A DNA stretch of 63,286 bases, counting the filler, from Olpidium bornovanus S191 (Eukaryota; Fungi; Olpidiomycota): the NCBI GenBank assembly GCA_017911155.1. It is 30 parts of 30 records of this genome, joined end to end, with 100 filler letters (N's around TTAATTAATTAA, not from the genome) between each part and the next. Parts side by side here need not be neighbours in the genome. Positions count along the whole stretch, not along the records: positions 36,343 to 41,605 come from JAEFCI010011713.1; 29 more parts are not named here. One strand, written 5' to 3'. Under the pieces are notes generated by a model. It was given only the letters and a program-made list of their open reading frames with translations. It made no database searches and had not been told where the DNA came from. The position numbers and the translations under genes were made by a program. This document shows positions 1 to 63,286 of this stretch, piece by piece. How positions within the stretch are numbered: the first letter of the stretch is position 1; the number at the start of each line of letters is the position of its first letter.

Positions 1-1429
<1,429 letters not shown>

Positions 1430-1431
1430 GG

Positions 1432-1531
1432 NNNNNNNNNNNNNNNNNNNNNNNNNNNNNNNNNNNNNNNNNNNNTTAATTAATTAANNNNNNNNNNNNN
1501 NNNNNNNNNNNNNNNNNNNNNNNNNNNNNNN
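1432..1531. other. first of 29 artificial contig spacers (44 N + TTAATTAATTAA + 44 N); the last is at 61541-61640
   Basis: Identical 100-bp linker repeated throughout; the 12-mer places stops in all six frames. Confidence 0.98.
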
Positions 1532-1536
1532 CCCGT

Positions 1537-1595
<59 letters not shown>

Positions 1596-2299
1596 AGCGG
1601 CGCCTTCAGCCCCCGTTGCCCCCCCCCCCCCCCACCATCCCGTTCCACTTCCCCGTTTGGCGACCGGGGAGGGTGAAGGCGGGAGCGCCGGGGTCGATCC
1701 TCTTGCCGACTGAACCTTTTTTTTTGCCTCCGCCCTCCCGCGCTTTTGTTCACTCGTGTAAATCTCCGTAACCAGGTTATTTCCTGGGGCCCAAAGGCCC
1801 GATGGAAGATCGATTTACTGCTTCTGCCACCTGAACCGCCCAACGTCCGGAAAGGAGTGAAGCCCGTCACTACGGCTTCCGGTCACCTTTTGTCCAACCA
1901 TCGTTCCTCCGCACCGCGTCGGGAAGTCGATATCGACGGCGCCGGCAAGCCTTCCGAAAACACGTCCACCTCGTCGAAGGCTGAGCCCAATCAGCTGGTC
2001 CTAAAAGATCAGGTATGTCCGACAAGCGCGACGAACGTCGAGCGCCGCCCTGTTCGTCAGGACAAATATGTGGTGTACTACGCACCGCGCAGCTCGCGCA
2101 CGCGAATAGGAGAATCAAGTTCCTGGAAATGCTCGGGGATCGCCAGGAGAGGGAGATGTCTGAGAAGGTGCGTAGACAGCCGAGTGGCCCTCGAAATCTT
2201 TGCCGTTCGAGGTATTACGCCGCGCGGCAAAAATTACACGTCCGCTCGATCGCCGGCCTCCTGACGACGACCCCGCCGTCTATTTTCTCCTGAGGACAG

Positions 2300-3100
2300 T
2301 TGGCGGAGGCGACACTCCGGGCCGAGAAAGCGGCCGAAGAGGCCCGGGAGCTAGGCCGGCGGCTCCAGCGGCAGGAGCAGGAGCTGCGGGCGCGGCACGA
2401 GGTCGAGCGCCGGTTGCAGGAGCGCGAGCTGCAGGTGCTGTCGCGGAAATTCCGGGCGCTGACGGGAGCCAGGCGGTTCGCGGCCTCCGCGGCCGAGGGC
2501 GACGGCCAGGGCGGCGACTCGGGTTACGACGAGGAAGCGGGGGCGCACGCGCGCCGCCAGCGCGACCTGGAGGCCCGCCTCGCGCTCGAGGAAAAGGCGC
2601 ACGTCCGAGAGGTGCGCGCCCTGCGCCGGCAGCTGAGGGCTTCGGAGGCGCGCGCCGCGACGAGCGAGGGCGAGCTCGCGGAGGAGAGGCGGCGGGTCGC
2701 GATGTACGCCGAGTACGCCGAGCGCGCGCAGGCCCACGCCGCCCGGCACTACCGCCTCGCCGAGCAGCAGCTGGCGATGATGCTGAGAAGCTTCTTCGGC
2801 TGCCAGCCCGCGGAGGGCGCGAACGCGGGCGACGCCGGGCCCGCCGATAATCCGTGGGCCGCCTTCGGCGAACGCAGGCGCGTCCGATCCGGGCTGGACG
2901 ACCTGGCCGAGGTCGCCGAGGCGCAGGCCGGCGGCCGCTGCCCGCACCGATCCGAGGCCACCGCGGTGTACCCCGGCGGCATGACCCCCGCCAGCATTTG
3001 CGGCACGGACCAGGACGGTACGGTTGCGTGGACGAGAGCCCTCGACGCCGATTGCGTGTTGTCCGAGGACAACGACGGTATCATTCCAACCGCTGCTTCC
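2300..3100 (+). CDS. coiled-coil protein of unknown family (main exon; probable upstream exons ~1775-2167; partial)
   Basis: Long GC-rich E/R/L/A heptad ORF after a cag acceptor at 2299; gtatgt/gtgcgt donors upstream. Confidence 0.55.
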
Positions 3101-4106
3101 NNNNNNNNNNNNNNNNNNNNNNNNNNNNNNNNNNNNNNNNNNNNTTAATTAATTAANNNNNNNNNNNNNNNNNNNNNNNNNNNNNNNNNNNNNNNNNNNN
3201 CATGGGAGCAGTGCAGAATTATTGTTCCAGGGGGGTTTTGGCCCTTCCCCCCTGACAACTACCACGCCGATCGCGGTTGTTCTTGCACATCACCGGGCCG
3301 CTGCGATAATGCGTTGAGCTTGTGGGGAGTCACCAACAAAAAAACGCAAGTAACTAAAAATCCCTTTTTCGTCAATATGCTGGAGAACCAGTTTCCATTT
3401 CTAATCGCCGGAAACAAACAAAAAAAAAAAAGGCTTTGGACTTTTCTCTTCAAATCCCGGTGTGGTCAGGATTTAGTGCTGTTTTCCGTTCGGCCCGAGT
3501 GATATAGCCAGCTGAAGTCGGCAACCATCGCACGGAGGCGGCGCCGATTTGATACGCCCCAATTCGTAACTCAGACAAATTTTCCAAAAATGCAAAATTA
3601 GTGGGAGCCTGCTCTTTTAGCATCAAAGAAAAACATAACACTAAAATATAACAAACTAAATTTCTGGGATAGATTATGTCACTTAGAACTCCTTCTGCGC
3701 CATTTCGGCATCAGCAGCGTTTAGCCTGATGGCGTTAAGGCTCAATATGCCTCCACGTTCTGGTGCTGAAGCATCGGACCTGCGCAAGAAAAAGGCCATC
3801 GAAGATGGTGGTGGTCACGGTGCCGGCGCCGTCGTACTCCTTCCCCTCCTACGCTGCGACGACGCCAAGCCGAGTGCGTCTGCGGTGCCGATCACGTGAC
3901 GTCACCGCGACACGTCAGGCGCCACACCAACGGAGTCCGGTGAGCAGTCTCGTGGCGTCACGGTTTCGTTCAGCGCATTCCCCGCAGCCGATGGCTATGG
4001 AGTACAGTTCATTTCCGCGGACGCGAACGTGAACTTCTCCACGGGAAAAGAGCGCTCGCCGCCGGAACCCGCGTGTGGGCGAAATGTCAAGCCGTCCCGG
4101 GAGGAA

Positions 4107-5018
4107 TCACCCGTCTATCCTCGCCACGACCCTCGACGGCTCGTCGTCGCGTTCTACGTCAATATCGTCGTCCGTCGTGCCCACCCTGACTGCCGCTGCT
4201 TGTTCCTCTGTATTAGCCTCGCGCGGGGTGGTTTTCTTTGCGCCTTCGGCAGGTTCCTCTTGTCCGCCCGCATCCTTCTCCCCCTCCTCGTCGTCATCCT
4301 CATCGTCCTCCTCATCCTCGGGAGCGACCGGCACGAAGAACTCCTCACTGAAGCTGTCCGACTCATAGTCCGCAAAAACGGGCCTATCCCTCGTCACCAC
4401 GTCGACGTCTTCATCCTCATCGGAAGCCTGGGACGACTTTCGAGGTTCCTTCTCCGGGAGCTTTTTCCGGAAATGGCCACGGGTTCGACAAAAAAAAAAA
4501 AAAAAAAAAAGGGCACGACGAATCGGGTCAACCGGTCGGTCATTTTTTGAACTTTGATAATGAGAATTCTGCGCCCGCTCCCAGCAGGCAAATGAAAAAA
4601 CAATAAAACACGCGGCAGGATGAGCCTGAAACACTCACAATGTCAAACTCATCCTCCCTCTCCTCGTACTCGACGTTCTCCTCCAATTCGACGAAATCGG
4701 GCGCAAAAGCCGACCAGCTCTCCTGGTACCGGTTAGCCCATATGTACACCAGGCCTTTCCGGTTCGACACCGTCGCAATTATGGGCCGCACGGGGTGCCA
4801 CTGCGTAATAAGTCGCGCCGGTCATTGGCAACGTAGAGTAAACAGCTGGCGCAACCGCCCGCACCACGAAATAGAGCAGCGGGCCGCAACGCATACGCAC
4901 CCGTAATAACTTACATCCAAAGCTTCTAGTCCCTCCTTCGGCCCTTCCAGGATCTTCACCAGGTTGCCTGATTCGCGCTCCCATATGTACATATTGTGTT
5001 GGCCCTGTTTCGCAGAGC
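4107..5018 (-). CDS. SWD1: COMPASS WD40 subunit Swd1/RBBP5, C-terminal exons (5' truncated)
   Basis: HNMYIWERESGNLVKILEGPKEGL / WHPVRPIIATVS...ESWSAFAPDFVELEENVEYEEREDEFDI / DEDVDVVT matches the RBBP5 hinge; introns 4914-4801 and from 4638. Confidence 0.93.
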
Positions 5019-6392
5019 CTGAAAAAATATATATTCCTCCGCCGTCACGTTCCCAGGTCGAGCAAAAATGCCGTGTCGGGTATCCCTCCAATCGGACAGA
5101 ACGGCTCTCCCACACATTGTGCGAAAAAAATGGGCGANNNNNNNNNNNNNNNNNNNNNNNNNNNNNNNNNNNNNNNNNNNNTTAATTAATTAANNNNNNN
5201 NNNNNNNNNNNNNNNNNNNNNNNNNNNNNNNNNNNNNCATGTCGCACGGGCTCCGGATATCACTGCAGCTTCCGTTAGGCTGCCGTTTCGCTGTGCCCGC
5301 CTCTCGAAGCCTCTGCGTCTTTTTATTTTAAATGTGCCAATTTCGTTCTTTTTCTGGAGGGCGTGCTGCCGTCGACGGCTTTTCACGGGTGCCGCCGCAG
5401 AATCGGAGAGTAAACGTCCATATGGACACGAAGCGGGAAACCGCAACAGTGATGAAGACTTACCGGGTTGGGAGTTTTTGGCAGAAGTTCTGGAAACTGG
5501 ACCTCGGAAGGGGAACGAATGCAAACAGCGGAACGTGCGACACATCGTGCCGGCCCCAGCGTGCGGGGAAGGAATGCAGCCGGCGTGCACCTTAGGGGGT
5601 TAGCGTTAGGGTTGGTTTAGGATGGCGTTGAACCACGGGCGTGTTTGCGCCAGGGGTTTGGGCCTGATGCAGCACAATGATGCCCATACGTTTTAATGTG
5701 GGATTGGTATGGTTCCCGAATCGCTGGTTCGGGTCTTACGGAATTTCGGGCCCAAAACCCGTCACGGAAAATCCCATACCAACGGCGTCGGCCTGTCACG
5801 TGACCCGCAGCTGCCCTCTACGCAACTCCCGCGTTCCCCCCTCGGCCCCTCCTGACAGAAACGAAAGGGCGGAGGAAGGGGCGGGGGGCGGCTGCGGCTG
5901 CCGTCCCTTCCCCCTTCCCCCTTGCCCGCATTACGGAGAGCAGGGATAAGATTGGGTAAAATTCAAGGCCAATTCAACGCGAAAGATTTGCACGGACGGG
6001 AAACGTAAGTGTTGTGCTGAACACAGAGCGGGCGGGCCGTTATTGGTCGCAGGCGCAGGCACAGCAAAGCGAACATGGCATGTTTAGATTAGAGCGGGAA
6101 TGGGATTTGCCATGGGCAAATCCCAAGCCGAGGTGGAATGCACGGCCCAGAGCCAACAGATGGGAAAGATGGCATGTTTTAGTGTGGTTGATGTAGATCA
6201 GGGATAGGATTGGCCACAGGTGAATCCAACCCGAGATGTGCGTCTACGGCAGAGAGCCCACGGACGGGGGAGACTTTGGTATCAGACGGATCNNNNNNNN
6301 NNNNNNNNNNNNNNNNNNNNNNNNNNNNNNNNNNNNTTAATTAATTAANNNNNNNNNNNNNNNNNNNNNNNNNNNNNNNNNNNNNNNNNNNN

Positions 6393-8033
6393 CCAAACCT
6401 CGCGGAGGACTCGACAAGCCAGCCTCGTGGCGGTCCCGCCGCGGAGGAGGTGGGCCAGGTGCCGCTCCGGATCCGACATTGCGCGCGTGAACCCTTCGGC
6501 GTCGGCGGGCATGGCCTGTACGAGCTCGCCGACCTCTTTCCACACCGGGACGGGGAGGTAATGCCAGGATTTGCCTCCGATCCGTGCCGCGTGCGCCGTC
6601 CGCTTGTGCGCCGCGAATTCTCCAGGTGTCCCTGTTTGTGCGTCGTCCTCGCCGTGGCGATCCGTGTGCGCGTCGTTCTCGCCGCAGCCTTCTGCGTGGC
6701 CGGCGAACCACAGGGCGATCTCGTCCGACAATTCCTCTTCCACCTTTTCCATCGCGGTCTGCGCACGGCCGCCCTTCGCAGAACCAAGGGAGGACAACCG
6801 GTAGGCATTGTCGAACGCATCCGGATTGATGCTGTCGATGTCATTCTCCGCCACGGACACCGGCGAGACGGGGCGGCTGCCGTCGTAGAACAACTCCGAG
6901 TCTTCGTCCCCTCCGCCGGCGCCAAACGCCCTCCCCGTGGTTGAGTCGACGCCAAAGGTCGCAGGGTCCGCACACTGCCGCCTGCTCTCTCCCTCGTCAA
7001 AATCCTCGGATTCGATGGGCAGCGCCGTCTTCCGGCCCCGTCCTCCTGGGCCCAACTCGTCGCCCCACTCTTTGAGCCCCGTACGCAACCCGGAATGCGC
7101 GTATCGGTCCTCCAGGTAGTCTCCGAAACCAGCAGCGGCCCCGTTGGGCGGATTGGACGCGCCAAGAGGCGATCGAGATTCGGACACACGCCGCCGAAGG
7201 TTCATCTCCGCACTTGGGGATCCGAAGTTGTCACAGGTACCCAACGGGGTCCTTGGAGGAACCGGTACATTGCCAGGAGAGGAGGGACGCGGTGGTGCGT
7301 CCTCCGCGGTGTACAGCGGCTCTGCCGCTTCGCCATCGTCATGATGGGCGTCCTCTGCGGTCTCCTTGGCTTCCGGAATTTCTTCGGAAAAACCGTCCGA
7401 TGGCGGGTGCTCCATGGCAACGCTGGTCGCATCGAGACCCAGGTGACCGCCAATCGGCTCGCTTTCGTTGCCGAGGTAAAAGGACGGCGGGTCCTTCCAC
7501 CTCCAGGGAGACGGAAACCCTGGCGACCTGCGCCGGCTTCCAGAATCGCGCGCCTCGCCGGCTTCCACCTTCTCTCCCTCTAAAACCGCGGCCTCTTCGC
7601 CGTACCCCGCCTCCTCACCGCGCTTGTGGACATAGCGCGACTCCCGCAAGCGACCAGGCGTCGCCTCCTCCGCCGGCTCTTCCCACTCGGACAGCTGGTC
7701 GGAATCCGCGGCCGCGGCGCACAGGTAGTCCAGCACGCCGTCGTCGCAAGCGGCACCTTCTTCTTCTTCTTTTTTTTCTTCTTCTTCATTTCTTTCTTCT
7801 TCTTCTTCTTCTTCCGCCAGCTGCTCCTCGTTTTCTTCCGGGCGGTCGCCGCGGTCGTGTCCGGCCGCGTCTTGTGCCGCGGCGGCGGCGGCGGCGGCGG
7901 CGGGCGGCAGGCTCGCAGGCAGCGAACGGCGGCGGCCTTCGCGAGCGGAGTCCTGCGGCGGCGGCGGCGGCGGCGGCGGCGGGCGGTCGAGCGCGGCGGC
8001 GCTTGCGCGACGGGCCTGCTTGTGTCCGATCAT
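6393..8033 (-). CDS. acidic low-complexity protein of unknown function (3' truncated)
   Basis: Over 540 stop-free codons from ATG 8033; poly-E/K, poly-A and poly-P tracts; no recognisable domain. Confidence 0.5.
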
Positions 8034-8662
8034 GGCGGTTTGGCCCGCAGCGAGCGGGGAGTGCGCGTGGCGGTTTTTTTTTTTTTTTTTTTTTTTCGGC
8101 GGGTGGGGGAAACACGGTCCTCTCTCGGCGTGGCGGCTGCGGCTGCGTAAGGCGCGCGGGCGCGGGTTTTTTTTTTTTTTTTTTTTTTTTCCTTCGTTTT
8201 TTTTTTCCGCGGGCGGGCGGGCGTGCCAAAAAAGCGCCCCCCGGCTTTGATTTCCGCCCGCCCGCCGCCGCGCAGCCCAGGCAGGCGGCGCTGCCTTTTC
8301 GCCCCCGAAACGGAGGAGGCCCAAAGAGGCTTCTTCTTCGGCGTGTGCGGTCCAAATCCATTCCCCGCCGCCAGCTTGCTCCGTGCAGAGCACACCCCGT
8401 CCCCCGTAGGACTGCGCCGTTGGCCTAACTGACGCACCGCGGCAAAAAAAAAAAAAACAAAAAAAAAACACGTTCCCTGCGCTACCCCGCCCAGCTCCCT
8501 CGCAGCTGCTCGTAGTGCAATGGCAAGCGCTTTCCCTCGAGTTCGGTCGGCGAACGACGTGCGTACACGGCAAGCTCCAGGAAGACGGCGGGACAAAAAA
8601 AAAAAAAATAATTATTATTATTAAAGGGGGGGGAGATGGAACCGGGACAAGGGGGTCGGGGC

Positions 8663-8699
<37 letters not shown>

Positions 8700-8817
8700 C
8701 CCCCCCCCCCGCCCCACNNNNNNNNNNNNNNNNNNNNNNNNNNNNNNNNNNNNNNNNNNNNTTAATTAATTAANNNNNNNNNNNNNNNNNNNNNNNNNNN
8801 NNNNNNNNNNNNNNNNN

Positions 8818-8909
<92 letters not shown>

Positions 8910-9419
8910 CCCTCCTCGTCCAGCGGCCGCAAACAGAGCGCTTTGAATGGGAGGCGACGTCTTCTTCGCCAGCACCGACTCCGCCAGCCCCTGCTTCCCG
9001 CTCCAGCCCCCGTCGCCCCACAGCGTCAGCCGCCACGGCCGCCACCACAACCACGCCTTTTTCGCCCCCGGCTGCGGCGGCGGCGGCGGCCCCTCGCGCC
9101 CCGCCGCTGCCGCCTTGCGCCACGCCGGCGGCGGCCCCTCGCGCCCCGCCGCTGCCCTGCCGCCTTCGCCTTCCGCCGTCGACGCGCCCGCCAGGCCCCA
9201 CGCCCTCCCGTCTGTGTCGTTCCTTGCGGCGAAGGAGAGAAGGCTGGCCGCCCGAGACTCGGCGAGCTGTGAGTAGGCCGGAAGGGGTTTTTTGCTTGTT
9301 TCCGCGGACGGGGGAAGGACGGGACGAGAGACAGGGGAAGGTGGGGGCGGGGTGGGGAGTGGTTGGGAAAGAGAGGGACAGAGGAACAGAGAACGGGGTG
9401 CGTTCCGGCCGCCTGACGC

Positions 9420-10669
9420 ATGCGCGCGGTCAACTCTTTTGACCTCGATCCTACGCTGTCCCCCGAAGCTCGCAAGAGAAAGCAACTGTCGTCTGACGAC
9501 GACGATGAGTCGATGTGCGGGGACGGGTCCTCCGCTGCCTCTCCCACTTCGGAGAGGCCCGTCTCACCGGTCCCCACGCAAGACAACTCTTTACTCGGCG
9601 CTAAGAGGGCAAAGGTCGAGGGTGCCCGGCAGACGCCACTGACGAAGCTACTCGGTGAGCTGTCTCGTAATAGGAGGCCAGTGGGCTTTTCTTTTCTTGT
9701 TTTTTTTTTTTTTTTTTTTTTTTTTCCTGGTCGGCGCAACCCCGGGTTTCTCGAACGCGCAGAATATTTTGCGGGCACTCTTGTTTTCTCGTCGGCAAAC
9801 CCGGCTCACCGTATGCTTCGCCTTCTTCTGTCTCTATGTTAATGTGGTGGTTGAAAAGACACCTTGGACAAAGCGCAACTGCTCAACCTGATCGTGACGA
9901 TGGCGGAACAGTTCCCGGCATTAAGGGATTACGTGGATTCGCAAGTGCCTCGGCCTACGCTCCAAGGCGTACAAGTTCTCTTGCAGAACCTGGAGAAGAA
10001 GCTCCGCGACGCTTTTCCGTACACCAAGTGGGGACCTTTGCGGGATGATTACGCGTTCAATCGCGTAAAGCCGCTGCTTCTGGAAATTAAGGTAAACGTA
10101 CCTCTACTCTATCCACTGGCATCCTCTCGACTGCTGTTTTCTGGGCATTTCATATTAAGCCGTGGTATGTTACCTTTATTTAGGACACGGTGCTCACGTT
10201 TTCCCAGCACTTTGCCGGCCCGGAAAGGTTTCCAACGACGGCTTTTCCCTTCCTTTACGAGGCGGCGAACGTGGCGTTCCGCTTGCCGGAGTGGGACAAG
10301 CCGCAGAATAACACCATCAAGTTTGACCTCGTCGCCGCCCTGCTTGAGTCTTACCGTCTCACGGTAGAATCCACCGGCGCCAAAACTTCGGCGGGGAAGT
10401 TATTCGGCATGCAGGTCGTTGACGGCTGGGCCCGTGATATCCTTTCTCTCATCAGGACCTTTTCAGAAAGCGCAGGTGCCGGAGAGGTGGCGCCGGCTGC
10501 GGCTGCTGGGGAAGCTGCGGCTGTTGGAGTGGGAGCGGAGCGACAGGCCTGCTGGCGGGCCCTCCTCCAGATCGCCCGCGAATTCGGAGACAATCTCGGG
10601 TGGATGTGTTCGCCGTCCACGCTGCAACAACTCCGCCACGCCGTCGACCGCGACGTGAGCGGCGGTTAG
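9420..10669 (+). CDS. STS1: Sts1/Cut8 nuclear proteasome tethering factor; exons ~9420-9654, 9859-10091, 10184-10669
   Basis: RKRK NLS-like motif; LLDTLDKAQL...PRPTL...FPYTKWGPLRDDYAFNRVKPLLLE...LPEWDKPQNN fits the Cut8 domain; canonical splice sites; true start uncertain. Confidence 0.85.
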
Positions 10670-11099
10670 GTGGATACTCGACGCCCTTTGGCAGATGCCA
10701 TCAGAGGGCTTAATTGTCTTTCGGCACTCACCGCCTTTTTTGATCTCGAATCCTAAATATGTTGCAGCATTTTACCCCAAACCCCGAGAATTTCCCCCCC
10801 CGTGCCACCGTGTATACTCCTCTTTAGCCTTTTCTTATCCTGAGGTCCGCGTGCCCTGCCGCCCTCTCTGCTCCAGCAGCAGTTTGGCCTCTTGATCCCA
10901 TACAATTGGCAGGTTTTCAAAGCTCGTGCCGACCACAATGAGAAGGCTTTGTTTGAACACAAAGGTTGATTGTTGGGGCGTGATAAGGGGGGCGGGCGGA
11001 GGGGGCGGGGAGAACGCTCCTCCCAGACGTTAGGCCGGGCACCTACGGATCCGTAGCTCCCGCGCGGACAAAAATTGCGGAATAAGAACCATGAGGTTT

Positions 11100-13100
11100 C
11101 ACAATGTCCTCTCCACCGAGTGCACGGCGCAAATCATGCACCTCGTACGTACGCTAGATTTGCAAGGAATTCTTTTTAAAGGTGGGTGGCGAGGCGCGAC
11201 CTTCGCCTAAACGGCGACGGGGGAAAACTCGCAAGGTGACCCAAGGAGCCTCCGACACCAAGACCAAGACGCCGAAAGGATTTCAAAAAGTTTCGCTTGT
11301 GACAAAGCGGGACACATTGCACGGAATTTTATGTCACGCGCCTCGCAAGGACATGGGAATTACGAAAGTCAAATAGGACGCAACCACGAAGAATGAAAGC
11401 AAGGAAACAATCGTCGGATGCGTGACAAAACATCACGGACGGCGTCGCACAATCGGGGAACACAAAGCTCCAACCAGCTTCTCACGATAAACAGCGACAC
11501 CACACGAGGCGCATGTTCCGCGATCGAAGGGTGGTTTGCCGAAGTCCGGTTATCCAAACAAGCATATCTGGACAGCGTCCAAGGCGAACGAACCAGTCGA
11601 TCTGGGGGGGCGCCGCCGAAATCCCGGAAAAACACGGGAATGAACTCAGTGAGGAGGAACACAAATTGCGTGTTCCTATGTTCAGGGCCGCCGCTCTTCT
11701 CGGCGCCCGCCATTACCCTACAAAAAGGAATCGAGGCCACGTTCGGGCCGACGGGGAAAGCGTACATTCGCCAAGGACGGCCTGGTAGAAGCCACGGGCA
11801 CCCGCGACGACCCGCGGCCCGGTTCTCTCTACCTTGACGGATCGGTACCAAACACGGAAGGCACACTCACCGCACAGGGATGAGCGACCCACGAGAGGCG
11901 GCACACCCGTCTTGAGCACCTCGGCTGAGACAATCTCGGTAGCTGCAAGGACAAGCAGAAGGCGACCTCTCCCGACTCAGCCGGATGATTCCGACAGATC
12001 AGAGAGTTGCGCCCCCGTTGCCGACCGGGAGAACAAGTGCGAAAAGCACACACACTCCATTCCGAAGCAACAGCAAAACCCAGGGGGCTTGATACACGCA
12101 GACATGGTGGCACCATTTCCCGCATCCATACACGGGCAAACAAGTACGTCCTGAACTTTGTCGAAGAAGCAAAACAGGACATGCCAAGGCACGTCTTTCT
12201 ATGACACTCTTCGAACAAGTCTTCCTTGCACAAAGTCGCGGACAAGAAACCCTTGACGTACTGACAGGCCACGGCGGCCGAACCGGCGAATGGCGCAATG
12301 CAAACGGAAATGGACCCCCTCCAGACCTTCCGCATCATGGGAGCTAGTCGATCGGCCCCGAGACTGACGTGTACTCACGGGGAAGTGGGTATTCAAGCTA
12401 AAAAAGAAATTAACTCCGACGGGTCCATAAACAAGTACCGAGCAAGATTTTGTCGCTTAGGGGATCTTCACAGACAAAGGGTGTGGGTTACAACGAGAAC
12501 TTTCGCACCGGTGGCCTCAGCAGACACCTTGCGCCCGATTATTGCTGTTGGCAGTGGGTATATTTAGAAGCGAGACGTTCGCCCTCGCCTGCGTGAATGG
12601 AGAATTGCACGAAGAGATCTACCTGGAGCAGCCGGAAAAGGATTTCCACCTCCGGAAGCAAAAAGTCTGCTGCCAAATCAGGGCGGTATATGGAATTGAA
12701 GCAGAGGCGGCCGCGTTTTGGAATTATCGACTACACCAAGAAGAGCTCTCGGACAAAGGATCTTACCGGTAAGAGTCAAGGAAAAGGCTATAATGCAGAA
12801 ATTCAAGGCGCCGTAGGAAGCGGCCTTTTTGCTCTATACTCGGCGTCGGAGTGACGTTTAACGACAAAAATTTCAGACTACCGGATCAGGAGCATCGTGT
12901 CAAAAAGCTACTCCATTAGGTTCCACATGGGGGGGGAGAGGCCAAGCGGGTCACAATGCCGCTGGAGATCGGAAGCTCGGAACAACTTTGTCGATTCCCA
13001 AATTTGGGACAAGTGACACAAAGGAGGAGGACTTTGAGCGGACCCGCAGAGGCCGTCGGATTCCTCATGTGGTTGATCACCGCGACGCTGGAGAATAGGT
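11100..13100 (+). mobile_element. decayed Ty1/copia retrotransposon pol remnant
   Basis: Frameshifted RT motifs at ~12397-12760: KKEINSDGSINKYRARF, TFAPVA, NGELHEEIYLEQPE, AVYG; boundaries uncertain. Confidence 0.75.
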
Positions 13101-13189
13101 ACACGCGAAGAGGGGAAGCCTAGAGAATAAAAGGGGTAAGGGGGAACCGACCACGTGTGCATCGCGCGCCGAGGATGATTTCACACCCC

Positions 13190-13234
<45 letters not shown>

Positions 13235-14159
13235 TCAAAAAAAAAAAAAAAAAAAAAACAAAAAAAAAACAAAAAACACANNNNNNNNNNNNNNNNNNNN
13301 NNNNNNNNNNNNNNNNNNNNNNNNTTAATTAATTAANNNNNNNNNNNNNNNNNNNNNNNNNNNNNNNNNNNNNNNNNNNNCCCCGCCGACGCTGTGCAGG
13401 CAGCGCGCGTGATCGCCGCCGCAGACGAACGTCCGCTTAGAATCCTGATCGCCTCCGCTTGAAATCCTACGAGAACACCCCCCTCCTCGTCTCCCACCCA
13501 GAAGGCGCGCTTGCGTCTTGTTGGAGAGCAAAAAGCGAGCGGAGCGGCCGCCGACTGCCGCCGCAGGGCCCTGGCGCGCGCGGAGCCGAAACCCCCCACC
13601 GGGGATTCTCCGCTGTAAGCTAAATCCGCTCCGCAAGACGTGTTGGCGGCCGCCCTTCGAGCGGCAGGGCGGGCCGAGCGGCCCGAACTGACCCCAGGTT
13701 TTCCCTGACCGGCCCGGCGGCCCGCGCGCGTCGCGAGCGGCGTTACGCGGGGCCGGAGGACGACGCCGCGCGTTTCCGTAGCATCCGGGAGCTTGTTTTT
13801 CGTCATCTTTCTTCCGCTGAAATGTTTCGCGGGAAACACCAGCGCGGGCCACCTTGGTGATAAATCGATGGATTTCTGGTTTTTTTTTAGTGCAAAATTC
13901 CCCGCCCAGACCCGTCTTTTCCCCCGTCCTCCCCCCCCCCCCCCCGGCCCCCCCCCGGGGCCCCCCCCCCCCCTCCCCCCTTCCGAGTCTTCGCCTGCTC
14001 CGTTAATGCGCACCCGGCCCCCATCCCACGCATCCGAGCACCAGGCACCCGTTTGGCTACCCCCCGCCGTCCGCGGTACCGCCCCGCAGACCCCGCCCGC
14101 CGAACCACGCAAAGACCGTCACGTCGAAAGGCTATTCCCAGAAAACAAAAAACAGCCCG

Positions 14160-14821
14160 ATGAGTTCTGAAAAGGTGAAGGCTCCATCGCCTCCCGTTCG
14201 TCTGGAATTTCCGCGGGTGAAAGCGCCGTTTTTGGCCCGCCTAATTCGGCCCGATTCCCGTCGAACCGACCCTGCATCTGACGACAAAAACCTCTGCGCC
14301 ATTTCCCGCGCGCGTAGCCCCGCCCTTTGGTGGTCTCGGGCCCTTCGGGGAGCGGAAAGTCGACACTGCTCAACAGACTGTTCGCGGAGTTTCCCGAAAC
14401 CTTCGGGTTCAGCGTCTCCCGTAAGTGCAGAGCCGTTGGGCGGTCCCCGCAGACGAAGGCCAGCTAGAACGGCAGAAGGACAACGGGACCGCCCGGCGAC
14501 CACACGCTGCTTCCGCTACGTCGACCGCTGACCATTTCGCTCCACGTTTTTTCATTTTTCCAACGTAAAATAACGTCAGACACCACACGCCCGCCCAGAC
14601 CGGGAGAAGAGGATGGAAAACAGTATCACTTGTACTGTGGCTTGTTTTCTCGTCAGGCACTCGCAGCGTCGCTGTCGACGGTCGTTTTTGTCGGGCTGAT
14701 GGGCGCTCCTTTCGCGGCGAATCACGGTCAACAGCATGGACCGTGAGAACTTCCAGAAGATGGTAGACGAAGGAAAGTTTATCGAGCACGCCGAATTCGG
14801 CGGAAATCTTTACGGAACAAG
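14160..14821 (+). CDS. GUK1: guanylate kinase, 3' truncated; exons 14160-14174, 14318-14420, ~14580-14630, ~14735-14821
   Basis: [18 protein letters not shown]-loop; [13 protein letters not shown]; [14 protein letters not shown]. Confidence 0.95.
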
Positions 14822-14955
14822 GTAAAAACTGCTCCGTCGCGACGCCTAAACGCTANNNNNNNNNNNNNNNNNNNNNNNNNNNNNNNNNNNNNNNNNNNNT
14901 TAATTAATTAANNNNNNNNNNNNNNNNNNNNNNNNNNNNNNNNNNNNNNNNNNNN

Positions 14956-30769: not shown

Positions 30770-31286
30770 NNNNNNNNNNNNNNNNNNNNNNNNNNNNNNN
30801 NNNNNNNNNNNNNTTAATTAATTAANNNNNNNNNNNNNNNNNNNNNNNNNNNNNNNNNNNNNNNNNNNNCATGGAAAAGGAATAGCTGGCAACCGCATCG
30901 AGAATTTTGCCGTCGTCGTCGCTGAAATTCTCCTACGAGGCCTCCTTGAAAGCTCCGCCTGCGTAACGCTCGGCAGAACTCTGGTTTCTTTTTTTTTGCT
31001 GCCCAGAATGCAGCACGGGAGTAGGTTACTGCAACTGCTGTCGCCCGACCGTCTTTTCCCCCGCGCAGATTTTGGCTCATCAAGATGTCGCACAACTACC
31101 GCGCCACTGTGTCGTTGCGGCCGTTGCTTCTTGTTTCTGAGCTCGCCAGAGGGACTTCTGACCCTCCCTCATCCCACCTCCTCCCCCTTAACCCGCAGAA
31201 CATCAGCTATGTTGCAACCGCCGTCGACTTTTGCGGTTCTTGCGCACCCGCGCTTTTCACTCAGCGCATTTTAAGCGTGTCCCATC

Positions 31287-31328
<42 letters not shown>

Positions 31329-31875
31329 AGATCCGCCCTCCCTGCAGTTTCCCTTGCTTTTTGCCTTGGCCTTCGACCATCGCCCGGGATGACATTGCGG
31401 CTCGCCTCCTCTGGCTGTAAGTTGTGAGGCCAAAAATATGCTAACGTGAGCTTGCGAACAGAGTATGCCTGCGGTGAGCGCAACTACTCCCATGGCATCC
31501 AGTGACGGTTTTATCTTCCTGTATATCCGGCTTGCCAGATGCGTAAACAATGCACGAGCATCTGGGCATGTATCAAATGACTTCCCTCAACCTACAAGGA
31601 GAGAAACTTCTTTTTTCTAACACAATCAACGTTAAGTCACAGTTACCGCCTGTCGCATCCAAAAACTGACAACATGGCCCGACGGCAACGGCGAACTAGT
31701 CTCACGCCGGGTAGCGCCGAAAATTAAGATCAGACGAAAACAATTATCAAGGAAAAGCGGTGCATGTGGAGAAGTGGTCCTTCGTAAAATTCTCAACCAG
31801 ACCAAATTCGTGAATTTGCTGATTCCAGTCTTTGATCTGTCATTTTCGTTCAAGTGGGGCAGCGTACGCCGCACC

Positions 31876-31976
<101 letters not shown>

Positions 31977-32084
31977 CCCGCCNNNNNNNNNNNNNNNNNN
32001 NNNNNNNNNNNNNNNNNNNNNNNNNNTTAATTAATTAANNNNNNNNNNNNNNNNNNNNNNNNNNNNNNNNNNNNNNNNNNNNCC

Positions 32085-33488
32085 ATGAGTCCCGAGGAGG
32101 CGACGCGGACCTCGTCGAGGCCACGACGCCTGGCCTCCGCCCAGAACAAGAACCTGAATGAGAACGAGATGCAATGGTCTTCGAGCGAGGAGGATGACAA
32201 CGAAGGCGATCGGAAGTCAAAGAAGGCCAAGTCCTCCGGTTCATCCTCCAAGTCGAAAAGCGCGAAGGACGCCACCGGCGTAACGCTTGATTCATTGTTT
32301 TTTACGTCATCAACGCCGGGCCGTACCGGCAATTCTGAGCGCCCTTCCATTCATCCGGTACCGCCATACTCAAATCCCTTCATCGCGCCCGGCGGCAGGT
32401 ACTACCCGACGGAACCCGTGACAGCGCCGATATACCAGTATGCGCCGGCGCACACGTCGATGCCCGCCTCCGTCTCGTCGTCTTCGACTCAGCCGCGTCC
32501 CGTGGCCGCTCTTTCTCGAGGGTTTCCGTCTCCTTTTACGGGTCAGCTGCCGGTCGCGGGATACCAAGGCATGATCCGGTGGGACGCCCCGCAGGTTTCT
32601 GCGAGAGATGCGTACGGCAGACCGGCACTTTCTCCCAATCTCGCCGTCCCGCACGCCGGATATTCGCACCCGGCGTCGGCTTACGCAAGCAATGCCACCG
32701 GGTACCCCGCGCATACCCTGGTGACGGCGTCAGCACCGTACTCGTCGGCGCCGCCGGCGGTCGCGTTCACGTACACGAGCGCGCCGTTATTTGCAGCACG
32801 CCGCCCGCCAGTTTTGCCCGACGACCAAGCCGACCCGGCACGGTTGCCGCCGACGCTGAAGCAGTCCCAGGCGATCGCACCGGTGCACGACCCGCAGCAG
32901 GCGGCCAAAACGCAGAGCGCCGTGCGCTCACCATACCCGTATCAAGTCCACGGAGCTCAGGAGCCAGTGGCAGGTAACCCTTTGGCTGGCGGCGTGACCC
33001 TCGCCGGTTACCCGGCGTACCATGCGTCGTGCGCGCAATCGGCGCCGCTGCTGCCGGTGCACGCCGTGTCACGGCCGGCCGCGCCCGCGGCGCAACACCC
33101 GTATCCGTTGTATGCAACTCAACGCGGCTTGCAACCTGCTGCGCCGAGGTCGCAGGCAGGCGCCGGACCGCAGCAAAACGCCGCCCTGGGACAGCTGCCG
33201 CAGATGCTGCTCTCCCCGCCAGTCGAAAGGGGGTCCGCGGCTTCCCGGCTGCCCCCGCCGCTTGTCGCGACGCAGCTCCCGGCCCGGCCGCCGCCGCAGC
33301 CGCCCGCGCAGGACCCGCCGTTTGAGCATCCGCAACCGCTAGTCCAGCAGCAGGATCGCCAGCAGCCGCAGCAGCTTAACAAGCTCCCGGCTTCGCTGTC
33401 GTCGCTCGCGCTCCTCGCCTCCGCGTCGGCGCACGTCGCAACTTACGGCCGCGAAAACGGGGCCGACGCGAGTAACGGCTCCGCGTAA
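32085..33488 (+). CDS. Pro/Ala/Gln/Tyr-rich disordered protein, likely the C-terminal exon of a regulator
   Basis: 467-codon ORF with basic/acidic N-part and stop at 33488; starts at the contig edge. Confidence 0.6.
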   Translation: MSPEEATRTSSRPRRLASAQNKNLNENEMQWSSSEEDDNEGDRKSKKAKSSGSSSKSKSAKDATGVTLDSLFFTSSTPGRTGNSERPSIHPVPPYSNPFIAPGGRYYPTEPVTAPIYQYAPAHTSMPASVSSSSTQPRPVAALSRGFPSPFTGQLPVAGYQGMIRWDAPQVSARDAYGRPALSPNLAVPHAGYSHPASAYASNATGYPAHTLVTASAPYSSAPPAVAFTYTSAPLFAARRPPVLPDDQADPARLPPTLKQSQAIAPVHDPQQAAKTQSAVRSPYPYQVHGAQEPVAGNPLAGGVTLAGYPAYHASCAQSAPLLPVHAVSRPAAPAAQHPYPLYATQRGLQPAAPRSQAGAGPQQNAALGQLPQMLLSPPVERGSAASRLPPPLVATQLPARPPPQPPAQDPPFEHPQPLVQQQDRQQPQQLNKLPASLSSLALLASASAHVATYGRENGADASNGSA

Positions 33489-33782
33489 ATTCGGCCCAGG
33501 CCACCGCTTTCCCGCCAATTTTTTTTTTTTTTTTTGTTTTTTTTTTTTTGCCCCCCCCCTCCCCCCCCCGCCCCCGTCCCCGTCATCGGAGGGACATCAA
33601 AAAAAAAGGATCTCCCGACCTGCCCCCGCCTCCGCCATCCGCGCGCAATTCCCGTCGGATTCCCGTCTCCGACAGAGAAGAANNNNNNNNNNNNNNNNNN
33701 NNNNNNNNNNNNNNNNNNNNNNNNNNTTAATTAATTAANNNNNNNNNNNNNNNNNNNNNNNNNNNNNNNNNNNNNNNNNNNN

Positions 33783-34460
33783 AACACGAGCATCGACTAC
33801 AGGATTCATTGTCAACTACTGTGGAACACCCATTTCTTGGCGTTCTGCACGGCAGACATGTGTTGCAACGTCTTCGTGCGAAGCGGAATTCATTGCAGGG
33901 TCTACAACTGCACAGGAGATACAATGGATTCGAGCCATGATGAAGAGCATCGAGCCAAGTACAGTTACGCAAACCACCAAACTCATGATCGATAATACTG
34001 GCGCGGCAGAACTGGCTGCAGATGTCAAAACGTCAAGACGCTCAAAGCACATTGACATCAAGTATCATCATCTGCGTCGATGCGTGCAAGACGGCATGGT
34101 TACAATCGAGCGTGTTGCCACCGCCGATAATCCAGCAGACCTCCTGACAAAGCCACTAAATGATCCAAAGTTCGTCAAGTTCCGGGATATGATCAATGTT
34201 GGATCATACCTGGGTTGAGAAAAGTACACAGGAGAAACCGCCATGGCGTCAAGAAGGGAAAGGTGAAATAACGAAAATGGCGATGTTTAGCTTGACCATG
34301 GCCGTCTTAGTGCGCTTAGTGAGGAGGGGGGTTAGAAATAAAGAACCGAGCCACCGTAGCACTGCGCGCACCCGCCCGGAGATTTTCCTTCTATGTAAAA
34401 CCCGGCAGATCGGCGGAACACAGAAGCTCTTTGAGCTCCTCTCAAAACTCATATTCTACA
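33783..34460 (+). mobile_element. 3' end of a Ty1/copia element: intact RNase H, polypurine tract and ~130-bp 3' LTR
   Basis: ISWRSARQTCVATSSCEAEFIA...DNTGA...RSKHIDIKYH...ADNPADLLTKPL, stop 34218; PPT GAGGAGGGGG at 34321; putative LTR GTTAGAA...TTCTACA at ~34331-34460. Confidence 0.88.
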
Positions 34461-34792
34461 CCCCCCCCCCGCCCCCCCCCTCGCGCCGCAACAACACGCA
34501 AAACGCGCGCCAGCGTTGCCCACCGGAAAGCGGACTGACGGGGAACGCGCGGCGAACCGGCGGGCGGGGGAGTGTGTGCGTGCGTTTGCGCCGGAGGACA
34601 AGACGAAGCACCGGGAAGGAGGGGGGGGGGAAGGGGCGGGAGAGAATTGAGTGGAAAGAAGCGGGTGGCAGGCATTATACTCTTTCCCCGCAGACAGGCT
34701 GACAGGCAGACAGACAGGCAATATAATCGTCACCAATTTGCATTCGTGGCCGCCCCCCCTCTCCCCCCGCGCGGACGGAAAGGAATCGAAGG

Positions 34793-34825
<33 letters not shown>

Positions 34826-35157
34826 GGAAAGGGAANNNNNNNNNNNNNNNNNNNNNNNNNNNNNNNNNNNNNNNNNNNNTTAATTAATTAANNNNNNNNN
34901 NNNNNNNNNNNNNNNNNNNNNNNNNNNNNNNNNNNCGGGAAGGACGTCGAAGGAAGTGCGAAGAGAAGCTTCATCGGAGGCATCGAGGATTGTGCCGTCG
35001 ACAAATTTAACTACGAGAAACAAGAAACGCACGCGAAAACTGCCACGCGACGCATGTGCGCGCCGCACAACGCCTGAGCGGTATCTCGAACTGTATCGCC
35101 TACCACCCCCCCACGGCCCATCTCCCCACTCTCCACGCTTTTCTTGCGCGACGCCGA

Positions 35158-36242
35158 TCAGTAACCGGCCGCCATCCTGCTTTTCTCCGCCTCCAGCCTT
35201 GAATACAACAGGTAGAGCGCCATCTGGTTGCTCTCCGGAGTGCCGGTGATGGTGACCAAGCGCTCGTGCGCGTTGCCATGGGGCTCGGCGATCTTGATGT
35301 TGCTGCCAGAAAGCTGGCGGATCTCGTTGATCTTGCACCCGCCCTTGCCAATAATGCCCCCGACCATGTCATTGGGTATGAATATCTGCTGTGCCTGCGA
35401 GGCGCTGCCAGCGGCCGCGGGGCCCATGCCGGCCGCGGCGCCGGAGCGGTGATGCGTGGGTGCGGAGGGATATCCACCGTGGTGCGCGTAGGGCGCGTAT
35501 ACAGCTGCGTACGGGTCCATAGGGTGCATCCCCGCACCGGCGGCGACACCCGCGCCTGCGCCGCCGTATGCCGTGTGGCCCGCACGGGCTGTGGGCTTGT
35601 ACAGAACGGTGTGTACGGGAGATTCCGACTGCTCCTGAAGGATGCGACCGACGTGGTAGGTCGCGATGTGAATCGCGTCAGGAACCCCTGAGACGGTCAC
35701 CGTCCGCTCCGTTGATTCAGGCAACATGTTCTCGCTGGCCAAGATGCGCGCCCCTGACTGCTCCTGTATTTCCTTGATCTTCGCACCGCCCTTGCCGATA
35801 ATCGAACCCATCCGGCCGTGCGGCACCAGAAGCCGGACCGAGGTGCTTGTTACCTCGCTGTTCGCGGTTGAGGTCTCTTCGAGAATCTTGCGAGCCACCA
35901 GCGCAAAAGCCTGCCGTTATAAGGAAAAGAAACATGCGTCACACCGAGAAAGCAACGCAAATGAGAAGCGGAAGACTCCTAAATCTTCTAACCGCATAAA
36001 AAACAAGATAAAAAATCAAAATCGAATCGAAACACCAGGTGACAAGGCAATTCACGAGGAACCAGGGCAACGCTCCTTCCCCTCTGCCTCCCTTCTCCCT
36101 TCCCACTCTTCCTGTCGGAACCCCATTTATTATTTTTCAAGTAAGTCCAAGGCGATCCCTCACCTTGGCCACGGCGTCAACAGGCCCAATGACGGTCAGA
36201 ATTCTCTCCTGCGCGCCGGGAATCATCTCCGAAATGGTGATC
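35158..36242 (-). CDS. PBP2: triple-KH RNA-binding protein (Pbp2/Rnc1/PCBP-like), 5' truncated
   Basis: RLLVPHGRMGSIIGKGGAKIKEIQ and QIFIPNDMVGGIIGKGGCKINEIRQ GxxG loops; exact ortholog uncertain. Confidence 0.88.
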
Positions 36243-36444
36243 NNNNNNNNNNNNNNNNNNNNNNNNNNNNNNNNNNNNNNNNNNNNTTAATTAATTAANN
36301 NNNNNNNNNNNNNNNNNNNNNNNNNNNNNNNNNNNNNNNNNNTCATGTGCGTGATAATTTCCTATTCCAAAAGAAAAAAAGAAAATAAAAAAGGTTACGA
36401 GCGGGCGTCTCTAATCAACGAAATAACAGGTCGACGCGCAAAAC

Positions 36445-38049
36445 CTTAATGTCGGCATCTTCAATCTTATCTAGGGCGGTCGTCGGATCGTATTCCTCCC
36501 GCCGATAACGAAGGAGTTGCGACAAGGTGAAGATGTGCGTCCCCTCAAGGAATAGCTCAGCGATGACGCACCTGCGAGATGGGTTCAGAGGGAGTGGGGG
36601 TGAGCAATGGCGAGATCACGCACTGAGTGAGACAAAAACGAGGTCGAATTCCTTAGAAACGTGCCCAAGAGCGAAAATGTCCATCGACTTCTCGAGCCTT
36701 CTGCCGGACTCTGGAGCAAAAGTTGCGCTCTGACGGCGTCACTGGAAATGAGCGACGGCTTTTTCGAGAGGAGGAGATGCCCCCGAAAAAAAAAAACCCC
36801 CTCCCTGGGACGCTCGCTCGCGAAACTCGTACCCGCCTTTCTGCCTCTTCCGAAGGGCCGAAAAACCGCTCCGGCGCAATGTAGCAGGTCCGTCTCGTCG
36901 ACGTATCATAGTAGAAAGAAAAATCGGACGGGTTGTCCTAATGCGGGCCGAAAGCAAAAAAAAAAAAAAAAGGGGGGGGGGGGGGGGGGGGGGGGGAGAG
37001 AAGACGAATGAGCCATCCCCGGGATGTCACTTCCACACGGACGTTGGAAACTTGCCTCAAGCGATGGGCGTATCCTACCTCCGGCAGATAGGTAGGCTTG
37101 AAGCTGGCGAAATCCGTCAAGTACACCCAGTTCCAGCTGGTGACAAGGACGTTCTCCGCCTTGATGTCGCCGTGGCAAACGCCTTTCCCGTGCACGTCCG
37201 CCACGCCGCGCAGCAACTGGTAGGCGATCCACCTCTTTTCAATCAGGTTCAGAAACGGGCGCGTGCTGGGTGGGACAGGAGCGCGGGATATCAGCAGATC
37301 GGGCTCGAGGGTGGCGTGGGGGCAGACGATTCGCTGTTGTTTTTTTGACTAAGGACGCCGGCGTCTGCCTTTGCGCTAACCTGATGCGATCGTAAAGGTT
37401 GCTGAAGAAGTACTGGCGAACGAGGTACCCCGCCCTGTCCGTTTCGACGATCAGCTGGTGCGCGCAGACGTTGGGGACTTCGGCGAGAAGCGTCTGCTCA
37501 ACTGAAAAAAAAAAAAAAAAAAAAAAGGAAGGCCCGCGCGGGGGGGTGTGAGCGTCCCCGCCGAGGGCACCCCGGGGGTTTTTGCGCCGGCTTTTTTAGG
37601 ACGCGCCGGCGTTCCGGCCCGCGGGCGAGTTTTTTTTTTTTTTACCTTTCAGCTGCTGCACGTACGCCTGGAGCGAGAAGGTCGGCTCCGACTTGACGAA
37701 GATCTTGACAACAACCGGCCCTTCCTTGTGGCGCCCTTTGATCGCTTTCAGGAAACGGGCCGAGCCGAGGCTTTATTTTTTCGAGGCGGCGGCGGCGGGG
37801 AGGGGAGGAAATCCGGGAGAAAACGGGCCCCCGAAAGCCGCGCGCGTCCCGCCGGTTTCAGAACTTGGCGACTCTCAGGCAAAGAAAAAAAAAAAAAGAT
37901 TCGTCCCAAAAAACGCGCCGTCCTCCCTACTTCCTTTGGGGCCCCCGCCCTCACCTCCTCTCGTACTGGACCTCCCCGAGTTCGCTCACGTAGCTGTCTA
38001 TCCCGGCCGTCGTGGTGGACGGTATCGCGAGCGTTACCGCGTTGCCCAT
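36445..38049 (-). CDS. VPS15: Vps15/PIK3R4 kinase domain exons, 3' truncated
   Basis: MGN myristoylation start; [14 protein letters not shown]; [15 protein letters not shown]; HGDIKAEN; [14 protein letters not shown]; CYIAPERF; ELFLEG. Confidence 0.95.
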
Positions 38050-38420
38050 TCTCGCGCCGAGCGTGTTCCTTCGCGACCGCTGGGACTGGGGAGAATTCCG
38101 GGGCGACCTCCAGCACCGAGGAAAAGAGGGCGTGTAGCCGCAGATAGGGAGAACGGGAGGGCTTTTCTTTGCCGGGAGGGGAATGGGGAGGGGAGGAGGG
38201 GGGGGGCGACCGCGTCGACCGCACCGCCGCTCTTCTTCCCCCCCCCCCCCCCCCCCCCCCGATCGCTTTCGCCTGCCGTCGCAAATCTTTGTTGCGCGGA
38301 ACTACTTCAGTCCGCCTTTCTCGGGTTTTCTTTTTTTTTTTTTTTTTTTTTTTTTTTCGTTTTGGCCCCAACCTCCTGTTGGAATTGGCTTCGCAGGGCG
38401 AGCCAGAGACCTGGTGAATA

Positions 38421-38492
38421 GGGCAGATAGTTCAGTTGGTAGAGCGTACCTCCGGGAAGGGAAGGTCCTGAGTTCGACCCTCGGTTTGCTCA
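38421..38492 (+). tRNA. tRNA-like gene inside the LTR; nominal anticodon GGG (Pro), atypical
   Basis: 72-nt cloverleaf: acceptor GGGCAGA/TTTGCTC, D-stem GTTC/GAGC, T-arm CTGAG-TTCGACC-CTCGG, A and B boxes, TTTT 2 nt downstream; C at position 33 and an A-A mismatch in the anticodon stem. Confidence 0.75.
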
Positions 38493-39503
38493 CTTTTAAT
38501 GCGCAACAGGTTATTGACCCCAAACTTAGACTCCCCGTTCAGCCGTTGAATCAAAAAAAGGGAGGAAGACCCGCCGTCCGTCGGCACTCACGGAAGACTT
38601 GCCGTTTGTCGGCAACGTCCCGGCCCACCGTCCGTCGGCGCCCAAACCAACCATGGAGGAGAAAAAGGAGCACAACACCACTGAACCCTCCTTCAACCAT
38701 GGAAGTAGAGAGGTGGAGACAAACCCTGGGAGAGTACAACACCCCAGCAGACCAACGAGGGAGGACACGCCAAAGCACGAAGAGCAAGTCAGAACCGCGA
38801 AGTAACTCGCGAGGTTCTGAACTATCCGTCACCCCGCATGCATCGTCACAACTGTCCAGGCTGTCCGCCCGCTCACAGAAAATCGTGGACTCAGTCCTCC
38901 TTCGACGAGAACAAGCTCGACGCCACAGAGAAGAGGCGCTTACAACGGACAAAGTCACAGCCCTGCAAAAGCAAATATCCGCACTCCAGGAGGAGAAGAG
39001 AATCATGGCTAACCGGCTGAAGGACCTAGAAGACATGATCGTGGAGCTCACCCCAGCAGAACGCCCCACGGCAGTAGACTTGAAGGTCGAAGACCCCAAC
39101 GAAGGACCCCACGAAGGTGGGCGAGAGACACTGAACGCCCTGTTAGCAAGAACACTGCTCGGGGCAATCCCAATGTACAACGGGACCGGCGGCGCGACAA
39201 CGCTCAACAGCTTCATCAACAAGTTAGAGATGGCAACAAAAAGAGCGGGCTTCAACAAGGAAGAAATACTCGATCTGGCTTTCAACCGCCTCACGGGACA
39301 AGCAGCCGTCATGTGGCAAAGCCACTCCATGGCAAACCCAGAAGGAAGCCGCCTGCGCTGGGACTGCTGGGAAGACCTGAAGAAAGCGCTCATTGCTGCT
39401 TATTACCCGCGGGAACACCTGCAGACTGCAATGGTGAAACTCATGGAGATAACCCAGCAAAGCTGCGGCAATGATCTCGAGAAGTTCATCGAGACATTCA
39501 ACG

Positions 39504-40178
39504 TGTACTGCGGCAAGGTTAAGCGTCTATTCCTCCCCTCGTCAGGTCTGAGGCGGTGCTACAGGTAAGGTGACGAGGGCTGACAGTGCAGTCCGAAAGG
39601 GAAAGGTTAAGGCTAAGCCAAAGTCCGGTTTCGGTAAAGTTCAATGGGGTCGAAGTCAAGCTACGGAGCGGAAGGGACGCTATTTATGCTCGTCGACGTT
39701 GAGCGGAAGGCAGGTCGACGGCAGAGCCGTCCTTCGGCGTCTCGTCCGTCGACGCGGTGCGTCCAGTCCCTTCCCGCCCGGTTACCACGCGGGGCTCCGA
39801 GCTCTTGTGTGCAGTGGGGCGCGGGGGGGTGCGGGGCAATCGGGGGGGGGGGTTCTGGTTGGCGGGGGTCCCCGAGTGCGGCGCTGGGGAGGAAGGGGGC
39901 AAGGGGGGAAGCTCTTCAATTGGCGGACTTCGAGGGGGGAAGGGGGGAAGCTCTTTTCAATTGGCGGGCTTCGAGGGGGACTATTCTATTGGTTGGCCCC
40001 CTGGTTCGGGGGCCGTCCTGCCCTCGATCCCGCCGCCGCCTCCGCCCTTCGCCCTTTGCCCTGCCGTCCCTCGCCCGCCGCCCCTCGCCCGCCGCCCCTC
40101 GCCCGCCGCCCTTCGCCCGCCGCCCGCCTTCGGTGGCGTCGGTCCAGGGCGACGGTTCGAGGGCCGTGCTACATCACA
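39504..40178. mobile_element. 675-bp solo LTR nested in gag
   Basis: TGTAC...TCACA flanked by a perfect 5-bp TSD CAACG (39499-39503, 40179-40183); internal GC-rich tandem repeats. Confidence 0.88.
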
Positions 40179-41085
40179 CAACGCCCTGCACATGGAACAG
40201 CCGGCCCCGCGTGACGAGCGAACGTGGGCAATTAAATTCCATATGGGGCTCCCAGTGGACATTAGGCGCAGTGTCATGCAGATGGTACCTGCACTCGGCA
40301 GCCTCGAGGAAATCCAAGAGGCAGCAAGGCGAGACCTCCGCATGACAGGCGGGGCATCCAACAAATCCACAAGCATCAACGGGGCAGGAGCGGCAGGGAA
40401 ATCGACCAAGAAGGACATCAAGTGTTTCAACTGCAACAAACGAGGGCACATTGCTCGGGAATGTCGGTCACCTCAGAAGGAGAAAAGGAACATTCCCGCC
40501 AAAAGGAGCACAGGAACCGAGAAGAAGGGCAAGCCCGAAAAAGACGAAAAGACCCAAAAGAAGGAGGACAACATACACGCCGCATGCACTGCAGGCGTCA
40601 TCGGAGGAGGAAACGACACAGCAGCCCCAGCTCAACTGTGTGCCCCCGCTACGAGAGCCAGGATCACCTTGGACAGTGGCTCGACCAGGCATGTGGTGCC
40701 GGATGCCCGCTGGTTCCCCTCTTTCCAGCCCATGAATACGAGGGTCTGGACGGCGTCGAGAGCAAACGAACCGGCCACAACCGCGGGAACCGTCGATGTC
40801 TTGACCGATTCAGGGGACCGGCTCTCGATTATGGACACCCTCCATACGCCGACTTTTTGCATGGCCCTCTTCTCTGTCCCTGCCGCAACATTCTATGGAC
40901 TCGACGTTCTCTTCAAGGCGAATGGTCGAGCGTTCATATACAAAGAAGACCGACTGCTCGCGACCGCCACTTGGGACGAGCGCGACCGTCTGTTTTACCT
41001 CGACGGTGACGTTATCATGACCAAGAACGACGTCCAAGCCTGTGCAGCAATGCCAGTAACGTCAGAGTACGTCCTATGGCATGCC

Positions 41086-41486
41086 TGTGCTGTGGACGTT
41101 GGTCGCGGTTTTTTGGGTTAAAGCTTTTTATTGCTGTCAAGTCTTTTGTTCTAGCTCTTGTTACTGGTTCTGGTTCTCTACAACGTCATGGAGGGGGTCT
41201 ATTTATACCCACGGGCGTGGCGCTGTTGTGAAGCGAGAAGCTCAAGGCGACTATCGATAAAAGATTGGGCTGAACGTGAGGCTGCGGAAGAAGAAGGATT
41301 ACGCGTTGTGACTCGAGACGCGTATGGTTCCCCCCCCCAAACAATTCATGTCATAATTCACGTTTGGATGGCAGGTGGTTGGTCGCAACCCCTAAATGTT
41401 TTACTATAGCGCACCCACCCGCCAAAGCCCAGTCTCTCTCTCTCTCTCCTCCCACTACCTGAAATATAACGCGTTACCAAACCACA
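41086..41486 (-). mobile_element. second, reverse-oriented LTR-like insertion breaking the pol ORF at LWHA
   Basis: Starts TGTG exactly where homology stops; minus-strand TATAAATA (41200-41207) and AATAAA (41127-41132); right boundary uncertain. Confidence 0.55.
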
Positions 41487-41705
41487 TGCGACGAGTCGAA
41501 ACGGTGGCTTCTGAAGGGGTACCCGTTCGAGCAAACGACGCGGAGTGCAGTTCCCTTCACGGATCAAAGAAGCCGTCGACGGAAGTAGAGGAGCTAACTC
41601 GGCAANNNNNNNNNNNNNNNNNNNNNNNNNNNNNNNNNNNNNNNNNNNNTTAATTAATTAANNNNNNNNNNNNNNNNNNNNNNNNNNNNNNNNNNNNNNN
41701 NNNNN

Positions 41706-42400
41706 CATGTTCAGAGTCTCGTTCATCATTTCAACTGTCCTGTAGTAGCCGTGGAAAGCGTGCCGGAAAACAGGTTCTCTTCTTTGCAATAAGCTGGTAT
41801 TGTTATCCTTAAAAATGTCAGCTGTTGTAATACGTTGTCCTGCCACGGCGTGATTCCAAGTTCCGGGCTGTACAAGAAGAGAAAAGCGGCGGGTGTTGAC
41901 CCGTATTTCAAATTACCCACGTACCTATTGTGAAAATTATCCCGAGAGTACTCTATCCAAATCACGTTCTTGAAGACCTCGTGCGCCGTGCTCCTTTCAT
42001 CCAGCGCGAGTGCGAGGAAGCTGGCGGTGTTCCGAGCTGCGGATGGCGGCGGCGCCATTCCCCGCCGGGTGCTGTAAGTCTTCACCCAGGCCGCGACACA
42101 CCCCGAGCGCTCTTCCGCGGGCTGGAACGGGCTCCAAAAAACCGCTCGACTCCCCACCCCCCTCTCACCTTTGACCAGCTCTTCCCGCAAGAGGCTCCTC
42201 CGCTTTTCCTCGTCGCCTGCGGCTTCGACCCTGGCCCGTGCCGCGCGCACGTTTCTGCGTATCCGTGCCCTTGCCAGGAGCGTCTGCGACCGCTTCCTGC
42301 TGTAATTGAGGGTTGACCCTCCGGCGTCCGCGGCGCAGCCCGCCGCGCGCAGCATCGAGCGGTAGAGTGAGCGCAGGGCTGCGGGCGACTCGGCGGCCAT
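41706..42400 (-). CDS. LYR-motif mitochondrial protein, DUF1763-like (3' truncated)
   Basis: LRSLYRSMLRAA; NTASFLALA...HEVFKNVIWIE; YYRTVEMMNETLNM resemble the fungal DUF1763 pattern (recalled). Confidence 0.6.
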
Positions 42401-43187
42401 TTGGTATGTCCTTGTTCGTTCCGCCCAAGGCAGACGGGAGCGACGCCGGGCGGTTGCCTGGCAAGGGCGCAGTGAAAGTACTGTAAATAAAGCAAAAAGA
42501 TTATCCGCGCCCCCTTTTTACTTGTTCATTCACGAAAACACGGTTCGCCCCTTGGGCGCCGTGTTCGGGAACGTGAACACCTCCCCCCTCCCAGGGGCAC
42601 CCCTGCCTGTGGCCTCCAAAAGGGTACTCTTGCTGCCCAAATCCAAAGTCTCGTTGTGCACGTCACAGGATATTCAAAAACGAGAGTCAAACACTCCGCA
42701 GAAGGCCCATTTTGGTGTGGATTTGGAGATTCTCACTAAATGTTTGGCCGGACCAAAAACAGCCTGTTTTCGACTAGCCTAAACAATCAATGAGAATCTG
42801 GGACTGGCGAGCTCCGAGAAACAACGTCGGGTTCTGCCAAATCAACAACGGTCGTAGGAAAGCCCGCAGCCAAAAGCACAGCTTTCCGCACACCGACCAA
42901 AGCCCAGAATGAGCTTCACGGTTCGTTGTTCATCCGTTCCGGAACTATCTTTAGCGTGTCCCGCGGGGCGGTTCAGCACGTTTGCTTAGTTTTGACGTCC
43001 GCGATTATTATTTTTTTATCCGTGGTACAGAGCAAGACTTTGGAGGGGCCGCGAGCCAACGCTGGCTGGGTCGGCGCGGCGCTGACTGGGGCTCGCTGCG
43101 GCCGCTGCAGCGGGCAACTTTTTTGTAAGTCGGACTTGGAAGACCGCGCGTAATGCCAGACTGCTACTGACACCTCAACTACTCGAA

Positions 43188-43433
43188 CTTTAGTGGCGAA
43201 GTGCCCACCAAGTGGAAGTCGTTGAGGAGCGGATGAATGCAGAGCTGGCGAAGGTGGAGAGGGAGACGTCGAAGGTGAAGGGGGAGTTGGCGGCGGCGGT
43301 TGAAAGAGCGAAAGCGGACACGGCGGAAAAGTTTCTCCGCTACGGCTTCGCGGAGGAGTACCAGAAGTACCAGCGGCTCCTTGCGCTCTATCAAGGCGAA
43401 GACAAGGATGCCGCGAAAAATATAAAAAGTTAA
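43188..43433 (+). CDS. small coiled-coil protein, terminal exon
   Basis: WRSAHQVEVVEERMNAELAKVE...EKFLRYGFAEEYQKYQ after a tttag acceptor; upstream exon(s) likely at ~42909-43125. Confidence 0.45.
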
Positions 43434-43673
43434 CGTACCTCCTAAAGTACTCATCACTTCGCTTACTGTTCGCGAAAGCTGCACATGACAACCTCGGTAT
43501 CAAGCTGGATATCAAGACTGATGGAGACCAACGCCATATACAGGCTCATTCTTAACACCGTGTGGTGGCAGGGNNNNNNNNNNNNNNNNNNNNNNNNNNN
43601 NNNNNNNNNNNNNNNNNTTAATTAATTAANNNNNNNNNNNNNNNNNNNNNNNNNNNNNNNNNNNNNNNNNNNN

Positions 43674-44527
43674 CATGTTCCCAACGGACGGCGATGGTGC
43701 CGTCGGGGCCCTGTACCATTCCGAGCGTCAGAGGCGGGAATTAGCTAAGCAGTACGTGCCGTTCGCTTTTCGATTTAACCCACCACCCTTCTTTTTTCGA
43801 TCACGACAACGTCGCTGACTGGCGTATCGGCCTGCTTTCCCGTCGCCGGCCGTGCCCGGTAACACTGGGCGTTCGGTCCCGCGACCGTCCCTTTTTTTAT
43901 TTCACCACCAGGTCCGAAGCGTGGGTTTGCCCCGTTTGCGGGAGCAAAAACGGCGAGGCACTGCCGGACCCGAAGGAAGGCGAGGTACCCCCCCCGGTGA
44001 CCGCGGCTGAAGAAGACGAACGTCAAGCGCCGGTTCAGATCCCGGGATTATCTTTTGCGTACGAGGGTGACGAGGCTGTGCCGCGTCCGTCTTCCTCCTC
44101 CTCTGCCGCCCCCGAAAAAAGCGGTACGGAAAGCGCCTGTCCCGGGAGCGGGAGCTCGGACCCCGCGCAAGGCGGCGACGAGGCCGCCGCCTGCGCCGGC
44201 CGACCGCAGCCGGGCGGACGGATCCCCGGCGGCGGCTGCAACCCCGAGGCGGCGGCGGCCGAGGCCGACGATCGGCGACAATTTGATGCCGGGAGATCGG
44301 CGTCGCCGGCCAGCGCGGCGGCGGGTGAAGTTAGACCGCCTGGAGGGACAAACCCCGCGCGCTCTCAGCCAGAGCAGCCGCCGGACGGAGAAGCGGTGAT
44401 CCGGGCGCGCCCGTTCGAACGACGGACGGGCCTGCGGAATTTACATAGCTGGGCGCTCGACCTTGTCATTGCCGTCTTGGTCTGCATCATAGCCGAGCGC
44501 CTGGCAAGGAAGTTCTATATCTTGTAA
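43674..44527 (+). CDS. tail-anchored E2 ubiquitin-conjugating enzyme (Ubc6/UBE2J1-like), C-terminal half
   Basis: FPTDGDGAVGALYHSERQRRELAKQ/SEAWVCPVCG resembles UBE2J1 FMPT.G.GAIGSLDY...RR.LAK.S...C..CG; C-terminal TM helix WALDLVIAVLVCIIA. Confidence 0.75.
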
Positions 44528-45016
44528 AAGTTTGTGTTGGCCCGAGGTGATGACCCCTTCTCCCCTTCCTTCCCTTACCTTCCCCTTCTTCCTCTGCCAC
44601 GGCCTCGTTTTACACCACCCGCCCGGCCATGAACTACTTCGCCGATCCGTACCGCCAGATGGCCGTGGACGTGTTCCTGGGGCAGTCCCGGCTGCCCATC
44701 CCGTCCGAGAACTCCAAGTACCGGCAGCTCATCCGCAAGCGTACGGCGNNNNNNNNNNNNNNNNNNNNNNNNNNNNNNNNNNNNNNNNNNNNTTAATTAA
44801 TTAANNNNNNNNNNNNNNNNNNNNNNNNNNNNNNNNNNNNNNNNNNNNCATGCATACATAGTAAAACAGGCGGTCCCGGGGGCCCTGACACATAAGCAGA
44901 AATACGGTTTCCACGGTTTTTTTGTTCCACCCCTTTTTTTCCCCGTCCGCTCCGCAGAAATACAAAAGAAAAGGCTGCGCGCTCAACAACAACAATAGAC
45001 GGAGGAAATCCAACCG

Positions 45017-45256
45017 CAGAAAGTTGCAGGACTTGAGGAAGTGTGGGACCCCTTCGAAGGAGATTCAAATTTTTTTCGGCCGGTGCTCGAAAAGGGACCC
45101 GAAGGGGGTTTGAAGTCCAAACAGGACAGACTCAACGAGCTCGTACAGAGCACCAGCGATCGAACAGAATGGAAGAGGACAAAACGTGCCAAACTCGGCC
45201 GGGGCCCCGCCAAACGGGAACCGCTGCCCAGGAAGCACCACGTGGAGGGCGTTTGA
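45017..45256 (+). CDS. probable terminal exon of an unidentified gene
   Basis: ccgcag acceptor, then KVAGLEEVWDPFEGDSNFF...HHVEGV*. Confidence 0.35.
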   Translation, partial: QKVAGLEEVWDPFEGDSNFFRPVLEKGPEGGLKSKQDRLNELVQSTSDRTEWKRTKRAKLGRGPAKREPLPRKHHVEGV

Positions 45257-46187
45257 CAAGCTCCGCACCCCCCACCACCCTTTTTTTTTTCCGGGAACAA
45301 ACCCCCCCCCCCAATTCGACAGAGGGAACAAATAAACCGGCCGTTATTTCCCCGGTGTAAAAGGAAAAGGAGACGCGGAATTCGAGCTGGTAGACAGGTG
45401 ACTTCCAGACACGTCCAGCGTTCGGTGGTTTGGCTGTGGATCCATCACAGGGAAACTCGAACACGTTGGCGTAAACTGGACTACCTCGTGTCTCCAACAA
45501 CAGGGTTGTCGAGAGGTACTACCGGGAAGGGCCGGCTGATGATGATGATTTTGATGTGCAGAGAATTCGCCGAGCACGCGCAAAGCTCTCCCTCTCCCCT
45601 CACCCTTTCCCCACCGCCACCCCCTTCCCCAACGCCACCCCCCTTCCCCAGTGCCTCAAATCGGACACGTCCGGGCGGCGCCCGTGGGGTGAACGGGTTG
45701 GTATGACCAGCATCCCCGGCTTGCCCTGCGCCCTTGGTCCCCGGTGAAGACCGGACGACCGCGAGCGGCAACGGCCGACTCCGGTGAGGCAGGAGCCACC
45801 TGCGCACAGCGGCGCGCCGCGCGGCCTGACGGGGTCCAGAACAAACCGGAGAAGACCTGGTGGTCCCGGCTGACAAGCAGGCACCCGCCGGCGAGGCGCG
45901 GCACCAGGCAGTCCAGAACCCCCCGGGGAATACCAGACGAGCCCGGGTGACAAGCATGTAATTCCCCGTGAGCTGAGGAGCCGTCTCCACGAACTACGGA
46001 CCTTGCGCAAGATGGTTTTGGAGAAAACCGCAGGGGTTCCCCATCCCGGATATTCTCCTTGCTGCGGTTTGCCGGCGGGGAGAACGGAAGGGGGAGGGGG
46101 GGTGGTGATATACATAAACTCGAGTGCGCGCGCTGGGCGGGCAAATCGGGAGGCGAGGGGGGATGGGGATGGGGGTTTCGACCTGGC

Positions 46188-47307
46188 TCACAATTCGTCG
46201 AATTTTTTGACGTCCAACGACGAGCTCCATTGCACCAGGTTGTCCGCCTCTTCTTCCTCCCACCGCTCCATTCCTCCGACCGAGTCGCCGTCCCGCGGCG
46301 GGTCGAGCTTCGGCGCCGCGGCCGGGAACTCGTCCGGCAGTCTCTGCGATTCCGGGTGTCGATCAGAATCGACGACGCCCTCCGCCTGCTCCTCCTCCCG
46401 CGTCGGAGGCGCGCCCGACGCCGCCGGCTGCTTTTGCAGGGGAAAAGGCGACTGCCCCGGGACGCCGGGAATGGTGATTCGAACCTGCTCTTCGGCCGGC
46501 TCGGCCTGGTCCAGCTCTCCCAGGTTGTAGATTTTCTGAAGCTTGAAGATGCGCGCCGCTCGCAGCGCCCTCTCCGTCGCCACCTGCTTTTGCAGGCGCT
46601 GGTACTGGCTGCTCTTCTTGGTGATATCAGGAAACCGGCCGTAGAGGATATCATGTTGTCTGGCGGGAACGTGCCCGGGGGGAGGGGCCGGGGGCGGTGA
46701 TTAACAAGCGAGTCCCAGGCGTGAAAGCCCGGAACCTACTCGCGGCCCGCGCGGCGCACCGTTTCGTCACTTCTTCGACAATGGCCGTGGTCAATTTGAT
46801 CCGCGGACTGCGGCTCACGATGATGCGGCCGCAGCCTGTCTGGTCCGTGGGAAGGCTGGTGGCGACGTATCTCCATTGCTCGTAGTAGTTCTCGAAGCTG
46901 ACATCCGAAGGCGGCCTCAAGGGCACCCCGCCGCCGGGATCAGATTCCGCCCGGCGATCCACCTCCTCGTCGTCGTCGTCCTCCTCTCCCCGCCGCTCTC
47001 CTCCTCCGCGTCTTCCCTCTCCCGCCGGCGGCAGGCCGGCGGCGATCCTGCGGCTGGCCGTCGCGCAGTCGCGCGCTAGCTGCGCGTACAGCCGCGGGCG
47101 CTCCAGCCAGCACTTGTAGGCGGCGGCGTTGGCCGGCGGGTAGTTGGCGAGCGGCTCGGCCAGCGTCGCGCGCAGTGCGGTGAGGAGCGCGCGGAGACCG
47201 CCGGGCCGCCAGCAGAAGTCGACGTCACTCAGCATGGGAATCCGCGGGCGGCCGGACTTCATGTCGACTGCGTTTCGAAAGCGAGGACGCGGCGGAAGGT
47301 CAGGCAT
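46188..47307 (-). CDS. hypothetical protein (at least 2 exons), weak C11orf65/MFI-like motifs
   Basis: Two overlapping GC-rich ORFs; SFENYYEQWRYVATS, RAARIFKLQKIY, EADNLVQWSSSLD. Confidence 0.4.
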
Positions 47308-47640
47308 TTTTTTTCCCTCCTTTCCGCCTTCGCCGGGGCTCCTCCTCCTCCCCCGCTCGACGGTTCATCCGCGCGGGGCAGAGAGCGCCGGCCGCACTAA
47401 AATATTTCTTCTTCTTCGTTTTTCCGCAACTTACTGTTCGGGTGGAACGGCACCGTGATGAAACCTACCATGGNNNNNNNNNNNNNNNNNNNNNNNNNNN
47501 NNNNNNNNNNNNNNNNNTTAATTAATTAANNNNNNNNNNNNNNNNNNNNNNNNNNNNNNNNNNNNNNNNNNNNAAAAAAAAGTAAAAAAGAAAAAAAGAA
47601 AAAAAAAACGTAAAAAAAACGAAAAAAAAAGTTAAAAAAA

Positions 47641-47678
<38 letters not shown>

Positions 47679-48620
47679 TGACGAAGTGCCTCCTTCCGGT
47701 GAAGATCTTCAGCCCTGGCGCTTGGTTCACGTTTCGTAACAGCGACACAACCATTCCCGCCCCGAAATAGGCACCACCGGCAGTTGGTTTAGTCGCACGG
47801 TGACACAAATGCCACGCGCTCCTTTGCAGGAATCGTGGGGGGGGAAGAGGAGGAGGAGGGTGAACCGGGGGCGGCGGGGCGAAGGTTGGGCTTGGGAAAG
47901 CGTGGGGGTTGGGGGAATTGGGGCTCTGCGGTGTGTGCGCGTTGTGTGCGCAAGCTTCCCCCGGTTGGCAAACCCTCCCAACTCCTCATCCCCCTCCCCC
48001 CTTCACTGCGGCCGTCGCCCGTCGATGCTGCTCCGCGGCGGCCTTGGGGCGAACGCTCGGGGCTAAACTGTGCTTGTGCGGGCCGAAAGCGCGGAAGGAT
48101 CTTTCCGCCGAGGGCACATCGAGAGGCGCACCCAACTTAGCGGCTGCGGCGGTGATCATTTGGACCCCAGTCGCTGATAGACAGGCGTCGAGGCTCACAC
48201 GCGCGTCGCACCAAAAAAAAAAAAAAAAAAAAGCAAAAATGAGATCGCCAACGCCCGCATATCCGCTGCATGGGGTCCTGCCTTACTGTCAGGGGGGCTT
48301 TTCCTAGCCTAATGCCAAGGAAACGCCCGGCGCAGACGTCGGCCATTCAGCAGCCGGCCCGAAACACCTCCGGGCGAACCCAAAAACTGGCGGCAAGACG
48401 CCTCCAACGGGCGGTCCCTTCGTGGACCCGCCGGTGCCGGCCATGCGTCCAACTGCTTCGACAGAGGTCACAATTTTCGCAACGCATCCCGATGCTTTTC
48501 TCCTCTTCGGAAAAACTTTGATCTCAAAGCGCCCGCACGAGCATGAAAAGGCGAAGAAGGTATCAAAGAATAAAAAACGGTGGGACAGCAAGGGCGCGCG
48601 CGATTGAAAGACCGACGAAA

Positions 48621-49101
48621 TTAGAATCCGGGCCCTTTTTGCCTGCCAGTTGGGAAGGCCGGGAAGGTTCGCATGCGGAGCCGTTCCGATTCTTCTCGGA
48701 GGATCGTGAGGTCCTGCTGTTGGGCCTTCGCCAGGTCGACCAATTTGCTTCGCTCGGCAATCGCCTTCAGCCGGGTGTCAGGACTGCTGCCGACTTTGTG
48801 TTTCGCACCTGAGGAAACGAAAGCGCGGGGACGCCGTCTGCTCAGCCAACGGGCCTTCTTGTTCTTCTTTTTTTGTTTTTTTTTTCTTTTTCTCGTTTTT
48901 TTATTTTTCTTCCAGTAACTCTGGATAACTCGGCATCGGCGACGTACCTTGGGCTTCGTGGATTTTGGCGCGCTCGGCGACCGCCAGCTCCAGTTCGGCC
49001 AGCTGCACGTCAAGAAGTCTGTTTTCTTCGTCTTTCATCATGATTTTTCGCTTGAGCTTTCGCGCCGCTCGGAGTTTCTCCGCTATCTTGTGCTCGTGCG
49101 C
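48621..49101 (-). CDS. CFAP43: CFAP43/WDR96 C-terminal exons (49101-48948, 48808-48621)
   Basis: KLVDLAKAQQQDLTILREESERLRMRTFPAF matches the conserved CFAP43 C-terminus (ERLRMKTFPAL). Confidence 0.85.
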
Positions 49102-49299
49102 CTGCGCGGACGACGGAAACTCAGCAGCTCTGACTCACGGCCCTGCGACGGGCAGATAANNNNNNNNNNNNNNNNNNNNNNNNNNNNNNNNNNNNNNNNN
49201 NNNTTAATTAATTAANNNNNNNNNNNNNNNNNNNNNNNNNNNNNNNNNNNNNNNNNNNNACGGCGAGAAGGAAAATTAGGCGAGAATTCAACAGTTCCA

Positions 49300-49950
49300 C
49301 AACCCCCTTCTTTTCCAAACTTTCCAAGCTGCTCCCCACCCTTTCAACCCGAACCCCCCCCGCCCCCCTTGAGCCCAAACTTTCCCGCCCCCCTTCAACC
49401 CGAACTTCCCCGCCCCCCTTTAACCCGAACCCCCCTTACTTTGATTCACTTCTCACCAGCACAAAATTCAGGGGTTCCGAACTGGACTCAAGATTTGCGT
49501 TCAGCCAACACGAACATTCAGGGTACAGTGTTGTGGGCGGAGTTGTTGGTTCCGCGAAGGTTTCTTGTGTTTATGCCAGGGTTACCCTGGTATTTTCCGG
49601 TGAAAATGTACCTGGACAAAGTGAGCCGAAAAGGAAATAGGAAAAAAAAGCCAAAAGGAAATCTTATTCTTGTTCTTATTGGCCTTCCTGTGAGGGACAG
49701 GTTGTGCATTTTTCCGTAACCTAATTTTATTCTTGTTTTTATTGGCCCCTCTGTAAGGGGCTGTGAGGGGAACGTTGTGCTTATTTCCGAAACCAAACTT
49801 TATTCTGGTCCCTATTGGCCCCCCTTTCTTTTCCAAACTTGAACCCGAACCCCCCTTGAACCCCACCCCCTCCTCCTCCCCACTCTAATTCGCTTTTCGC
49901 CAGCACAAAAATTCAGGGGTTCCGACCTGGATTCCGATTTGCTTTCTGAC
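49300..49950. repeat. degenerate higher-order tandem repeat region
   Basis: CCAGCACAAAA(A)TTCAGGGGTTCCGA at ~49456 and ~49900; TTATTCT...TATTGGCC three times; AACCCGAAC four times. Confidence 0.7.
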
Positions 49951-50405
49951 AACACAAAGGTATAAAAAGCAAATCGGAGAAATTTTCTTTTTGAATAATG
50001 TTAATGAAGTGGCAAAATATAAGTGACATAACGTTCATGAAATCTGAAGGAGGCGATCAGCAATAAATTCTAAACTCCTGGCAAAAAAAAACCAAAAATC
50101 CTACAAACATTCAGATCTGCCATTCAGCTTTGCAAACATTAAGCTCTGCCATTGTCCATTGTCAATTGTCCAAAAAAAATAGAAAAATGTACTTTCACGG
50201 CAACAAAAAAAGAAGTACAGAAAACAGAACAAACTCACCTGGAGGTGTCAAATTCAGTCGGTTCTGCAGAAACAGATACCGTTGCCCAGGAAGTCCATGT
50301 GGAGGNNNNNNNNNNNNNNNNNNNNNNNNNNNNNNNNNNNNNNNNNNNNTTAATTAATTAANNNNNNNNNNNNNNNNNNNNNNNNNNNNNNNNNNNNNNN
50401 NNNNN

Positions 50406-53062
50406 CATGATCTGCCTAGTGGTTTCGGGGTCGTTTCTTGTCCCAATTTCGTCTTCCGCGATGTCTATTCCGCTTTCCGCCGCCTCCCCAGCCGTCCACT
50501 CCGGCACACCCCTCGCCGCGTCCGCCAGCTTCCTTTCCGCGGCGAGCTTCTCGTGCTCCAGGCTTCCCTGATACTGAAGCTCCACCGCAAGCATCTCCTT
50601 CTCGAGCTTTTGCCTCCGGAAGCCGGCATCGACCTCCTGTTCGCCGATCTCCTTCTCCAGCCAGCGCAACTTCTGCTGTCGAGCCTTCAGCTCTTCAAAC
50701 CGGCCAGCGTTTTCGGCAGCCTCTCGCTCTAGTGCTTCCAACTCCGCCTGCCGCCGAGCTACCCGCTCCCGCACGGCCTCGAGTCGCGTTTCGAGCTCCT
50801 GCTCGCGGTTGGCTTGGCGCTTCAATTCGCTGGCGCACGCCACCTCGCGCTCGCGAGCTTCGAACTCTGCATGGCGCTCCTCCGACTGATGATGCGCGGC
50901 AAGTGATGCGAGGCGCGAGCGATGCGCCGCCTCTTCGTCCGCCGTCTCCCGATTCAACGCCTCGCGGAGTTCTCGCTTCATGGCCTCATTCCGCGCGCGG
51001 TCGCGCTCGATCTCCTCCTCGGCTTCGCGGCGTATTTGATCTAGGTTCCGCTGCAGCTCCGCTCGGAGTTCCCCAAGCGTTTTGTCATGACGTTCCTGCA
51101 CGGCCCGCCGCTCGGCCAAAAAAGACTTCTCCAGCGCTTCCATGTCGGCCCTGTGTGCCTGTTTCAGCTGGGCGTCCTCGGCGACAGTCCTGCCGAAAGC
51201 CTTGGCCGCATCCCCTATCTCCGTTTCCAAACTCAGCCGCAGCTTTTTCAGCTCAACATCGCTGTCCGTCCGCATCTTTTTCTCTTTCTCGTCCCGTTCC
51301 TCCCGCAGCTGTTGGCCCAGCCTCGCCAGCTGCTCCTTCGCCGCGGCCCGCAGTTCAGCTTCCAGCGCGGCTTTCTCCTTCGCGAGCTCGGCCTCCAAGG
51401 TCCTTGTTTTGGCCTCCATCGTCTTCCTCATGATCTCCTCGGTGGTCTTCATCTGCATGTCTACCTCCCTCTTCAGCGCCTCCTCGCGCTTTTGCTCCAA
51501 CTGCTCCGTGAGCTTCCGCCGGATCTTCTCCTCCTCGGCTTCAAGCTCCACTTGTATTGACCGCTGCAACTCCTGTCTCCGGGCGGCGAAGCAGTCGGTG
51601 TCGTCGCGCTCATCCTCGGCGATGCGGTCACCACGATTACCCAGGAGGGACTTGGCCCCGCCGGAGCTCAGTTCGACATCGCCACTTCCTCCGGCTCCGG
51701 CTCCTGCACTCGCGGTCGAGGACCGGCAGGCCTTGTGGGCCACTTCGCCGGAGTGGCTCCCCCGCGAAGAGGCCACGGACGACGGGCAAGGATTGTCACC
51801 CGTGCCCAGTCCCTTACCGCTAGTCAGGCCGGTAAGAACTTTCGGCTTTCCGGCCTCGGGCTTCACCGACGGAGCTGACGCCGGATGCGGAAGGTCGGAG
51901 GGGACCGCAAGCTCGGTATTCTTCGCGACAGAGGCGGGGGACTGCATCGCCCCGAGGTCGACCTTGGTGTCAAGGGCGCCCAGGCCTTTTAACGGTGCCA
52001 ACTCCTTTTTCGGACCGTCGCTGACGCCTGGCAACGTCGTGTTGTCGGGCACCTTCTGCTTTATCGGCGGGATCGCGGTGTGGCTGAGCGATTTCGTTGA
52101 CGCTCCCGTCCCCTGCGCGATGCGAGCATGGCGCGAAGCGTCAAACAACAGTTGCTACTGACATTAAACGCTTTCTGCATCTAGCGGCCGAGGGTGAACC
52201 ACCTTCGGCTCAAGGACTGTCCGTCGCTCGTCGGCTTTTCCGAGGCCGTGCGAGGCTGGCGGCGGCGACGACGCCGGCACCGGCCCCTTTCGGCGCTCGC
52301 GCTCAACGAGCGACTTGTAGTGCTCGTCGCACGGGTGGTCCCACATCGACTCGCCAGTCGCAAAGTTGAAATAGTACACGCCACTGTCGTCCGTCTTGCT
52401 GATTGGGTTGCGCAGGGGACCGCGCGAGGGTCAGGTCTGTGAGATTGGCCATCCGAGGAGGCGTGATCGACGCGGCTGAAATCGTCATTTTTACATTGGA
52501 CGGTTGCCGACACTACTTCGGCTCACCATGGCCTCCAATCCGGGGGAAGCGGTGCCTTCAGGCCTTCCCGCGCAACCCAGAGAAGATGCCGCTCCTTCGC
52601 GGTGTCGATGCCGAGGAACTGTGCGTACTCCTCGATCTCTGGCGACGCCAAGTGTAAAACGAGATCAGCGGCGCAAAACGACACGGGTTCGTGCTCGGGG
52701 ACGTAGTCGCGGACGGCAGGGGGCCCCGGACGCCTGTGCCTTGAAAAGCGGCAGGGTGGAGGACGGGAACCCAAACGTGGCAGTCCGCGGTCCGGTCAAG
52801 CCAAGAAGGCCTGACGAGGGGAAGCGTGTGTATGTGTGCGCGCGTGGGCGTGTGGTGGGAAATGGAGGATTGGCGGCTGCTTTTATATATATATATATAT
52901 ATACTTGTCGCCTTCTTCTTCACCTTCGGCGGTCGGCTCGTAGTTTTCGTCGTACTCTTCTTCGAGCACAACACTCTCCGCACCGCCGGCGGTGCTATTA
53001 GGCGCGCCGGCTGCGGCGGCGGGGGCGTTCGCGGGCGGCCCGCCCTTGGACGGTAGGGGCAT
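50406..53062 (-). CDS. CEP164: CEP164 centriolar distal-appendage protein (WW domain + coiled coil), 3' truncated
   Basis: [27 protein letters not shown]...[19 protein letters not shown]/...[24 protein letters not shown]; exons 53062-52924, 52638-52527, from 52398. Confidence 0.92.
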
Positions 53063-53104
53063 GGCGCTCCGCGGGAAAGAGAGCGCCTTGGCGCGCCTGC
53101 GTGT

Positions 53105-53147
<43 letters not shown>

Positions 53148-53289
53148 CGGGCGCGCGTCGGGGGGGAAGGCGGAAGGGGGTGGGAATTTTAAAAGTCCCA
53201 GGGGAGTATACCACCCCTCCTCACTCAGCTCGGGGCTCGGCCCCTTCGGTGGGAGGGCCGGACGAAGGACGAAGGAGCGGGGGATTTAT

Positions 53290-53328
<39 letters not shown>

Positions 53329-53497
53329 CTCCGGCGCGCCCCACGNNNNNNNNNNNNNNNNNNNNNNNNNNNNNNNNNNNNNNNNNNNNTTAATTAATTA
53401 ANNNNNNNNNNNNNNNNNNNNNNNNNNNNNNNNNNNNNNNNNNNNCACACACACACACACCCTTCCCCCTCCCGGTCGCAAAAAAAAAAAAAAAAAA

Positions 53498-54145
53498 ATG
53501 GACGTCAACTACCTGAAGGCCCACGTGTCGACCGTGCTCGCCGAGGCGCTCCTTTGCGCGTCGGTGCGGCACCCGGGCGGCCCGGGCGACGTGATCAACT
53601 TCGTCGGCGAGCACCTCCTCGCGCACGAGCGGCGGGCACGGGAGGCCGCCGAGCGGGACGGGGCGCAGCGGGAGCGGCGGGCGAGGCGCGAGGCGTGGCT
53701 GGCGGCCCTGCGGGCCGAGCGGGAGCGGGAGGCCCGGCGGCTCCGGGAGGAGCGGGAGCGCGCGCGCCGGGAGGAGCAGCTGCGCGGGGCCCGGGCCGCG
53801 CAGGAGGCCCGCGAGGAGCGGCGCCGGGCCGCCGAGGAGCGGGAGAGGCTGCGGAGGAGGGAGCAGGAGGACGAGGACGAGGACGCGGCGGAGGAGGGGG
53901 AGGAGGGCCTGGCGGCGGCGTCCTCGCTGCTGCTCGAGCGCGCGGGCGGCGGCGCCGGCGGCGACCCGGACCTGGACGGGGAGTCCGACGGCGGAGGCCC
54001 CGCCGCCGCCGCTGTCGCCGGCGCCGTGGATTCGTCTCCGGCCGACGGGGACGCCAACGGCACCCTCCCCCCGGACCCGCCGCGGCAGCAGGGGAGCGCC
54101 ATCGCGGAAGAGGAGGAGGAGGGCGAGGCGAATGAGGAATCATGA
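53498..54145 (+). CDS. Dpy-30-motif protein with charged helix (DYDC/RSP2-like)
   Basis: MDVNYLKAHVSTVLAEALLCASVRHPGGPGDVINFVGEHLL fits the Dpy-30 dimerisation motif at the extreme N-terminus; E/R-rich helix follows. Confidence 0.65.
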   Translation: MDVNYLKAHVSTVLAEALLCASVRHPGGPGDVINFVGEHLLAHERRAREAAERDGAQRERRARREAWLAALRAEREREARRLREERERARREEQLRGARAAQEAREERRRAAEERERLRRREQEDEDEDAAEEGEEGLAAASSLLLERAGGGAGGDPDLDGESDGGGPAAAAVAGAVDSSPADGDANGTLPPDPPRQQGSAIAEEEEEGEANEES

Positions 54146-55611
54146 TCACGCAAACCTTTTTCCCGGCGGCTTGCCTCCCCTTCCCAAATGTGCCGAGCAA
54201 TGTCATCCAATCCTGCAGTCGGATTTTTTTTTTTTCTTTTGTAACACCCGCTTTGTCGTGATCTGCATTCCGATACCTGGTCGTGATGTAATAATAATAT
54301 GATGGGTTTGAGTATTATTGTGGGTGTCACCGCCAATTGGTGGGGTGAAGCCCGCTTAGCCTCCGGCGTCGGCCGGGCGAAAGAGCTGGCGTCCAAAACG
54401 CCCCAGGCCAGCCACGTCCGGCCAGATTCCGTCGAGACCGCCCATGGGGGTTGACGGTCACAGCGCGTTGCATCCCAAAGTCATAGCAAAAATTTTCCGG
54501 TCGCAAAAGGACTAGTCATCGGGCAAAAGCATGTTCACATCCGTCGGATTAACGTTGCGTCCTACAGAAAACGAAGCCCAAGTTGCGCCAGCGATTATGG
54601 AAGCAAAGTCCCATTTCCGAGGACTTTTCCCTTTTCTCGGGACAGATTTCGTTTTAGGTTCTACGTCCCCAAACCGACGCCGATTTCAATGTCGCACTCT
54701 TCATGAACAAAACATTCTCCTCCACAAGGCTCCTCATCTCACATGGAGACATTCCCAGTTGGAATGATTTCAAAGATCGGACTTCCAAAAGAGTGAACTG
54801 AAAATACGCGTCCTCGTAGCAAAAAATGTTAATTTCATAGTACACGAAAATTCTCGCAGCCTAGCTGAAACCTCCATCTTTAAATGAGATGTGCACAATT
54901 CCCATGTCTATTTCGGAAAATACGAGCGGACTGCGAACAGGACCACAATCCAACAAGAAAAGTAGCGCGACATTGCTTTAAACGAGGGTTTACAGAAACA
55001 GTCGCCCCTATGAAAACACACAGCGCGGGTACAGCTCACTTCGATTCTTTCTAAACGACGTGGTTAACGGTACTGGTTTAAATGCAGAGACGGTACACGA
55101 CCCGTTCTGAGTCAGCGCCAAAAAAAAACGGACCTCTACTTCCGCGTCAGACGCTGTAACGGTGCTGCGGTTCGTAACGCACCTTCACAAACCCGATGTC
55201 TCCGGCGTACTGACGAAAGCACTGGCGGCAGATGTTCAGACCGTACTGACGGAGAAGACCGGCCTGGTGGGCGNNNNNNNNNNNNNNNNNNNNNNNNNNN
55301 NNNNNNNNNNNNNNNNNTTAATTAATTAANNNNNNNNNNNNNNNNNNNNNNNNNNNNNNNNNNNNNNNNNNNNCGGGTCGAGCAGCGTCGGCTGCCCTCT
55401 GCTTTCTTTCCCTTTCCTCCTCTTTTCGCGCGGCGCCGGCCGCGGAGGAGTTTGAGGCCGCGTCGCAGAGCTATCGACGTCGGTCTGAGTGCGATGCGCG
55501 AGCCCGCCTATCAACCGGTTCGTCCAGAGTTCCCTGCGGGCCCGAAGCCAACTTTGCCTTCTCTGCCGCTCGAACTCGATCTGCTTTCGGCGTCGGCTTT
55601 ACCGCCGACAC

Positions 55612-55805
55612 CGTGCGACAACGAGCCGGCGGAGGAAATTATAGGACTCGGCATTTTGGCGGAGCTCGGGGAACCAGGAATTCTAAGCGCGGGGAGAGAT
55701 GGCTGCCGGGGCATCATCGGGGAGTTCAGCGTCTGGTTGTGGCGGGGAAACCGGGCGCATGAGAACGCGGACCTGAATATAACTGTCATCGGCGACAGGG
55801 GCGGG
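55612..55805 (-). repeat. 194-bp inverted paralogous copy of 56832-57025
   Basis: Ungapped alignment by eye, mostly third-position differences, one in-frame stop. Confidence 0.9.
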
Positions 55806-56319
55806 ATGCTATTGCATAGCCGAGACCAAGGAAGGCAGGTTTTCAAGGGGGCGCAGGGCCTCTTTTTCGTGGGACAGTTTATGCTAAGAGTGGGCGAGTG
55901 CGCGTCAAGAGAGAGAGGGGGAGAGAGAGAGAGGAAGGAGAGTTGGCTGCCTTTCGTGTGGGTTTGCACGCGTTTTTTAGGGGGGAAGAAGAAGTCTATG
56001 CGTAGTACAAAATTGCTCCGTGGCAACCAGCCTCCTACTTTTCTGCAATAGTTAGAATTCTATGCTCGGTTTCTGGAATTTAATGTGCGTTTTTTGGTTT
56101 CCTCACGGTTTCTCCCATTTTCTCCTCGTACCCTTTGTTCCCCTTCACTACAGCCGCCCCCCCGGGACTGACGAGCTTGTTTCGGCAGTCACGGTGTATC
56201 ACGTGGTTGACAGCTTTTTTGGTTTTTAACGAGTCGGATTTGGCTCCACCAACGCTACTTGCCCCGCACCATTACCCCGCACTTCAGTCTCCGCCGCGTC
56301 CACCCGTCCACCCAGCCAC

Positions 56320-57548
56320 AATGTCGTCCTCTGCGTCCGCTGCCCCTGCGTCCACCCCGTCCACCTTCACCGAGAGGCGTCTCGATGCCGCCACCCGTCG
56401 GATATATACGGCCTTCTGGGCGCACCGGTTGTGAGACTCCCGCAGTTTGCTCGCGGCTGCAGCTGCGTGCGTTGCCGATCGGCCAACGCCAGAACGTCAA
56501 TGCACTCTGCGCGGGCGGATGATCCGGTTCATCCATTACGCGTGGAGGTTTTGCGCCGTCCACGAGGACGGAAGTACCGAAGCCTGCGTCGCCGTTCTCC
56601 AGTCAGTTCTGGTCCCTCCTTCGTACTGCAACTCCACGTTGATAGATAACCTCTTCCACGTCTACTTGCAGACTTCATCAATTGATGATTGACGCCTTCC
56701 TCCAGGTCATGAACTGGCCAGCCTCCTTTTGGCTCCCTGCGGATCCTCGCGATCTGGAATTCCTGTTCTTGCCGTCAGACACGCAGTATTGTGGCCCCGC
56801 CGGCCCCGAAGATCGCGACTATGATCCGCGCCCCGCTCCCGTCGCCGACGACAGTTATACTCAGGTTCGCGTCCTCATGCCCCCGGTCTCTCCGCCGCAG
56901 CCAGACGCCGAGCTCGCAGACGATGCCCCGGCAGCCATTTCTCCCCGCGCTCGGAACTCTTGGTTCCCGGAGCTCCGCCAAAGCGCCGAATCCTATAATT
57001 TTCTCCGCCGGCTCGCGGTCGCACGAGAGGACCCTCCCATCGACATGTCCCGGGTCGACCAGGGCCAAACGCGTTCACAAAATTTTCTTATCTCAGACAT
57101 TTGGCGGGACGTCCCGCGCGACGACGACGACAATCCCGAGGGAGGCGGCAGGGACGAGGGCGCCCTTCCCCCTTCAGATCACGTCACGCGGTCGCAGGCT
57201 CGCGCCAGCCACGCCTCCGCGTCGACGACCAGACACACGCCTGCCCCGGCAACATCCGGCTCCACCTCCGCCTCCACAACAAGTCGCAGGATCGCGACCG
57301 CCACCGCCCCCAGCAGTCATCGTAGCACGCGGTCGCGGACAACCACCGCCGTCGCATTTCTGTCGTCGACCTCCGTCTTTTCGGTCCCCATGCCCCTTGC
57401 TACCAGCGAGCCTTCCTCGGTGACCGCGCCCGCGCCGCCATCTGCCAGCGGGTCTTCCTCGGCGACCGTTGCTCCCGGCGGGTCTTCCTCCAGCAGCAAC
57501 ACGTCGGCTCCCGGCTCGGCGGCAGCTGACATGCCGCCCGCTCCGTAG
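56320..57548 (+). pseudogene. disrupted ORF of an unknown multicopy family
   Basis: MSSSASAAPAS... with an in-frame TGA at 56432 and a frameshift near 56690 into the 288-codon ORF. Confidence 0.55.
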
Positions 57549-57984
57549 TCGCAACTCCACTCCCCTTTCCCCTTCCCTCCAGAGGAAAACAAAATAATAA
57601 AAAAACGTGAGTATGGTGGAATTTTGAGATCAAGTTTTGGAATTTGGTCTTGGCATTTGGTAGTTGAAACTTGGTCGCCCTGCCTCCTTCATTCGAGATC
57701 CCCGCCATCCCTTCCTCGCCTTCAACCTGACGTTTGGAGCCTCGAGGCGCCACACTCCCTCTCATCGACCTAACCGTCCATAACGCCGCAGATAGCACTG
57801 TCAGCAAACGTGATCGACGAGCGAGTATGGTCCGGTCCCGAATGCGTCCTCTGGCAATCTTCCGTGTCCCGAGCTGCACGACTTTTTATTTGTCCCGCGT
57901 CTCCCAATGGGTATCCAACGGTCATAGACTGCCTACGTATCCTCGACGAGGAATCAGGGCGTCGTAGTTCAAATACGCTTGTTG

Positions 57985-58337
57985 TGTGTTAATCGTGCAT
58001 TCTTGAGCGCAGGTCTGTTTCTTCTTCATCGTTTCCCAACTCCTCTTCTTCGTTGAGCTCCGCCTCCAGTTGGGTCGGTTCTGTTCGCATCTCACCAGTT
58101 CGACGGCGGAACAGCCGGATCCGAGTTCCCGAATATCAAGTCTTTAACGGGGTTCCATCCAGCTCACGAAAGACGTAAGTTCGGGTGTCTTGCTTTACTT
58201 TGTCCACAACCAAGGGCTCTAATCACCGAGGCAAGAGTTTCCGCTCTGTCCGAAACTCGTTGAATATTCGATAATTTCGCACTAAGACCCATTCTTCGGG
58301 TTTAATGGTTCGTTCCCGTGTTGTTCGGGCTGAGTCC
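57985..58337 (-). mobile_element. decayed Ty3/gypsy integrase C-terminus
   Basis: EWVLVRN...RKLLPR*LEPLVV...TYVFRELDGT...SGTRIRLFRRR (KLxPRWxGP / TYxLxELDG pattern) with stops. Confidence 0.75.
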
Positions 58338-58437
58338 NNNNNNNNNNNNNNNNNNNNNNNNNNNNNNNNNNNNNNNNNNNNTTAATTAATTAANNNNNNN
58401 NNNNNNNNNNNNNNNNNNNNNNNNNNNNNNNNNNNNN

Positions 58438-61400
58438 CATGCGGCAGGCTCAGGAGCAAATCAGCGCTCTGGTGGCGCGGACTAAGCAGCTGGAAACGTC
58501 GCTGGAGTCTTCGCGTCGCGAAATGGAAACGGCCCGCGGCCGGGCGGAGATTGAACACAGAACGCTGCGGGAGGGAATCGCCCAGCTCCAAGCGAGCGTC
58601 CAGGAGTCGGCGGCCGCGTTGCGGAAATCCGAACTGAGCCGCTCTGACGCCGGGAACGAAAATGCTAACCTGCGCGGCCAAATAGGCGGGCTCGAGGCGG
58701 ACCTCCGCGACCGTTCCAAGCGACTCCAAAAGGCAAACGACGATCGGGACCGGCTTCAAGATGAGATGCAGAGCCTGAAAGGGATGGTGCAGTCCGCCAA
58801 CGCCGCTGTTTTCTTGGGAAAATCCGAGATCGCCGATCTGGAGAAAGCGGTCGAGGCTCTCGCAGAGGATCTTCGCTGCAGTCGGAACGAGCGACATCAA
58901 CTGTTCGAGGAAAATTCAGAGTACCGCCAGCACGCGCGAGAAATGGAACGGGAGCTTGCGGAAGTTCGGAAGGAGGTCAGCGCCGAAAAGGAACACGCAG
59001 CAGGGCTCGCGGAACGCATTGCGAATCTTGAAGGGACGCTCCTGGAGGTGCGCAGTGAGCTCGCCCGTGCGAACGAGGAAAAGCAGCTGCAGGCTGAAAG
59101 GATACGCCGCACGGAAGCCGAAATCGCCCAGCGTTGCCAGCAACTGGAAACTGTCAAACAGGAGTTCGCCTCGGAGACCGAGCGCCTACAGGCGAGGATC
59201 TCCGGCCTCAGGGCCGAACTTGCCCAGGGCAGGGAACAGTTACGAAGGGCCGTCGCAGAAAGTGATGACGCGCAGAGAAAAGTCAGAGCCCTGGAGGTAC
59301 AGCTTGACAGCAGCTCCAGCGCCCTTTTATCGCGGAACGAGATGCAGGCGAAAGAGCGGTATCGGATGCAGGACAAGATATCGGAATTGCAGAGAACAGC
59401 GGAGATAGCCTCGCAAAAATACGACTCCGTCAACAGCGAGAAGAGCATCCTTGTGGAACATTGCCGCGAATTGGAAAAAAACCTGGAGGAGGCGCAAAAG
59501 GAGCTGAAGTCAGCCGAGCAAGCGGCGCAGGCCGAGGTGACGAAGCTGCGAGAACAGATCAGCACCTTGCAGAAGCGGCTTCGAACTCAGGATATGGAAC
59601 TGAACGCAGAAAGACAAGCCAGGGCCTATAAAGAAGATAACGGCGACGACGCGCGCACGCAAAGCGGCGCGGATAGTCAGGGCGGGGGCGCACAATCCAC
59701 GCAGGACGCGCGAGAAGGGGACGTTGACGGCACCGGAAATACCGCCGGGTGGGCGAACGGCGCTTACCGCGATGGCCAGGTCGCCGAAGCAGACGACGCC
59801 GACAGAAATGCCGCAGCAAATCCCGGACACTGGCACGCGGCCCAGGGCGAAACAGCGCACGAGGCGTTGGCGGAAGAGGTGGCTAGCCTCCGCGAGTACG
59901 TTTCCGACTTGGAACAGAAATTGGCGAACGCGCGCAGGGAGCTGCATGAGAGCAGCCGGGAGCACCGAGCCCAGGTCGACCGGCTGGAAGCGAAGCTGCG
60001 GGCGCACCAGGAAGCCGCAGCCGCCCGCCCGCGCCGCCCCGAGGAGGAAGATGGGGAGGGGGAGGGGGCGGGGGCTGGGGCTGGGGCGGGGGCTGGGGCT
60101 GGGGCGGGAGAAGCGGGCGTTCGCGCGGAAATCGAGGCCCTGAGAAAAGAGCTGCGTGCGGCGCGCGAGGGCGAAGGGAGGGAGAGGGCCCGGGCGAGGG
60201 AGAGGGAGAGCGAGCTTGACGGCCTGCAGAAGCAGGTCGAGGCGCGAAGCCAGGAGGCGGCGAGAAGCTCGCGGCGCCTGCAGGAGCTGGCGGCTGACCT
60301 GGAGCGGACGCTGGAGGAGGGGGGGCGGGCGCTGCGCGCAGGCGGCCAGGAGCGTCGGGCGGCGGCGGTGGCGGCGGCGGCGGAGCGCAGCGGGTGGCAG
60401 GCGAGCGGCGGCGGCGAAACGCGGAGGCTACGGGAAGGTAAGCCACACAGCTGCACCACGGCGCGACGGAGGCGCCGGCGGCGGCGTCGTCGGCGTCGTC
60501 TTCCCGGCGCCGGGCAGAGAGGATCTGTGCGGAATCGCGGGGGAAGCGCACGGGGGGGGGGGGGGCGCACCGGACGCGCGGGAATTTTTTTTTTTTGTTT
60601 GTTTCCCGGGGGGTCCCCCCCCCCCCCCGTTTTCGCAGCGCAAAACAACAAAAAAAAAGTTCTCAACCCACCAACCTTCCCGCCCGCCGCAGGCGACAAT
60701 AGGGGCCATCAGGCGGAGCCGCTCCCGGGAGACGCCGTTCCTCCCGCCGCCCCAGAGCAGTCCGCCGATTCGGACGACATGCGGCTAGAGCGGCTCGCCG
60801 CGTCGCTGGAGGAGAGCCGCTTGAGCTGCCGGTCGCTCCTGGCCGGCGCGGCGTCGGAGGCGGACGGGCTTCGCAGGCAGCTCGCCGCCGCAGCCGACGA
60901 GAGCGCCTCGCTCCAGAGGCGACTGGACGCCGCCACGGCCGATCTCGGCGAGAAGCGCACCGCCTGGGACTCGCCGAGGATGGCGGCGGCGGCGGAGGCC
61001 GACAGGTACCTCAAGGAAGCGCAGGCGGCCGCCCAGGAGCTGGTCCTCCTCCAGGCCAGGATGCGCACCCTGGACGGTGCTCTGGAGGAGAGCAGGCGGG
61101 AGGTCGAGCGGCTAAAGGTCGAGCGCCGCGTGGAAGCGGATGCGCTGCGCCGGAGCGTCGCGCGGCTGGAGAAGCTCGAGCGCGACCTCGACGAGAGCAG
61201 GAGGGACCTGGAGGAGGCGCGCTACGCCGCCGGCGTTGAGAAAAACCAGATGCGGGACGAGGTGCGCCGGCACAAGCACGCCGTCGCCGACCTCGAGGGC
61301 CGCGTGGCCGAGCTCGAGGGCGACGCGGCGGACCTGAAGAGCGCGAAGAAGCTCCTTTGCGGCTACGCCGGCTCCGAGGTCCCCGGGGCCCCCGACATTT

Positions 61401-61540
61401 CCCAGGAGATCGACCTGATCATGAGGGTTTTCGAGGCCAAAGGCGGGGCCGTGTCCGGGGCGGTCAGGAACCTCCTGGAAAAGGAGTCGGACAAGTCCGG
61501 CGAGATCGAAAGACTGAACGCGGACTTCGAGCACGTCCAG
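58438..61540 (+). CDS. large coiled-coil protein (centrosomal/myosin-tail-like), truncated at both ends; intron 60438-60692
   Basis: About 950 codons of heptad E/L/A/R/Q sequence; in-frame gtaagc...ccgcag intron. Confidence 0.75.
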
Positions 61541-63082
61541 NNNNNNNNNNNNNNNNNNNNNNNNNNNNNNNNNNNNNNNNNNNNTTAATTAATTAANNNN
61601 NNNNNNNNNNNNNNNNNNNNNNNNNNNNNNNNNNNNNNNNCATGATGCGCAGCGTATGTTTTTTGGACTGCTAGGCCCGTACTGGCGTAACGTCATAACA
61701 CCTCTCACGCGCCTTCTAGGTATACAATGGACTCGCGGAAATGATTTTGTGTTGACAACTTGTCGTGCCAGAGCGCGGCCGTCGACAATGAATATAGGTC
61801 TTCGTAGTTGTGTACCGACGGTAGCGTCGTTTGCTGAGCCCGGCAGGCAAAGGTTGACGACGGGCCGTGTAAACCAGTTTTTTGTTTTCCGTGAAGACGA
61901 AACGCGCCAGGTGGGTTGCCGTTTCGTAAAAGTGAGCTTAATTATGCGCGGCGTCGAGTGTCCACTGGTCAGGACACCCTCTTACCTCTTGCAAACCAGG
62001 CGGGGCCAGGAGGTCGAACGATCTGTTGGCTGGGGTGATAATTGGAAAAGCTTGCGACTGCAAATACAAAGTACGGTCCGTTAACGGGTGGAGGCCTTGA
62101 GACATGAGTATTCACGGCGCAGGGCACGCTCTCGCGCGCGGGCAAGAAGAGCGGCCAGAAGACCGTGTTTGAGCGACCCCGGCAGCCCCGCCCTTGTGCG
62201 CGGAAGCGTTGTGTGACGTTTAACGCTGGCGGGCATTATCCGGTCTGGGCGGGATGGGTTTGAAAAAAAACGCCGCGCGTAAGCGGCAAACCTACGCCAC
62301 CCGCCGCCCGCACGGAAATAATCCCATCCCCACCCGTTCTACCCGCGCTCCTGACCCAAGTTGAACTCGTTCACGGTCGGGCACCACGAAGCCGGAGCGC
62401 GCGGGCCGTGGACCGTGTGCCCGCGAGGGCCGTGATACACGAGGGCCGGGAGGAGATGGAAGAGGAAGAACGGGCCCTGTCGCAACCCCGGTGGACGCTC
62501 TGTTCCGGCTCGTCGTCGTTGAAGAGCGCATCGAGCCGGCCGGCCGGGCCTTGCGCCGGTCCTTCGTGGACGACTGAGCATCATTTTCGTCGCACGCGGG
62601 GTTTGCCTTGTTCGTCTGCAGCCGAAACATTCTGGGTGGGCCTTTCCACCCGCCGTCTGATTTATAACGATGCCGACCGCGGCTTTTTTTTTCTGAGCGG
62701 GATAAACACCGGGCCACTCCCGTACGTCGTGAGCCGGAAGATCTTGCAGCTGCCCCGCTGTTCTCGTCTGCATGAGCGATTATTTGCAAAATCACATGCC
62801 GCCAAGGAGCTGAAAGGTCCCGCCGGGCTTCACGGCCTTCGACCGAAGCTTTTCAGCGCACGCTGCCGCATCTGGATCGCGAAGCAACACCGGAAGGAGG
62901 AAGGCACCGCGTAGGGCGCCTCGCTCCGGCGCACGCCCGTCGGCCTCGTACCGACTTGTCAGCGCAAAAAACCGGTTTTCGGCGTCTCTCAATTAATTCG
63001 AAATCTGGCGAACGGAGCTATTCGGTCTGATAAACTATCATATGTTCTCGATAAAATTTATTCATGCGTCCGTAAGCGCAGC

Positions 63083-63286
63083 TCAGTAGTATCCCTTGCC
63101 CTTGCCCTTCCCGTAACCCTTGCCCTTGCCGTAGCCCTTCTTTCCGTATCCGCCGTATCCATTCTTCCCGTATCCGCCGCCGTATCCCTTCTTCCCGTAT
63201 CCGCCGCCGTATCCCTTCTTCCCGTAACCGCCGTAGCCCTTCTTCCAGGGTTCCGGGGCGGGAGCCGGGGCGGGATCTGGGCTGGG
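63083..63286 (-). CDS. Gly/Tyr/Lys-repeat peptide precursor, 5' truncated by window end
   Basis: PSPDPAPAPAPEP-WKKGYGGYGKKGYGGGYGKKGYGGGYGKNGYGGYGKKGYGKGKGYGKGKGKGYY*; varied synonymous codons; AATAAA about 20 nt after the stop (63057-63062). Confidence 0.8.
   Translation of the reverse strand, partial: PSPDPAPAPAPEPWKKGYGGYGKKGYGGGYGKKGYGGGYGKNGYGGYGKKGYGKGKGYGKGKGKGYY

What the first reader, a model, noticed from the sequence alone, without database searches (positions are those of the whole stretch)
38377..38521. Retrotransposon LTR that carries a whole tRNA-like (Pol III) gene
Seen: a 132-bp segment bounded by TGTTG...CAACA is followed directly by GGTTATTGACCCC and then gag, so it reads as a 5' LTR. 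More than half of it (38421-38492) is a foldable cloverleaf with A box, B box (GTTCGACCC) and a T4 tract, and it has no AATAAA or clear TATA box. Two other copia LTRs in the window are the same size (18800-18940, ~34331-34460) but have no tRNA, which supports the boundaries. Known: plant Cassandra TRIMs carry 5S-rRNA-derived Pol III promoters in their LTRs, and Ty1/Ty3 insert near, not around, tRNA genes. Inference: this may be an autonomous LTR family that captured a tRNA/SINE head as promoter, insulator or TFIIIC-recruiting module. T4 is a weak terminator in yeasts, so read-through into gag is plausible. I do not know of a described fungal equivalent.
Basis: partly seen in the sequence, partly recalled or inferred. 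Interest (0 to 1): 0.9.

Follow-up and report, generated by a model that had tools for sequence, protein, structure and literature searches.

The report
tRNA-bearing LTR on a fungal copia
A dead copia-type retrotransposon, most likely from the root-parasitic fungus Olpidium, has a 132-bp terminal repeat built mostly from a decayed tRNA copy; this design was described in 2024 ("Helenus") only for tiny non-coding elements of rusts and mushrooms, so the new points are the host lineage and the attachment to a protein-coding element.

Summary
A 132-bp segment (38377-38508) starts with TGTTGGAAT and ends with CAACA. It abuts an anticodon-loop-type primer-binding site and lies 190 nt upstream of a copia gag-CCHC-protease reading frame. 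It contains a 72-nt tRNA-like sequence (ARAGORN hit; Rfam 40.1 bits, E 4e-6) followed by T4.

The tRNA-like sequence is not a working tRNA: it has C33, a broken anticodon stem and anticodon GGG. Two related Olpidium bornovanus copia elements start their LTRs with the same TGTTGGAA and carry the PBS GGTTATGAGCCC, but have no tRNA.

Kojima 2024 (PMC10886601) described "Helenus": TRIMs of rusts and agarics whose 106-284-bp LTRs have this same layout. Those elements are non-coding. Here the LTR is joined to a coding, though broken and truncated, copia.

No second copy of this LTR could be found in any collection I could search, and the 3' LTR is off the contig. I therefore cannot tell a replicating autonomous lineage from a one-off TRIM x copia recombinant. 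I rate it a new variant of a known kind, of moderate interest.

The parts
38372..38376 (.). CCTCC, the 5 bp next to the LTR; expected half of a 5-bp target-site duplication
   Evidence: Read. The matching 3' copy cannot be checked because the 3' end of the element is not in the piece.
38377..38508 (+). 132-bp 5' LTR of Helenus type (TGTTGGAAT...GCGCAACA, perfect 5-bp inverted ends)
   Evidence: The same TGTTGGAA start is seen in related LTRs at L002:566 and L004:1103. The layout matches short rust Helenus LTRs.
38377..38420 (+). 44-nt 5' part of the LTR (U3-like), with no TATA box and no similarity to related LTRs beyond the first 8 nt
38421..38493 (+). tRNA-like module (pseudo-tRNA, nominal Pro-GGG). 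D arm, T arm and acceptor stem are intact; the anticodon arm is defective (C33, A28/A42 mismatch).
   Evidence: ARAGORN. Rfam tRNA model 40.1 bits against a gathering score of 29, E 4.3e-6.
38428..38439 (+). A box TAGTTCAGTTGG (T instead of C at tRNA position 11)
   Evidence: Alignment to the Rfam consensus.
38470..38480 (+). B box GAGTTCGACCC
   Evidence: Alignment to the Rfam consensus.
38494..38497 (+). T4 run, a weak Pol III terminator, 11 nt before the LTR end
   Evidence: Rust Helenus LTRs have a T3-T4 run at the same place.
38509..38521 (+). Primer-binding site GGTTATTGACCCC of the anticodon-loop (half-tRNA initiator-Met) type, differing at 2 positions from GGTTATGAGCCC
   Evidence: Relatives L002:733 and L004:1385 carry GGTTATGAGCCC. 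That 12-mer occurs 48 times in the Helenus sequence file (DataS1), including at the start of the internal portions shown.
38522..38698 (+). Leader. The first ~35 nt are homologous to the L002 leader. It contains a purine tract AAAAAAAGGGAGGAAG (38553-38568) and a 21-nt direct repeat (38570-38590 and 38624-38644).
38699..39503 (+). gag, first part
   Evidence: Pfam Retrotrans_gag E 2.8e-6. 79% and 72% amino-acid identity to O. bornovanus proteins. 91% nucleotide identity to L001.
39504..40178 (+). Nested 675-bp TG...CA repeat (solo-LTR-like) with a 5-bp target-site duplication CAACG (39499-39503 and 40179-40183); it interrupts gag
   Evidence: Copies occur in L004 (87%) and L005 (82%).
40184..41082 (+). 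gag second part, CCHC zinc knuckle (40417-40467) and protease beta-barrel (40666-40890); homology stops after ...YVLWH
   Evidence: Pfam zf-CCHC E 1.3e-6 and Pol_BBD E 1.4e-10; translation.
41083..41605 (.). Unrelated repeat that truncates the copia element; integrase, RT and the 3' LTR are not in the piece
   Evidence: short reverse-strand matches to L005.

Best explanation
The 132-bp segment is the genuine 5' LTR of a dead Ty1/copia-type retrotransposon, most likely of Olpidium bornovanus. The LTR is of the Helenus (TRIMp3) design. It has 44 nt of 5' sequence starting TGTTGGAAT, then a 72-nt tRNA-derived module that keeps the Pol III A and B boxes but has lost tRNA function, then a T4 run and 11 nt ending CAACA.

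Inferred mechanism, by analogy with Helenus and Cassandra:
- TFIIIC and Pol III bind the tRNA-like module.
- Transcription starts near its +1 in the 5' LTR.
- The weak T4 lets part of the polymerases read on into the PBS and the internal region.
- The same T run in the 3' LTR ends the RNA, so the tRNA-like part would serve as R.

Reverse transcription is primed on GGTTAT(T)GA(C)CCC by the 5' half of initiator tRNA, as in Ty5 and copia. The tRNA-like module itself is not the primer.

What differs from Helenus is that the LTR is joined to a gag-CCHC-protease reading frame. This arose in one of two ways, which I rate about equally likely. Either an autonomous copia lineage carried this LTR, or a Helenus-like TRIM and its copia helper recombined during reverse transcription or at the DNA level.

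This copy is old and inactive. Its PBS is mutated, gag is split by a nested repeat, and the element is cut off after the protease.
For: Shown:
- LTR ends, PBS and gag order.
- tRNA-like module.
- Related O. bornovanus copia elements L002 and L004 have LTRs of 167 and 282 bp that start with the same TGTTGGAA and end CA|GGTTATGAGCCC. This fixes both LTR boundaries here.
- TGTTGGAA is unique in the piece.
- Rust Helenus LTRs of 110-130 bp have the same layout: 28-45 nt, tRNA-like, T3-T4 run, 10-20 nt, then CA followed by GGTTATGAGCCC or GGTTATGGGCCC. Eight of them contain TGTTGGAAT.
- Kojima reports conserved A and B boxes, mostly non-functional tRNAs, copia-type PBS and 5-bp TSDs for fungal Helenus.
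- The first ~35 nt of the leader and the gag start align with the contiguous leader of the autonomous relative L002. This argues that LTR, PBS, leader and gag form one element.

Inferred: Pol III use, the role of T4, and R = tRNA-like.
Against: - Only one copy exists in the data I could reach, and only the 5' LTR of it.
- BLASTN of the LTR and leader against eight related loci found nothing.
- Pattern and protein scans of metagenome, viral and prokaryote collections found nothing.
- Pol III is unlikely to transcribe a multi-kb coding element. A T5 at 40854 and a T4 at 40993 lie in the sense strand of the short coding part that is present.
- Kojima argues that autonomous partners must use Pol II promoters.
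- A and B boxes each deviate from consensus at 1-2 positions.
- No transcription data could be obtained; no sequencing run was listed.
Confidence: 0.7

Rival explanations
1. A remnant of a Helenus-like TRIM (5' LTR, PBS, 60-nt internal part ending in a polypurine tract at 38553-38568) whose 3' LTR was lost and which now abuts a 5'-truncated copia. On this reading the coding part never belonged to this LTR.
For: The purine tract AAAAAAAGGGAGGAAG lies 60 nt after the LTR. Fungal Helenus internal portions can be as short as 51-62 nt and end in similar tracts such as ...caagggagga.
Against: - No TGTTGG LTR start follows the tract.
- A second 16-nt purine run lies in the same leader at about 38655-38670, so such tracts are not unusual here.
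- Both ends of the leader match the contiguous leader of L002.
- It needs two precise deletions.
Confidence: 0.09
2. A private secondary event: a tRNA-derived SINE or tRNA retrocopy landed in this one copy's 5' LTR after integration, so the family's LTR has no tRNA.
For: Kojima proposes SINE insertion into an LTR as the origin of such LTRs. Related Olpidium copia LTRs lack a tRNA.
Against: - Removing the tRNA-like part plus T4 leaves only 55 bp, too short for a working LTR (general knowledge).
- There is no A-rich tail and no target-site duplication around 38421-38497.
- The layout equals that of established Helenus LTRs.
Confidence: 0.07
3. A host tRNA (pseudo)gene in the VPS15 promoter that attracted insertions. 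On this reading TGTTGGAAT upstream and CAACA downstream are leftovers of separate events or chance.
For: Ty1, Ty3 and other elements of compact genomes target tRNA genes (papers listed). The locus is an intergenic promoter region 328 bp from the VPS15 start.
Against: - The LTR start lies 44 nt upstream and the LTR end 15 nt downstream of the tRNA-like sequence, so the sequence is enclosed rather than flanked.
- The 8-mer TGTTGGAA is expected about 0.005 times in 300 bp and is shared with relatives.
- The tRNA is defective.
- The layout is identical to Helenus LTRs.
Confidence: 0.07
4. An assembly artefact: MEGAHIT joined a TRIM at the VPS15 locus to a copia located elsewhere, through a shared leader sequence.
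For: The assembly is a short-read (2x100) metagenome-style MEGAHIT assembly with 2-kb mean contigs. In rusts, Helenus internal parts share up to 198 bp with a copia leader.
Against: - De Bruijn assemblers break rather than join at repeats.
- The copies seen here are 9-30% diverged, so long identical k-mers are unlikely.
- The contig also runs cleanly through a nested repeat with intact target-site duplications.
Confidence: 0.07

Closest known systems
Helenus (TRIMp3) non-autonomous LTR retrotransposons of Pucciniales and Agaricomycetes (Kojima 2024, PMC10886601)
   Same: - LTR of 106-284 bp that starts TGTT... and carries a tRNA-derived module with A and B boxes close to its 3' end.
- A T3-T4 run follows, then 10-20 nt to the terminal CA.
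[quoted passage not shown]
- The PBS and leader are copia-related.
- The tRNA part is usually non-functional and not complementary to the PBS.
   Different: - Helenus elements are 311-1263 bp with a 51-354-bp non-coding interior and two LTRs. Here a gag-CCHC-protease frame follows a 190-nt leader.
- The host is Olpidiomycota, not Basidiomycota.
- The D arm of this tRNA-like sequence (TCAGTTGGTAGAGC) appeared only in oyster Helenus entries among the DataS1 passages shown (2 of 5 occurrences).
- Copy number and target-site duplication are unknown here.
Cassandra TRIMs of plants (5S rRNA-derived Pol III promoter in the LTRs)
   Same: A small-RNA gene with an internal Pol III promoter embedded in both LTRs of an LTR element.
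   Different: The module is 5S rather than tRNA (the Rfam scan of the piece listed no 5S match). Cassandra occurs in plants, is non-coding, and has a different PBS type.
Ty5 / Drosophila copia (Ty1/copia superfamily)
   Same: TGTTG...CAACA LTR ends, a PBS pairing with the anticodon stem-loop of initiator tRNA, and the order gag - CCHC - protease (from my own knowledge of these elements).
   Different: Their LTRs are Pol II promoters of 250-280 bp without any tRNA-like sequence.
tRNA-gene-targeting retrotransposons (Ty1, Ty3, Tj1, Dictyostelium TRE and DGLT-A)
   Same: Physical association of a retrotransposon with a Pol III gene.
   Different: Those elements integrate beside a host tRNA gene. 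Here the tRNA-like sequence is inside the LTR.

Membership tests
Helenus / TRIMp3 (Kojima 2024) | LTR contains a tRNA-derived sequence with box A and box B | tested here: met
   ARAGORN. Rfam tRNA 40.1 bits over the full model. Box A TAGTT...TGG and box B AGTTC each deviate at one position from the paper's TRGCY/YGG and GGTTC motifs.
Helenus / TRIMp3 (Kojima 2024) | Short LTR (fungal range 106-284 bp) with TG...CA ends and the tRNA-like part near the 3' end, followed by a T run | tested here: met
   132 bp, TGTTGGAAT...CAACA, T4 one nt after the tRNA-like part. Compared by eye with consensus sequences and lengths.
Helenus / TRIMp3 (Kojima 2024) | [quoted passage not shown] | tested here: inconclusive
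   GGTTATTGACCCC differs from GGTTATGAGCCC by one inserted T and one G-to-C change. It is of the right type but imperfect, and the host initiator tRNA was not available.
Helenus / TRIMp3 (Kojima 2024) | Non-autonomous TRIM: two LTRs around a short non-coding interior (51-354 bp), full length 311-1263 bp | tested here: not met
   A gag-CCHC-protease frame follows. There is no second tRNA-like sequence or LTR anywhere in the 3.1 kb downstream.
Helenus / TRIMp3 (Kojima 2024) | 5-bp target-site duplication; interspersed multi-copy family with solo LTRs | not testable with these tools
   The 3' end is off the contig. The full eukaryote assembly cannot be searched by DNA. Scans that could be run found no other copy. 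No sequencing run was listed.
Ty1/copia (Pseudoviridae) LTR retrotransposon | gag with CCHC, then protease, integrase, RT/RNase H in that order | tested here: inconclusive
   Retrotrans_gag, zf-CCHC and Pol_BBD are present in order. The closest relatives carry Pol_BBD plus gag_pre-integrs. Integrase and RT are missing because the element is cut at 41082.
Functional nuclear tRNA gene | Intact cloverleaf with U33, a paired anticodon stem and a decodable anticodon used by eukaryotes | tested here: not met
   C33, an A28/A42 mismatch, anticodon GGG, and a score of only 40 bits.
Self-primed LTR elements (Tf1 type), or the LTR tRNA acting as primer | Complementarity between LTR/5' RNA and the PBS | tested here: not met
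   The longest complementary stretch is 5 nt, at or below what shuffles give. No site in the piece is complementary to the tRNA-like 3' end plus CCA.
Cassandra | 5S rRNA-derived sequence in the LTR | tested here: not met
   The Rfam scan at E<=1 lists no 5S match in the piece.

The most novel reading that the evidence does not exclude
Olpidium harbours, or once harboured, an autonomous Ty1/copia lineage whose own LTRs are tRNA-derived Pol III-type modules. This would be a coding counterpart of Helenus. It would mean that tRNA-bearing LTRs can serve protein-coding elements. It would also mean that Helenus-type TRIMs can arise by internal deletion of such elements, not only by SINE insertion into a TRIM, and that the design reaches back to early-diverging fungi.
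Probability: 0.33. Interest if true: 0.72.

Novelty: new variant of a known kind. Interest (0 to 1): 0.48.

Why it matters
LTR elements that carry a small-RNA gene as promoter (Cassandra, Helenus, Ajax) are so far known only as tiny non-coding parasites. The Helenus paper argues that their helpers must use ordinary Pol II LTRs because Pol III is poorly processive.

A coding copia with such an LTR, if it ever replicated, would challenge that argument. It would ask what the tRNA module really does: Pol III start, TFIIIC-bound open chromatin or insulator, or an RNA-processing signal. It would also offer a route for the origin of Helenus.

It extends the design from Basidiomycota to Olpidiomycota, the zoosporic lineage nearest the terrestrial fungi. 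On the practical side, such LTRs inflate tRNA gene counts in fungal annotations.

If it is only a one-off recombinant, it is a curiosity that documents exchange between a TRIM and its helper.

Tried and rejected
1. Sequencing runs.
2. Other copies of the LTR.
   - The pattern TGTTGGAA-N31-61-TTCAGTTGGTAGAGCG in metagenome contigs gave 0.
   - A B-box...CAACAGGTTAT pattern and a 22-mer of the tRNA-like arm in viral contigs gave 0.
   - The same 22-mer in prokaryote genomes gave 0.
   - BLASTN of the LTR and leader against eight fetched loci gave no hit.
   - These blanks say little, because the eukaryote assembly itself cannot be searched by DNA here.
3. Relatives through protein.
   - gag found two O. 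bornovanus proteins.
   - The second gag-protease piece and the gag N-terminus found none within the length limits.
   - Metagenome and viral protein scans found none.
   - The representative search gave more Olpidium copia contigs, none with a tRNA.
   - Exact-ORF look-ups across the LTR found nothing on record.
4. I first read 39518-40200 as an in-frame GT...AG intron in gag. Rejected: it is a nested 675-bp repeat (39504-40178) with target-site duplication CAACG, also present in L004 and L005.
5. tRNA-like module as primer or Tf1-like self-priming: rejected.
6. Origin by read-through of the primer tRNA during plus-strand synthesis. Rejected on orientation and position: that would place an antisense tRNA copy downstream of U5, whereas this copy is sense and lies inside the LTR.
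7. MAFFT aligned the T arm with the relatives' PBS at 15 of 22 positions. My estimate is that about 3 such matches are expected by chance for sequences of this size, so I dropped it.
8. Pol III transcription of the whole coding element is judged unlikely because of sense-strand T5 and T4 runs.

Full report
**What is in the piece**

The piece (36343-41605) has three parts.

- On the minus strand, 36343-38049 holds the N-terminal exons of a VPS15/PIK3R4 orthologue. A 61-residue exon hits PIK3R4 at E 1e-26, and the start codon is at 38049.
- On the plus strand from 38377 lies a copia-type retroelement.
- From 41083 an unrelated repeat cuts that element off.

The closest relatives of the gag are two Olpidium bornovanus proteins from assembly GCA_017911155.1, at 79% and 72% identity. 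One of their contigs is 91% identical in DNA over 350 bp. The piece is therefore most likely from O. bornovanus or a very close relative. That assembly is a MEGAHIT short-read, binned assembly of 13,695 contigs totalling 29 Mb.

**Check of the observation**

- TGTTGGAAT starts at 38377, and CAACA ends at 38508 directly before GGTTATTGACCCC.
- ARAGORN finds a tRNA at 38421-38493 with anticodon GGG.
- Rfam's tRNA model matches end to end at 40.1 bits, against a gathering score of 29, with E 4.3e-6.
The LTR has no AATAAA and no TATA.
- gag (Retrotrans_gag), a CCHC knuckle and the protease beta-barrel follow.

The tRNA-like part is not a working tRNA. It has C33 instead of U33, an A28/A42 mismatch in the anticodon stem and anticodon GGG. 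Its minimum-energy fold is no better than that of shuffled sequence. The D arm, T arm and acceptor stem are intact.

**Are the LTR boundaries real?**

Two related O. bornovanus copia elements were fetched.

- L002 has a 167-bp LTR starting TGTTGGAAAA and ending CA, followed by GGTTATGAGCCC.
- L004 has a 282-bp LTR with the same start, the same end and the same PBS (patterns).
- Neither contains a tRNA.

In the piece, TGTTGGAA and CAGGTTAT each occur exactly once on either strand. An 8-mer is expected about 0.005 times in the 300 bp upstream of a PBS. The 3' boundary is fixed by the PBS and the 5' boundary by the family-typical LTR start, so the tRNA-like sequence lies inside the LTR, not beside it.

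The ~35 nt after the PBS and the sequence around the gag ATG both align with the short contiguous leader of L002. This argues that LTR, PBS, leader and gag form one element.

**Comparison with what is known**

A literature search found Kojima 2024 (PMC10886601), which describes Helenus.

- Helenus elements are terminal-repeat retrotransposons in miniature whose LTRs carry a tRNA-derived sequence.
- 113 families occur in rust fungi, and a few in Agaricomycetes.
- They make 5-bp target duplications.
- They show signs of mobilisation by Copia elements.
- Their tRNA parts are mostly non-functional and not complementary to the PBS.

Fungal Helenus LTRs are 106-284 bp and the interiors 51-354 bp. 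The consensus sequences show the same layout as here: 28-45 nt starting TGTT (eight contain TGTTGGAAT), then the tRNA-like part, then a T3-T4 run, then 10-20 nt ending in CA. The 12-mer GGTTATGAGCCC occurs 48 times in the consensus file, including at the start of the internal portions shown.

The difference is that every Helenus is non-coding and under 1.3 kb. The author argues that the autonomous partners must use Pol II LTRs because Pol III is poorly processive. Here the same kind of LTR is followed by a coding copia.

**State of this copy**

The copy is old and dead.

- The PBS differs at two positions from the canonical 12-mer.
- gag is split by a nested 675-bp TG...CA repeat (39504-40178) with target-site duplication CAACG. 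Copies of that repeat occur in L004 and L005.
- I first took this stretch for an in-frame intron. Comparison with L004 shows that gag continues exactly across the insertion.
- The reading frame ends after ...YVLWH at 41082, where another repeat begins.
- Integrase, RT and the 3' LTR are therefore not available.

**Search for other copies**

What could be run found nothing:

- No sequencing run was listed.
- DNA patterns in metagenome, viral and prokaryote collections gave nothing.
- Protein scans of metagenome and viral contigs gave nothing.
- BLASTN of the LTR and leader against eight fetched Olpidium-type loci gave nothing.
- Exact-ORF look-ups gave nothing.

The same-family fragment L001 lacks its 5' end. 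The contig runs straight through the LTR in a k-mer assembly, which fits the absence of a near-identical second copy. LTRs diverged by a few percent would not break the contig either.

**Mechanism**

By analogy with Helenus and Cassandra, I infer the following. The A and B boxes recruit TFIIIC and Pol III. RNA starts near 38421. The weak T4 allows read-through in the 5' LTR and ends the RNA in the 3' LTR, so the tRNA-like part acts as R. The 5' half of initiator tRNA primes on the PBS.

The tRNA-like part does not prime: the longest complementarity to the PBS region is 5 nt, within the shuffle range.

For a multi-kb coding element this scheme is doubtful, because a T5 at 40854 and a T4 at 40993 lie in the sense strand. 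Two options remain. Either the module served a Pol II-transcribed element in some other way, for example as an open-chromatin or TFIIIC site. Or the combination arose by recombination between a Helenus-like TRIM and its copia helper and did not spread. I rate these about equal.

**Rivals**

- A TRIM remnant fused to a truncated copia. A PPT-like tract lies 60 nt after the LTR, but no LTR start follows it, and a second 16-nt purine run lies in the same leader.
- A private SINE or tRNA insertion into this one LTR. It would leave only a 55-bp LTR, and no tail or duplication is visible.
- A host tRNA gene flanked by chance motifs. The enclosure, the shared 8-mer and the Helenus layout speak against it.
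- An assembly chimera. This is unlikely given the divergence of the copies.

Each is rated below 0.1.

**Verdict**

It belongs to a kind described in 2024, but it fails one defining feature of that kind: being a non-coding TRIM. It also comes from a new fungal phylum. I rate it a new variant of a known kind with moderate interest, limited by resting on a single decayed 5' LTR.

Noticed in passing
window 36343-38049 (minus strand): N-terminal exons of a VPS15/PIK3R4 orthologue (MGNAVTL... start at 38049). The exon at 37079-37261 hits PIK3R4 at E 1e-26. The LTR's 5' end lies 328 bp upstream of this start codon, in divergent orientation, so the element sits in the VPS15 promoter region.
   Followed up: partly
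window 36958-37000, 37505-37527, 37630-37643, 38237-38260, 38327-38357: Very long homopolymer runs in introns and the intergenic region: A16 followed by G27, A23, T14, C24-25, T30. Similar G/C runs fill the start of L002. They may be a real feature of this genome or a sequencing or assembly artefact.
   Followed up: no
window 39504-40178: Nested 675-bp TG...CA repeat (solo-LTR-like) with 5-bp target duplication CAACG (39499-39503 and 40179-40183), splitting gag. By coincidence GT...AG sites at 39518 and 40200 would keep the frame and mimic an intron. Copies of the repeat occur at L004:2701-3007 (87%) and L005:4564-4735 (82%, reverse).
   Followed up: yes
window 41083-41605: The copia frame stops right after YVLWH, where relatives continue into the pre-integrase domain. 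The following 523 bp are a different repeat with two short reverse-strand matches to L005 (86-90%).
   Followed up: partly
L002:566-744 and L004:1103-1396: Related O. bornovanus copia families have unusually short LTRs (167 and 282 bp) starting TGTTGGAAAA. Their PBS GGTTATGAGCCC is identical to the 12-mer found 48 times in the rust Helenus sequence file. L002 has a TATA-like CATATAGAG in its LTR and a leader of only 47 nt.
   Followed up: partly
L007 (Logan contig of run SRR26555696): A 1-kb contig from an unrelated public run encodes a gag 56% identical in protein and 70% in DNA to this family. Relatives of these Olpidium copia elements therefore exist in at least one other data set.
   Followed up: no
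window 38653-38805: An upstream ATG at 38653 opens a 50-codon frame that overlaps the gag start at 38699 in another frame. The motif AACCATGGA occurs twice, 46 nt apart, which suggests a small duplication in the leader.
   Followed up: no
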